A DNA stretch of 64,000 nucleotides. It comes from Anthoceros angustus. Its lineage: Eukaryota > Plantae > Anthocerotophyta. The notes beneath the pieces are model-generated. The model ran no database searches, was not told where the DNA came from, and worked only from the letters and a program-made list of their open reading frames with translations. The first letter of the stretch is position 1; each line of letters begins with the position of its first letter. The DNA lies in contig MU008185.1 in the NCBI GenBank assembly GCA_010909165.1, forward strand, positions 310,001-374,000. The letters are read 5' to 3'. A program made the translations under genes and the position numbers. Below are positions 1 to 64,000 of this stretch, piece by piece.

Positions 1-145
1 CGCTCTCTCAAAGCAACATCAAAAAACCTCTACCTATCATAAAGGAAAAAGCTTAGCTTAAGAGTCTTCAATCACACCTAAAAGTCTATTGTTCTCTGAA
101 ATAATGGATTCTTTTTCTTTCTTTTAATTGTTTTAGTAAAAATTA

Positions 146-305
146 GAAATCCCATTTAGGAGGTGAAACTAACATGAATGTATGTTTCAAAAGGTCCCAA
201 TTATCATTTAGGGAAAAGTCCCATTTATTACATTGTAAACTAAATGGAGTTGGATGGGAGGTCCCATTTAGAGAGAAATCCCATTTATAGAGTTCCCAAT
301 TAGGG
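146..305. repeat. Cluster of short TCCCA(T/A)TT(A) motifs, possibly transposon subterminal repeats
   Basis: About six TCCCATTTA/TCCCAATT motifs within 160 bp; the spurious ORF 143-349 reads repeated KWDF as a result. Confidence 0.4.
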
Positions 306-637
306 AGGGCCGACTGTAGTGAGGAAGCAATCTGAGAAAGCATGCGCAATCTTTGGAAGCAATATGAGAAAGCAACCTTTGGACTACATATGGAGACCCG
401 GACGGAGTCTTGACACCGACGGTGACCTAGTTGAGCACTAAACAGTCACTTGCAGAAGATATGCATATGCTTGTTGCGGATCATCCCGACCCACATGCAG
501 AACAACTTCGTAGGACATCTTTTCAGCATGATTGATGCCTTCAAGTTTGCAATTCCGAATCATGGCAGAAGGCTTGGCAGAATGCTTCACTTACTGCAAA
601 GTGGGAAGAAAACGATATCGGTCTAAGTAATGACATA

Positions 638-1985
638 ATCAGCATGCCTTTTCACGATTGCTGGTACCTTGGAATCCTCGGTTTGGATAAGTACAGGGGC
701 TCCGAGGCTCTTTTTGTCCTGGTGGCAACATATTATTGGAAGTTGTTTTCGAGACGGCGGACCGTGTTCGCCGTACTTTGAACTTGAGAATTTCTGGTCT
801 TGGTAATGACATTGTTGCACCACTTGTGGCTGCAAAGGAGTTTCTCAATAGGCTAGAGGTTGATGCGGTCGTTCCTCGAGCCTTCTGGCTTAGAAAGGAT
901 CCTGGTAGGAAGCGCATATTGATTATGACTTTTCACTCTATGGATCATGCCTCCAGGTTATGAAGGCTAGATCTATGTTACAGATAACTCAGTTATATAT
1001 CAGTGAGGATCTTATCCATGCAATGGAAGACTAAGAAGGAGAAGTGGCTTTCTTCGTGGAGATGAATGGGTGATGTTTGGCCCTCATTCATGCAATTTCG
1101 ACATAATTGAAGATTATTTATCTTATTTAAATTTTATCTTTATATTAGTTCAGACTATTTTACCACAATCTATGTAGTTATTGTATTTCAATCCCATGAC
1201 GAAAATTCGTCCTTAGTGGAGTTAAATAAAATTCTTCTTCTTGAGGGCCCAAAAGTCTGACCAATCTAACAAGTCAATTGCACGCCTTGTGGCCCTTCCA
1301 ACTCATGATCAGCATGCCTTTTCACGATTGTCGGTACCTTGGAATCCTCGGTTTGGATAAGTACAGGGGCTCCGAGGCTCTTTTTGTCCTGGTGGCAACA
1401 TATTATTGGAAGTTGTTTTGAGGCGGACCGTGTTCGTGTTCGTGCTGAACTTGAGAATTTCTGGTCTTGGTAATGACATTGTTGCACCACTTGTGGCTGC
1501 AAAGGAGTTTCTCAATAGGCTAGAGGTTGATGCGGTCGTTCCTCGAGCCTTCTGGCTTAGAAAGGATCCTGGTAGGAAGCGCATATTGATTATGACTTTT
1601 CACTCTATGGATCATGCCTCCAGGTTATGAAGGCTAGATCTATGTTACAGATAACTCAGTTATATATCAGTGAGGATCTTATCCATGCAATGGAAGACTA
1701 AGAAGGAGAAGTGGCTTTCTTTCGTGGAGATGAATGGGTGATGTTTGGCCCTCATTCATGCAATTTCAGTGACACTGTTGAAGATTATTTATCTTATTTA
1801 AATTTTATCTTTATATTAGTTCAGACTATTTTACCACAATCTATGTAGTTATTGTATTTCAATCCCATGACGAAAATTCGTCCTTAGTGGAGTTAAATAA
1901 AATTCTTCTTCTTCGGGGGCCCAAAAGCTGCTACAGCCAATCTAACAAGTCAATTGCACGCCTTGTGGCCCTTCCAACTCATGAT
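638..1985. repeat. Tandem duplication, unit ~670 bp (638-1307 and 1308-1985)
   Basis: Near-identical copies differing by small indels; junction sequences CATAATC / CATGATC / CATGATA. Confidence 0.95.
730..1242 (+). mobile_element. Degenerate non-LTR retroposon: ORF1-like RRM remnant, 3' stem-loop and (TTC)n tail (5' end not located)
   Basis: RRTLNLRISGL...RAFWL...KRILIMTF, continuing after a frameshift as KARSMLQITQLYISEDL...GEVAFF, resembles LINE ORF1 proteins (NLRISGL / RPIIVKF / IYINEDL pattern). Ends in GTCCTTAGTGGAGTTAAATAAAA(TTC)n. Confidence 0.55.
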
Positions 1986-2078
1986 ACAGGAGATATTTAG
2001 ACCAACTTAACAGTTCTGCAGACTCTGCGAAAGAAAAATTCATGATCCAATGTCCCTACCCGTCCGTCCAGCGCTTCA

Positions 2079-4975
2079 TCAGCGTCTGTTCTGGATATCT
2101 TCCCTTGTGCCTTCGCTCTCCCAGGATGTTCCCTGGATAGAGATGTCTCTTAGAACGGTGTTGGAGCTAGGTCCCAGAGACCTCATCAATTCCTGGAACA
2201 TGTCATCATCCAACCCACGCCACCCATCCAGCACCAGCCTTTTGATACTGCGGTTGTTCTTCAACCCTTGGAAAAACGCCTTGGTGAACCTGGGTGAACC
2301 AAAAGGCTTCCGAAACTGAACCTGCAGCTCATGAACGGCCTTGCACTCCTCAAGGATCGTGATCAGCACAGGATATCGCATGTCGTGTCGTCCGAATGCT
2401 GCCAGTGAGATACGTTCAGTTCGGTGATGCCGCTATTTTCACGTAGAGCTCCCAATCCGCGTGAGTAGCAATCTGGGACGATGGCATTCTTGTCACCTAC
2501 TCCTAGGGTAATTACATAAACCTTCTTTTCATAATCACCCAGTGGGAGCAGGCCAGGGTTGTAGAACCCCAAATTGCTTCCAATAGGCTTGGCAGTCACC
2601 ACCTTCTCACACGTAGGCCAAGGTGTGTTTACGAGCATCGCTACACAAAGCAGCGATCATACATCGAGTTAGGCACATGCTTTTCAACCACATTAGAGAA
2701 AGAAGATAATCGCCTTAATACAGTCAAGGGAAATCAAATCTGCCTATGTTACCTTTTTCTTTTTATCACCATTTTCTCCAACAATATTACCAAGCCCACA
2801 CATTCCACACCATGTCATTAGATAAGGTCGGACCCTTCGTGGACACGCCACGACCGAACCATTCATCACTATCCGGTTTTGCCTCATAGCGGATGAATCG
2901 AGCGTCATGCATATCGATCCAACAACTTTTGTGTGCGGTGTGCAAAAAGACATGAACTCGATATAGGCATCTTCACGAAAGTGGCAACACGGTGACCAAG
3001 GGGCACGGCCGCAAGGTGTGAGGCGCGCCGGTTCCAACAGTGCGTCGATGCACACTTGCACGCCTCAAGCATGTAGGCACGCCCTCAAGGATGCACGCGT
3101 CCACACACGGCATGTGCGCCTTTTCACATTGAGTTTGGCTGCCGTTTCTTCATGCCATTCCATGGTTGCGCATCTCCGACAGATTGCCTTTTGGACAAGC
3201 CCTACACACGACATCAACAAAGAACATCTCGGATAGCAGCAACATTTTGGCGTCGTAGCTTTGACCCACGGAGGCACTCAAGCACGAGGAAAAGCGGTTC
3301 ATAAGTTCATTGTGCTTATCTCGCTTCTTTGGTCGTCTCCGTTTTGAAAAGGATCTAGAAGCTCTTACCACGCCGAGTGACTTGTGGAGTGAAGCAGGAT
3401 CTTGATTGATGCTACGCGATTCCGTTGGTTGGATAATGAGGATCGGAGTGGCGTGCGTGAAATCGTTGAGCTTTGCCCTCGCGACGGTCGAGTAGATGAG
3501 TCCGAGCAGGCGGTGGTGTTATTGAGATCCTCCTCGGATCACACATTAGCGTGGACCGCGTCAAAGTCTTCGGTTTTGGCATCTTGCAATATGTGTCATT
3601 GATGATACATGATGTATCCTCTACACTAGTACAAAAATCATGGCTCGAAACCATGAAGAGAATCAAGGACTTGCTCAAGGATCTTATGCATTGATTATAA
3701 TAATAGAAAGTACATAATATTTGTGTGAAGTAGGTGTGTTATAGGTTGTTGTAACCAAATAACCAATTAAGTAACTAATTAAATTACTTCTAGTCCTAAA
3801 AATTAAATAATTTTAATTTCTAAAAATATCAATATCATTCAACACCAAATCTGCAGACTTGGTATACTAAACAATGTGGCGGTCTGGCCGTCTGCGATTT
3901 TCAGAGCATATTAATATCACATCACCGTCTCCTTCGCAGGAGTAGCCTTCAATCTGGGCATGCCGAGTGGCCATGTTTCTTTTCTTGCAATGTGTCGCAC
4001 GAGGTAAGCACTTGAATTCATATAAGCACTTCCTCGACCAACAACCAAGCAAACAAATCTAATACGCACATATATATAAGTGCAACCAATGCTGATACTA
4101 GATTGCTGACGGAGACGATGGCACGAAGAAGGTGGCAAGCCCCAGCTTATTCAAAGCACGGTTGGAGCGAAGCACTCGAGCCAGGGCTTCCCCCAGCCCC
4201 GGCTCCACAACCTCCTGGCCTCCCGGGTTCTGAAGCACAAGCCGTGTGTATGGACTGATTGAAATCAGTTGGAGGACTGTGGGCGTCGTGAGTCCTCGCA
4301 GGATCCGGGGTTACGGTGACACAACGCCCTGGGCTATGATTTTCTGACGAAGGAATACGAGCGTCGCCCCACTACGTTTTCAATGTCGTCATGGGACTCC
4401 CCTTCTTCTTGATGGGCAACCCACGCAAAGTCATGATGCCACACCAAAGCTTCGAGCAATGGAGTGATGAACATGGGCACTGACTGCTGTGGCTTCCGGG
4501 GCACCTCATCTCCGATTCTAAGCCTGGTGATTGTGGTGGTGTGCCTCAGGGCCCCTGCGATCAGCGCGGCTCCCTCCTCGTCCATGCCTGTATCGCCAAT
4601 CCAGAGAGCGCGGAGCGTGGACGAGTTGGTGAGGATGTTGGCCAAGTGTTGCGCCCCGATCGCGACAGCATTCCCGATGTGGTGCCATTGCCATTGCGTC
4701 GAAGGGCGGCAGCGGTGTCACCCAGTCTTTGTGCACTCAATCCCACATATTGCACGGTACCCAGGAATTCAAAGGAGCGACAAGATCTCTTGATGACGGC
4801 AGTCAGCGCCTGCCTGGAGGCTGTTGTCGCCCCAAAGCCCACGTAGCCACACAAATCCAGCTTTCGCAGCCCATGGTTGTGTTGCGAGCCGGATAAGAGC
4901 TCCAACGCCTCTACCTGCCTCACGCTGTAGCCCATCAAACCCTGAGGGCTCAAAAGAACCTTCCTCAGCGTGCGG
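2079..4975 (-). pseudogene. Ribonuclease-inhibitor-type LRR gene (TORNADO1/NLRC3-like LRR region), 5'-truncated and interrupted
   Basis: Fragments LRKLDLCG, LRALWIGDTGMDEEGAALIAGALRHTTTITRLRIG, GLGALRENSGITELNV and KNNRSIKRLVLDGW are colinear with the LRR locus at 62330-64000; frameshifts and insertions present. Confidence 0.8.
2487..4113. mobile_element. ~1.63 kb insertion in the LRR pseudogene flanked by a 10-bp direct repeat
   Basis: GACGATGGCA at 2477-2486 and 4114-4123; LRR homology stops and resumes at these points (FFV...RGLGALREN is contiguous in the 63.3 kb paralog); no terminal inverted repeats seen. Confidence 0.65.
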
Positions 4976-5427
4976 TTCGAGACTTCACATCACGCCATTT
5001 GATGAATACAGAGCCACTCTTCAGGGGTTGAGCAACGTCCGTATGAAGTCTCGAGTGACCAGGCGATCTCATCATCAGGCACACTGGAGAACCCTGTTGT
5101 GGCAGTTGGTGTCCAGTGAATTCCGCAACAACCCAATCACAAGTAAGCTTTGAGCTTTGGCATTGCATACTGTCAGTCCATCAACTTGGTACGCAAATTC
5201 ATCATCAAAGGCCCAGCAAAGGAATCGATTGCGATTCGAAAGGCAGTAGCAGGAGCTGGGTTGGACGCTCCCCTGTCCCTGAGGTTTCAGAGTCTATCCA
5301 CTGGCCCTCAAGGTTGGCGTTTCCCCCAATTCCATACTAATTCCAAATGTATGGAGGTGCTTCCAAATGTATGGAGGTCCTGTTCGTTTTCCTTAGTCGA
5401 CAACGTTCTTGCACAAACTGTCAGCGT

Positions 5428-7850
5428 TCAAAGAGCTATTCCTTCCGGGAGGTTAGGGAAAGTGGTGGACACGAAGTCCTTGTACTTTTTCTTCAGGGCT
5501 TCAACTGTATGACAGAGAAAGCAACCCAGTTTTTAGTGAGGCAGCTGCCTGTAGAAAGGGCCATGAAAAAAAATTGCAATAAAAGGCTTTTACCCGCGGC
5601 TTCAGATGGCTTCTTTCCCGTACTCTTGGGAAGCTTCTCTGAAGCTGTGGATGTGACCAACTTGAACAGCTCTGCGTCTGCACACGAGAAGTTACCTGAG
5701 CTTCTGATGGCTAAGTTCATAATGCACTGTCCCAAGGTCGGGATTTACCTGCTAAGACCTTGTCACCGTCATGTGCGTTGACAAGAAAAGGAGAGGCTCC
5801 TGAGCTCACCAGCTGACAAGCACACAACCACAGCAGGTTGTATCAGAATCGTTGTTGTCATCTAGAGTAGGTAGGGTCTGAATGCACATATCGAGGATGT
5901 ACCTGAGACAGGAACTTCTCAGCTAGAGTCACAGCATCCACCGAAGCTGGTCCTAATTGATAGGCAGGACTGAATGAGCTTCCATTGTACCCAGCAAGGA
6001 AGTGATACACAGCCTGGGATGGCTGAACCTTGGACACACTAGGAACTGCCCCAGAGCTGCACGAGTGGTCAAGAAATGTCCGCACAGATTAACTTACGGC
6101 CAGTACAAGATTCAAGAGCTTGCCTGAGTGATGCTTACCTGTCTGCAGTCAGAATAACGACGGAAGCTGGATTCTTATATACATTTGGGCGTTCAGACGA
6201 GGGCTCAAACAATCTTGCCACTCCATCAGAGCTCCATGCCACTCCTAAATCCTTTGACACAGCAGCCTTCAACAGTGATGGGCTGCTCTTCACTATATCC
6301 TCAGGTGCAAAGAGCAGGATAGTGGAGTCCCCCTGAACAAGTAGCCTGTCCATATCATGAACAAGCCACTGAAGTTGGAATGTAAAACAGTCTACATGCT
6401 GCAAAGTGAGGACCAAAAACTTGCCGCGACAAACTCACCGAGCTGCTAGAGGCACAGCTCCCCGTTCCAGAATTGCTGCGCCAGCCAATGCCGAGAGCAC
6501 AGCCTTAACAGCTCGCGAGTCAGTGTAAGCCGACCCAACCAAGAGGGCAGTTGAGGTCTCAAAGTCTGCTGCAAGGAACTCTGCCTTCTCTGGTAGCCCA
6601 AGTTGTCCCAGAGATTGTGAACTGTCGATGCCAAGGGCAAGCTGATCAGAGACTATGCCAAGCTCAGACTAATCAGAGACTACTTCCAGGAAAGACTACG
6701 GAATCCTGAAGTAACAACACGTCCAACCCCCAAAAACCAACGAAGGAAATGCAATTGTTGCAAATTCACGAAAGGAGATGCACACCGATAATGGGATGCC
6801 ACGAGGACAGTGATTGGGAAAGCTTCAAATGACACCACCCGAGTAGGAGTTGGCAGTAGGATGCTTCGGAGATACAGAGAAACAGAAGGGTCATCGGCTA
6901 TTGTGCGTATTTTTGCATCTGATATTGGAGACGATCCCACAGCTCCATCATGCACATACAGCTTTGAGGCAGCCCCCAGATGCAATGTTACCTGCCCAAG
7001 AGCTCAGATTCTTCAGCCTTGAAAGTTTCAGCACACAAACATGTAAAGTGCAAGAACACTCACTTCTTTGTACAACCGGCTGAACTGTCCTTTGGTTATC
7101 TCAACAGCACCTGCAGCTCGATTTCCTGCTACAAATACGCCAGCGCCAGATTTCTCTTCTGCACCACATTGGCCAACTGATAAGCACCCACAGACAAACA
7201 TATCCTGCTCTAATGTAGAAATCAGCACTGAGATAGCATGGACTCCTCTCCAGAGCTGAAACGATTGCAAGCATTGCCGCAGATGAACAGAAACGAAACG
7301 GAAACCAAAACCTGGTACAGCAGCCCCATGCTTCTTCAACTCCGCATCTTTGAGATTGCGATAAGCCTCCCCAGATGGTGGCACTCCAGCTGCTGCAAGA
7401 GCCCAATTCAGAGCATAGCTAACCCCTGGACCCTCCCTGAAGAGATTGTGAAGGAAGTCAAGACCCCATCCACCAAGCAGTCAACAGATGATGCAAGAGG
7501 ATCCACCAATCAAGAGCAGCCCAGTCCACACCTGGGGAAAACAATCTCCTGTTCCGGCTCATCAGCTGTTGCCACTGCAGCTGAGCTTCCCCACTGTGCA
7601 GATGCAGCATCACCACAACACACCAGGCTGTAGTGAAACCTAATCCGAGCCTTCGTGCCCACAAACGATTTGCACCCACCAGCTGATTGCGGCAGACACG
7701 GATCCTCACCTGCCGAAATTGATGCTCCCACGCCTTGTGGCCTTGTACAGGTCCAGATGAAGCAGCTGGGGAACAGTGAGATCCCAGCGACCTCCGTACT
7801 GCAGCGGCAGCAGCCCTGGCCACCAATCTGCTGGCGTTCGCCCTCCCCAT
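5428..7850 (-). CDS. Phosphoenolpyruvate carboxykinase (ATP)-like plant protein, multi-exon, probable organellar presequence
   Basis: Exon peptides EAYRNLKDAEL, KGQFSRLYKEV, SKLYVHDGAVGSSPISDAKIRTIADDPS, QPSQAVYHFLAGYNGSSFSPAY and terminal KKKYKDFVSTTFPNLPEGIAL*; Arg/Ala/Ser-rich N-terminus from ATG 7850. Confidence 0.75.
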
Positions 7851-8205
7851 TCTGGAACCCAACAAATCCGCGGAAGCGGGGGTCGATCCGCAGATGGGAG
7901 AGGGCCGTTGTGTGGCAATGGGGATGGGAAATAAGTGACAGGCCAGAAGCCAGACTAAGACGGTATTAACACGGGATTAAAAGCCTCGTACATATGTTTG
8001 CAATGTGGAAGGGCGAGGAGGGAAAGGTGGCAAGATCGATGCACAACCAGCACCTTGTGCTCATGAACCTTAAGTGCGCAAGTTTCCGAGTGGACACGCC
8101 CATGTATGGTGATCCGGCCATGGCCAGCTGCTGCACTTGGGCACCCATTTCCTGGCAGCGCCAGCTTGGCAGCAACCTTAAATAGAACAGCATAGGAACA
8201 GCAGG

Positions 8206-11200
8206 ATGCAGATTTCGGGATGCCCGGGCTGGCAGGTGCTGAGATCTGCACCACCTGCGGGTTGGTCAAGCGGGTCTTGTAGCTCATGCCTGATACGGTC
8301 TCAAGTTATCCAGGGTTTGCAGGTGTCTCGTGGGTTGTGCGCATTGCCTGCAAGGATCATTCCAGTAGGGAGGTTCGGGCGGAGAAGCCGTGGTGGCCGT
8401 AGTGGAATAAGGCTCTCTTTCGGGAGTCAAGGCAGGTGTGCACAACACGGATTCTTGGGGTTGATTCTGCACGGGACTCCGGAGCCCGGAGGCAGGAGGA
8501 GGCCTGCATTCAAATGCAGAGCCGATAGCAGTGGAGGCCTGACGTCGGGCCTGAATCTTGTAAATAGGATCGAGACAGATTCGCTGCCCCCTTCTTTGCG
8601 AGACAGCTGTATGCAAGCCATTGATGACCTTGGAAGAAGAGTTACTGTAGGGGATGTGGCTGCGAGAACTGGTCTGAAAGTCACCCAAGCTCAAAGTGCC
8701 TTACAAGCTCTTGCTGCAGATTCTGGAGGGTTTCTGGAGGTATGCTGGGGTGGAACTTCTTTCTGGGCCTGTTGGGTGAGCTGGGCTCTTCGGTGCAGTC
8801 TGTGGTCCATGAGGGAGTGCATGAGGATGGTAACCATGTGTTTTGTCTCCATTCCTCAGGTCTCAGATGAAGGTGATGTTCTTTATTGCTTTCCAAAGGA
8901 ATATCGGTCCAATCTCACTGCCAAGTCGCTGAAAATAAGATTGGAGCCCACATTCCAGAAAGTACAGGTACCTAGCGTGGATTGACGGAGCTGGTTTAAC
9001 ATTGGATCACAGCGTCCTCTGGCACTGCTCTCAGACGTGTTTGCCAAACGCCGTCTGTTTGTTCAGGAAGTAGGATCATATTTGGTGCGTGTGACATTTG
9101 GAACAACTCTCTTGGCTTCCATTGTGCTCGTGTACAGTGCTATTGTAGTTCTCATCTCTTCCGCCCGGAGGTATGATCAAGGTTCTACTGAAAGGCAATG
9201 AATGTTAGCAGTCCCTTCTTCCCAGGGTTAGTCGAGCCTCGTCTCAAGGATAGAACTGACAAGACCTGAATCTGAAGTTCTGAATTGCTAGTTGTTGCTC
9301 TGGCAGTGGTGACCTGTTTAATTTTGCATCTGGCAGTGATGATGACAGTAGAAGCAACCGGGGATATGGTGCCCAGAGATCATCTGGTCCTGGGTTCACA
9401 ATGTTTATCAGCCCTGCGGATTTGTTCTGGTATGTAGTGCCCATTTGCAATTCTTGTTGGATGTGTGCTTGGCAGATTGTAAGCCAGCGGCGACTTGGCT
9501 TGCTCTGGAAGCCTGATACGCTCAGTGCAGGTATTGGGACCCATATTACTACAGACGGAGGAGAACGAGGACAAATGGTGGTTTGAACTTCTTTGAATCT
9601 GTAAGTAAGCTGCTGTTTCTCTCTCCCGTGCTCTTTAGAATAACGGTTTATGGCAATCTTATAAGTTTCTTTGAACTTGTTGCAGGTATTTTCTTTTGTT
9701 TTTGGGGACGAGGATCCAAATGAAGGATTAGAAGATCAGCGATGGAGAGCAGTAAGTTCATGTGGAGATCCTAGCTTGTGTTATTTGAGTGGAAATCCTA
9801 CCCTGTGCTGTTCTGATCAACCACGCATGCGTCTGTCAATAGCATCCTTCTGGTGGGAATGCTGGATTCTCCTATGAGATCAAGGCATGTTGTTAAGATT
9901 TATGTTTTAACGTAGATCTGATATGAGGCTCTGCAGATTGGAGATCTTATTACCACCAAGGGCGGTGTAGTTACTGCAGAGGAGTTGGCTCCGTTTCTGA
10001 ATGTTCCCCCACTACGCAACGATAATGAAGTATGTTGCTCTTTGGCAGAAGTAGTAGACGTCCTTTATCTACTTCTGGCAGCAAAGGCAATAGCACGCTG
10101 TTCTTCGTTTGTGTGTGCCAGATGTGATGTACGAGAACGGTCACTTGGGATCTTGATTGTGCAGAATGATGAATCCTATGTATTGCCTGTTCTCTTGCGA
10201 TTTGATGGGCAACCAGAAGTGGATGACAAGGTTAAATACATTCCCTGAAACTACAAGCCCTGGCAGTTTGCAAATATCAGCCAGTTACTTGTGCCTGTTT
10301 GCTGAGGAGTATCTTTCTCTGTTGCAGGGGAACATTCTTTATCGCTTCCCATCCTTGCAACGGTCAGGTGTAGATTGGCTGGGTCGGAGAGCGCATCAAA
10401 AGATGGTCGGATATTTTGCGGAGAAGCGTTTGAACTTTAGGTATATCTGAAGTTTCGAAAGCTCACTGGAAGTTGACCTGTTTGTTACTCGGAAGGTGTG
10501 AAGTTCCTGAAATCTATACATGCTTTGAAGAAGAAGCTACCAGCGCTAGTGCTACCCTTTCTTCTCCTGAAGATGTTCTTCTGGCTGCAACTGTGCATTC
10601 AGCAAGGCTAACGCAATGGAGAGAGCAATGGTTATTGGTCTTGGTGGAGTCAACATGCTTGGAGTTATTATTCTGAGCAGTATGCTGAAGTGAGTAACTA
10701 CCAGGTGTCTAAATCAGCTGCTCAGCTCAGCTGTGATTCGAAGCTCAAGTGCTTTTACGGTTGAAGGGTGTTTTCCCCGTCTGTAAGGAGGACATCTTTC
10801 TGATCTGGCTACCTGTGGATGTGTTTCTGGCAGAGACTATACGCTCGTGGGCCATTTAGGTGGAGCCACCGGCTTCATCCCATTCGTGTCAAGAATCCTA
10901 CCACTTCTACAGGTGGGCAATCTGACATTGGGAGGTGTGAATGCGGCACTCGGTTTGAAGTCTTCTTTTCGATGACCAGTGGCAATGCATTTCAACAGGT
11001 GTACACAGCCGCATTCTTTGCCATTCCAGCATTCCGATGGCTTGTTCTACAGCAGAAGAATCTGCGAATCGAGGAACGAAACCGTGCTCGCATGGAAAGG
11101 GCTATAACATTGGACCGTGCTGATCCTGCTTTGCTTAAAAAGGTGCTGGATGACTCCACTCTGTGTGTGTGTGTGTGTCTCCTTCAATGTGGACTCGCAG

Positions 11201-11403
11201 AATTTGTCTTTAACATCTTGCTTTGTCAGATCAAGAGTGCACGTGAGTCTGCGAATCGGACAGTGATAAACAAAGAACGGATCATCTATTCGACCGAGAA
11301 GGACTTCTCTGAGCAGGACTACGAGGCTCAGGAATGGGAGAGGCAACTGAGAGAAAGGCAAGCTCAACAGGCCACCCAGGTCAGGAAAGCTGAATCCAGC
11401 TGA
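8206..11403 (+). CDS. At5g03900-like conserved plastid membrane protein, multi-exon
   Basis: RRVTVGDVAARTGLKVTQAQSALQALAADSGGFLEVSDEGDVLYCFPKEYRS, VFSFVFGDEDPNEGLEDQRW, DESYVLPVLLRFDGQPEVD, GNILYRFPSLQR; transit-peptide-like N-terminus; GT-AG introns. Confidence 0.85.
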
Positions 11404-11676
11404 AAGCTATACGTCATAATCTCTTGTACAGTTGCAAGAGACCGCAGATGGGCATCTCTCTCCCAAAATCGTACATAGGGACACGTCAGTGTAATTCCAG
11501 ACTGTACTGTACACCTCTTTCTGTCGGATTGTCGGGAAGTGCATTGCAGTGTCCAGATTCAAGATTCCCGATGCAGTGGATACAGCCCACCGAAAAACAG
11601 ATTCCTCACCACCACAAGACCTGTCCACTTACAAGCTCCTCTCATCCTACTCGCTGCTTCAGTCTAGAATTCAGAC

Positions 11677-12285
11677 ATGGCAGGAGACAAGGCGTGGACG
11701 GCTTGCCTGCAGACTGTGTGCGTACTCGTGGCAATGTGCGAGGCACTGGACCGAGCAAGTGCAGAGGTGGAGCACATGAAGAAGCTTCCAACATCCACCA
11801 GGTCGGGCGACATCACCACCATCCACTTCTTCCAGGACTTCGAAGACCGCTCCTGCACCACGGTTTTCGGGCCGTCCCCTGTGAGCGGCAGCGTGGTGGA
11901 GTTCGGGCAGGGCAGAGTCTTCGACTACCCCGTGACAGCCAGCGCCGAGCCGGGAAGCCTCCTCCTCGGGCGAGCCCGCGGCATCCACATCTACGAGTCT
12001 CTGGATGCCGACGGTGTGCACGAGATGCTCACCATCTCCTTCAGCTCAGGCGAGTTCGCCCGCAGCTCCCTGACCTTGGGAGGCCACGGCCCCGCAGACG
12101 CCCTCCTGCACGAGCTTCCTGTGGTAGGCGGCACCGGGGTGTTCAGATTCGCTCGAGGCTCGGCCGTCTACCAGCAGGCACTGCCAGGCCAGTCCGACAC
12201 GATCTATTCTGTGGAGGTGAGCCTCAAGGACGTCGAATGGCCCGGTTCTGTCTTACCCTCACCATCAGCTGTGGAAGGAATGTAG
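11677..12285 (+). CDS. DIR: Dirigent protein (secreted, intronless)
   Basis: Signal-peptide-like N-terminus; FGQGRVFDYPVT, LLGRARG and ELPVVGGTGVFRFARG are dirigent-domain motifs. Confidence 0.9.
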   Translation: MAGDKAWTACLQTVCVLVAMCEALDRASAEVEHMKKLPTSTRSGDITTIHFFQDFEDRSCTTVFGPSPVSGSVVEFGQGRVFDYPVTASAEPGSLLLGRARGIHIYESLDADGVHEMLTISFSSGEFARSSLTLGGHGPADALLHELPVVGGTGVFRFARGSAVYQQALPGQSDTIYSVEVSLKDVEWPGSVLPSPSAVEGM

Positions 12286-12522
12286 AATCATGCAGCCTTC
12301 CCTGCTGTGATTGCAATGCCCTTCCTGACACGGCTATGCATTTGACACTTCTTCAATCTACTACGATGACATGGGAACCGACATATGCAGCTTCCTCCAC
12401 GTTTTTGGAACGGGCTTGCCATCTTCTCCAATCTGACCTGCCATGTGGCAACCGATATCAGTATATGCAGCTTCCTCCCCGTTCGTTCTTGGAATGAGTG
12501 CTTCTTGTGCTCCTTCAATATG

Positions 12523-12885
12523 CTACGGTGACACGGGAATAAGCATCTGCAGCTCCCCGTTCTTGAGCACAAACGGATCAGCCAGTCCTCCCAGGGGTTC
12601 CAGCTTCACCACCTCATTCACGTCTCCAAAATTCTGCCGCTGCGCTCGGACTTCAATGCAGGAGCGGCCGAAGAACATGGAGATGCAGACGCTGCGGAGG
12701 CGGCCGAGGTTGGATGCGTCCCTACTGATGTCAAACAAGAAAGATCCTTCGAGCTGCACTCCTCGCTCCGTGACATACAGTGGAGTCGGAGACGGCGAGC
12801 TGAAGAGCTCGAAGCGGATGCCTTGCTGATCGTCCACGGCGGGGCAGTATCGATGCTTGACGCACTGGTCGATGCCTAGCCTGTC
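12523..12885 (-). pseudogene. Duplicated 3' fragment of the HSPA12-like gene
   Basis: Identical to the C-terminal ~120 codons of 14218-16302. Confidence 0.9.
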
Positions 12886-13378
12886 TCCTTCAATGTGGAC
12901 TCAGAATTTGTCTTTAACATCTTGCTTTGTCAGATCAAGAGTGCACGTGAGTCTGCGAATCGGACAGTGATAAACAAAGAACGGATCATCTATTCGACCG
13001 AGAAGGACTTCTCTGAGCAGGACTACGAGGCTCAGGAATGGAGAGGCAACTGAGAGAAAGGCAAGCTCAACAGGCCACCAGGTCAGGAAAGCTGAATCCA
13101 GCTGAAAGCTATACGTCATAATCTCTTGTACAGTTGCAAGAGACCGCAGATGGGCATCTCTCTCCCAAAATCGTACATAGGGACACGTCAGTGTAATTCC
13201 AGACTGTACTGTACACCTCTTTCTGTCGGATTGTCGGGAAGTGCATTGCAGTGTCCAGATTCAAGATTCCCGATGCAGTGGATACAGCCCACCGAAAAAC
13301 AGATTCCTCACCACCACAAGACCTGTCCACTTACAAGCTCCTCTCATCCTACTCGCTGCTTCAGTCTAGAATTCAGAC

Positions 13379-13980
13379 ATGGCAGGAGACAAGGCGTGGA
13401 CGGCTTGCCTGCAGACTGTGTGCGTACTCGTGGCAATGTGCGAGGCACTGGACCGAGCAAGTGCAGAGGTGGAGCACATGAAGAAGCTTCCAACATCCAC
13501 CAGGTCGGGCGACATCACCACCATCCACTTCTTCCAGGACTTCGAAGACCGCTCCTGCACCACGGTTTTCAGGCCGTCCCTGTGAGCGGCAGCGTGGTGG
13601 AGTTCGGGCAGGGCAGAGTCTTCGACTACCCGTGACAGCCAGCGCCGAGCCGAAGCCTCCTCCTCGGCGAGCCCGCGGCATCCACATCTACGAGTCTCTG
13701 GATGCCGACGGTGTGCACGAGATGCTCACCATCTCCTTCAGCTCAGGCGAGTTCGCCCGCAGCTCCTGACCTTGGGAGGCCACGGCCCCGCAGACGCCCT
13801 CCTGCACGAGCTTCCTGTGGTAGGCGGCACCGGGGTGTTCAGATTCGCTCGAGGCTCGGCCGTCTACCAGCAGGCACTGCCAGGCCAGTCCGACACGATC
13901 TATTCTGTGGAGGTGAGCCTCAAGGACGTCGAATGGCCCGGTTCTGTCTTACCTCACCATCAGCTGTGGAAGGAATGTAG
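13379..13980 (+). pseudogene. DIR: Second dirigent copy, frameshifted as assembled
   Basis: Same sequence as 11677-12285 but with several 1-2 nt deletions in G/C runs. Confidence 0.8.
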
Positions 13981-14217
13981 AATCATGCAGCCTTCCCTGC
14001 TGTGATTGCAATGCCCTTCCTGACACGGCTATGCATTTGACACTTCTTCAATCTACTACGATGACATGGGAACCGACATATGCAGCTTCCTCCACGTTTT
14101 TGGAACGGGCTTGCCATCTTCTCCAATCTGACCTGCCATGTGGCAACCGATATCAGTATATGCAGCTTCCTCCCCGTTCGTTCTTGGAATGAGTGCTTCT
14201 TGTGCTCCTTCAATATG

Positions 14218-16302
14218 CTACGGTGACACGGGAATAAGCATCTGCAGCTCCCCGTTCTTGAGCACAAACGGATCAGCCAGTCCTCCCAGGGGTTCCAGCT
14301 TCACCACCTCATTCACGTCTCCAAAATTCTGCCGCTGCGCTCGGACTTCAATGCAGGAGCGGCCGAAGAACATGGAGATGCAGACGCTGCGGAGGCGGCC
14401 GAGGTTGGATGCGTCCCTACTGATGTCAAACAAGAAAGATCCTTCGAGCTGCACTCCTCGCTCCGTGACATACAGTGGAGTCGGAGACGGCGAGCTGAAG
14501 AGCTCGAAGCGGATGCCTTGCTGATCGTCCACGGCGGGGCAGTATCGATGCTTGACGCACTGGTCGATGCCTAGCCTGTCTCCCTTCCTCACGAAGATGT
14601 GGAAACCATCTCGGCATCGCAGCTTCCCGTTCCGCAGCACCTGCGATCCCGGCGGGTCCATGCTGCACGGGTCTCTGAATGTCGCGATTCCGTACGTCCT
14701 CCTGGCAATCCTGGAGGTGACGATGCTGCAAGGGGAAGCCCCGAGCGCCACTGCTCCCTGGCAGATGGCGCTGCCGGGGTCCGGGGGACAGATGATCTCC
14801 TCGACCTGCATCCCGAACGCGCCTCGCAATCTCCGGTTCAGGTAAGGCGAGGCCGAGAATCCTCCCACGATCATCAGCACCTTGATCTCGGCCGACATCT
14901 GTGCCCGGATCAGGTCCAGGATCTGGTCGATCACTGGATCGAAGATGTCCTTCATCTGAGATGCGGAGATGGTGAGCTCGTCGTAGTTGTTGCTGGCCAA
15001 GAACTTCCCGTTGCCTAGGTCATGGCGCCTCCATGCCGCGGCCAGCTTGCGGGGAAGCTCGAAATCCAGGCTCTGGTCCCAGCCGGAGGAGCCGTCGAAG
15101 CTGCATTTTATCTCCTCCCATCGCCGGAGAAGGATCGGCGTGAAGGTAGGGTTTGCTCGGACGAAGGAGTCGAAGCATCCGATTCTGCGAGAGAGGAAGG
15201 AGAGGAAGTTCTGATCGACATAGGAGCCTCCGCAGAGGCCGCCTGTGCTCTGCTTGGCTTCCTGCATGCTGAGAGCGTTCAGGCCGTGGGTGGAGCTGGA
15301 CATGATGTGAACGACGATGTCCACTGTGCCGCCTCCGACGTCGGCTACCAGGAAGTGGGATCCCCTGCCCAGGCCCAGGAGCTTGGACTTGGTGAGGCAG
15401 TAGACGGAGGCAGCCTCGGATTCCAGGACGATCTGCAGGGGATGCGGGCTGGCTGAATTTGCTGCTCCGTCAGGGCAGAACATGCCTGTCACCATGCCTG
15501 CCTTCTCTGCACAGCTCCGCATGTGCTGCTTGGCTCGGTCGTCCCAGATGGCAGGGACTGTGAGGCACCATTGGACCTGCCTCTTGGTGAGGTGCTTGCC
15601 GTATGTGTGTTGGAGATGGGCCATGATGAAGTCCGCCATCCTGGCAAGGTAGTCCGAGATGGCCCTCTCAACGCTCATGCCAGGGGGGAGGTCGTCCAGG
15701 ACGGAGAGGGCCAGTACGTCATGCTTCTTGCGTTCGCACTCCACCTCTGCCTTGATGCTGTCCCATGCTGTGTCGGGGGTGCCATGGTCCTGGCTGCTGA
15801 AGATCCTCTTGGTGAAGTGCAGTGCCGAGGACAGCAGTTTGGTCTGCCTCCCTCTTCCTGGGCCTGGAGCAAGAAGCAAGTCCGGGCTCCCAGCAGGGAG
15901 CGGGGATTCTGGCAACCGGCTTGCCAGACGGACTTTGAACCTCTTGACCAGGTAGCCAACCTCCTCTTGCAGATCCTCAACGTGTTGCTTCTGATCCCTT
16001 TTACACCAGGCCTGAAGGGCTTCCAGATAGCCCACCTGTGCAGACCACCCCCAGTTCCTCAACACGTAATCCGCGTCGCTGCGATGGGAGCCTGTCCCCC
16101 TTGCGAGGACGTAGTGAAGGCTGGTCTGTGTCTTGCAGTAAGGCTTGCTGCCTCCCTTCACCTGGTTGGGCCACTCGTAGAAGGTGTTGATCCGGTCGGG
16201 CTCACTCTTGTGGCAGAATGCAAATCCAGAGAAACTTGTCCCGAAGTCCAGGCCAACCACCACCTTGGCTCCTGTCTCACCCTCATCTTCCTCAACCTCC
16301 AT
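14218..16302 (-). CDS. HSPA12-type (atypical) Hsp70 / actin-like ATPase, intronless
   Basis: VVGLDFGTSFSGFAF, YCKTQTSLHY, WGW, QWCLTVPAIWDDRAKQHMR, ESEAASVYC, VADVGGGTVDI, GGLCGGSYVD, VGGFSASPYL, ARRTYGI; first ATG at 16302. Confidence 0.9.
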   Translation of the reverse strand: MEVEEDEGETGAKVVVGLDFGTSFSGFAFCHKSEPDRINTFYEWPNQVKGGSKPYCKTQTSLHYVLARGTGSHRSDADYVLRNWGWSAQVGYLEALQAWCKRDQKQHVEDLQEEVGYLVKRFKVRLASRLPESPLPAGSPDLLLAPGPGRGRQTKLLSSALHFTKRIFSSQDHGTPDTAWDSIKAEVECERKKHDVLALSVLDDLPPGMSVERAISDYLARMADFIMAHLQHTYGKHLTKRQVQWCLTVPAIWDDRAKQHMRSCAEKAGMVTGMFCPDGAANSASPHPLQIVLESEAASVYCLTKSKLLGLGRGSHFLVADVGGGTVDIVVHIMSSSTHGLNALSMQEAKQSTGGLCGGSYVDQNFLSFLSRRIGCFDSFVRANPTFTPILLRRWEEIKCSFDGSSGWDQSLDFELPRKLAAAWRRHDLGNGKFLASNNYDELTISASQMKDIFDPVIDQILDLIRAQMSAEIKVLMIVGGFSASPYLNRRLRGAFGMQVEEIICPPDPGSAICQGAVALGASPCSIVTSRIARRTYGIATFRDPCSMDPPGSQVLRNGKLRCRDGFHIFVRKGDRLGIDQCVKHRYCPAVDDQQGIRFELFSSPSPTPLYVTERGVQLEGSFLFDISRDASNLGRLRSVCISMFFGRSCIEVRAQRQNFGDVNEVVKLEPLGGLADPFVLKNGELQMLIPVSP

Positions 16303-16685
16303 CGCCACCTCGGAGAATCAACCTTCTTGCAGATCAGGCCAAGCTTCTGAAATCAAGAACGCAATTGCAGCCTGGGTGAGGATACGTGGGATTGACAGAA
16401 CTCATCTGCCTTGCCTTAGCTGCTGCGCACTGACAGATTTTCTGGAGAACAATCCTCCTTTTTCCGTTGCGCATTCTTGATCTGCAATCGACACTTCTTG
16501 CGCGTGCGCAGGATGGAGTAGCTTCACATCTTGGCAAGAATTTGGGCGTGCTCGATGGCAGGCGAGAAAGACCTTCGCAAAGCCAGGACCGGGTCAAGAC
16601 GGTTATTTCAGTCAGGTTGCATTTACATATTGCTCTGCGTCTGTGCAGCCAGCTGACAAGTTTGAAGGACATGTATCTCTACATA

Positions 16686-19365
16686 TTAACTCAAGCTGGA
16701 CCCTTTCACCGGCTCCAAGCAGATTTCGAGCAGGAGCTTGGAGCCCCGAGCTACCCCCTTTTTGGAATGCAAGGGGACGACGCGTATGCCAGGCTGCAGT
16801 ACCTTTACAGGAATGCAAGCTTGTCCGGCAAAGTCGTTACGCTGGAATTTGTCTTCCTCCCACACTTCCAGCCTCAGTACCGCGATTTCTGGGACTGCAA
16901 TCAAATGGGTCTTAATCAGTATCAGCATTGTCCACAGGTAAGTGACCTAGAACTTGTTCAGTCTCCTACAGTCCATGCTGTCGTCAACAGTGAAGAAAAT
17001 TGCACACCTGTCAGGGGGAATTCGTATATCTCTGTCTCCCAAAGTGGCTCCCTGCCCTTGTAAGCAACGGGAGTTTTGTGATCAGCTTCGTCAGCGGCCA
17101 CACCATGAATGCCCACCTGCCATGCTTCCAATGTGAGAAATGGAAGACTGAAAAGGCCTGAGATACATCTAAAAAACCGCAAATGTTAGCCATCTGACCT
17201 TAACATAAAAATCAGGCTTCTTGAAAATATCGAAATGCTTGTGCCAATCTGTTCCCGCCAGCACCCTTATCTACATTCGAGCACATTCCAAGGACGCAGT
17301 TAGGCTGTGACTGGACAGCAACGAAAAGAGCAGATATAGGACACAAACTCCTGTGTGTCTATACTGACCTTCAGAATTAGCGTCGGGGCCGCATTTTGTA
17401 TGTCAGCCGCACGGTCTTCGAGGAAATGGTCAGGCTTCTTGACGTAACCGCACCGACCATTAGCTTTGAAAAAAGCTCGAGCAATCCAAGTGGCACGATT
17501 AGACCCTTGCATGTTCATTGCTGCGAGTTGGAAACCATAACCCCAGGCATGCATTGGGTCTGCATTGGAAGAATCAAAACGCAGGCCAAATGGATACATC
17601 CTTCCAAGATTACTCCTCGTGTATCTGCAATTATCAACACAGTTTTGCCTTCCATAAGCCACCGCCAGACGAAGCCCATCAAATTTCCAGCCAAGGCACA
17701 CAAAGCGTCCACAAACAACGAACTGTGGGCCAGCAAAAACCCAAGTCTCTAATGCACGTCTCTTACTTACTTAAGGAGGCACCCAGGATTCTTCTCGATT
17801 ACTCGCTTTAGTTGAGGCTCACTCATGTTGGCCATGGTGCAGGTTTCACCAGCTACAAGCTCATCCTTGACTGCTTGCTTCATTTCTGATGGCTTCTCAC
17901 AATAGATGTAAAGAAGATGTTCAAACTCTGTGGCTATCTCACGCTCCTCCTCAACAGAGTCTGGCTTGTGGTGTGCGATGGCATCCATGGCAGCAGCTGC
18001 CTTCTGCACCGTAAAATGAGCTGCCTTTGTCTTTGTCCCCTTGATGCCTGGTCCCAGCTTCCTCGGTGGGTCATTTTCAACCGGTCTCTCTCCTATGGCT
18101 GCTACTTCTGGCAAAATGTCCACAGCGCCATCAGGATCTTCTTGCACCTGTGGCACATCAGGGCACGTACAAACTTTCAGGTGGAGGAACAACGTTCAGC
18201 AGGCTCAACAGCCAGCAGTGGCTTTATCCAACGCTACAAAGAAAGGGACATACCTGCTCCCCAACACTTTCGGAACGTGGTTTATCAGATATGATGATTT
18301 TCCCCTTCAGATCCTCTGGAGAACGATAGACCTTTGGTGGCCTCTCCTCTGCTGGGGGAATAAAGAGGAGGTCCCCCAGTGTAGAAACCAGTATCTGCCA
18401 AACGGCAGCAAGCAGAACCAGGTTACACAGACACTGGTCTGTCTCATCTCCTAAACCACAAAACTAGGAGGGGGACTCGGGGGATCACCTGGGCGGCTTG
18501 CTGCTGTAGGTCAAGTGACAAATGATTCTCAATCGTTATAATCACTGGATACTCGGATGCAACGAACGCATTCTCCTTGATTGCCGTTATACAGTCCGCA
18601 AAAGGTACAGCCTTTGTCAACGTGCTGAAGGAAGAGCAGGATGAGTTTAACAGAGGCCACAACAGTGCAGACAGCACGGATTTCACCAGCTATGGCTCTA
18701 GAAGGAGGTCAGAGTACTTACCCCCCGTGCAGAACCATGATTTTTCCCTTCCGTCCCCAGCAGTCGAGTTCAATGACACGGCACCCATCCAGTAAAGCTT
18801 TCACGATAGGCTCGGTGCTTGATCTCGACGTCAGTTGATTCCCAGTCAAGTAAGAATTGTGGCTCGTGTATATGTAATAGTGAGGGAGAGGGGCTGTCAT
18901 GTCTTGAGTTGGCTGTGCGACTCAACACATCACCATTCATACCGTGACAAGCTGGACAAAGTGGGACTCCACCTCTCACAAAGCCCAAAACCAACAAACG
19001 GCTGTTGTTACCTTCGAGCTGGTTGCCTCTGCACTATTGTGACCATTGTGCAGCAGATAGTTGTAAAATCCTTGCAGATCAAGCTCGGCCTTACGGATAC
19101 TCTCTCTGCTGCCATGTGAACCGAATAGACGGTGAGAATGAGAACTTCCTTCCGAATTGCATTTCCCAATTATGTCCGCAGCTTTCACCTCGTCCACAGA
19201 GGAATCTCCCTGCACCCTCGAGATGAAACCAGAGAGATCCAGGGCATTCATGTATTCCTTCCCATCAGTAGCCTCGTTAAACAGCCTCTTAACCAGTGCT
19301 GGCACAGTTCTCACTCGCCCCTGGTGGAAATGCACCTCGGGGAGACACCGAAAAAGACCCGGCAT
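16686..19365 (-). CDS. PLC: Phosphoinositide-specific phospholipase C (EF-like, X, Y, C2 domains), multi-exon
   Basis: [64 protein letters not shown]2 domain [11 protein letters not shown]...GIRVVPL. Confidence 0.95.
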
Positions 19366-20732
19366 GGTGACCCACTCGCTCAATATCCTGCCAAGGCACC
19401 GACCCTTTTTCAGCCATGACCCATCATGCACTACCTTCCACCATCACCAGTTGCCCATGGATCGACATTCGCAGGAAAGAGAATTCACAACCTTTGACTA
19501 TGATCAGGACTTGGGGCAGCAGCGGGGAGAGGCAGACACTGGCCCATTACGATCTACCAAACCCAGTCGCTCCTTCAAGACATGAGACACGGATCGACTT
19601 GCATTGCGAGCTGGTACACCAGGAGCCCTATCTGTTAGACCCAACTCCTCGCCTACATCGCATTTCACAATCCTCGCATTGCCACCCAAATCACTCCATT
19701 CCGCGCAACAACTGGCTTACCGCAGCTCCGCCTCTACCACGACACAATGGACAAGCCTTGGGTCTGCCTTCCAGGTCGTCTCATCCGCATCACAGCGCAG
19801 CTAGCAAGCTACCTGTGTTCCTAGAGGAGATCCACTGTCGCATTTCTAAAATAACACCGTTGCAGAGCATGATCATGCCTTACCTTTGTATCTGACTTCC
19901 GATTCCGCGCCCCGCCAAAACTCTGCGACCACTGCCGTCGACTCCTAACCACTCGGATGCGAAAAGCGCGCAGAGTCACTCCCCGCGAGCTCCAACTGGC
20001 ATCCCTTGTTCTTCTTCTTGTGAAATGGTGAAATGGTGATACCAAACACGGCGTAAGGAGCTGCCTTGACAAACGAACTTCTGCCTGGAGGAGGCAGCAG
20101 CGCAGACGCGTTGTCGACTTTTGTGCCCTTCACGTGTCCTTCTCTCATAGTATACTGTAAACTACTGTATGTTTTGCGCTAAGAGACAACGTGCCTGCTC
20201 CCGCTCCCAAGCCCCGTGCCGTCCACAAACATATCGTCGGCCTTCTCTAGGAGAAGTTTGACCACATTTCCAAGGCCATCCCGATACGAACCTGAGCTTC
20301 TCATCTGACACTCTTTGTTGTCTTATGCATATTTTATGGATGTAGTCTTCGGAGTGTGTTATAGACTCGTATGCCGGATAGCGTACTGCAACAGGAGGCC
20401 TGACCTAGGGCATCGGGGCATCCAGGGGTCTAAAACGTGGTAGGCCTTTTCTGTACGGGATCTTGGATCCTGTTGTTGCCGGCTCATGGCGGGAGCCGGA
20501 AAGCGCAGAACTGGAACCGAGAACAACAATCAATCAGGTGGGCGCTGGAGGAGCAGAGGAATTGGGACAGGGTTGTTGATTTGAATGGATGCCGCATGCC
20601 TTGCCTTGTTTTTGTTTAGCAGTGCTGCTTTCTCAACAGTGGGAACCCTGTAATGGAGGAGGCTTGGACATGCGAGATGGGTTCAAGAAGGTCTGAGCAA
20701 CCCGTGGATGCTGATGTTGGGTGACAGGGAGC

Positions 20733-21543
20733 ATGGAGCAGCCGGGGAGGTTGATGGACGAGCTCAGCAAGCTGAGCATTGATCAACTGAAGCAGGTGAA
20801 GGAGCAGTATGATGGGGAGCTCTCCGTGCTGCAAGACAGTTTGTCCAGCATCCGGACGGCTGCTACTCGTTTCGAGATGGCTGCCAAAGCTGTGCACCAG
20901 CTGTCGCAGCAGCCCGCTGGTCCGCCCTGGCCCTGGCTGCGTTTTGCTGTGCTGCAACAGGTTTTAGGTTTGTTTGTTGATGCGCATGCTGCATCTGGTT
21001 TGGGTGGCAGGGAAGGAGCTCTTAGTGCCTCTGACGGCTTCCCTGTACGCGCCGGGAAGGCTAGCGAATGTGGATAACGTCCTCGTGGATGTTGGAACCG
21101 GTTACTACATACAGGTGTAGCTTCAGGTTCACAAAGTTGCTGGTCTTTTCTTCCAAGGGATTTGGGTGCCCAGGTGGCCGTTTGGAGGTTGCCAGCGTCC
21201 CCATGCTCAGAGTTTTGGCTGGACTGGTTTTGCAGAAGACGTTACCTGAAAGCAAGGACTACTGCGAGCGGAAAATCCAGTTTTTGAGAGCCAACCACGA
21301 CAAGCTGGTCGAGGTGTGTATGAGCAGTGCTTCAGCTTGCCTTTGCATCAAACGAGGGCGGGTGCAAGTTTGCATCTGAGGTTCGCGTTTAGGGTGACTG
21401 ACGAATTCTGGCTGCTGTCTGCTTTGCAGGTGGCTTCGGAGAAGAAACGGGTGGTTGATCAAGTCAGCATCGTATTGCAGGCAAAGAGCCGGCCAGCAAT
21501 TCCATCGGCCAGAGCAGCGGCGGGCCCGATCTTGAAGGGATAG
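20733..21543 (+). CDS. PFDN5: Prefoldin subunit 5 (alpha type), 4 exons
   Basis: [44 protein letters not shown]. Confidence 0.92.
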
Positions 21544-22229
21544 ATTCCTGACTGAGCGCGAGAATTACACTCTCTTGCTTCCACCGTCGTGTGAAGAGGA
21601 TGGACTCCACCAGAAGTGTGTGTCGGGCTCAGTGATATGGTCGCGCAACATCTTTTCGGTGGTTGGTGCGCTGACGCGCTCATGGAATCAGTGTCTGGAG
21701 AGCCCTAGGACAGGAAATGGTCACTTATGTTTAGGAGGGCAAGATGGAATTGTCGGCCATCGTCGGTCACTCAGGGATCCGGAAGATGGGTCTTTCGAAA
21801 GAGATTCTCAACACATTCGAGAGTTGCATGCGGCTCACTGCTGCAACTCTGGCGTTGCGAGCTCGGGCCCATCAGCATGGATACCAAGCCGCAATTGTTT
21901 CAGGGTTTAGTGTGTGATGGAGGGCCACATGTTTCAGTGTCTAGACCGACCGACGATGGAGCCGGACTCTAGTGATGCTGCTATGTCACATGATCGCAAT
22001 ACCCATAAGAGTCATTCATGTCCTGTGTGAATGTTAATCTAATTGAAAGAACAATATCACTAGTTGGAACTTTAACATAAATTCTTATTCAGCAGAGATG
22101 GTACTGCAAGGCTCCTTTGAGCGAGGGCGCGCCACAACAAACCTAAACGTAGGAGGACGTGGCCACCATCTTTGGCACTCTCTTCCCAAATAGCAAGCTA
22201 GCAAGTGTCCTTTGGAAAGATAAGATTTA

Positions 22230-22754
22230 TGTGGAAGGATAAATGCAATGATCGAAGTGATCTCTTTTGCCCAAGCTGTGATGATTCAAGAAGTGATCTC
22301 TTTTGCCCAAGCTGTGATGATTCAAGCAAGCCGTAATCCTTCTGCCCAAGCTGTAATGATCCAAGCAAGCCATGATCCCTTCTGCTCAAGCTGTGATATC
22401 CAGTAAGCCGTAATCCCGTCTACCCAAGCTGCGACTTAAAGCCAGGAGCTGTATAGAGCTATATATGCTTGCTCAAGTGAAGAGTATCAACCAGCTCCTC
22501 TTCCTCTTTAATTGCTCCTCTTCCTCTTTAATTGTTTGCTTGAGTATCAATCAGCTCCTCTTCTTCTTCAATTGTACAAGTGTGGTTTGCAAAGTGATGT
22601 TCAATTGTACAAATGTGGTTTGCAAAGTGATGAAAGGGTCTTGAGGAAGCTTGGCCAGTGTTGTCAGGCCGCGTTGAATTTGAGCAATGTATAAGTGAAG
22701 GGTTGTATGTGCTTTGCCCTTAAGTGAGAATGACATATCACATTACCTTCAAAA
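22230..22754. mobile_element. Possible degenerate solo LTR
   Basis: Imperfect inverted ends TGTGGAAGGATAAATG / CATTACCTTCAAAA, internal minisatellite and a TATATA near 22460; no clean 5-bp TSD. Confidence 0.3.
22245..22432. repeat. Minisatellite, ~5 copies of a ~35-40 bp unit with core CCCAAGCTGTGATGATTCAAG
   Basis: Repeated (C)CCAAGCTG cores visible directly. Confidence 0.85.
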
Positions 22755-23979
22755 ATAATGTTTCAAAGATGTGTACCTTATCCTTTCCGGGTGGTATAAA
22801 TTGCCCGATACTACTAGACAATTTTAAAGTCCCTAAATTACTGGATATTTTTAGAAAATCCCAAAATCTTCCATTGCTAGACATTTTTAAAAACCTGCAA
22901 TTTCAATAAAGAGCAGAACCCATAACCTATGGGTTATGTCAGGCAATCGTGTCCTGTTTGCAGGCTAGGGACGTAGATAGCCTCCCAGTCGTGGCCATCT
23001 AATTGATATTCTTGTATAAATGGTCCGTCCTCTCATCTCTTCTCACATAATAAATTGTTATGCCATAATATTTTAAAGGATAATTACTCTTGATTATATC
23101 TTATGTATATATTTTATTTAAAATAAAATATTCTATTAATTATCCATGTTAGTTTCATCTTCCAATATTATAGTGCAGTAAGTGATTTCGAAACACATGG
23201 CCTTCGAAGTTCTTCGTGATAACGAGGCGTATTTATTTTGAGATAAATATTATGTATTATATATTTGAAGACCCTTAAAAGGAGCAACACGTTTCAGGTC
23301 ACATGCGCGTGCTGGTTGAAGACTTTGAAAGAAACCTACAAGGAGAAATGAAGACGACTTTTAAAGGAATCTACATGCAGAAATGAAGACTCCTACAAGG
23401 AGTAGCGACTTATTAAACATATGCTTGTAATACCATCTATACATGTGTGGTATGTACATTATATTTGGATGTCTTATCTCTAAGGTAGTTTTTTTTACTC
23501 TCTTATCGATACTATACGCTAGGGGATGTATGTTGTGTGCTGTTATTGTTTGTGTTGTACTTATCCTCATATTTTAACTTAATAAAATCATTATTTATAA
23601 TTCAATAATTTATTTTATCAGTGAATATTTTTCCATACCATAAAGAAGGGTACCATAAAGATGATATGATCTAGAAGCTTTAGATGCTGAGAGAAAATTA
23701 ATAACTAACTAGAAATTTTTATAAACTTGAGTTTGCTTATTTGAAGAGGTAGTTTATTCAGACACTGAATGTCGGGTACCTAGTGTGGGGAGGCCGGGAG
23801 GAAGGAGAAGTTACCTACCTATGTGGCTTATTATTGCACTTATGATACTTAGGTCTGCTGATGGACATAAATGCACGAAGGTTGAAGCCAGGAGCTGGGC
23901 GGATCGGAGGTAAGGAAAGGCTTTGCAAGGGTGTGCGGTTGTCGGTTTCGATGCCCCTGGATCATTTCTCCCGCTCAGC

Positions 23980-26855
23980 ATGTCTCTCGAGTTACCTGCC
24001 TTGGATGACATAGCCAAACCAGCTTCCCAGAATGGTGGCCCTGCAGCTCCCCGTGTAGAGTCCCCTGCAATTGGGCTTCCATTTTGGCACCCGGCACTCG
24101 CTTCGGGTGCAGCCAGAGACGCGGCGTCTCTTGAGCCGGCAAATAGAGATGGAGCTGCTCCCGCCCCTGCCCCGGCACCTCCAACTGGAGTCGGAGATGG
24201 AAGCCATGGAAATGGAGATGGAGGGGAGGGGATCTCCCTTGCAGGCAGGGACGGAGGAGATGGAGGAGCTCCGGCGACTGGAGACGGGGACGGAGCTGTG
24301 CAGGCTGCAGCGGGAGATGGAGCTGGGAGTGCGATGGAAGGGAGGGAGGGAGCAGGAGCTGCAGCAGAAGAATTGGAAGGAGGAGCAGGGGGCGCGGCGG
24401 GAAAGAAGAAGCGGAAGCGGAAGCCCCGGGAGCTCTTTATGGACATGGAGGAGAATCAGGTGAGGGGGAGAGGGATGCGGCCGGTGAGGCAGCACGCACG
24501 GCCGCAGACTTATGATGAAGCGGCTCTCGACTCCATGATCGACGAGCAGATCGGGGACATTGCAGGGCCTGGGAAGCGGAAGAAAAAGCAGGTGGATACG
24601 GCGAAGGAGAACAACATGGAGGCCATGATTGGAGCCGCCATCGGCTTCTCTCGCGAGTTTCTGAGTGACGAGGAGGTGGCAGCTAATGTGCTGCCGAGCG
24701 ATACCAGCGCACAGGAGCGGGCCAATTACATCATGGTGAGGAATCACATCCTGACTAGGTGGCGGGAGAACGTGAGTGCGTGGTTGTCGCAGGACACGGT
24801 GATGGAGACGATTCAGACCAAGTTTAGAGGGCTTGTCTCGGTTGCTTACAAATTTCTCATGCAGTATGGTTACATCAATTTCGGAGTGGCCGCGGCTATC
24901 AAAGCCAACATTCCGAAAGAACCGAACAAGGGCACGGTGGTGATTATCGGATCGGGGTTTGCTGGTCTTGCTGCTGCTAGACAGCTGCTGGCCTTCGGGC
25001 ATAGGGTGGTTATTTTGGAGGGGAGGCAACGTCCTGGTGGCCGGGTGTACACTAAGAGGATGGAGGGAGTGACCTCGGGGGGCACCGTGGTAGCTGCAGC
25101 GGATATGGGAGGAAGTGTTGTGACGGGTGTCCATGGGAATCCGCTTGCTGTGCTTGCCAGACAGCTCGGGTTTCCTCTGCATAAAATCAGGGAGCCGTGC
25201 CCCCTGTTCCAGCCCGATGGGAGTCCTGTCAGGCAGGTGTTAGATAAGAAGATGGAGAAGCACTTCAATGATATCCTAGATGAGGTAAGCTTATACAGAC
25301 AGGAGGTGGAGAATGCCGAGGAGTTGTCCTTGGGTGGGGCGCTGGACGTTCTTAGGGCTAAGTTAGGTGTAGTGGAGACGGAGGAGGAAAGGCAGCTGTT
25401 CGATTGGCATGTTGCCAATCTCGAGTATGCCAACGCTGAGCTCCTTTCTAAGCTGTCGCTGTCCCATTGGGACCAGGATGATCCATATGAAATGGGAGGA
25501 GATCATTGTTGGCTGGCAGGGGGAAACGTCAGGCTTATAGCTGCCTTGGCTGAAAACATACCCATTTTTTATGGTAGTACTGTACATTCAATCACATACT
25601 CGGATACAGGGGTACAGGTGGAAACTGGTGATCAGGTGTTTGTAGCAGATATGGCGTTATGTACAGTGCCACTTGGTGTTTTGAAGAGGGGCTGTATCAA
25701 GTTCCATCCCGAGCTGCCGCAGAGGAAGCTCGATGCCATCCGAAGATTAGGGTTTGGGCTCCTGAATAAGGTGGTGATGCTGTTTCCCCAGACCTTCTGG
25801 GGCTCAGAGCTCGATCATTTTGGACACTTGACTGATGATCGCAGCACGAACGGTGAATTTTTCATGTTTTACAGCTATGCTGCAGTTGCTGGTGGACCTC
25901 TACTTTTGGCCCTTGTGGCTGGGCAGTCTGCTATCAACTTTGAGGATATGGCTCCTGTGGAGGCTGTCACTCGAGTGTTGGAGGTTCTCAGAGGTACACT
26001 TTCATTTTCTGTTTGAGTTTTCCCCTCGGTGGACAACAATTCGCAACCTTCTGACGTATTTGGTGGCCAGGAATCTACCAACCGCTTGGCATCACAGTGC
26101 CAGACCCTCTGCAGTCTGTCTGCACTCGTTGGGGGAATGATTCCTTATGCTATGGATCTTACTCCAACGTAGCTGTTGGGTCTTCAGGAGAGGATTACGA
26201 TATCTTGGCCGAGAGTGTTGGAGATGGAAGACTCTTCTTCGCCGGTGAAGCCACAAATCGTCGCTATCCTGCCACAATGCATGGGGCTTTCTTGAGTGGA
26301 CTGCGAGAGGCGGGCAATATCGCAGTCCGAGCTGCAGCGCGGCTGGCTAGCACTACCAAGTTGAGTCGAGGTATACAGAAGGATCCCACTGCGTGTGCTA
26401 ACTTTATGGAAGATATCTTTAGTGAACCGGATCTCAAATTTGGGTGCTTTGAAGTTATCTTTGATCCCCGAACTCCGGACCCTATGTCCTCTGTGCTACT
26501 GAGGGTGGTCTTGGTGGACTCCACTAGAAGACCCAGTGGATTCATAGGTGAAGGCCAGAATGGAGAACCATTGAAAGAACCTTTAAAGTTGTATTCTGTT
26601 ATCAGCCGGATTCAAGCTTTGCAGTTGATGGGAGTGGGGGGAGGAGACGAAATGAGATTGCGTTTTTTAATTGAGAGTCTTAGAGCCAGGCTTGTAGGGC
26701 GAAGGGGGCTTGGTGCCCATGGAGACGCCCTCGCCCATGCCGCAAAGTGGGCCCGAACAGGAGCCAGGCGAGATTCTGCCAGACCTGTCAAGTCCGGCTC
26801 AGCTGGGAACAGGCAAGCACCTTCACCTCATGGTGGAAGACTCCCCCCAAGTTGA
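23980..26855 (+). CDS. FLD: LSD1-like histone H3K4 demethylase (FLD/LDL clade; SWIRM + amine oxidase), intron 25994-26070
   Basis: [20 protein letters not shown]...GYINFG; FAD motif [15 protein letters not shown]; GGRVYT; [27 protein letters not shown]; C-terminal GGDEMRL...[11 protein letters not shown] versus LDL1/2 assignment is tentative. Confidence 0.9.
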
Positions 26856-27488
26856 TCTAGTGAGTGTAGTTATCCTTTTTGCCACCTGATTGCCTTCACA
26901 AAACCCCATGTTCAGTATGACTTCTCAAGATCATTTGTACACTACGAAGCAATGTGGCATATTGCCATGAAGCTTTCTGCCTAGCGGGAAGCAATGAGGT
27001 GGACCACAATACTAAAGGTTCAATACCAAGGTCACTTTCCTAGGAAGTAAATTCATTGCTGCAAGATTTGCGGAAACATTACTCGAGCCTCGAGCATCTG
27101 TTGCTACTAGCCCAAGCCGCTCCCTCCAGGTCTCACCGAAACATACAACATGGTGCAGACAAAATTTCGTACTTTGCTGCTGGCTGTCCTACCTTTTTCC
27201 GGGGTTGAAGTATAATACATTAGTCTATTGGGGAAGATAACATTCAACGGGAGTACTCAGAAATCAACGGGGATACTCAGAACTCAATTATTAATATTAA
27301 TAAAAATGTCCAACTTTCAAAGGGAAGCCTTGTAAGCTTGTCATTATTTAAGGATGTAGCTACTTAAGCTGTAGTCTTTCTACATTCTCGCTTATAGATA
27401 TTTTTTACACTCCTCTAGTTTACTAGTTTATTGTTTGCAGTTTTAATAGCAGATTATTTCCTGCATGTCTTTTGTTTACAACGATACT

Positions 27489-27585
27489 AAATGAGTCTTG
27501 TGTAATGTTTGTTGTTGTCCACAATGACATGAAATGAATCCTGTGTAGCATTTTGTGACATGAAATGAGTCTTGTGTAATATTTT
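27489..27585. repeat. Three imperfect copies of (TGACATGA)AATGAGTCTTGTGTAAT
   Basis: Direct repeats in AT-rich intergenic DNA. Confidence 0.7.
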
Positions 27586-28713
27586 GTTCATTCGAGGACT
27601 TTGTGACAACATCTTAATTGTTTTGACAATGTATTACCTGTCCTTATTAAGTATTAGCTACTTGGTATTTGCATTGAGTTTATGGTTGTATGAACAAGAA
27701 TTCAGACATTCGTAAGATTATTGTATGATTTTACTATTCAGGATATTTATACTTAACGATAATTGATACTCCCGATTATGATTGTATGTAAAAGCTCAAC
27801 TCATAGGATAAATGTCTATATGGTTCGTAAGATTTTGGAAAACAACCTCAATTCATGTAATACCTATTCTAAAATATCTCTGCGATTAAGATATTTCAAA
27901 AAAATAAAATCTAATTTCCTCTTCCTTTTATTTATATATATATACACTAGATATTTTATCCATTTAATTTATTAAACTATTTTAATGTTATTTTTCTTTA
28001 CTAACAACACACATTTTTTGCTACATGTTATCTCAAACATCTAATTTTCACTTAACCATTTAGCCTCTCAAATTCTTCGACGGTGTCCGTCTTTATAAAA
28101 TACACAGTTATTTTTGCAAACGTGGCTTGGCTTTCGAATTTGGCTTGTCCAGTTTGCTGTAGGGACACTAAGTTCTGCAAAATGCCATCTATCACGGGAT
28201 GTTGAAGATATCAACATGGAATATCAAACTTCGAAGCTTTCGCTTTGTAAATCGGGAGGTTATCATCGGCAGGGCCTCCGTGGTGCAACCCTGATTTCAC
28301 CACTTAGTGGGGACCACGACACGCGCTCCTGAATTTCTGGGACAACTCGGCTTAGTAATTAGGTCCAGACCCAGCCTCTGTAATGTACAGTTCCAAATGT
28401 CCAGTAAAAGTTCGATTGCTATAATTTCCTATCGGTTTGAGAGCTTGGTCTACTCAGTGCTCGGAGATCCATGAGTAATGACCATGGTCAATGGGCAAGA
28501 CAACTCTTAGTATCAGACTGCAGCTGCGTACGCTGCAAAGCATCCTGGTATACAGGTAGGTGTTCACAGCGCATCGCAACCTTCATGCGTGGAGTCCTCC
28601 TAGTAGGATGAGCCTAGGCGAGAAGGCAATGATATGTACAAATAGCAGCTGACTTACCCCAAGACTGGGACTTCAACTGTACAGGCAGCTCCAAAGATTG
28701 ATTTGAGCAAACA

Positions 28714-29607
28714 TTATCTCCAGAACGTCGCCAGACGAGCCATCTTGGAAGTGAACGACAAGTCGGAAGTTGGAGGACTGGAGCTGTACTCGGACCAGTC
28801 TGAATGAAACTCGTCTCTCCAAAACTTCAAAACAAGCAGCTTCTCTTCTTCAGTATTCCTCTGGATGACGATGCGTGAAGCAAAGCCCCTCTTGCTCATG
28901 ATCCGGCAGATATCACACGGGTTGTTCTGCGCAAGCGTCACCAAGTACATGCATCCTTTACTCGTCAGAAGCTCGTCAGCAAGAGCTAGCATGCGGTCGA
29001 TGACTACTCGGCCCCTGCTGCCCCCGGCCCAGGAAGCCGTCAGGCCTGGAGCTCCGACTTCCTCCTCTGGCGTCGGCACGTAAGGCGGGTTGCACACAAG
29101 CAGATCCACGGAACCGGCTAACCGATCCTCCAACCCCGCCACCAGGTTTGTCACAAACACCTCCGCCTTCACATCATGCGCTTCCAAAGTTTTTCTTGTC
29201 ACCCCGGCAGCTGCCTCGCTGATGTCCGTGGCGATGTACTGCGCGGGATGCTCGCTGCCGATGAGCAGAGCTAGCGAAGTGATCACATACCCGCTCCCGC
29301 ACCCAACCTCTACGCATACATCAGGCTTGTCCCGAAGGATGTTGGTCTTATCGGCCAGCAGAGCATCCACAAGGGCAAACGTATCATCACAAGGTTCATA
29401 CACATCCGGGTGTCTGGCAACCAGTCTGATGTTGGCACTTCTTCTTGGTGCTGCGCCTGCTTCCTGCACAGCACGGGATGAGAAATCCGCTTGCCCTCCA
29501 ACATGCCCCTTGCACTCACAGGTCCTGACAAACCTAGAGGGGCCACGAACCTTTTTCACACTCTTCACAGGGTCTTCGACTGTGTCCACTTGCACCACAC
29601 AGTCCAT
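28714..29607 (-). CDS. N6AMT1: N6AMT1/HEMK2/Mtq2 eRF1 glutamine methyltransferase, intronless
   Basis: VYEPCDDTFALVDAL, VEVGCGSGYV, NPPYVPT, WAGGSRGRVVIDR; the only in-frame ATG upstream of the domain is at 29607. Confidence 0.92.
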   Translation of the reverse strand: MDCVVQVDTVEDPVKSVKKVRGPSRFVRTCECKGHVGGQADFSSRAVQEAGAAPRRSANIRLVARHPDVYEPCDDTFALVDALLADKTNILRDKPDVCVEVGCGSGYVITSLALLIGSEHPAQYIATDISEAAAGVTRKTLEAHDVKAEVFVTNLVAGLEDRLAGSVDLLVCNPPYVPTPEEEVGAPGLTASWAGGSRGRVVIDRMLALADELLTSKGCMYLVTLAQNNPCDICRIMSKRGFASRIVIQRNTEEEKLLVLKFWRDEFHSDWSEYSSSPPTSDLSFTSKMARLATFWR

Positions 29608-30042
29608 GCCTATCCTGGTCCCAGCCGAGCTCCAACCTAACAACAAACCGAAGCCACGCGGCCGATTCAGAGACTGGGTAAATACGAGGCTTGAGGAAGG
29701 AGACGCGCCATGTGCCACTTGAGCGTTGAGAGGGCCAGGAAGTATGGCAATACTTGAAACTGCTAGGTTTTACATCCAACATGAAGCAATGCAAGGTCGG
29801 GAGCCCGGTCCATGGTCACACTTCTTTAAACGATTTCACCCTAAACCCTATGATTTATCTTAACCCCAAAGTGACCACGGGACTCAAATCGAGTCTTTCC
29901 ACGGTTTCAGGCCACAAATGAAAATGAAAACAGCGGCATCAATTCACGCGAGCCCTGATGTGTTCATGAAGGGATTGGCTCTCCTATTCCCCCTAGAATC
30001 GGATTACTTATTAAGTTCAGAATTGGCAGGCGGGCTTCCAAG

Positions 30043-30475
30043 CAGGGTGTCATTTTGACCGACTACTAGCTCAGTCCCCGGGACCGCCTAGCCTGGCTAC
30101 GCTCGGTCCCGGACCGAGCAGGGACCGTGCCTTTTTGCGACCCTTGGTCATTAAATATAAAAAATATTAAATAAATAATTTATAAATAATAATATAAAAG
30201 ACTGCAGACTGGGGAGTCCGCAGACTGCAGCCCAACCGGCAGACTGTAAACTGCGTCCATGATAAGATGTCCATGTGTCCATAATAAATATAAATCCTTG
30301 GATATAAAATTAAGTAATTTATTAATTTTAAACCGAACCTTTTATGAACCGAGGGGGTAGGGTAATAGGGGACCGAGGGTGAGGACTGGACTCTTGAAGA
30401 ACCTCCGGTCCCATGTTTTTTTTAACACATGCCGGGACCGGGACCGAGCTTGGGACGGGGTCAAAATGACACTTG
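30043..30475. mobile_element. hAT-like MITE / non-autonomous DNA transposon (~430 bp)
   Basis: Inverted termini CAGGGTGTCATTTTGACC / GGTCAAAATGACACTTG (14-bp perfect core); many subterminal GGACCG/CGGTCC motifs; AT-rich centre. Confidence 0.7.
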
Positions 30476-32649
30476 GAAGTTCCAAGCTCATAGCCTGCCT
30501 CGCTGCGAACCGGTGCTGCCGTTCCGACCGGGCTGCAAAAGTTGGCCCGTGATTTTTTGAGCTCCCAAGGTAGTTTCTCCAAATTTTCAAGGAGGTATTA
30601 GAAAAAAATTGCTATGTACTAGTCTCTATTTCCCAAGGTCCTGATAGCACGCTATGGAGGATAGTCTCCACAAGTAACTTGGTTGTAGTAGGCTCATCAT
30701 CAAATGACAGACACAGAGGATTGTAGAAAAACTTCATGCTCCGATGACATTGCAAAATAACTTCATGCTCTCATGACGTTGGTCCATCATGTGTAGAAAG
30801 GAGTCTGGATCATGCTTGATCCAGCCCGCAACAACAACACAATAATTTAGGCCTGGACAGATAGCACGACCTAAATTACAAGACTTTTTTTTATATAAGT
30901 CTAGGTACCCAAAGACATGACATGATGAAACAAGCTGCATTAGAGACTGCTGGCCAAGGAGGAAGACATACCTACCTAGCTTGTTCCACGGGGGATACTC
31001 CACCTCCTTGCCCTTGCCGTCTACAGCAACTGCTCCTCCGTCGTCCCCGGGTGTCACCCCTCTCCCCAGCCCGTTTCCTTTATGCTGTCGTTTCTAGAGT
31101 TGGGTATCTTCACTCTCCGTTTCACTTTCTGCGCATGTCATCTTGTAGTCGGCCTTAGCCTTCTATGTTGCCTCAACCTTCGCTACTCCTTTGGCTTTGC
31201 CCTTGTCCCTTCCTCTACCCTTCCCGAGTGTTGTTCCCCTCCTAGTCTCATCTTCCACAACTTTCAGGCACACGCTGAAACTCTCGTCCCGCGCCTCCCT
31301 CGTCCTCTAGTAGCTTTGCTACGAGTTGTTGCTGGTGGACTATTTGATTCCCCATCTCACAGCCTCTGCTCTTCTTTAGCCAAGTCATCCATTGTAGATG
31401 CTTGGGCTTTGGATTGCTTAACTCTTCTCTACGTCTCTTTCAGATCTGATGGCTTCTCACCCAGCAGCTCTCTAGCCAGTTGCAAGTTTCTGCTAGTCAC
31501 AAGCGGTAGTGTGTCCTCTACCACCGCATCGTGAGCCTCACAAGCGGTAGTGTGTCCTCTGCTTTATCGCATCGTGATCAGCCTCCTGGCCGGAGGCCGC
31601 CAATGCATGATCTAGTCCCGAGTCCGATTCTACATGGAACTCCAACCTTTTTGCCACAAGCTTTGGCATCTGGAGGAACAAATGTGTGCTACTTTAGAGC
31701 CCTCATGCTGGGAGCTGCAAACCCTGAGGCACAACAATGCAAACAAACTGCTACGCCCCAGCACTGTTACGGAATACAGCCACGCTTCCACCACCCAAAG
31801 GCCGGCTAGGCGGTTCGGACTATTGTTGCCACCCAGGCTTCCCGTTCTTAGCCCGCACTTGCCATTCTCCTCGCCTTGAGCCCATAGCCGTTGTCGCCGC
31901 AATCCAGCCCAATCTGGCCACTGCCTCCAAAATCTGTAGTTGGTGCTAGCAAATCTCCGTGATTATGTATACCTTGTAGGTGCATGAACGAGAGCAGACT
32001 TGGAGAACTCGGTCAAGCAAGTGTATACGGATCCGGCCGGATTCGTGGTTCCCAAAGGTGGGTGATGAAGGTGGGCGGGGGAAGCAGGTTGTGGGTGATG
32101 AGGCATTTTTATATTGTATGAACCCTTGCTGGATTTTTTGCAGCTCAAATCTGCTGCTTCTTCATGGGAAACCGGCAGGCAGCATCTTACAATAGTGGGT
32201 GATTTGAACCTTTTGTTGCAAGCAAGATGACGTGAGACGATATCGAGGGTTTGTATTAAGGTAATCAGGTTCGGGGACCATGGCGCCAAAATTCCCATGT
32301 TGGAGGCCGAGGCTGCGCTAGGGACTCTAGAGGAGGCTGGGTTGCAGCGTCCCTTGATGGTGCAGGTGGGGCTTCAACCCTAAACTATGGGTCAGGGGTT
32401 GTGTCAGTCCTGCAACGGTATGGTGGAGAAGGGAGCTTCACAGAAGCTTCACGGGGACGATGTTCGGTAAACCGATTCCTGGCAATTGACTACGCACCTT
32501 CAAATTTAGAGGTTTCCTCTCCTATGAAGGGTTGAACACCGTTTTTAGCCATAGTTAGCTTAGCTCTTTAGGTGTGATGGGCGGCTTGCAGTTTTTGTTC
32601 ATTGAGAGGCATTCGGTTTTTGTGCCACAGGTCAGTGGGAGATATACGT

Positions 32650-32921
32650 GAGTTGCCCTCACTCCCTTGCTATTTGGGAGGCATTCGGCTTTTGTGTAGG
32701 AGGAGACGCTTGTTCATTGCAAGCTGACTAAGCTGGATTGAGTATTCCTTCACCAAAAGTTTTCAAGCATACCACAGGTCAATGTCTTCATATGCATTAG
32801 ATGGAGAGCTGGAGTATTATTTGCCTAGCCGCCAATGAGGATCCTGGATGCACCCGAGTTGCCCTCACTCTCTTGCTGTTTAGGAGGCATTCGGCTTTTG
32901 TGCAGGAGGAGACGCTTGTTC
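32650..32921. repeat. ~66 bp direct repeat (32650-32715 and 32856-32921)
   Basis: GAGTTGCCCTCACTC...GGAGGCATTCGGCTTTTGTG...GGAGGAGACGCTTGTTC occurs twice. Confidence 0.85.
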
Positions 32922-33600
32922 CTTGAAAGTTGATAAACCGACAGCGGTGCTTGAGCCTTCTAGAAGGCTCAGAGACTGTTGCCGATGACTGATTGCAGCC
33001 GGTGGGCGTCCTGTCACGTGAGAATATGGCAGGCTAGAGCAGCGAATGGAATGCGAGGTGGAGCTGCCATGGCAGAACTAGTAGGGTGTGGCGTGCACAT
33101 GGCAGAGGGGATGTAGGCGCTAGCCGTTTGCATCTTTGCTCATGGCTATGAGAAACGGCCATCACTTTTCCAAGATGATGAGCCATTCCCCACGAAGTTT
33201 TGCTGTCGTCTTTGATCAGTTGCACCTTGGTGGGGATTTCTTCTAACCGTCAAAGGAAGGGTATTTCAGGGTATCAATGAACACCCCATCCTTCGAAAAT
33301 CCAATATGAACTGGGTCAATCTATTTAGAGTCATTGTTCCTCGTGAAAAGAAGCGCATTGCTTCTACCCTCGTTTCTGTAGGTCTCCACTCCGCGGATGC
33401 TCACACAACATAGGTCGTTTGAAAGAGCTTTTAAAGATGCATTTGCCCCTATTTTCTTAGAATTCTTTGGTGTGTGTGGCGAACAAAGGATTCGGAAACG
33501 GGATTCTACCGAATTCACGAGCTGAAAATCGTGGAGGTGCTGTGGTCATCCTGGGCTTAAATGAGCCCAATCTCGAGAATTGCATTCCCCCAGACTCCAC

Positions 33601-33835
33601 TCCAACTTTCTCCTTTGAAATATGCTTGTCCGCCTTTTTCACCGATAAGTACAAAGGTATATCGTTCACTCTCAAGCAAGCCCGACCCCAAGCACTATAT
33701 TCGCCCAAACTCCAAATTTCCTCTTTGAAATATGCTTGTCCCGAGCACTGCATTCGCCTGGGCTCCAACTTTCCACTTTGAAATTTGCTTGTCCGCCTTT
33801 TTCACCGATAGGTGCATATATCGTCCACTCTCAAG
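33601..33835. repeat. Three imperfect direct repeats TCCAA(C/A)TTTC...TTTGAAAT(A/T)TGCTTGTCC
   Basis: Copies at ~33601, 33711 and 33764. Confidence 0.8.
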
Positions 33836-35146
33836 GTGTAGCCAAATATAAAGGTTTCACTTTTATAGTTGCTTTATTGAATTACATTACATCCGTAATA
33901 TATTGGTAGTTTTTAATAATTTTAATAATCTATTAAATAACATAAAATTAATAATATATTTTATCAATGAACTAAGAGCTAGAAGAAAGGCAGAAAGTCA
34001 AGTAAGATAGTGTCTTATATTGGGCCACACAAATTGGGGGAATTTCTCATTGAAGCAAACAGGGTAACGCTTGAGAATATGGGCAATAACAAGCCAACAC
34101 CTGACAACCCACATAAGCAAGCTGATAGTGATAGCACCCGAACCTAATTGCAAAACCAAGCCGAGAAATAAGACCAATAAATTTAGACATGAAATCCCAC
34201 GCGTGTAGGTAGTAGCAATATCATAGAAAATAATATATTGAAGTTGCTTGATAATTCATTATCCCTAACAAGGATAAAGAAACCTTTGTAAATTGTGGTC
34301 GTATCTAGAAAGGGTGCGCGGGGCGCCGTCGAGAGACTTCTTGAGCACGAGAGTTGTTTAGTGCGAGACAGTTCGTAATAAAATTGACTCAACAAGATGC
34401 AAGCGGAGGAGGCAAAAACTGGAATATAAGTTGGAACTCTGATGATGGAAGATAATCGTAAATTAAATATTATATTTATGAAAAATGAGATATATCCATG
34501 AATAACACAGTGTGAAGGAGCTCGCTCGTTAGAGACAATATGGGGGATAAGACCCTGAAAGTATGAAAGAGGTGTGTGATTGGCAGGAAACATGCTCAAT
34601 TGTCAGCAGTTTTGATGTCACCAGTGTCACAACAGCTAGCGGAAATGATACTTCATTTCCAGTACATAAACCCGTTAATGCTCTTTCATGACTGAAATCC
34701 GATAACACACATTTTCGTTCTTAAAGTGCCCCTAATGGAAATTTTCCGATCATGCACAAAGGTGGGCTACTTGCCTTGCACGGAGCGTTGGAATCAGGTC
34801 ATCAGCTGCGAGACAATTCGCTACTCGTCCCCTGGGCATTGTCAAGTTTGGGCATCGCAGACTCGATTTGCCTAGTGCGTGGATGTGGTCCTTCGTAGTC
34901 TTGACCGCAGCAAGTGACGGATGCAAGCCATGGATGACTGAAGTTTGCCAGAGCACAGCGTGGTTTCGGGTCCATCTCGTCACGAGGGTGTCAGGATCTG
35001 ATGTCTTGATATCGCATATGTTCGTGGCACACTGCGGTCGATTTAAAGGTCTGGAGCTCCAGTAGAACGGCCGTCATCTGATGTGAAACTATCTCGGATA
35101 CATTATTCTGCGAGAAAAGTACATGCAGACACCAAATGCTTTCGTA

Positions 35147-36562
35147 TCATTCCCACCTGCGCCTGTCTTCCTCTTCATCAACCGAATGATACCAGGCAGG
35201 CCTATTCTTGAAGTTGCTGTATCTGTAGTTGAGCAAGAGCTCCTCGTCACAAACATCCCTGGTGGCCACGAGCACAAGTGTGCAGAGTTGTTTGTGTTTT
35301 TTCTCTGCTAATGCCTCCCTGCTTCTTCTAACCCACAGGAGGCCGCTCTGTTGCATCGGAATATCACTGTCCACGGCACAGGTGACGTTGGGGATGTAAG
35401 GCCTGAGCTTGATCCCCTCACCATCTAGGCAGAGGTTGTACGGACAGATCATGACATTTGGTTGTCCCCCTTTGGGAGGATGGTTTGCGAAATGCGCCAG
35501 GGCCAGAGGATTTCTCCTCTCTAAGACTGCTCCTTGAATCAGCCCCTCACCCTTCTTTCCACCACCCACCATTTGCCACAGCTTGTCCGAGGCCGACTTG
35601 GCCTCCCCTTGCCTGCTCTCCTCCTGCGGCTGCTCGATTCCTATACTCTTGAGGATGTGCTCCTGCACCTCTCTATCCCTCTCGGACATGCCATCCCAGA
35701 ATTCTCTCGTGTCCCCTCCTCTGCCCCAAGGATTGCCATCAATTACCAGCCCATCAAACCTTGAAACCAAGTACGGGTTGCCCAGCTCCACCCTCGGGTA
35801 ACCTGGAAGGTATCTATACTGTGCTGGTGCGTAGATCACCCCAGGATACATGGACACAACCGACCCCGCTCCAGCCTTTCCGGACACATACAGCCCATCA
35901 CCTGCTTCTCTGTGTGCGATTCTAGAAGGGTTGAGCTCCAGAGTGAATCCCATCTTCTCCTTGAACGCCTCCGAAACCTGGGCCCGGTTCAGAGGCAGCG
36001 TGGCAATCCTGCCACAAGCACCGTATCAACTGCAGTGCAATACCTGGCAGCCATGAAGACGACCGACTGTAAACAAGTGAGTCGCTTACTGAGCAGGTTC
36101 AGTCTCGCTCTTGGCTAGCTGCCATCCTCCGACAGCGAAGCTCAATCCGCTGGGCCGATTTTTCTTGGCCGTCTCTCGATCCTTTGCCTTTGATCTCTCC
36201 GACGGGTCCAGCAAGATGTTGTCCAATGCGCTGCAGATGACCCGCACTTGCTCACCGACGTTACCCTGTACTTCTTGCCTCCACTCTTCAAAAGCAGTCC
36301 TGCCTGCACGACCTTCCATGTCTGCTACCTGCTCATCTGTGGGAGAATCCAACTTCTTGTAGCTGGTGAGAAGGAAGAGACGGTGAGTATCAATTTCATG
36401 CTGAAACTGGCGCTTGTCCACGCCTTGAAGTGATGTCGACAGTCTCCCCCAGATCTGCAGATTCTCACAACACGATGCAAGCTGAGTCTATGATTTGCAG
36501 CTTATCTGTTGAGAGCAATGGCCATTGTTATGGTCGGTTGAGAATGTTACCTTGCGCAACAT
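35147..36562 (-). CDS. SETD9/C5orf35-like divergent SET-domain protein, multi-exon
   Basis: GDGLYVSG, YPGVIY, NPLALAHFANHPP, LVLVATRDVCDEELLLNYR, EEDRRRW; short first exon MLRK (36551-36562) predicted from splice signals. Confidence 0.85.
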
Positions 36563-36639
36563 CTTAGCCTTCACACTTCCAGCATTTGATCAAGCCATGG
36601 ATCTTTCTCCTCCTATCTGTGCATGGAAATCCTAACAGA

Positions 36640-36653
36640 AGGGTTTAGGGTTT
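36640..36653. promoter_or_regulatory. Telo-box in the short divergent promoter between SETD9-like and PPR genes
   Basis: AGGGTTTAGGGTTT; a similar CCCTAAACCCTA lies upstream of N6AMT1 at 29839-29850. Confidence 0.5.
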
Positions 36654-37089
36654 ATGGGACTATCAGCCCTAGCCAAGGTAGCCCAGATGGATTCGTGGGT
36701 CACCACCGGGCAGCAAATTTGCCTTCCTGTACTGTAGTACTGGCCTGTTTCAAGGAAGGGAAGAAGATGTAGCAAAAGGCCCGAGAGCCTGTTCCCTTTC
36801 ACGAAGGGAGATGTGAGTGTTTAGACTAGCATGGGTTGAGTGGGAAGGGGATAACTTTGGTTGGGGAGTGTTGCATTTCGTATGCCTCGTCCTGATAGGC
36901 TTGCCATGAGGAGACCGATTCATTGCTTGAGCAAAGGCTGGAAGTGTAGGGATAAGTGAAAATCGGCCCAAGCCAAGGCAACCCAGATTGATTCCGGGGT
37001 CAGTGTGCAGTAAATCTGCAATTCTGTGCTGCCTGGTGAAGGGATAGCACAAGGCCTTTCAATTGGAGTTCTGACTTGATGAAACTGAT

Positions 37090-39634
37090 ATGGCGTTAGT
37101 GGCGGCGGGTAGGAGGGCTGGAACACTTGTGCGGAGAGTTTGGTTTCTGGATGCTTGTCACAGGTGCTGGGCGGGGTCTTTGACGAGGGAAGGAGAAATT
37201 GCAGTGGATGTCCTAATTGTACTTGGCATTCCTCCGCTGGTTTGGTCGTGTTTCACATTCAGTACTGCAGCCTGCGTCAGAGCGGATACAAGCCGTGAGT
37301 CACTGCCTGCAGCTCAGTCGATTGCAAGAGAGGATCTGTGGAGAAACTTCTTCGCCGATCCTTCGCTGTGGTGGGACCACAGGTTGAGAAAGGTCTGCCA
37401 TTGAAGGATCCTATTACGCCAAGTGGTTATCGTCTTCTCATCGACTGAATTTTCTGCTGTTTGTTGCAGACAGATGTGAGCTACCCAGATTTCGTTCATA
37501 GTGTGACGAAGGATACTTTATGGATGGAGAGCTGGTGGAATCCCTCCTGGGTGAAGCCGAGGCTATCGACATTGAAACAGCCATCAGGTCCAGAAGAAAG
37601 GGCTCAATTCTTAGTGAAGCCCAGCGTCAGCCTCTCAATAGATCCAGCCAGGTATTTGTTCTAAACGGGTACTGTGGAAGTATGATAAGGCCATTGGGTG
37701 TATTACAAGTACAGTGTCGACTCTGAGCTCCTTTGTTTCACAGGTCTGGGAAAGAATGCGGATTGGCTGGGCGTATTGAAGCTGTGGACAGGCTGTGTAT
37801 AGAGGGGCGGCTAAAAGCAGCATTTTGTGCTCTTCAGTGGATGGACCAGCAAGGTGTTGAGATTCCAATGCATGTACTGTGTAGCATCGTGCAAGGGTGC
37901 ATACGGACAAAGGACCTGGAAACTGGAAGGTTGTTGCATGCCCTTGTCACTCAAAAGGGTCGCAACTCAAGTTTTTTGAACAGCAACATCATTCGGATGT
38001 TTGACTCATGCAACAGTTTGGCGGATGCCAATCAAGCATTTCGTGTGGTCCGTGAACCAGATACATACTCCTGGCAGGCCATTATTTCCACACATATCAA
38101 TCATGGGCAGAGCGAGGGAGCCATCAAGTTGTATATGGAGATGAAACAGTCGAATCTTAAACCAAATGCCTATGTTTATGCTGCAGCCCTCAAGGCATGT
38201 GCATGCGTAGGAGCCTTGGCAGAGGGTAGAATGATTCACCGACATATCAAACAGACGCCAAGTGAGATGACTGCTTTCGTGATGAACTCAGTCATTGACA
38301 TGTACACCAAATGTGGGAGCCTAGAGGAGGCACGTAGAGTGTTTGACAATGTCCGGGAAAAAAATCTGGTTACCTGGAATGCTATGATTGCAGGCTTTAC
38401 CCACAATGGTCGTGGTCAGGAAGCCTTGCGAATGTTTTGTCAAATGCAGGAGCATGGATTTGAACCAGACAGTATCACAATTGTGGGCCTCTTGAACGCT
38501 TGTGCTGGGACACAAGATTTAGAAAAGGGCAAGCAGTTTCATTCTCTGATAGTGGAAAAGGGAGTAGGTGATGAAATTCTTGTAGGAAATGCCCTTCTTG
38601 ACATGTATCTGAAATGTGGCAGCCTGAACGAGGCACGTCAGGTCTTTGACAGGTTGAAGAACAGAGACGTAGTGTCTTGGACTGCCATGATAGGAGGCTA
38701 TGGGAGTTCTGGGCATGGCCAAGATGCTATTAAACTCTTCCTAAAAATGCAAGAAGAGGGTCTGCAGCCCGACAAGGTGACCTTCCTGAACATTCTCAAA
38801 GCTTGTGGCACTGTTGGGGCACTGAACTTGGGGAGGAGGATTCATGCCTTACTTGAGGTCAGAGGGCTTGAGTCTGATGCAGTTGTCAGGAGCACGCTTC
38901 TTGACATGTATGCCAAATGTGGCAGCCCAGATGATGCTTGGAGCGTTTTTGTCAAAATGCCAGACAAGGATCTAGTGTCCTGGACTTCGGCCATCGGATG
39001 GTATGCTCAGCATGGGAATGGTCGGAGGGCCATTCAACTCTTCCAGCAAATGTTAAGAGAGGGACTGAAGCCGGATGACGTTACTCTGGTTTGTGTTCTT
39101 TCTGCCTGCAGCCATGCTGGGCTGTTAGATGAGGGTTATCGCCTGTTCTGCTCAATGTCTGACAATTTTGGCATCATTCCAGGAATGCGCCATTATGCGT
39201 GCATGGTTGACCTTTTAGGGCGTGCTGGCCTGCTCAATGAAGCGAAAGATCTTATTGAAAGAATGCCAATGGAACCTGAGGCCGTAGTCTGGACATCTCT
39301 ACTTGGCGCATGTCAAACGTATGGCAACTTGGAGCTAGGGAGACATGCTTTTGAATGTTTAGTGAAGTTAGAGCCTTCAAACCTGGCTGCATATGTCCTG
39401 ATGTCGAACATCTATGCTGCAGTTGGCAGGTGGGAAGATGAAGCAGAGGTGAGAAAGAAGTTGAGGAGTGCTGGAGTGAGAAAAATACCTGGCAAAACAT
39501 GGATTGAGGTTAGCAATGAAGTACACATCTTTTCAGTCAACGATGTAGATCACCCACAAAGAAAGAAAATCTACGAAAAGCTGGATTTATTGATGAACCA
39601 AATGCAGAACAGCCTAGGGTATGTTTCCAGTTGA
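37090..39634 (+). CDS. Organellar PLS-class PPR protein (E/E+, PG box, no DYW) with N-terminal OSB-type PDF motif
   Basis: Spliced leader EDLWRNFFADPSLWWDHRLRK|TDVSYPDFVHSVTKDTLWMESWWNPSWV; repeated DMYxKCG/SWTAMI motifs; HYACMVDLLGRAG; PGKTWIE; introns 37393-37469 and 37652-37743. Confidence 0.9.
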
Positions 39635-39736
39635 AAATGGACTCATGTAGCACTGGTTTAAGCGAACTGGATGGCAAGTCAATGTGTGAAGCAGATGTCT
39701 TACTGATTGCTAATTCCTTAGTCGTTGTGTATGTAG

Positions 39737-41921
39737 GGTGCTTGATGACGTGAGCATGGACGATGTTGTTAGGGAAAAATGTGAGAAGGAAAGCCTAAGT
39801 AGTGCACTTGATGCAGCTATTACGTCAAAAGTCCAGGGAAGCGTACTGTCAACAGAATGCTTACATCATCTGTTACAGGTGTGCATACGACAGAGAGATA
39901 TTCTCAATGGTAGGCGGATACTTTCATTATTGCTGGAAGTGGATAACGGCTTTGGCGTTCAAATCGGAAACAAGCTGATCCACCTGTTTTCTAGATGTGG
40001 AAGTCTTTCAGAGGCAAATGACACATTCCGTAAGATGGAGGAGCGGGATGCATATACTTGGCTGGCGATCATTGCAGCACACGTCCACCATGGGGAAGGC
40101 AAGAAGGCTATACAACTGTATAAGAATATGCGACTTTCAGACTTGAGGCCAAATCCAAATGTTTATGCTGCTGTCCTTAGAGCGTGCACAAGCACAGCAG
40201 CCCTGGCAGAGGGTAGGGTGATCCACAGACACATTATAGAAGCTGGTCTAGACAATGACGTTGTGGTCGCAAACAGTCTTGTTAATATGTATGCCAAGTG
40301 TGAAAGCTTGGTTGAAGCGAGAGAAACTTTCGACAAGATGCAGAAAAAATCTGTCGTTTCATGGACCACAATGATTGCAGGTTATGCCCAGCACGGGCAG
40401 GGTTGGGAGAGTCTGAGAATTTTCAGAGAAATGCAAGAAGAGGGTTTGGAGCCTAATAAGGTCACGTTCGTGAGTATCATCAAAGCATGTGCCACCCTGG
40501 GAGTCCTAGATGAGGGAAAGCAGATCCACACCCAGTTAACCAGGAAGGGCTACCAAGTGGATAACTTCGTAGGAAATGCGCTGGTTGACATGTACTTCAA
40601 ATGTGGGAGTCTGGAGGAAGCACTCAAAGTGTTCCTAAGTATGCCTAACAAAGACGTAATATCATGGACTTCTGTGATTGGGGGGTACACCCAGCATGGA
40701 CGAGGTTCTGAATCTCTGCAGTGGTTTCACCAGATGCTAGAAGCTGGTGTACGTCCCAATAAGGTGACATTTATAAACGTCCTCAAAGCCTGTAGCAACT
40801 CAGGAGCGTTGGATCAGGGGAAGGAGATTCATAGCCTGCTTGCCAAGACTGAGTACAAGTCGGACGTCGCTGTTGGGAGCGTGCTTGTTGACATGTATGC
40901 AAAATGTGGGAGGCTGGATGATGCTCAGAGAGTATTTGACCAGCTACCAGATAGGGATCTGGTGCTTTGGACGACACTGGTAGCTGGATATGCTCAGTGT
41001 GGACATGGGAACAGAGCTTTTCAGTTATTTCAGCAAATGCAAGCGGAGGGTGTTCAGCCAAACGAGATAGCCTTTCTGAGCATCCTGAAGGCATGTGCCA
41101 GCGTAGCTGCTCTTGATCAGGGCCGACGATTTCACTCGGAGCTGAAGAAAAGTATGCTGAAGTTGGATGGAGTCATCGGAAACACCCTTATTGACATGTA
41201 TGCCAAATGTGGCAGCCTAGAGGAAGCAGTTCTTCTGTTTGATAGCTTATCACAGAAAGATGTGGTCTCTTGGACCGTAATGATAGCAGGATTTGCACAG
41301 CATGGGCGTGCTCAGGAGGCGCTTGTGTTGTTTGAGCGGATGCAGCAAGAAGGCCTGAAGCCAAGTGATGTCACCATCGCCTGCATCCTCTCTGCCTGCA
41401 GTCATGCAGGCCTGTGGGCTGAGGGCCACCGTGTATTCAAAACAATGTCCCAAAGATTTGGGATAAGTCCGGACATCAAGCACTACACATGCTTGGTGGA
41501 CCTTCTAGGTCGTGCTGGCCACTTGTCTGAGGCGGAGGTGTTGTTGCATGAACTGCCTGTGCAGCCTGATGTTACACTGTGGATGTCCCTGCTTGGAGCA
41601 TGCAAAACTCAGGGCAACACGGACTTGGGGAGACAATGCTTTGAGCAGATTGTGAAGCTCGAACCTGCAAATGCAGCTGCTTACGTGCTGTTGTCAGACC
41701 TGTACACAGCAGCGGGCAGGTGGGAAGAGGAGGCAGAATTGAGGAGGAGGATGGCAGCTGCCAAAGTGAAAAAAGCACCTGGGAGGACCTGGATTGAGCT
41801 GAACAATCAGGTTCACACCTTTTTAGTGGAAGATAACAACCACCCAGAGAGGAAGCAGCTATATGCAAAGTTACAGGAGCTCGCCTCTGGGTTAGCAGGC
41901 TGCACACGAAATCCTGAGTAG
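39737..41921 (+). CDS. Second PLS-class PPR array (E/E+, PG box, no DYW), probably an exon of the upstream PPR gene
   Basis: ~728-codon open frame with PLS triplets, HYTCLVDLLGRAG and PGRTWIE; preceded by a branch point (CTAAT) and TAG acceptor at 39734-39736; no transit-peptide-like start of its own. Confidence 0.88.
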
Positions 41922-42600
41922 ACTGTCGTAGGCTTTAACTCCTCGGTGTCATTGTGAAGATTGCGCTGGTGTCGCCAAAACAGGACAGACGTGATCAGAG
42001 GGATGATGCGTTTCCATTCCCCATTTCCAGCACAGGGCGTAATACCATTAGGCGAAAATGGCTTTTACCGGGCAAAACGGTTGTAGCAATTGTCACATGA
42101 AACTGGAGAGAGGCACAAGCCAACTGTCAGCTGTGGCGACTTCAGATTGAAGACAAAATGTGGGGGCGATTAATGAGCATGATGGAGTCTGGTGATCGAG
42201 GCGCGACAGTTGTTGCGGTGTAGTTCGCCTCCCTGTGCATACGATGATTCTGCCCATGGCTGCTTCTCTGTGTCTTGTGCCTACTGCATCTGCTGGCTCC
42301 TTGGAGTGGGAGGCGCGGGAGCATGTCCCATTTTGTGCAGGATGGCAGATGCTGTCCTCTAGGGTTTGTGGTTGCGAGCTAGGTGATGGAAGCTTTGGTG
42401 GCGATGGGTTCAATGCATGAGCGTGCAATTGGACTCCTTGTATTAGGCACCATGCCCGGACACAATGTATCAATTGCTGGCAGAGCCTTTTGGTAAAGTT
42501 GTGGCATGGACAGTCAAGATTCCATCTCTTTCTGCCCTCTCTTTCCCAGCTGCCTTGTTGTGGACTAGCCTTGTCTGTCTGGCTCGCCAATCTGACCTCC

Positions 42601-45600
42601 ATGGCCTCATCATCTGGAGGTAAGAGGATATTCCACCCTCAGAAATGGGTTCCCTTACGCGCACAGGATATCAAGCCTGAGAACATGGCCCAACCTAGAG
42701 GCAAGCTTCCACCCTTGGACCCTGCAGTGGTACCGAAGACGGACACAATCGAGCCAATGTCCATTCTCTCTCATGATGCCAGTCCACCTCCTCGTAGTGT
42801 TCTGTCTTCGCATCCAGCAACCTTTCTTGAGTTGGATTCTACTCGTGCTGAGCAGAGCCAGTTTAGGTCTCAGTTCATTCCTCCTCGTCCGGAGGTCCGT
42901 GAGTCTGCGCCAACAGCCCACGATTTCAGAATAGCACCTTTGGGGTATCTAGATGACTCCAAGTCTCCAAGGCCGCGGTATCGCAAGAATTCTATGACTG
43001 GTCTCTCATCACCGCCTCAGCAACCAACCCGAGAAATGATCATGCATGTTGGCAGCAGGGAGGAGATGCCTGCCACAGCTGCTGTTGGGAGTGCACAAGA
43101 TGCTTTGCTCAATAGTCCTGAAGGAATGCCAGCTGGCTCCCATGTTAGCCTGGCCCCTTCAGTCTCAGCAGGTGCTTCAGCATCGCAGATTTCCCTCCCA
43201 AATTCTGCGCAGTATGTCGTATCAGAAGTGGCTGCTGAAACAGCGATTGTGATTGATCATCCTTCTGAGGTCTCCACCAGCAGCCCAGGTGGGGCAGCAG
43301 ATATTCCAGTTGGGAACCCTGAGAGTCGTCCATCTGCAAGCAGGTTTAGTAGAGATACCATCTCATCCTCATCCAAGAAGACTTCGGTTGTGCACCAAAA
43401 GGGATTCGGGAAAGGAGGAAGTGCAGAAGCTCCTTTCAGGGAAGGAGTGCATCGAAATTTCACACAGGAGAACATGGATGCTGCCGAGCAGGACATGCAT
43501 CGGAAAATGGTTCAAATCCAATCTTCCTGACTGCTACAGCTTCCTTTTCGAACAAGAATTAATGGCAAATTTTTAAGCGTTTTTACTTATGACTGCTGCA
43601 GCTCACTCCTTAGACTGGAACATTTTGGGGTAGAGGTCTGTTCACCCATAAGTTTGGTGGTCCTTGATATTGTGAAATTCACAGGGTGGTGGTTTATGAT
43701 GATGTCGATTTGGGGGCTAACCATGCGTTCCTGCTTGTGGGCAGGTTTCAGATACTGTGACAAGGGCTAAAGAAAGAGTCGAATTGATTGAAAAGGATAG
43801 CCATCCCAAAGCACCTACCTTCGGCAGGTGCTCAGGCTTCCAACGCTGGGCATATAAGCGACGACTTAAGAAAGCTGCTGAGGGGGTTTGTTCATCCTCA
43901 TTGAACTGTGAAGATTTGTCCCCTTGCTCCATTCGTTTATTAGTGTTTTTCCTGACACTCTCTATCTCCAGACCAAAAAGTGGAAAGTTCATTGGAGCCC
44001 GTGGCTGGAGTCTCTGAAAGCAATCGAAGGAGCCTTTGGATCAGCCGTGATGCTGACTTTTGCTTTCCTACGATGGGTGCTCTTTCTAAATGTGATGATC
44101 GCTGCAATATGGGTTGGAATGTTGATAATCCCTTTCTGGGTTAAGCCTCCACCCGGTTACTCATGGAAGTTATTCACGAAGCCAGGTTTCAAGGCAGTTG
44201 TACAGGTTGCTTGCACTTGCGTCAGCCGTTCTTTTTTGCTGAACCTTGCACAGATTGTTTGATGGTCAAAGTGTCCCACTAGCTATCCAACTCGTCGAAG
44301 CAGGCCTGCATAGCATGTGGATATTGCTTTGTCACCAATCAATTTCTGTGTCATACTAGCAATGGACATGTTTTTCCACCACCTCTAACTTGATCTCTCT
44401 CAGGCATTGGCTCCTAGATTGTAGGGTCTGCATTTCAAGTGTTCACATGTGAAGCTCGAATGGGGTGTCCTCTGGTCTGTTATGTGTTCACCAGAACCAC
44501 ATGTATGCTTGTATTATATCAGTGTTACTTATGATAACTCACTCGAAGGTATGGTGAAGGGTGATGCATTAGAGAGGACGTGGGTGTATTTCGGAGGTTA
44601 TTTCTACAGCCGAGCTGACCAGCCTGGTGCATATCGTGTTGATTGGGCATATCCTACTGCAATTGCCATAATGTTCCTTGTTAGCTTGATCGGTCTACTT
44701 GTTAGGTGAACCATGTGATACTTCATACTTGCGTATATTTTGCTCGCTCCTGCTTTAATGGGATTCCAGGCACGTTCTGGATGACTTCAGTTCAGCCGCT
44801 AATTTTGAATACGGAACTGACCTGCAGGCCTGGCTCTCATCGTGGCATGTATTCTCTTTGCTGCATATGCTTGCAGGATAGCATCAAGGATAATGGGCAG
44901 TGGTGATGCTGCGATGCCATATAAGAGTAGTGTGTTTCCTTGTTCAGGCCTGGTGTTTACCTCCTGGGACTTCCACGTGACTTCTCATGATGTAAGCTTA
45001 ACCTGAGCCTTTTGCAGCTGATTCCTCTATGGAGTTCTTGTGATCCTCCTTGCAGGGAGGTCATTTCTTACAAACTGAAGTGGATTCAACTGCTAAATGG
45101 GATGACAGGCAGCAACAAAGCTGAGGCGGAGCATTCGGACAGAACTGCAGGAGCTGATAGCAGATATTTCAAGCAAAGCTGTGACAACTGGAGTCACATG
45201 GAGGGACCGTCTTGTAAGTTTGTCCTCCTCAGTCTGCCTGGTTTGAAGCTGCTGCCTGTGAAGCATAACCCATGGAGCATCTTGTTTGGATCCTTTTTGC
45301 ATCATGCAGCCTCAAATTCCCGTGTTGATGGCAGGGCTATTTTGCTGCCTTTGTCTTGTGGCCACTGTCCCTGGGTGCTAGTGTGGTGGCTATAGTTTTC
45401 CTTGTTAAATATGCTGGCAAAATCAACAACAAAATTGGTTTTGCACTTTGTACCTTCCCTCTGTGTTTCAGAATAGCTAGTTGTGTGAAATAGATTTAAA
45501 CTTATGCATTGTTTTGAGCACCGACACAAAGAGTTTTCGGAATTTGGGGTCTGCAATGTTATAACAAGGGTACGTCTCCTCAGGGACTGGATTTGGACAA

Positions 45601-47139
45601 CCTCTACTTTTAGCGGCCCTGAATGTAGTAGGACCCATGATCACTCGTCTTATTGTGGCAATTGAGAACTGGAAACCAGCTGTGCACGATCGGGTTCTCC
45701 TGGTGAAGCTCTACTTGTTGAGAGCTATCAACCTTTCTACGCTTATCACAAGGTTTGCCATTTGCGGAATCAGCCCGAATGTCTAAAAAAACCATGTTGC
45801 TTGTCCGAGAGGTTCTACGAATCTGTGACCATGCTTGGCTTACAACCCAGGCTCTTTATGATGCTCAACGGTGCTCGACGTGAACGTGAAGGGGAACGTG
45901 AGTATGCAGATTGCTCAGTATCAAAGTCCTCGTGTGGAGATGGATACATCTGCTGCACAAATGTGAAGCTTGGAACGTGGGGTGTTTGCACTGTGGACCA
46001 GGTATATTGCTTGCAGCAATCTTGCATTGAACACATCGAACTGTTACTGGACATACAAGTTCGATGAGAGTCTTTTGAAGGGAGCTTCTAATATCCTTTT
46101 GGTGGATGTGCAGTACTTGAGGTGCGTACCGACCTGTGTGGAAAACACAGTTGGGGCGCAGCTCATCAGGCTTATCATTACTACGACCCTTATCAACAAT
46201 GGCCTGGAGCTCCTCACAGGCTTCGTTACTCTATGGGTATTCAAGGTTCGTTCGTTCTTTGGCATTGATCATGCAAGTTCTAGTTGCAAACCCCTGGTGC
46301 AGAGCTGACAAGGTCTTTTGTGACAGTCTAAGAGGCAAATGTCAGTAGAGAACATGGCTCTTGACATTTTGTACCTTGAAGCCCTCATCTGGATCGGCTC
46401 CTGTTTTGCTCCTGCCACAGCACCTTTGGCGGTGATAGTCAATCTCGTCACCTTCTACTGCATGAAGGTAAGCACATACCTGGTTCCTCCTTCGTAAAGA
46501 AGATAGCCAGAACATAACCCATCGCTCGTGCTGATGTCTACAGTTATCCCTGACAAAAACATGTTCGGCCCTGGAGAAGCGATACAGTGCGTCTCGAACT
46601 TCCAACGTCAGCTATGGCTTGCTGTGTCTCACATTAATTTTGTGCAGTGTCCCAGTATCACTTCTTTTGGTGCAAAGCACTACAAGCTTTTGTGGGCCTG
46701 TGCGCAACGAGAGAACTATGTATTCGGTATTATCAACATACATTCAGGTTGGGCTGAACAAACTCTATTTGTCAATGCCAGATTGGCTGACGCGTACTGA
46801 TTGCGGGCGGTATTTTGCTGCAGAAAGCACCCAGTATTGTGTGGATCGTGCTTGAGTGGATTGGGAATCCAGGCATCCTGATAGGAATCCTGGCAATCTT
46901 AGCTGTCAGTTTGGTGCTGCTCAGGTCTCAGCTCGCCAGATCTACACAGCACCTGAAAATGACCACAAGGGAGCTCGATCTTCAAAAGCGTGAGGTGGTT
47001 GAAAGATCCTCCTTCATGCGCAGTCAGGTACCCCAGCCCAGCTTTCCATGTCTTGCCTTCCCATCCCAGAATCAAATCACTTTGTTTTGTTGAAACATTC
47101 TTTCTGCCTCCCAAGCAAGGGAACGAATCTAGGCTCTGA
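42601..47139 (+). CDS. TMC: TMC (transmembrane channel-like) family protein, multi-exon
   Basis: Colinear TMC motifs: PWLESLKAIEGAFGSAVMLTFAFLRWVLFLN; VYFGGY...YRVDWAY; VFTSWDFHV; IVAIENWKP; signature CVENTVGAQLIRL; LIWIGSCFAP; YSASRTSN; SFCGP; WIGNPGILI. 3' end approximate. Confidence 0.88.
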
Positions 47140-50100
47140 GACTAACAGCATTTAGGTGCCTAACAGAGAATGTCTCAGGCATTCGGAGCCAGACTTGGAG
47201 GATCTTCGATATCGCTTCCTCATTCCTGAGTGGTCCACCGCTGCAAAGTGCGCACCTTGTAATGGAGCCAGCAGTTGATGTATCCATGTACACTAGGTTA
47301 GTATGCAAAAGGCAAGGGCCCGGATGAATAGGGCGGCTGCAGAACGCCGGCTCCCCACGCCATACACCTAGGAATGGACTATGGGGGCTCCGCTGAAATT
47401 CAGCTGCAATTCCAGAAGTAAAACGAAACTGCAGACATGTCTAGACTATAGAGTCCAGACATTCATGTAACATACAAGTCGTTGTGCTCTTGTACAAGCC
47501 TAGTGGGGAGTAAAGTTGGATTGGATTCCAGGAGAGAGACTTCCATCATGCCTGATCGCTTGATCAGGAGCTTGCAAAAAGATTACTGGTGTGATGTGAA
47601 CGCTCAGCGGTGGCTGGTAGATATGGACATTGAATGGGCCATTCCTCAGTTTGCCAAATGTCGGACTGGGAGCAGCAGCTTGCTGCAAGCTGGAATGTGT
47701 CGAGCTCTGTGTGATTGTCCACATAATCCAACATGAAGTCGCAGTTCCCAGTTCGAGGGGGCGGTGGCAAGCTGTCAACAGAGAAACTGGAGATCAAAAG
47801 GGAGGAGTTAGTATATTTTAGCTTTCCCGTCCGATATTTCAGCCATGTAAAACCTGTTGCATGTGTGAACAAGCGACCGGCTTTCCGGATTTCCAACCAT
47901 CACTGATCACGCCCAGCTGCTGTTTTCCACGAGCATGTTGGCAGCTAAAATAGCGGGGCACCACTGGAATCTCTCTGGGCCTCTCGGCGCCATGCGACGG
48001 CCCTACCACCGGTGGCCCCGCCAGACAAAGCGACGCCATTGGACGGAAGCGTGTGACGACCGTCGCGGCCCGCCCTTTCTCCCTCAAGGCCCTAGATTCC
48101 TGGACACTATTCTGGGCAAGGACCATTCCCGTTGCTCCATGGCATTGCCAGAAGGGTCTGCTCGCGTCCAACAGTGGGACTGGTTGGGGCAACACCCCGG
48201 TACCTGCCTGCAGACCGCAGCAGGCCGGGAACACCTCTCATCATCGACCTCACGTTCGCAATAGCCTGTGGTGCACACATTAAACCACAAGCACACAGTA
48301 GCAGCATCTGCGTCACTTACGAGGCAAGTGTGCTTGCTTGCATCACCGGCCTCCTTGGAGTTTGCCACTTGCTATAGCCAGCGCCATGGCGCCAGCCAGG
48401 GTCTCTCTTGTGGCTCCCACGCCTCCTTCCGACGTGCCGCTACCTAAACCCGCTGCCGCTGCCGCTGCCGCTCCCGCTCCCGGAGAGCAACATGATCGGA
48501 GCAACGTGATCAAGAGTAGATCCCACAGTAAAGAACGAAGGATGCCTCCAGCAAGTGAACAAGAGGAGCCGGCAGGCGGCAGAAATCAAGAATCCGACAT
48601 CAAACATATCTTTCCGATCCCCGATCATATCAAAGAATCGATGCAGCTCTCCCCCCCGGTTCTCCACGTCCCAGGTGCAAAATCAGTACCGCAAGCTCCC
48701 ACTTGCGTCCCCCTCGGGAGCATGCGTTAAACAAAATCACTGCACAGTCATTTGCATATTCAGCTCAGCTCGCTTCGATCACGTGACGATACCGCACTAA
48801 TATGGGCCAGCCAGCCAGCCAGCAAGAGATTCCATCACACAGCCGGGCCTGTAAAACTTGTTCACAAGTTTTACAACAACTGTGCAAATCGCACCACCGG
48901 ACTCCAGACTCGACGCTGCGCGACGCGGCTAAATATACAGAGCGAGATGCAAAATGAGGAGAGCACGCTGGTGCAGCAAAACTGCTCATTCCAGCCTCCA
49001 GGTTCTTGCGCTCACCACACATTCTGCAGGATTCAGAATCTGGAACTGGAAGGCTTGCAGCAGCGGGCAGCCACGGCCAGTACCAGTGACCAGCCTGCCA
49101 GAGCATGAGCATGCTGCAGCCATTGCCAGCGCAAACCGGCATGAGATTCCTCCGATGCACAAAAGAACAAAGGAATCCGGCGGGGCGGGGCCGTGCCGAG
49201 CACACTCACTCTTTTCCCCGGCGTCAAAGGCGACGCTTATTTTAGACGGCGCCTGTTTTAGCCGGCGCTGCGTCCCACCGGCCTAGCGCCGCCTGCACTC
49301 CGCCTTGGGACGAGCGCCCTCGGGCGGAGCCTATAGCCCGGCCGCGCCCCGCCCGCCCGTCGCGGCCTATGGGCCAGCAACAGGCCTAGCGCTGGCCCGA
49401 GAAACAGTGCGGCGCACAGGCGCGCGAGGGCACGTATAGAGCCGGCTGCCGCTGCTGGGATTTCGTCCTCACCTTTCTTGCTTGCGTGCGTGCTTGCTTT
49501 GAGGCTCCCGCCGGGCGGGCGTCCCTCAGTCGAGCCGACTCTCAAGAGCAGCTTCGCCCGCGACGCGCCTGCCCTCTCGCTCGTGCGCCGCCTCCCTCGC
49601 GTCTCGTAGCGCAAATCCCAGCGCCTTCTAGAGTTGTGGGTCCTTGGATTGCTGCAACCTCAGGGCGTGCTTGCCCGGTTGCTCCTACGCCTGCTTCCGG
49701 GCGCCCGGCTTCCAGGCCTTGTCCTTCTTCCCGCCCCCGGATTTCCTTTCCCCTGAGTACATGCACTGAATATACCCATCATTCTTGCAAGGCGGCGCAC
49801 GAAGATTCCAGGTTGCACCTCAGGTGGTGGCGGCGGCGGCGTAGGGGAAGGTGGTGGAGATGCTGGATGATGGAGTTCGATGCTGGTGACGTCCCGTCGA
49901 GGGTGGCTGTTTCTTCCTGGGGCATGGCGGGGTGCTTTTGCAGGTAGATTCTTCCTGCTTGCGCATTTTTTTTTGTTTTGTGGGTCTCGGGGGTGAGGGC
50001 GGTGTGAGGGAGGATCGGGGGCCTGTTTGCGGAATGAGCTGTTGGGTCGGGATACATTTCGGGGTGGCCATGGCGGGGGTGTTTGCATTGCGGGGAGTAT

Positions 50101-50246
50101 CGTCGGAGCGTGAGCTTCGTGAGGATGTGGGTGGCTGGTGCTGTCGTCTTCTGTGGGTGCCGGTGCGGCGGGGCTTGTTCTCATGCATGCTGCTTGCAGA
50201 GCTTGTTGTGGACGTGGGCGGAGGGAGGCGGGTGCCGTGAGGAAAC

Positions 50247-53189
50247 ATGAGTGGGCGGCGTGAATCCTATGGGGACAGCAGGGTGGCAGGATCCTCGCAG
50301 GCTTTTAGTTTCCTCAATGCTGGGGGTGGGAGAGCCCAGAACCCGCAGCAGAGGAGCAGCTTTCCCTTCTGTGGGGATGGAAGAAAGGAGCAGCTCTTGA
50401 CCAGGTTGAATGATCCAGACCTGCAGTACGTGCATTCTTCCCAATCTGCCATCACCACGACTCTGTCCATCGGGACGGACACGCCCAGAGAGATGGATGG
50501 TGGTAACCTCTACTCCGCGGGATGTTGGTCCTGGGGCCCGAAGATTGATTGTCCAGCGGAAGCTTCCAGGGATGGGCGCGGCCAAGCCAGCTCCTCCGGG
50601 GGGAAGAGGAAGAGAGCAGCGAAGGGGAGTGCTTTGAAGGAGGATCTGGGGAGCAGTCTTGTGCTGGGGCAAGGGAGCTCCCCTATCGACATCCGGCCCA
50701 GTCAAGGTGCTGCCAGCTTTTCGGGTGGCAATTTCTGCTTTGATGTTGATTCTCCCACGGCTCTGTCGTTGGGTCAGATGGATCCTATCTCGGAGAGTCC
50801 GGACAGTCAAGGCTCGTTCTTGGGGTCTTCTGTGAGGTCCAGGGCGTCTGATGGGTTTCTGTCCATTGGGTCTGGATGTGACGGACTTTTGTTCAGTCAG
50901 CTGGACTGCAATCAGTCCAGAGAGTCCAGGGACTCTGGTGCCGTTTACAATCAACCTGGTGTAGACTACAACCTGAATTCGGGTGTACAGTTGCAGTTAG
51001 GTCAAAGGGGGAATCTTGGTGAATCTGTGACGAGAGGTGGGCGGTCATTTGAGGGCACCAGACGAGGGGGCCTGTCTAGGCACATGGAGAAGAGTCCGGG
51101 TTTTGTGTTGGAGCTTGGGTCCATGAGGAATGCGTCTGGCCAGAGTAGAGAAGGACAGAACCTTTCCAGCATGAGGGAGTCCCAGAGTCAGTCGGGTATG
51201 CTATTAGAGCTGGGATTGAGTGAAAATGTGCTGGATAATCGGGAAAGCGTCAGAGCATCTGGTGGTCCTGTGCCTGTGTTGGATGAGGGGTCTTCGTCCG
51301 CTCGATGGAGGAATAGTGGTGGTTTTATGCCGTCTTTGCTGATGGGAAGCCCTCATCTAGGGCCCCCTTGCAGTCAGCTACGTGAAGAACATTTGCCGAA
51401 AGTTTCCAGGCCCGCAGAGCCTGTGCTGGAGTGTCATCTGAATAGGGTGGAGCAGGAGCTCCCGACGAGTATGAGAGCATCAACCAGTTGCACGACGTCC
51501 ACCACTTCAGCATCTGCACCACTATCTGAGAAAGTGTCGAAAGTGTGCAAGTTCCGTGGCTGTGGGAAAGGAGCTCGAGGTGCATCTGGCTTGTGTATAG
51601 CCCATGGAGGAGGTCGCCGGTGTGAGAAACAAGGGTGTAACAAGGGAGCGGAAGGACGTACTGTGTACTGTAAGGCACATGGTGGCGGGCGAAGGTGTCA
51701 GAAGCTGGGGTGCACTAAGAGTGCTGAAGGGAAGACAGACTACTGCATAGGTCATGGCGGGGGACGGCGCTGCAGCTCTGAGGGCTGCTCTAAAGCTGCC
51801 AGAGGTCGGTCCGGGCTGTGCATTAGGCATGGTGGGGGAAAGAGATGCCAGATTGAAGGGTGCACAAAGAGCGCAGAGGGATATTCTGGGCTTTGCATTT
51901 CTCATGGAGGTGGCAGAAGATGCCAGTTTCAGGGTTGCACCAAAGGTGCTCAAGGAAGTACCATGTTTTGTAAAGCGCATGGGGGAGGAAAGCGATGTAT
52001 GATTGCAGGGTGTAACAAAGGGGCAGAGGGAAGTACGCCGCTTTGCAAAGGCCACGGGGGTGGCAAGAGATGCATGCACGAAGGGGGAGGAATATGCAGC
52101 AAGAGTGTGCACGGTGGGACAGCCTTCTGTGTTGCCCATGGTGGTGGCAAGCGCTGTGCTGTCGAAGGCTGCTCGAAAAGTGCTCGGGGGAGGACGGATC
52201 ACTGTGTTCGGCATGGAGGAGGAAAGCGATGCAAGTTTGAAGCTTGTGGGAAGAGTGCTCAAGGGAGTACAGATTTCTGCAAGGCTCACGGTGGAGGCAA
52301 GCGGTGCCAGTGGGGTGTAGAGGGATCACCATTTTTTGCGTATGCATCTGATGGTGTGTCTTGGGCCGGGGGTACCTTGAAACCAGAGCCTTGTGAGAGA
52401 TTTGCACGGGGGAAGACTGGCCTTTGTGCAGCTCACAGTGGGCTTGTACATGACACTAGGGTCCATGCTGGTTCTGTCATTGGCCCTGGCCTCTCTCCTG
52501 GCCTGTTTCGAGGGCTTGTTCCAGGACCCACACTGGCCAAAGGAACAGCAGATCCATCAGGAAGCACAACAGGCCTGACAGAAACTGCAAGCGGAGATTC
52601 TGAAATGCGTGATTTTGGAGAATCTGGCATAGATTCTAGTGAAGATGATCTCTCACGAATGGAAACTGCCAACGCGAATTCATGGGCGCCACCATTAACA
52701 GGAGCTACAGAGTCTGCTTTGGACAGTGGGTTGTCAGTGGTGGGATCAGCTCTTGGTGCTTCCTCCAGGTCCCTTCCACAAGGAACCAGTTCCATGACTG
52801 GAGCATTGGTCACTCCCTCAGCAGCTCCTCTGAGTGTCAGTTCAAGCAGTTATCCACCGTCCCAGACTCCATCACTGGGATCATTTATTCCACCAAAGGT
52901 ACTGGTTCCTTTGTCAATGCAGAAATTGGGCGCTGCTGACATAACCTCCTCGAGCCAGGGCAAGCTCAGTGAGGTCCTCACCTCGAGGACCTCCGATGAT
53001 GGAGCCTTCAACATGAACTCTCTTTCCCTTCCGGAAGGTCGGGTGCATGGTGGCGGCCTGATGGAGATGCTAGCAAGAGATCCTGGTATTGGGAACAAAG
53101 TCGACCGACACCTGAGTGCATCCAAGGTTAGTAGCCAACACCAATGGCAATCTGGGGCCCTGTTTTCACCAGCAGATGAATCTCCTTGA
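50247..53189 (+). CDS. WRKY19-like/At1g64140-type protein with CxxxGCxKxAxGxxxxCxxHGGG zinc-finger repeats (no WRKY domain)
   Basis: 980-aa intronless ORF with 10 full and 1 partial C3H repeats and a conserved C-terminal PEGRVHGG. Confidence 0.92.
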   Translation: MSGRRESYGDSRVAGSSQAFSFLNAGGGRAQNPQQRSSFPFCGDGRKEQLLTRLNDPDLQYVHSSQSAITTTLSIGTDTPREMDGGNLYSAGCWSWGPKIDCPAEASRDGRGQASSSGGKRKRAAKGSALKEDLGSSLVLGQGSSPIDIRPSQGAASFSGGNFCFDVDSPTALSLGQMDPISESPDSQGSFLGSSVRSRASDGFLSIGSGCDGLLFSQLDCNQSRESRDSGAVYNQPGVDYNLNSGVQLQLGQRGNLGESVTRGGRSFEGTRRGGLSRHMEKSPGFVLELGSMRNASGQSREGQNLSSMRESQSQSGMLLELGLSENVLDNRESVRASGGPVPVLDEGSSSARWRNSGGFMPSLLMGSPHLGPPCSQLREEHLPKVSRPAEPVLECHLNRVEQELPTSMRASTSCTTSTTSASAPLSEKVSKVCKFRGCGKGARGASGLCIAHGGGRRCEKQGCNKGAEGRTVYCKAHGGGRRCQKLGCTKSAEGKTDYCIGHGGGRRCSSEGCSKAARGRSGLCIRHGGGKRCQIEGCTKSAEGYSGLCISHGGGRRCQFQGCTKGAQGSTMFCKAHGGGKRCMIAGCNKGAEGSTPLCKGHGGGKRCMHEGGGICSKSVHGGTAFCVAHGGGKRCAVEGCSKSARGRTDHCVRHGGGKRCKFEACGKSAQGSTDFCKAHGGGKRCQWGVEGSPFFAYASDGVSWAGGTLKPEPCERFARGKTGLCAAHSGLVHDTRVHAGSVIGPGLSPGLFRGLVPGPTLAKGTADPSGSTTGLTETASGDSEMRDFGESGIDSSEDDLSRMETANANSWAPPLTGATESALDSGLSVVGSALGASSRSLPQGTSSMTGALVTPSAAPLSVSSSSYPPSQTPSLGSFIPPKVLVPLSMQKLGAADITSSSQGKLSEVLTSRTSDDGAFNMNSLSLPEGRVHGGGLMEMLARDPGIGNKVDRHLSASKVSSQHQWQSGALFSPADESP

Positions 53190-55314
53190 CAGAAGCAATG
53201 ACGATCTCAATGTTGGCAGCTGCTTAGCTACATTAGACCAGGCTGCAAATTTAGTAACAAGCGTTAGATAGATGCTTGCTGCAAGGCAAGCTTTGTCAGG
53301 CACTCGCGATGCTCCCCCATAGCCCGTCCACCCACCGTGTCTTCCATGGAGGCTTATATCACTAGGGAATGTTCCATTGTACCAAATTATTCATGTATAG
53401 AACACCATTTGCCCCCATCCGCACTGAAGTAATAAACTGAACTGGGAGTCTCATGACCTCCTAGGACACGTATGTAATCAAATGACAGGAAACCGAAGTA
53501 CCATTGCAAGGACAGCGAAGTTAGCATTGTTGGTGGAGCCAGCTACCAACCTCAAAAGCACGAGCCTCAGCGGCGTGAGGACGTTCAGTTCAATCTTGGC
53601 CCTGTGCGTTCGGTTTTCCGAAAATCTAGAAAATAAATTCTTCTAGATTTCACCAAATGCATTGCACTACGAGGTTCCCAACAGCTGGGTAGACTCCTCC
53701 TCAGGCTTCACCATCCGAATCAGGATCCATAAATGCAAACCATGCACATATTCCTTTCATAGCGTGCATGCAAGGGAGTCTGATTTTTTCTTTGAACTGT
53801 GGGTGGAGACGAATACCTATCTTCTCCCACTTCACAGATGATTGCTACGACCCTAAATTCCTACCAAAAAATGGGTGATCCCGTCTCCATCTCCCAACAA
53901 CTTGAAAAAGATTGATCTTTTATGCCCATGATTTTACATGTTCTCATGCTCTATATCTTGTGATGAGGCTCACCGGAACACGCCAAGATCATTGCACTTT
54001 CATCCCGGATTCTGGACAAAAACCAGTTTGTGAGCGACTTTATGTAGGTAGTGTCTCTAAGGTCCAGGGTCAATGGACTGGAAGCTATGTCTATTACATC
54101 TCTAGACTGACTGACCACGCTCAGAAACCTCCGAAAGCTGTCCAACTGGAAGTTGCATCTGCAGTTTTGAGAAGTCTTGAAGTAGCTGTCCACCAGCCGT
54201 CGCCTGGTCGGAATGCAAGCCAGCAACATGCCCATCACATCGATGCTGACAACCGTGGAGTCAGATAATTATAAGCTGGTCTCGAAGTAACGTACATACA
54301 TGTGCACGTCCACCGGTTGCCTCCACTCGGTTAGCACCTCAGTGTGGTTCGATGCTCGCCCAAACAGGGTGAGAGGACTGGAGTTGGACGGCACTCTGTG
54401 GAATCTGATCGCTCAAACCCATCTTGGGAAGGCTCTGGTGATCCGTTTCTGCTGGGAAACAAGCTCTGGACTATGGGACTATGACGGGATATTTTTTCTG
54501 GGAACGGGAAACTGAATTCCATCACCTAAAGCTGATTCGAAAGACTCGCACCAGAAAACACACAAGCCAGTGTGGTTGATGAACGACACACTGGCACTAA
54601 TTAGTGTGTACTGAACCATCGGAACTCTCATAGGCACTTTACGGGTTACTCTGCTTGTCAGGTCGAAGATGTGTGTTTGTATCGCACATTGTGTTTGGAT
54701 TTAGGGTTCGATGAAAAATGGCTTTCACAGCATACCGAGAGGTAGTTGCCTGGAGGCCTAGCATGTCCGTTACTTTAAACTAGTTACCTCTTCAACGCAT
54801 CACCATATGAACCTCAAGGGCCGTGTCCTTCAATGCAATGAACGAGCAACTCCGCTGAAGTGTTCTTCCCTGGCCTTGCATGCCCCGTGGACACACCGGC
54901 ATGAGAATTCTGGGAAGTACGCCTATGGAAGGCCAGATGTAGGACAAGGAACTTAATTCTTAGCACATCCAGCTCCAGTTGCTGCACTGATCAAACTGCT
55001 GTGCATTTTGCAGAATCATAAGTGGAGCACCCACCACGGTCTCACATCCATGGCATAAATAATCAAGTAGGGCGGGATGGAAGAGAACCGAGCCATGCGG
55101 ACACAACTCCACCTAGCTTCCGCAACAGGCCTGTTAAGGATGCTGATGCACTTGGTTGTTCTGTGCCCAAGAGCTCGCTGGGGATGAGCTTGTCAACAAA
55201 ATCCTGCTCCACCAGTCCGTGCACTAGCTGTCAGCTTCCCCTGCTCCTCACGTGTGAATACAAGAAAGTCTATGAACACAACACCCACTGCGCATAGCAA
55301 GTGCCGGACATTAC

Positions 55315-57348
55315 CTAGGCGTAGTAGTTGAGACTGGCTTTCTTCTTCGCCTGCACCTGAATGATACCCTCATTGAAATCCTCGTGTGTAACCTCAGTGG
55401 CATCTCGCCGAAGTGCTAACATGCCAGCTTCAATGCAAACAGCCTTTAGTTGAGCCCCGTTGAAGTCGTCGGTAGAACGAGCAAGTTCTTCAAAATTTAC
55501 ATCCTTCCTCACATTCATCTTCCTTGAATGTATCTGCAGCAGAATGAGCCACATGAGATTTCCGACATAAACATACCTCTAGCACAAGCATATGTACCTG
55601 AACCTAATAGCAGACACATACTTGTAGTATATTGGCTCTTGCTTCTTCAGTTGGATGAGGGAACTCTATCTTCCTATCCAACCGACCAGATCGCATCAGC
55701 GCAGGGTCAAGAATGTCTGCACGATTGGTAGCTGCAATAACCTGCAACACCAAGCAACAAAATCTGATAAGCACGCCCTATGCATGGAAATAAACACACA
55801 TGAACAGTTGACCATCGCGATCAAATGCCAGTAACTATCTGCTAAGCATACCTTAATACGATCATCACTGCTGAATCCATCCAACTGGTTCAACAGCTCA
55901 AGCATTGTTCTTTGAACTTCTCGGTCTCCACTGACTTCACTGTTGACAGGAAAAATTTTCAAGTGTTTCACCCACATCACAGGTCCACCAGAAAAGGTAA
56001 CAGACACATCTTTGAACAGCAGCCACTGCCATACCTGTCAAAACGCTTGGTTCCAATTGCATCAACCTCATCGATAAAGATAATGCAAGGGGCCTTCTCC
56101 TTCGCGAGTTGAAAAGCATCCCTCACAAGCTTTGCCCCATCTCCGATAAACATCTAAGCGCCACCAACCACCAGTTCGGATTTAGCACCTGATCCAGCTA
56201 AGTATCAGGTGACATAACGTCCATGGAAACCGCTATTCTCATACCTGTACAAGTTGAGGCCCAGCCAGCTTCAGATATGTTGCATTCGTTTGAGCAGCAC
56301 AAGCCCTTGCCATCAGAGTTTTGCCTGTGCCTGGGGGCCCATACAGAAGAACACCCTTTGGGGGCCTAATACCCAAACTTTGAAACATTTCCTTATGTGT
56401 CATAGGAAGTACGATAGCCTCCACAAGTTCTTGAATCTGTCACAACATGTGCGAATGAGCAGGATCCAACGGTCATCCAGGTCCTCAACCACCTAACCAT
56501 GCCTCTGCAGAAAAGGCAAACATCCAGACGGACTTCACAACACTGGCTCTCACCTGCTTGTCGAGCCCTCCAATATCACTGTAATCCTCAGTTGGCTTCT
56601 CGTCAACTTCCATGGCCTTGACCCGTGAGTCATACTCCGAAGGTAGTGTGTCCAAAATCAAATAACTATCCTTGTTAACCCCCACAAGATCGCCAGGCTT
56701 AAGCACGTCTGGGTCCACCAGACCTACCACTGGTAGGAAAATTGTCTGCACACCGGCGCCGTCAGTCAGAACAGAAAACACTGGAACCCCCTGCTTTGCC
56801 ACCCCTTCAGCCCTTAGCGAGCTCCAAGTCATGGGGCGTTCTCAACTTACTTGCCGCGTGGAAGTCTTCAGCACAACACATTTTCCCTTTCTCTGAGAGT
56901 CAAGGTCGACATTTGCCCCATCCTCCTCATCTTCATCCTCAGGATTCACATTCAGGATCTGCCATGGCAAAATAAACTGTAATTTTTCACCTTTCTCACA
57001 GTAGCACAAACCCTGAATCTCCAGTACGCTATACCTCCACCACGTTCCCCACGAGATAGGGCAGCTGCTTGTTAAGCTTAATCTTCTCCTGATTTTCTTT
57101 GATTCTCTCTTTGGTTGCATCAAGGTCATGGTTGAGGCGCTGTGTCTCGTCCTGCCAGAGGCCCGAAATCCAGTATGAGTGCGTTGCCTGGACATAGGCC
57201 TCATGAACCCTAATAGCCACCAAGCGAGTACCTTGAGTACGCGAATTTCATTGTCCAAGAGGCGAGTCCGCCGCAGAAGGTCTTCCGTGGTCATGTTGGC
57301 CAGCTCATCGTTGGGTTCGTCGAAGATATCGGCCTCGTTGAGCTCCAT
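55315..57348 (-). CDS. RPT5: 26S proteasome AAA-ATPase subunit RPT5 (6A), multi-exon
   Basis: [81 protein letters not shown]. Confidence 0.98.
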
Positions 57349-58757
57349 GGTCGGAAGACGAGTACGTGGAACAAAGAGCAAGAGGCGCTGAAGAAGAAGG
57401 CAGTGCACCGCACAGGGCTGTCTCAATTCTCTGTCTATATTTGTTCTCTTTCCTTCTCCACTTGCAACATTTGTGTTTTTTCCCTCTTTTTGATTTCTTA
57501 ACTTATTTTTCTTTCTTTTCCGCTTATACTCTCCACCTAGGACCATCTACCATCCCATCCTTCTTGCCTCAGGTTTTTTTTAACTTATGACCCAGGTAGA
57601 TGGGAAGATTTTAAAGAGTGCAGAAAGACCATAATAGACTCGATGAGCTTGCGGATGTTGTTGAACATTTATACAAGACCTAAAGCAATCAATACTAATC
57701 ACGAGTTTAAATTAAATATAAATATTAGTTTATTTTAGCTATTATTATCATGATAATTTAGTTACATTTGAACCAAGATACCCAACCACCAAAGGCAAAA
57801 TAATGGACATGACTAGAGTTCATGAATAACACCTCGAGTTTTAAATGGGTTAGGTGAACACTCGTTTTAAATGCAAACAGCAAGAATAGCTGGGGTGAGA
57901 GTAAGTTGGACAATTGCTTTTACTTCCAAAATCCGATAAATATTGCTATTATCTTAATATGGTAATAACCAACCTAGTAATAACCTCGCCAAAGCGAGCG
58001 CTTCAAAATAGAATGTGCTATGCATACTCAGACACCACAGTTTTTGTCACCAGCTTCTTGAAGCCAAGTTGAGTTACACGGAATTAACCACATTTTGCAT
58101 ACATATCAACTGAACAACTCCCAAGAAATCAATCACTTTTAAGGCCTCTTTTCTGAACTTGCACTTGCTTTACCTAATCCAAGGCTTTAGTATGATCACA
58201 AACTTTGAGCAGGAACCCAAGAGTCACATGATTAGGTGGCCTCATGCCTCCTACTGCATGCATCTGCTTCCATACAGAGAGAGTGCTTCTTGGCTTAGCC
58301 CACGTTCTTCCTACATAACGAATATAGTTGTCCCACTCACCACATCTCTCATGGTTGACTCGTGAACGGGCACCCGCTAAGCTCCCTACTTGCATACTTG
58401 TTAACCAGGCAGCTGGCAATGAGCACCTCAACTAGCAACCTCATTTTCTTGAACCTGGTCATGTAGTTGTTTATAAGTACAATAGCAATAGCATTGTGTA
58501 GGTTGTTCCTCCAAAACTTTTTAAAGTCTTGTTGTGATTTTGGAACTTTGTAAATTTGTAGTTGAACTTTTGAAATATCTTGAATTATATTTTGTACCAA
58601 AACCGTTACAAAAAAATAAGATTTTGATTCGAGCCCGCAGAGTTGTAATTTGTATGTGCTACATAAGCATCTATCACCCGATAGAGGAATCAATGCGAGA
58701 TAAAAACTAATATAGTTTAGGTTTGATTTTGCGTGGAACTCGCTAGTATGAAACTAT

Positions 58758-58868
58758 GACCCAAATATATATGCATGTATCAATGTGTTAGCAAACCCAA
58801 ACGTATATGCATGTATCGATATGTTAGCAAACCCAAATATATATGAACATATCAATCTCCTAGCAAAC
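58758..58868. repeat. Three ~36-bp tandem units ACCCAAA(T/C)(A/G)TATATG...ATC(A/G)AT..(G/C)TTAGCAA
   Basis: Directly visible tandem repeat. Confidence 0.8.
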
Positions 58869-58973
58869 TAGTACAACAAGTGTGTGGTTGAAATGGTTTG
58901 GGCCAAATGCACTCACATTTTTAAGAATACAGTTGTTAAGCATCCTGCACTTTAGATTGGTACTTAGATGGGC

Positions 58974-59147
58974 TGCCTAGAGCGAGTGGATGCGCTTGGT
59001 GCAAGTACTTTAAGAACACCATCCGTCCTTAGTGGACTTAAATAAAATTCTTCTTCTTCTTCTACTTTAAGAACACCGTATTACAAATTGTTAAGTACCG
59101 AGTCCCAGTGATAGGAAAATTCTTTGTCCAGTGGACTATAGTAGATG

Positions 59148-59178
<31 letters not shown>

Positions 59179-59327
59179 CTTGGGGTGCCTAGAGCGAGTG
59201 GATGCCCTTGATGCAAATACCTTAAGAACATCATATTACAAATTGTTAAATACCAAGTTCCATGACATGAAAATTCTTTGTCAAGTGGACTATAATAGAT
59301 GACTTCTTCTTCTTCTTCTTCTTCTTC
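58974..59327 (+). mobile_element. Two head-to-tail short retroposon-like units ending in GTC(C/A)AGTGGAC...(TTC)n
   Basis: Units 58974-59180 and 59186-59327 both start TGCCTAGAGCGAGTGGATG and end in (CTT)8-10; their 3' part resembles 1191-1242. Confidence 0.7.
59021..59062 (+). mobile_element. 42-bp 5'-truncated retroposon tail inserted with a 15-bp TSD
   Basis: TACTTTAAGAACACC at 59006-59020 and 59063-59077; insert matches 1208-1242. Confidence 0.85.
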
Positions 59328-59514
59328 GTACATACGTACCATAACGAAACCTAACCCACCCAAGTGCTACCAATAGCAAATGGTGGTGGACTTGAAAGCC
59401 GATACGTTGTTGGCTAGGAAATATGGACCAAAAGAGTGGTCACAGATGATAAAAGAGAATCTGTTCATCTAATGCAACAGAATTTTTATCCCGATCAATA
59501 GACGAGAATTCGAC

Positions 59515-59579
59515 TTGATCTTCTAACTGAGCCATGATCTTCTAAAAAGACATGATCTTCTAAGTGAGCCATGATCTTA
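59515..59579. repeat. Four copies of (C)ATGATCTT(CTAA)
   Basis: Directly visible ~19-bp period. Confidence 0.75.
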
Positions 59580-60349
59580 GAAATTCTGCTTAGGACCTGA
59601 AAGTATGCCCTAAACCCCGTAGAAACATATCAATGTACTGTAACTTGAAAACGGACGATGCAGAAACAGGTTCAGTGGACGCAAATCGTTCGACAATCAA
59701 TGATGCAGAGCTGGGTTCCATGGACGCTGATCTCCGGAGGTACCCGTTAGAATCCGAACAGCCGTCGATACTAAGTTCGAAGAGTGAGGTATGTAAAACA
59801 ATTTCAACTCGGAAGCAGAGCAGCACAGCATTTGACGGCGAGCATAGACGCATGGGAACAAGTTAGAACTCACCCTGGAAGTCAGCCGTCAGTGTGTCAA
59901 CCTTCAGGCTCTCAACATGGAGTTGATTCTTCGGACTTGTAGAAGTCAGCAGAGCAATGCATGTCTGCAACTACCGGTGGTGAGGAACTGCCGACCTGGC
60001 ACCTCCTGATGTTGCAAATCACTGCATGATGCATTCTTTGACAGATGCTATATGCTTGGTTTGGTTGCAGCGGAGGCATCTGGGCAGGCACGATGGCGGG
60101 AGAAGTCGCTGGCTAACTCTCCGCTGTGATGCCGGTTCATGTCAGATAAGGTAAATTGGGCACTTGTGGTGATGATGCTCATGTGTTTGCACTGTTTGGG
60201 GCTGGTGTTTTGATCACGCCCCAATGCAGGCAGCCCCAAGTTCGTGTAATGGGTACACAGCACAGCAAGGGAGGTAAACCACGTGAAGAGGAACATCTGA
60301 GTAAGGAGTAAGGCCGTTGAGGTCCTGGACCTTCTGGTGCAGCCAGGGT

Positions 60350-61450
60350 GGTATGTACACGTCCGCATCTTTCTTCCATCAGGTCATCAAGAGGTGCATT
60401 GCACACAAAGATCTGGGTGCTGGCAGGGTGTGCATACCCTGATTGTCAGAAGTGGGTATGTGGCAGCAGATTCTTTGCTAATCACGTCATCCGCGTGTAT
60501 GCTGCCTATGGAGGTTGGAGGATGCGTTGCAGGTTTTGAATGGATTGGCTGCTCCCAATGCTTATTCGTGGTCCTCCAGAGTTGAGGCACATGTTGACAA
60601 TGGACAGGCCAGGCAGGCAATCGAGATCTATTTGAGGATGGAACAGTCATCCCCTATGTTGGCAGCTAATCTTCTGTTTGTGGCAGCATTTAAGGCTTGT
60701 GCCAGTGCAGAAGATCTGACATCAGGCAGACAGGTCCATTCCGATGTCCTGAGTAGTGTGCTTGAGCCTGATGTGTTTGTTGGGAGCTGCCTGGTGGAAA
60801 TGTATGCAAGATGTGGGAGGTTGGATGATGCTCGCACAATCTTTGACAAGTTGGACTCGAGAAACGTGGTCACATGGAATACGGTGCTTGGAGGGTATGC
60901 TCAGGGTGGGCGTGGGCAAGAAGCCCTTGCGCTCTATGCAAGTATGCAAGAGGAGGAATCCACCTGCCTGACCATGTCACGTTTTGTGCCTCCTCAAAGC
61001 ATGTGCTAGCAGTGGAACACGACACCAGGAAGGCAGCTTCATTCACAAATACAGGAAGCAGGTGTCGGATCTGAGGTGATGGTGGGAGCTGCCTCATAGA
61101 TATGTATGCAAGATGTGGAAGCTTGGATGATGCCCGGACTGCCTTTGACAACATGACCAGAAGAAATGTGGTGACCTGGAACGTGATGCTCGCAAGATAT
61201 GCTGATGGTGGGCTAGGTGAAGAAGCCCTGTCTCTTTATGCAACTATGCAACAGGAGGGCGTTACTTCAGCAGATCACGTAACTTTGTGTGCCTTCTGAA
61301 AGCATGTAAAAGCATCGGGGCATTGGAGCAGGGAAGGCAGCTACATGACCAGGTTCAGGAGATGGGCTGCAAGTTGACGTGGTCATTTCGAGCTGCCTGG
61401 TGGACATGAATGCAAAGTGTGGGAGCTGAGAGGATGCCCGCAGGGTGTGA
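60350..61450 (+). pseudogene. Frameshifted PLS-class PPR gene
   Basis: FVAAFKACAS, VEMYARCGRLDDARTIFDKLDSRNVVTWN and MYARCGSLDDARTAFD in different frames; no E/DYW domain recognisable. Confidence 0.8.
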
Positions 61451-61889
61451 CTGCCATTGCTTCTGGGAAGCTACGTGCATCCACGACTTGCTCCAAAGAC
61501 AGCTCACCTTGGGAGCATCACGTGGCAGAGGAATATACCTGTTCTACAAAGCAGTCTTAGTGAGATGAAAGAGCATCGCTTGACGGGGTCAAGAGGAACG
61601 TGCCTCATGTTCTGAAGTTCTGGAGCCCAGCAGACAGTGTACGGATTGGGGCTGGACATCTCGCTTCCTTTCACGGAAGAGCCATCTTCATGGACGAAAG
61701 AGAGAGTGCAGCGCTCCTGAGGCTGACAGCCACTCACAAGGCATCCGACAAAGCACAGAAAAATGTCGTCCGAAACCACTGGTGTCAGGAATGCCTTGTC
61801 GTGCAAGTCCACAGTGTAGACAGGTTGGGAACAAGTAGCTAGAGGCGCCTTTGCAGGCGTGCAGAAGTTGCTCCACTGCATGCTTCTCC

Positions 61890-62358
61890 GCGCCGCTGGC
61901 CAGCACTGGCCAGCAGAAGTGGATTCGAATCTCCCAATCACACTTGCACGCTTTTCGTTGCAACTTGCAAGAGCCCACATTGATCCATATAAGATAATTG
62001 GGATGAGCAGGAAGTGGAGTGGGACGCCGTTTGCTCTGCTTGCCTTTTCTTGCAAGTCCTCCTGAGAAGGTGGGACGTTGTTGTGGAGGTTGGGCTATGG
62101 CTGATCCATCTCTTCCTGCCGGCGCCGCTGGCCAGCACTGGCCAGCAGAAGTGGATTCGAATCTCCCAATCACACTTGCACGCTTTTCGTTGCAACTTGC
62201 AAGAGCCCACATTGATCCATATAAGATAATTGGGATGAGCAGGAAGTGGAGTGGGACGCCGTTTGCTCTGCTTGCCTTTCCTTGCAAGTCCTCCTGAGAA
62301 GGTGGGACGTTGTTGTGGAGGTTGGGCTATGGCTGATCCATCTCTTCCTGCCGGCGCC
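61890..62358. repeat. Tandem duplication, 232-bp unit (61890-62121 and 62122-62353)
   Basis: Near-identical copies; GCGCC(CC)GCTGG at the junctions. Confidence 0.95.
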
Positions 62359-64000
62359 CCGCTGGTGGACCTGCTCGAAATCCTCGAGTCCCGCTCGCCG
62401 CAGCTGCGTGCGTTGCTTGCAGAGCTGGAGTCCGACTCGCCAAAGCGGCAGGAACTGCCATCTGTTGATTCGTGGGGAAGCTACTTCAATTGCGACTGCC
62501 AGGACGGGGAATGTCACCACCGCGAGGAGTGGCACTGGGCGGTGCGCTTGCGTCTGCTCACCGCTATCGGCAGATGCCGTACGCTCAGGAAGATTCAACT
62601 GAATCCTCTGTGGAAGAGGGTCACAGCGTGAGGCGGGACGAGGCGTTGGCGCTCTTTTCAGGCTTGCAACACAACCTTGTGCTGGAGGAGCTGAATCTGT
62701 TTGGCTACAAGGGGTTTGGGACGGCAGCAGCGTGCCTCCAGGCACTGAGTGCTGTCATCGACAGAACTCATCGCTCACTGGACTTCCTCGGTCTGCAATC
62801 TGTGGGATTGAGTGCAGAAGGACTGGGTGCCATCGCTGCAGCCCTTGGACGCAATGTCAGCTCTTCAGTGCTGTCCAGATTGTCTCTGTGTGGGAACGAC
62901 ATCGGAATGCTGTCGGGGCGCAACACTTGGCCGACATCCTTACCAAGTCGCCCAAGCTGCGCAATCTCTGGATGAGCAACCATAGGCATGGACGAGGAAG
63001 GAGCCGTGGTGATTGCAGGCCCTGGCGCATACCACTACACTGGCTGGGCTTAGAATCGGAGATCCTGCGGAATCCAAACCGGCCCGCGCCCATGTTCCTC
63101 GTTCCATTGCTCCAAGCTTTGGTGTGGCACACCCTGGCGGATCCTCCAGCTGCTGTTTCTGGCAATCACTCCATCACACGGCTTGTCCTTGAGTGTCCGG
63201 GAGGCCAGGAGGCTGTGGAGCCGGGGCTGGGAGAAGCCCTGGCTCAGGTGCTGCACCAACCGGGCTCTGAAAGACCTCAGACTATCCAGCTTCTTCGTCA
63301 CACGCGGATTGGGAGCTCTGCGGGAAAACAGCAGCATCACCAAACTCCTGGTGTTTCACTCGCGGCAGTCGGAGGATGATGACATGGATCCCATCCTGAC
63401 CACCATCCTGGATGAGTGCAAGACTGTTGAGGAGGTTCAGATCCGGTTTGACAAGCCCTTTGGTCCGTCCAGCTTCACCAAGGCGTTTTTCAAGGGTTGC
63501 TGCAGAAAACCGCAGCATCAACAGGCTGGTGTTGGATGGCTGGGATGGGCTGGACGACGAGATGTTTGAAGACCTGATTCAATCCCTGTCTACCAACACC
63601 AACACCCACCTCAGGCTGGATCACATCTCCATCAAGGGCACCTCATGGGAAAAGCAAGGCAGGGGCGAACGTCTGGAGAAAGCGTTGGGAGCTGCGCGAG
63701 TGCAGCCGCAGCTGCGTGCGTTGCTCGCAGACTTGGAGTCCGAGTCGCCAGTGCTGCAAGAACTCCCATCTGTGGATTTGTGGGAAGCTATTTCGATTGC
63801 CTTTGCCAGGAGGCCTACAGGAGTGTCAACACCGGGGCAGTGGCAGTGGTACGTACGCCTGCGCCTGCTCACAGCTATCGGCAAATGCCGGTCGCTGAGG
63901 AAGATTCATCTGAATCCTCCGGGAGGAGGGCACTTACAGCGTGAGGGAGGTAGAGGCGCTGGCTCTGCTATCAGGCTTGCAACACAACCTTGTGCTGGAG
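62330..64000 (+). pseudogene. Ribonuclease-inhibitor-type LRR gene (TORNADO1/NLRC3-like), frameshifted as assembled, running off the window
   Basis: LEELNLFG, LSAEGLGAIAAALGRN, LSRLSLCGNDIG, NHSITRLVL, NRALKDLRL, RENSSITKL; a second homologous ~1.3-kb unit begins at ~63705. Confidence 0.8.

What the first reader, a model, noticed from the sequence alone, without database searches (positions are those of the whole stretch)
37090..41921. One leader, two complete PPR arrays: phase-matched splice sites allow alternative or fused RNA-editing factors
Seen: only ~100 bp separate the stop of array 1 (39634) from array 2, which starts right after a branch point and TAG acceptor (exon start 39737) and has no targeting peptide. 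The leader donor at 37651 (AG|GTATTT, phase 2) is in frame with both acceptor 37744 and acceptor 39737. A second strong donor near the end of array 1 (GG|GTATGT at 39618/39619, also phase 2) joins array 1 to array 2 in frame, bypassing the stop. Three products are therefore possible: leader+A, leader+B, or a ~1500-aa leader+A+B protein with two PLS-E+ modules. Inference: modular splicing could give one gene two organellar RNA-editing specificities or a bivalent PPR. PLS PPR proteins normally carry a single array.
Basis: partly seen in the sequence, partly recalled or inferred. Interest (0 to 1): 0.8.

Follow-up and report, generated by a model that had tools for sequence, protein, structure and literature searches.

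The report
One gene, two PPR arrays joined
Two neighbouring reading frames for organelle RNA-binding (PPR) proteins are really one four-exon plant gene: splicing removes the first frame's stop codon, so one protein of about 1,500 residues carries two complete RNA-recognition modules, an arrangement I found in no relative and no paper.

Summary
Two PLS-class PPR frames, A (37744-39618) and B (39737-41921), each end in E1/E2 motifs and a truncated DYW stub. They follow a two-exon leader, and every proposed splice site is GT..AG and in frame.

Transcript contigs decide between the three proposed products:
- **Leader to A:** this junction is used in all three related species.
- **A to B (39618^39737):** it is seen directly in two independent studies of a sister species. 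Depth arithmetic implies it in a third species and in the window's own species. It removes the stop at 39632-34 and gives a 1,514-codon frame.
- **Intron retention:** the window's own species also keeps this 118-nt intron in about half of its RNA, which would give a 791-aa leader+A form.
- **Leader to B:** no sign of this junction, and none of a separate start for B.

So this is one gene for a tandem double-module PPR, not a modular switch. Both arrays lack indels across species at about 5-6% divergence, and their RNA-code residues differ.

None of 257 relatives has two E modules, and no paper found describes one. Whether the protein edits RNA is untested.

The scan has often noted the PDF-type leader on other DNA of this genome, but never this double array.

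The parts
37090..37392 (+). Exon 1: start codon, Arg-rich N-terminal presequence, and the first half of an OSB-like PDF motif (...DPSLWWDHRLRK)
   Evidence: ORF and frame. An in-frame stop lies at 37072. Contigs X1 rec1, X2 rec14 and X14 rec8 cover it and splice at its 3' end.
37393..37469 (+). Intron 1, 77 nt, GT..AG, phase 0; it splits the PDF motif
   Evidence: Removed in contigs of X1, X2 and X14 (table 8: 37390|37468). Splice sites. Depth in X1 shows no retention.
37470..37651 (+). Exon 2: second half of the PDF motif (TDVSYPDFVHSVTKDTLW...) and a linker
   Evidence: No Pfam hit. The motif was recognised by eye and by scan note s1-680484.
37652..37743 (+). Intron 2, 92 nt, GT..AG, phase 2
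   Evidence: Removed in X2 rec14 and X14 rec8. In X1 this is inferred from bin depth: 6.14 observed against 6.15 expected.
37744..39618 (+). Exon 3: PPR module A, about 15 P/L/S motifs plus E1, E2 and a PG-box stub of a lost DYW domain. It ends at the G of the ancestral 'GY(V/I)PD'.
   Evidence: Pfam PPR families and E_motif at 74.8 bits. 101-residue PLS periodicity. tblastn with DYW proteins stops aligning at 39607-39625.
39619..39736 (+). Intron 3, 118 nt, GT..AG, phase 2. It holds the stop codon of frame A (39632-39634). Its donor GG|GTATGT is formed by the remnant Gly-Tyr-Val codons.
   Evidence: Spliced out in X2 rec17 and X3 rec22. Retained in X1 rec4 (39590-39765). The X1 contigs break exactly at 39619 and 39736, as expected of a spliced/unspliced bubble. 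Sites.
39737..41921 (+). Exon 4: PPR module B, about 18 P/L/S motifs plus E1, E2 and a PG-box stub, then the stop at 41919-41921
   Evidence: Pfam PPR families, E_motif at 58.7 bits and Eplus at 24.8 bits. Segmentation. Contigs of all four runs cover it without indels up to 41898.
41885..41898 (+). Unused donor-like site CTCTGG|GTTAGCAG in B. It is homologous in position and phase to A's donor.
   Evidence: Sequence. All four runs read straight through (table 8).

Best explanation
This is one nuclear gene of four exons, not two genes.

**Shown.** The mRNA joins a two-exon leader to PPR module A and then to PPR module B. The leader carries a presequence and an OSB-like PDF motif. The third intron (39619-39736) contains module A's stop codon. 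Splicing from the donor GG|GTATGT to the acceptor at 39737 continues the frame into B, giving a 1,514-codon open frame. In the window's own species the same intron is also retained in a large share of the RNA. That form ends at ...GYVSS* and would give a 791-aa single-module protein.

**Inferred.**
- Origin: two old PPR paralogues came to lie head to tail. A lost most of its DYW domain and B lost its own leader. B's family-typical phase-2 acceptor was then captured by a donor created from A's remnant codons.
- Function: after import into an organelle, the protein binds RNA through two arrays with different code residues. Like other E+ type PPR proteins, it would need a DYW deaminase supplied in trans. 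It could serve two editing sites, or clamp one long target.
For: - **Splice sites and frames:**
- **A-to-B junction in RNA:** X2 rec17 joins 39423-39603 to 39736-41219. X3 rec22 joins 39423-39603 to 39736-40017. These are two separate studies of organism B. In both, bin depths equal what the spliced contig alone predicts (24.4 against 24.5; 35.3 against 35.3).
- **Organism C (X14):** the 147 unlaid letters of rec10 fit exon 4 by depth.
- **Organism A (X1, identical to the window):**
  - rec3 ends at 39619, rec5 starts at 39736, and rec4 spans the intron.
  - Both flanking bins carry the same surplus, about 187 depth-nt. That equals a 30+30-nt junction unitig at depth about 6.3, against 9.7 for the retained form.
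  - Introns 1 and 2 show no retention in X1, so DNA contamination does not explain the retained intron 3.
- **One transcript chain:** overlapping contigs cover 36826-42300 in X2.
- **Coding constraint:** there are no gaps in 1,349 + 1,484 nt (X2) or 1,578 + 1,227 nt (X14) of the arrays at 4.5-6.1% divergence. The 5' region has 17-26 gap letters in about 600 nt. Organism B has 9 fewer bases just before the donor, which keeps the frame.
- **Both modules intact:**. The P/S code residues are canonical and differ between A and B.
- **No DYW anywhere in the window:**
- **E+ proteins use a trans deaminase** in angiosperms: PMC11121751, PMC7076377.
Against: - All RNA evidence is from assembled contigs, not raw or full-length reads. 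No single record spans exon 1 to exon 4.
- In the window's own species the junction is inferred from contig ends and depth. It was not seen as a laid record.
- No protein evidence exists. An internal E1-E2 module has no known precedent, so one module could be a passenger.
- Divergence in the arrays (about 5%) is only modestly below that of the leader and UTR (about 8%). I could not compute dN/dS.
- The retained-intron form would have a 2.3-kb 3' UTR and may simply be degraded.
- The window's species is absent from the protein databases searched, so the public annotation could not be consulted.
Confidence: 0.75

Rival explanations
1. These are two separate PPR genes. The A-to-B junction is a read-through (conjoined) by-product, and B is normally made from its own promoter and the ATG at 39756 (MDDVVREK...).
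For: B has an in-frame ATG 6 codons after the acceptor. The window's own species keeps the intron in roughly half of its RNA. A and B are only 45.6% identical, the same level as to lycophyte PPRs, so they were once separate genes.
Against: B has no targeting peptide. In organism B (X2, X3) the depth at the junction is fully accounted for by the spliced contig, with no unspliced or separately started form. In X1 the unspliced contig runs from exon 3 across the whole intron, which is retention and not an internal start. The frame is kept across species despite a 9-nt indel next to the donor.
Confidence: 0.1
2. The fused mRNA is real but the fusion is functionally neutral or decaying. Only one module, or neither, still does a job, and the other is carried along.
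For: An internal E1-E2 module is unprecedented among the 257 relatives checked. Both modules have lost DYW. B's extreme tail is not conserved: organism B has a 1-nt deletion at 41898. Sequence constraint on the arrays is only moderate. Earlier scan notes report many broken PPR copies elsewhere in this genome.
Against: Both arrays are open and free of indels in three species. They keep canonical T/N/S at position 5 and D/N/S at the last position of the P and S motifs. Both E motifs score well above the Pfam cut-off.
Confidence: 0.2
3. One reading: a modular gene whose leader is spliced alternatively to A or to B, giving two single-array factors as well as the fusion.
For: The leader donor (37651) is in phase with both acceptors, and leader+B would be an open 889-aa frame.
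Against: No 37651^39737 joint was seen. Contigs of X2 and X14 run unbroken through 37651^37744. For X1, bin depth places the remaining 78 letters of rec1 on the start of exon 3. In X1 the surplus depth left and right of intron 3 is equal (187 against 189 depth-nt), which leaves nothing for a second junction at 39737. Contigs can hide rare forms, so a minor isoform is not excluded.
Confidence: 0.05

Closest known systems
E+ (E2-terminated) PLS-class PPR editing specificity factors of angiosperms, which work with the trans deaminase DYW2 and NUWA (PMC11121751, PMC7076377)
   Same: P-L-S triplets, then P2-L2-S2, E1 and E2, then a short stub of the DYW domain ending near 'GY'. There is no deaminase of their own, so catalysis must come in trans.
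   Different: Here two such modules sit in series in one polypeptide, so module A's E1-E2 stub is internal. There is an OSB-like PDF leader. The plant is a non-seed plant in which trans-acting DYW partners are not established.
PLS-DYW proteins of lycophytes and ferns, such as Diphasiastrum complanatum O6H91 proteins (P0051, P0061, P0095)
   Same: These are the best sequence relatives of both arrays, at 44-48% identity over about 600-670 residues. They align up to the 'GY' position.
   Different: They carry a full DYW deaminase and a single array. The window's modules stop at GY.
Very long single-array PLS proteins (P0121 at 1,424 aa, P0123, P0129 and others)
   Same: Similar total length, about 1,400-1,500 aa of PPR repeats.
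   Different: None of the six scanned has more than one E motif, and where present it is C-terminal. They are one long tract, not two complete modules.
Conjoined or read-through genes formed from tandem neighbours
   Same: An intron spans the upstream stop codon and the intergenic gap, joining two formerly separate coding units in frame.
   Different: No independent transcript of the downstream unit was seen, and the downstream unit has lost its own leader. The fusion looks fixed, and it is shared by three species.

Membership tests
PLS-class PPR, E+ / E2 subgroup | Tandem P-L-S motif triplets (35/35-36/31-32 residues) | tested here: met
   Pfam PPR, PPR_1, PPR_2 and PPR_3 at E 1e-36 to 1e-90 for both frames. 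Exact 101-residue periodicity, with about 15 motifs in A and 18 in B.
PLS-class PPR, E+ / E2 subgroup | E1 and E2 motifs directly after the last S2 motif | tested here: met
   PF20431 E_motif scores 74.8 bits (A) and 58.7 bits (B) against a cut-off of 27.3.
PLS-class PPR, E+ / E2 subgroup | Short E+ / PG-box stub and no deaminase core | tested here: met
   PF20430 scores 24.8 bits in B (cut-off 24) but only 17.6 in A. Alignment to DYW proteins ends at the GY position in both. No DYW_deaminase hit, and no DYW remnant anywhere in the 64 kb.
PLS-class PPR, E+ / E2 subgroup | One array with one C-terminal E module per polypeptide (the architecture of described members; from my own knowledge of the Lurin and Cheng classifications) | tested here: not met
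   The spliced frame carries two complete modules. 0 of 257 relatives has two E modules, and none of the 6 longest scanned has more than one.
PLS-class PPR, E+ / E2 subgroup | Organelle import and site-specific C-to-U editing with a trans DYW partner | not testable with these tools
   Only an Arg-rich N-terminus was seen. No targeting predictor, organelle genome or editome was on hand.
PPR-DYW editing enzymes | C-terminal DYW cytidine deaminase domain (HxE, CxxC) | tested here: not met
   No PF14432 hit in A or B. tblastn with six DYW C-termini finds nothing beyond 39625 or 41930 in the window.
PDF-led PPR genes of this genome (a class known only from this scan's notes) | N-terminal OSB-like PDF motif split by an intron, followed by a phase-matched PPR exon | tested here: inconclusive
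   The motif WWDHRLRK|TDVSYPDF...LW is split by intron 1, which RNA confirms. There is no Pfam hit. I did not compare it with other members (notes).
Conjoined (read-through) gene pair | Each parent gene also gives its own independent transcript | tested here: inconclusive
   The upstream unit alone appears only as an intron-retention form in X1. No separate start for B was seen. Contigs cannot show transcript starts.

The most novel reading that the evidence does not exclude
This is a natural bivalent PLS-class PPR: one polypeptide with two site-recognition modules of different specificity. Each ends in an E1-E2 stub that recruits a deaminase in trans, so that two organellar RNA sites (or one extended target) are served together. 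In one species, regulated retention of the stop-containing intron toggles between the one-module and two-module forms.
Probability: 0.3. Interest if true: 0.7.

Novelty: new variant of a known kind. Interest (0 to 1): 0.55.

Why it matters
PLS-class PPR proteins are described as one RNA-binding tract followed by one C-terminal E or DYW module. Models of editing-site recognition align that single tract to the bases just upstream of the edited C.

A conserved, expressed protein with two full modules, one of them internal, opens several direct tests:
- Can an E1-E2 module work when it is not at the C-terminus?
- Can one factor couple two sites?
- How do new PPR architectures arise? Here a splice donor was born from the leftover Gly-Tyr-Val codons of a lost deaminase domain.

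It also warns annotators against splitting or discarding such models as fusion errors. If both modules work, it is a natural template for designer PPR proteins with two targets.

Tried and rejected
- **Leader-to-B junction and a separate start for B:** not seen.
- **Polyadenylation inside the gap:** no AATAAA-like signal in 39619-39800.
- **A DYW exon downstream of A or B:** tblastn with six DYW C-termini finds none in the 64 kb. B's homologous donor-like site at 41890/41891 is read through in all runs.
- **Recent exon duplication as the origin:**
  - Introns 2 and 3 and their flanks show no convincing DNA similarity.
  - A and B are 45.6% identical, the same as to lycophyte proteins.
- **Orthologues or the public annotation:**
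  - The word search with B gave no hit above 48% identity.
  - The exhaustive representative search gave none above 50%.
  - B's N-terminal 110 residues gave no hit.
  - An exact look-up of the ATG-started B frame found nothing on record.
  - The species is evidently missing from these libraries, so these blanks say little.
- **Double-module relatives:**
  - 0 of 257 relatives has two E modules.
  - Two apparent internal E modules, in P0193 and P0130, proved to be a mis-extended DYW model and a weak false match.
- **Literature:** searches for double, tandem or fused PLS arrays or internal E/DYW domains found nothing relevant.
- **Earlier scan notes:** none mentions a second case of two arrays.
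- **Left out by rule:** the joined 1,514-aa sequence was never built for, or sent to, any search or fold. Exons were searched apart, by reference.
- **Not possible here:** dN/dS and PPR-code target prediction. I had neither the sister species' letters nor an organelle genome.
Full report
**Observation.** The window holds two long frames on the + strand, A (37733..39634) and B (39738..41921). Both are PLS-class PPR proteins with E1/E2 motifs and no DYW deaminase. The Pfam PPR families score E 1e-36 to 1e-90. E_motif scores 74.8 bits (A) and 58.7 bits (B) against a cut-off of 27.3. The E+ motif scores 17.6 (A) and 24.8 (B) against a cut-off of 24.
- donor AGCCAG|GTATTTGT at 37651/37652;
- acceptor TTTCACAG|G, exon start 37744;
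- stop TGA at 39632-39634;
- donor CCTAGG|GTATGTTT at 39618/39619;
- acceptor GTATGTAG|G, exon start 39737, with CTGAT and CTAAT branch-like sites 30 and 23 nt upstream.

Phase arithmetic, done without joining any sequence, gives open frames of 1,514 aa (leader+A+B), 791 aa (leader+A, intron retained) and 889 aa (leader+B).

**RNA evidence.** One run (X1, organism A) holds 92% of the stretch's sampled words and matches the window without a single difference. Runs of two relatives (organisms B and C) match at about 94-95%. The runs are recorded only as 'RNA?', but their contigs lack introns, so they are cDNA.
- **Intron 1** (37393..37469, 77 nt) is removed in X1, X2 and X14.
- **Intron 2** (37652..37743, 92 nt) is removed in X2 rec14 and X14 rec8. 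X14 rec8 runs from the 5' flank to 39318, that is, leader plus A.
- **The A-to-B junction** is seen directly in two studies of organism B. X2 rec17 joins 39423-39603 to 39736-41219. X3 rec22 joins 39423-39603 to 39736-40017. Five letters lie between the two pieces in each.
- **Indel next to the donor.** Counting the shared G's, organism B has 9 fewer bases than the window just upstream of the donor, so the frame is kept.
- **No unspliced form in organism B.** Bin depths in X2 and X3 equal what the spliced contig alone predicts: 24.4 against 24.5, 35.3 against 35.3, 9.47 against 9.48 and 13.7 against 13.7.
- **Organism C (X14).** rec10 has 147 further letters beyond 39604. The depth of the next bin fits their lying on exon 4.

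**The window's own species (X1).** The picture differs here.
- rec3 ends at 39619, rec5 begins at 39736, and rec4 (39590-39765, depth 9.7) spans the intron.
- This is the signature of a graph bubble whose other arm is the spliced junction. The shared G's place the break points exactly there.
- Both flanking bins carry the same unexplained surplus, about 187 and 189 depth-nt. A 30+30-nt junction unitig at depth about 6.3 would add exactly that.
- Introns 1 and 2 show no retention in X1 (8.68 against 8.69; 6.14 against 6.15). Genomic DNA therefore does not explain rec4.

My inference is that about 40% of this RNA is spliced and about 60% retains intron 3 in that sample. The retained form ends ...GYVSS* and has a 2.3-kb 3' UTR.

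**What was not seen.** There is no 37651^39737 joint. Contigs run unbroken through 37651^37744 in X2 and X14. In X1 the listed piece stops at 37648, and bin depth places its remaining 78 letters on the start of exon 3. The equal surplus on both sides of intron 3 leaves no room for a second junction at 39737. Contigs drop rare forms, so a minor isoform is not excluded. There is no poly(A) signal in the gap. No DYW exon or remnant exists anywhere in the window.

**Anatomy.** Both arrays have a strict 101-residue P-L-S period, with about 15 motifs in A and 18 in B. Each is followed by E1, E2 and a PG-box stub that ends at the G of the ancestral 'GY(V/I)PD'.
- **Donor.** The donor of intron 3 is made of the remnant codons GGG-TAT-GT. 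B keeps a weaker look-alike, GG|GTTAGC, at the homologous place. It is not used.
- **Code residues.** The P and S motifs carry canonical code residues, which differ between the modules. The P/S read-out is roughly G?YUUGGG for A and U?CAUAGAUA for B.
- **Acceptors.** Both acceptors lie 38-40 residues before the first L motif, at the same place in each array. This explains the phase match as heritage.
- **Age.** A and B are 45.6% identical, no closer than either is to lycophyte PLS-DYW proteins at 44-48%. Their introns are not alignable. The fusion therefore joined two old paralogues and is not a recent exon duplication.
- **Leader.** It carries an OSB-like PDF motif split by intron 1. The scan's notes report this on many PPR genes of the same genome. 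I did not test that class further.

**Constraint.** At 4.5-6.1% divergence the arrays show no gaps in X2 (1,349 + 1,484 nt) or in X14 (1,578 + 1,227 nt). The 5' region has 17-26 gap letters in about 600 nt. B's last few codons are not conserved: organism B has a 1-nt deletion at 41898. I had no letters of the sister species, so dN/dS was not possible.

**How unusual.** The protein libraries lack this species: no hit exceeds 50% identity. Full-sequence HMMER scores add up over repeats, so a double-module relative should rank near the top.
- Of 257 proteins retrieved, 138 have an E module and none has two.
- Two apparent internal E modules were artefacts.
- Six proteins of 1,424-1,526 aa have at most one E motif, at the C-terminus.
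- Seven literature searches, and readings of three of the papers found, turned up no description of two PLS-E modules in one protein.
- Hornwort proteomes were not searchable, so I cannot say how common this is within the lineage.

**Mechanism.** The gene structure, the in-frame splice over a stop, its presence in three species and intron retention in one are shown. The rest is inferred.
- The product is probably imported into an organelle. It has an Arg-rich N-terminus, but no predictor was run.
- It probably binds RNA through two arrays.
- Lacking a deaminase, it would depend on a DYW protein in trans, as angiosperm E+ factors depend on DYW2 (PMC11121751, PMC7076377).
- Whether both modules act, and on what, is open.

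**Limits.**
- By rule, the joined model was not assembled for any search or fold; exons were searched apart.

**Verdict.** This is one gene for a tandem double-module PPR with a facultative single-module form, not a three-way modular switch. It is a new variant of a known kind, of moderate interest.

Noticed in passing
window 37079-37099: A 6-codon upstream ORF (ATG AAA CTG ATA TGG CGT TAG) overlaps the main start codon at 37090. Further upstream ATGs lie in 36597-36906, if the transcript really starts that far up.
   Followed up: partly
window 35100-37090: RNA contigs that carry the PPR leader run far upstream: X1 to about 36551, and X14 rec8 about 1.5 kb beyond 36700. They probably merge with a neighbouring or antisense transcript (minus-strand ORFs at 35147..35953 and 36086..36421). 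The true transcription start of the PPR gene is therefore unknown.
   Followed up: no
window 41922-43900: Contigs continue from B's stop through 42300, and by their lengths to about 42800-43900. That reaches the neighbouring TMC-like gene noted at 42601-47139, so either the UTRs overlap or there is read-through between the two genes.
   Followed up: no
window 41898: Organism B (X2, X3) lacks one base here. This shifts the last approximately 7 codons of module B and moves its stop, so the tail after the PG-box stub is not conserved (table 4).
   Followed up: partly
window 37325-37555: An OSB-like PDF motif (WWDHRLRK | TDVSYPDF...LW) in the leader is split by intron 1. It has no Pfam hit. It was noted separately by the scan (s1-680484), and the notes report it as common on PPR genes of this genome.
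   Followed up: partly
window 23923-26016 (+): A long frame with SWIRM and flavin amine-oxidase domains, that is, an LSD1-type histone demethylase-like gene.
   Followed up: no
window 50247-53189 (+): A 980-aa frame with seven WRKY19-type zinc-finger repeats (PF24906, 235 bits).
   Followed up: no
window 38196-38943 and 40253-41561: Very high summed contig depth and many odd 'joints' in these bins come from transcripts of other PPR paralogues that match the conserved motifs at 88% or more. They are not features of this gene (tables 2, 5 and 7).
   Followed up: partly

What the first reader, a model, noticed from the sequence alone, without database searches (positions are those of the whole stretch)
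42601..47139. Apparently intact TMC (transmembrane channel-like) gene in a land plant
Seen: exon peptides follow the TMC layout in order: pre-TM1 PWLESLKAIEGAFGSAVMLTFAFLRW, FGGY...Y..AY, VFTSWDF, a signature-like CVENTVGAQLIRL (animal consensus CWETxVGQE), IWIGSCFAP, ASRTSN, CGP and NPG. It has GT-AG introns and a ~300-aa disordered N-terminus. Established: TMC1/2 form the vertebrate hair-cell mechanotransduction pore and share a fold with OSCA/TMEM16; I know of no TMC in Arabidopsis and no functional study of a plant TMC. Inference: this could be an ancestral mechano- or osmosensory channel retained in non-seed plants, perhaps tied to flagellated sperm, i.e. an uncharacterised plant mechanosensing system.
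Basis: partly seen in the sequence, partly recalled or inferred. Interest (0 to 1): 0.85.

Follow-up and report, generated by a model that had tools for sequence, protein, structure and literature searches.

The report
Ordinary plant TMC channel-family gene
This is an intact gene, kept by selection, for a TMC-family membrane protein (animal members form the hearing channel) in a non-seed land plant, probably a hornwort; such plant genes were already reported, but their function has never been tested.

Summary
All eight peptide landmarks are present in order on the + strand. A 14-exon GT-AG model (42601-47139) gives 922 codons with no internal stop.

Evidence that it is a TMC:
- Two adjacent exons hit only Pfam TMC (PF07810).
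- Exon 3 alone matches the solved C. elegans TMC-1 and TMC-2 structures.
- The exons keep 15 of 16 near-invariant TMC columns.
- No OSCA or anoctamin signal appears. A fold model of a lycophyte relative matches TMC-1/2 at E about 2e-18, against 1e-5 or weaker for TMEM16, OSCA and TMEM63.

A related gene on a public contig (L001) has the same 13 exons and the same splice sites. DNA similarity is confined to exons and dN/dS is about 0.1, so the gene is functional.

TMC genes in green algae, liverworts, mosses and lycophytes were published in 2019-2022, and many are auto-annotated. I also found them in ferns, and none among named seed-plant proteins. Mechanosensing and a link to sperm remain untested.

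The scan had already noted another TMC gene on another piece of this genome (s1-267889). The joined protein was never searched or folded.

The parts
42601..43509 (+). Exon 1: start codon plus 303-aa low-complexity, probably disordered cytosolic N-terminus
   Evidence: Open frame, donor ATG|GT. Similarity to the L001 gene starts exactly at the ATG and the first ~46 residues are 80% identical. The L001 donor sits at the same place. No Pfam domain and no hydrophobic segment.
43745..43885 (+). Exon 2: charged pre-TM1 helix region (47 aa)
   Evidence: AG/GT, phase 0. 52% identical to L001, with the alignment starting at the first residue after a cag acceptor in both. An in-frame alternative acceptor at 43751 cannot be excluded without RNA.
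43972..44185 (+). Exon 3: conserved pre-TM1 motif (W..SLKAIEG.FGS) and TM1
Evidence: Matches C. elegans TMC-1 7usw at E 4.4e-8 and TMC-2 8tkp at E 5.9e-6. 126 TMC hits. 75% identical to L001. Hydropathy peak 2.45.
44549..44705 (+). Exon 4: FGGY.Y loop and TM2
   Evidence: AG/GT, phase 1 to 2. 72% identical to L001. tblastn hits from plant TMCs. Hydropathy peak 2.23.
44877..44991 (+). Exon 5: first intracellular loop with the VFTSWDF motif. This is the region that in animal TMC1 is crystallised as the peptide of PDB entry 6wud.
   Evidence: 68% identical to L001 over the full exon. W293 and D294, near-invariant in the family, are kept. The plant profile matches TMC1 peptide 6wud_B at E 1.1e-5 over this region.
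45109..45213 (+). Exon 6: charged helix after the WDF motif
   Evidence: AG/GT, phase 0. 53% identical to L001, same splice sites.
45335..45437 (+). Exon 7: TM3
   Evidence: 71% identical to L001 over the full exon. Hydropathy peak 2.39.
45584..45752 (+). Exon 8: TM4 and TM5 with the L-E-x-W-x-P linker
   Evidence: 78% identical to L001. Family-wide P392 and E402 kept. Two hydropathy peaks.
45851..46001 (+). Exon 9: cysteine-rich loop between TM5 and TM6 (C..C.....CC)
   Evidence: 48% identical to L001, all Cys kept. Green-lineage conserved C450, G458, C461 and C462 kept. Short strands in the homologue's model.
46114..46245 (+). Exon 10: TMC signature C-V-E-N-T-V-G and TM6 (start of Pfam TMC domain)
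   Evidence: PF07810 positions 1-32, 13.7 bits. C485 and E487 kept. 68% identical to L001.
46327..46467 (+). Exon 11: TM7-TM8 hairpin (core of Pfam TMC domain)
   Evidence: PF07810 positions 54-94, 26.1 bits, E 1.3e-5, above the cut-off of 25. 83% identical to L001. W543, G545 and P550 kept; Q539 is E.
46544..46747 (+). Exon 12: YSASRTSN motif, TM9, CGP motif
   Evidence: 62% identical to L001 over the full exon. S585, P605 and C618-G-P kept. Hydropathy peak 2.54.
46824..47027 (+). Exon 13: TM10 (with NPG) and a charged C-terminal helix
   Evidence: 61% identical to L001. The donor after ...RSQ lies where L001 has ...RSL|GT.
47116..47139 (+). Exon 14 (uncertain): last 7 codons and TGA
   Evidence: AG acceptor, in phase, but not conserved in L001. 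The alternative is read-through of exon 13 to TGA at 47091-47093. Either way the frame ends cleanly. RNA is needed to decide.

Best explanation
Window 42601-47139 (+) is an intact protein-coding gene of 13 well-supported exons plus one uncertain last mini-exon. It encodes a TMC (transmembrane channel-like, Pfam PF07810) protein of about 922 aa. It belongs to the vertically inherited green-lineage TMC clade known from chlorophytes, streptophyte algae, liverworts, mosses, lycophytes and, as I found, ferns. Here it sits in a lineage that fits a hornwort.

Shown: the family identity, the exon structure, purifying selection, and retention of the family-wide residues.

Inferred from solved C. elegans TMC-1/2 structures and work on vertebrate TMC1/2: the protein is a ten-helix membrane protein that dimerises. 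Each subunit has a membrane-exposed groove lined by TM4-TM7 that passes cations, or possibly lipids, when the membrane or a tether is strained. The 300-aa disordered N-terminus and the conserved first intracellular loop would be docking sites for regulators. What it senses, and in which plant cells, is unknown.
For: - Pfam: TMC is the only relevant family hit in the exons. Exon 11 scores 26.1 bits (above cut-off 25) and exon 10 covers the adjoining model part.
- Exon 3 against PDB: TMC-1 E 4.4e-8, TMC-2 E 5.9e-6.
- Exon 3 against 1.84 billion proteins: 126 hits, TMCs wherever checked.
- Plant TMCs map colinearly on the exons.
- The 14-exon GT-AG model is in phase with no stop.
- The L001 gene has the same 13 exons and splice sites, DNA similarity only in exons, pN 0.20 against pS 0.71, dN/dS about 0.1 over 512 codons.
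- 15 of 16 near-invariant TMC columns are kept.
- The plant profile hits only TMC-1, TMC-2 and TMC1 chains in PDB.
- The AF2 model of the Diphasiastrum homologue (pLDDT 78.9) matches TMC-1/2 at E about 2e-18 and TM 0.67. The best TMEM16 match is E 1.8e-5 (TM 0.33) and the best TMEM63/OSCA match is E 2.6e-4 (TM 0.35-0.39).
- In the tree the gene sits inside a land-plant clade with Coleochaete as sister.
Against: The animal signature CWETxVGQE is only partly kept (C-V-E-N-T-V-G-A-Q). One near-invariant Gln is Glu. The fold test was done on a homologue 40-55% identical, not on this protein, because the joined model has no reference. Channel activity, gating and localisation are inferred only. Several animal TMCs (TMC6/8, TMC7) are not known to be mechanosensory channels.
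Confidence: 0.85

Rival explanations
1. The gene is a genuine TMC, but it is not a mechanosensory channel. It would act like the non-hair-cell animal TMCs or like TMEM16 scramblases: an endomembrane ion-leak or lipid-scrambling protein, or a regulator of other transporters, with no role in touch or osmosensing.
For: The best animal hits to exon 3 are TMC7-type proteins such as Pecten TMC7. The fold is shared with TMEM16 scramblases. The green-lineage clade branches outside all sampled animal TMCs, so TMC1/2-specific functions need not apply. The acidic residue after the signature Gly (animal Q-E) is not kept.
Against: Nothing here argues against it. The family-wide groove residues are kept, but they do not discriminate between these functions.
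Confidence: 0.4
2. It is an unexpressed relic or recent pseudogene that merely still looks intact.
For: Transcription could not be tested. The last exon is uncertain.
Against: There are 922 codons with no stop across 13 introns. All splice sites are shared with a diverged relative whose synonymous sites are near saturation, while dN/dS is about 0.1. The near-invariant residues are kept.
Confidence: 0.04
3. It is really an OSCA/TMEM63 or anoctamin/TMEM16 relative that was mistaken for a TMC.
For: The three families share a fold and a Pfam clan (PMC12806904).
Against: There is no OSCA or anoctamin Pfam hit in any exon or in eight homologues. The PDB sequence search finds only TMC chains. In the fold search TMC-1/2 lead by 13 orders of magnitude in E-value.
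Confidence: 0.01
4. It is contaminating animal or protist DNA in the plant assembly.
For: TMCs are best known from animals.
Against: A PLS-class PPR gene typical of land plants ends 680 bp upstream on the same strand. The gene groups with land-plant TMCs, with Coleochaete as sister and chlorophytes outside. It carries the green-lineage C-x-E-N signature and the Cys-rich loop.
Confidence: 0.01

Closest known systems
Green-lineage TMC genes: Marchantia polymorpha Mp_8g02240, Selaginella EFJ05970, Diphasiastrum KAJ7547707, Sphagnum KAH8963311, Coccomyxa XP_005649182, Ceratopteris KP509_16G079800
   Same: The order of conserved blocks is the same. They share the C-x-E-N-x-V-G signature, the Cys-rich TM5-TM6 loop and the YSASRTS and CGP motifs. 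HSPs are 40-60% identical and colinear. They fall in the same clade in the tree.
   Different: This copy lies on its own branch with the L001 gene, apart from lycophytes, ferns, and mosses plus liverworts. It has a 303-aa N-terminus unrelated in sequence to theirs. Protein lengths vary widely between lineages (589-1415 aa as annotated). None has been studied functionally.
C. elegans TMC-1 and TMC-2 (PDB 7usw, 8tkp) and vertebrate TMC1/2, pore-forming subunits of mechanotransduction channels
   Same: Pfam TMC domain; the pre-TM1 motif (exon 3, 36.8 bits to 7usw); ten-helix fold by proxy model (TM-score 0.67); 15 of 16 near-invariant residues.
   Different: Identity is only about 20%. The signature is C-V-E-N-T-V-G-A-Q instead of C-W-E-T-x-V-G-Q-E. 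The plant clade lies outside all sampled animal TMCs. Partners such as TMIE, CALM-1/CIB2 and LHFPL5 were not looked for. No electrophysiology exists.
Animal TMC7-type proteins (e.g. Pecten maximus XP_033748390)
   Same: These are the best-scoring animal hits to exon 3 (about 40% identity over about 60 aa).
   Different: They carry CWETYVG and cluster with the other animal TMCs, not with plants.
OSCA/TMEM63 and TMEM16/anoctamin (same Pfam clan CL0416)
   Same: A distantly similar ten- or eleven-helix fold (Foldseek E 1e-5 to 1e-3, TM about 0.3-0.4).
   Different: No detectable sequence similarity and no Pfam hit. The window gene is not a member of either family.

Membership tests
TMC (transmembrane channel-like, Pfam PF07810) | Significant match to the Pfam TMC domain | tested here: met
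   Tested exon by exon. Exon 11 scores 26.1 bits (E 1.3e-5, cut-off 25) on model positions 54-94. Exon 10 scores 13.7 bits on positions 1-32. The joined protein was not scanned.
TMC (transmembrane channel-like, Pfam PF07810) | TMC signature motif at the start of TM6 (animal consensus C-W-E-T-x-V-G-Q-E) | tested here: inconclusive
   The window has C-V-E-N-T-V-G-A-Q. Only the Cys and the first Glu are near-invariant across 39 TMCs, and both are kept. C-x-E-N is the green-lineage form. W, T and the Q-E pair of the animal consensus are not kept.
TMC (transmembrane channel-like, Pfam PF07810) | Family-wide near-invariant residues outside the signature | tested here: met
   15 of 16 columns that are at least 90% conserved in alignment A2 are kept. 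The exception is Q539 to E, which 2 of the 39 A2 sequences also have.
TMC (transmembrane channel-like, Pfam PF07810) | Closer in sequence to solved TMC structures than to any other solved protein | tested here: met
   Exon 3 matches 7usw at 4.4e-8 and 8tkp at 5.9e-6; the next hit is at 0.14. The plant profile hits only TMC chains. Exons 10 and 11 alone gave no PDB hit, being short queries.
TMC (transmembrane channel-like, Pfam PF07810) | Ten-helix TMC fold | tested here: inconclusive
   Tested by proxy only. The AF2 model of Diphasiastrum P0128 (pLDDT 78.9, pTM 0.76) matches TMC-1/2 at E about 2e-18 and TM 0.67. The window exons map colinearly on that protein, and their hydropathy peaks fall where TM1-5 and TM7-10 are expected. 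The window's own joined protein has no reference and was not folded.
TMC (transmembrane channel-like, Pfam PF07810) | Ion conduction or mechanical gating; partners such as TMIE and CIB2/CALM-1 | not testable with these tools
   The only related result is that the first intracellular loop of the plant profile resembles TMC1 peptide 6wud_B (E 1.1e-5). To my knowledge that peptide is the one crystallised bound to CIB3. No partner search was done.
OSCA/TMEM63 (Pfam RSN1_TM, PHM7_cyt, RSN1_7TM) | [quoted passage not shown] | tested here: not met
   No such Pfam hit at E<=10 in ten exon pieces or at E<=0.01 in eight homologues. Fold similarity is weak (E 2.6e-4 or worse).
TMEM16/anoctamin (Pfam PF04547) | Match to the anoctamin domain | tested here: not met
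   No hit. Fold similarity E 1.8e-5, TM 0.33, against 2e-18 and 0.67 for TMC-1.

The most novel reading that the evidence does not exclude
Land-plant TMC could be a channel tied to the motile-sperm life cycle, for instance a mechano- or Ca2+-signalling channel of spermatozoids or their mother cells. It might be regulated through its conserved first intracellular loop by a plant EF-hand protein of the CBL/CIB type. On this reading it was lost when seed plants gave up swimming sperm. My data fit only the distribution part. The gene is present in liverworts, mosses, this probable hornwort, lycophytes and ferns, and none was found among named seed-plant proteins. Ferns extend the range beyond what was published.
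Probability: 0.1. Interest if true: 0.7.

Novelty: new member of a known kind. Interest (0 to 1): 0.3.

Why it matters
TMC proteins form the long-sought hearing and balance transduction channel of animals, yet nobody has tested what the single old green-lineage branch of the family does. This gene adds one more lineage to an already published list and shows strong purifying selection, so the protein clearly does something. Transformable bryophytes (Marchantia, Physcomitrium, Anthoceros) could answer the question with a knock-out. The window itself adds little beyond a clean gene model, and beyond two observations: ferns also keep TMC, and, according to an earlier scan note, this genome has a second copy.

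Tried and rejected
- Exon 1 searched against 5.8 billion proteins found only the exon-1 ORF of L001. No transcript-derived protein and no protein from the window's own genome appeared.
- Exons 10 and 11 alone gave no PDB hit by phmmer. These queries are too short, so this is not evidence against membership.
- Paper searches for Mp8g02240, for TMC with spermatozoid or bryophyte, and in a sperm phylogenetic-profile preprint gave nothing on plant TMC function. One broad search was uninformative.
- The search of earlier findings by sequence was blank.
- No synteny between the window and the flanks of L001.
- No Rfam family and no tandem repeat in the gene.
- Ten further short hits were unnamed environmental fragments, so they say nothing about seed plants.
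- The careful ML tree did not finish within the time limit, so the quick tree is reported.
The phase requires the donor at 44185/44186, and L001 agrees.
- The joined 922-aa model was not sent to any search or fold tool. It was built only inside the sandbox, to check frame and stops and, from exon 3 on, as one row of the tree.
Full report
**1. Observation**

I built a model of 14 exons:
- E1 42601-43509
- E2 43745-43885
- E3 43972-44185
- E4 44549-44705
- E5 44877-44991
- E6 45109-45213
- E7 45335-45437
- E8 45584-45752
- E9 45851-46001
- E10 46114-46245
- E11 46327-46467
- E12 46544-46747
- E13 46824-47027
- E14 47116-47139

All 13 introns are GT...AG and 76-363 bp long. The phases fit, and the sum is 2769 nt: 922 codons plus TGA, with no internal stop.

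The open frame that runs on to 44205 is intron.

Exon 1 encodes 303 residues rich in Ser, Pro and Ala, with no hydrophobic segment and no domain.

**2. Handling of the spliced model**

The joined 922-aa model was not sent to any search or fold tool. It was assembled only inside the sandbox, to check frame and stops and, from exon 3 on, as one row of a tree. The joined search and the joined fold are therefore left out.

**3. What it is**

Pfam gives TMC (PF07810) as the only relevant hit:
- Exon 11 scores 26.1 bits (E 1.3e-5, cut-off 25) on model positions 54-94.
- The preceding exon 10 scores 13.7 bits on positions 1-32.
- No OSCA or anoctamin model hits any exon.

Exon 3 searched against 1.84 billion representative proteins gives 126 hits at E<=1e-3. 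The full-length hits are TMC proteins by Pfam. Their source names are:
- ferns: Adiantum capillus-veneris and A. nelumboides
- lycophytes: Selaginella EFJ05970, Diphasiastrum
- moss: Sphagnum
- algae: Mesostigma, Coleochaete, Coccomyxa, Myrmecia
- animals: TMC7-type and nematode TMCs

Further support for family membership:
- tblastn of these proteins onto the window gives colinear HSPs from 44002 to 47048.
- Exon 3 alone matches solved C. elegans TMC-1 (7usw, E 4.4e-8) and TMC-2 (8tkp, E 5.9e-6).
- A profile of 11 green-lineage TMCs hits only TMC chains in the PDB: 7usw at 8.6e-63, 8tkp at 1.5e-54, and TMC1 peptide 6wud_B at 1.1e-5.
- When the exon peptides are added as fragments to a 39-sequence TMC alignment, the window keeps 15 of the 16 columns that are at least 90% conserved across plants, algae and animals. 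The one exception is Q539 to E.

The animal signature CWETxVGQE reads C-V-E-N-T-V-G-A-Q here. Only the Cys and the first Glu are family-wide, and C-x-E-N is the green-lineage form.

**4. Fold, by proxy**

The joined protein has no reference, so I folded the Diphasiastrum homologue P0128 with the 39-sequence alignment. The result was pLDDT 78.9 and pTM 0.76.

Foldseek against the PDB ranks:
- C. elegans TMC-1 and TMC-2 first (E about 2e-18, TM 0.67-0.68)
- the best TMEM16 at 1.8e-5 (TM 0.33)
- the best TMEM63/OSCA at 2.6e-4 (TM 0.35-0.39)

The caveat is that this was tested on a relative and on single exons.

The model's helices, the colinear exon map and the exon hydropathy peaks place the helices as follows:
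- TM1 in E3, TM2 in E4, the first intracellular loop in E5-E6
- TM3 in E7, TM4-5 in E8, a Cys-rich loop between TM5 and TM6 in E9
- TM6 in E10, TM7-8 in E11, TM9 in E12, TM10 in E13

**5. Is it a working gene?**

A 23.7-kb public contig (L001, Logan SRR33208241_4706) carries a related gene.
- All 13 main exons are found in the same order, with full-length exon alignments. Identity is 48-83% in the membrane core and 36% in exon 1.
- AG and GT sit at the same junctions.
- DNA similarity is restricted to exons.
- Over 512 ungapped codons pN = 0.20 and pS = 0.71 (near saturation), giving dN/dS of about 0.1.
- Similarity begins exactly at the ATG at 42601, which supports the start codon.
- The last mini-exon is not conserved, although the donor after exon 13 is, so E14 is uncertain.
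- The flanks show no synteny.

**6. Place in evolution**

In a quick ML tree (the careful search did not finish) the window gene and the L001 gene form a pair (support 100). The pair lies inside a land-plant clade (98) whose sister is Coleochaete. Chlorophytes and Mesostigma lie outside that, and all animal TMCs lie on the other side.

Within land plants the pair is separate from lycophytes, from ferns, and from mosses plus liverworts. This fits the earlier scan note that the genome is probably a hornwort. I could test that note only in this indirect way.

A PLS-class PPR gene ends 680 bp upstream, so contamination is not an issue.

**7. Comparison with what is known**

- Erives & Fritzsch (G3 2020, PMC7003098) reported a single Tmc gene in Coccomyxa, Klebsormidium, Marchantia, Physcomitrella and Selaginella. 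They proposed loss in the clade of ferns plus seed plants, linked to rigid cell walls.
- Wu et al. (Plant Genome 2022, PMC12806904) list TMC in Selaginella and Coccomyxa.
- Databases already carry 'TMC domain-containing protein' for many non-seed plants.

The existence of plant TMC is therefore known, and this gene is a further member.

Two small additions:
- Ferns do have TMC: Ceratopteris KP509_16G079800 and at least three Adiantum loci, with Pfam confirmation for two. The published loss point is therefore too early.
- The profile search found no named seed-plant protein. That is meaningful for angiosperms, which are heavily sampled, but not for gymnosperms.

I found no functional study of any plant TMC.

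The scan had already noted another TMC gene on another piece of this genome (s1-267889). If that is right, the gene is not single-copy here. I could not see that sequence.

**8. Mechanism**

Shown: family identity, architecture, selection, and conserved groove-region residues.

Inferred from TMC-1/2 structures and TMC1/2 physiology (my own knowledge of the field): a dimer in which TM4-TM7 of each subunit line a lipid-exposed permeation path for cations. A conserved first intracellular loop and a long disordered N-terminus would be available for regulators.

I put about 40-45% on a force- or membrane-gated cation channel. I put about 40% on another TMC-type role: a leak channel, a scramblase or an endomembrane regulator. 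The remainder is unknown.

The sperm link is compatible with the land-plant distribution but has no direct support. Coccomyxa also carries the gene.

**9. Verdict**

Novelty: a new member of a known kind. Interest is modest.

Noticed in passing
P0131, P0006, P0003, P0007, P0002 (database proteins): Ferns carry TMC genes. Ceratopteris richardii has one and Adiantum has several loci. This contradicts the published statement that Tmc was lost in the clade of ferns plus seed plants (PMC7003098).
   Followed up: partly
L001:3302-8300: Public contig Logan SRR33208241_4706 (organism not given) carries a TMC gene 68% identical in the core to the window gene, with identical exon structure. Its C-terminal helix has a 13-residue tandem duplication (LQKREVVERAQVQKS / LQKPVVVEKAQVQRS). 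Its flanks (DUF247 and NAC genes) are not syntenic with the window.
   Followed up: partly
another piece of the same genome (scan note s1-267889): An earlier scan note reports a second TMC gene in this genome. If so, the gene is not single-copy in this plant, unlike what was published for other green lineages. I could not see the sequence.
   Followed up: no
window 45851-46245: The loop between TM5 and TM6 has a cysteine framework (C-x7-C-x5-C-C ... C-x3-C) that is conserved through green algae and land plants and partly shared with animals. It is probably a disulfide-bonded extracellular knot.
   Followed up: partly
window 39738-41921 (+): An intronless 727-aa PLS-class PPR open frame ends 680 bp before the TMC start codon, so gene spacing is compact.
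   Followed up: no
window 50247-53189 (+): A 980-aa open frame with about a dozen tandem copies of a Cys/His/Gly-rich unit (C..GC.K.A.G....C..HGGG.RC). It is probably a zinc-binding repeat protein.
   Followed up: no
window 55696-57546 (-): Exon-like pieces resembling a 26S proteasome AAA-ATPase (RPT) subunit.
   Followed up: no
window 42601-42740: The first ~46 residues of the otherwise poorly conserved N-terminus are 80% identical between the window and L001. Two further short islands (around 42927-43001 and 43132-43203) are also conserved. These are candidate short linear motifs.
   Followed up: partly
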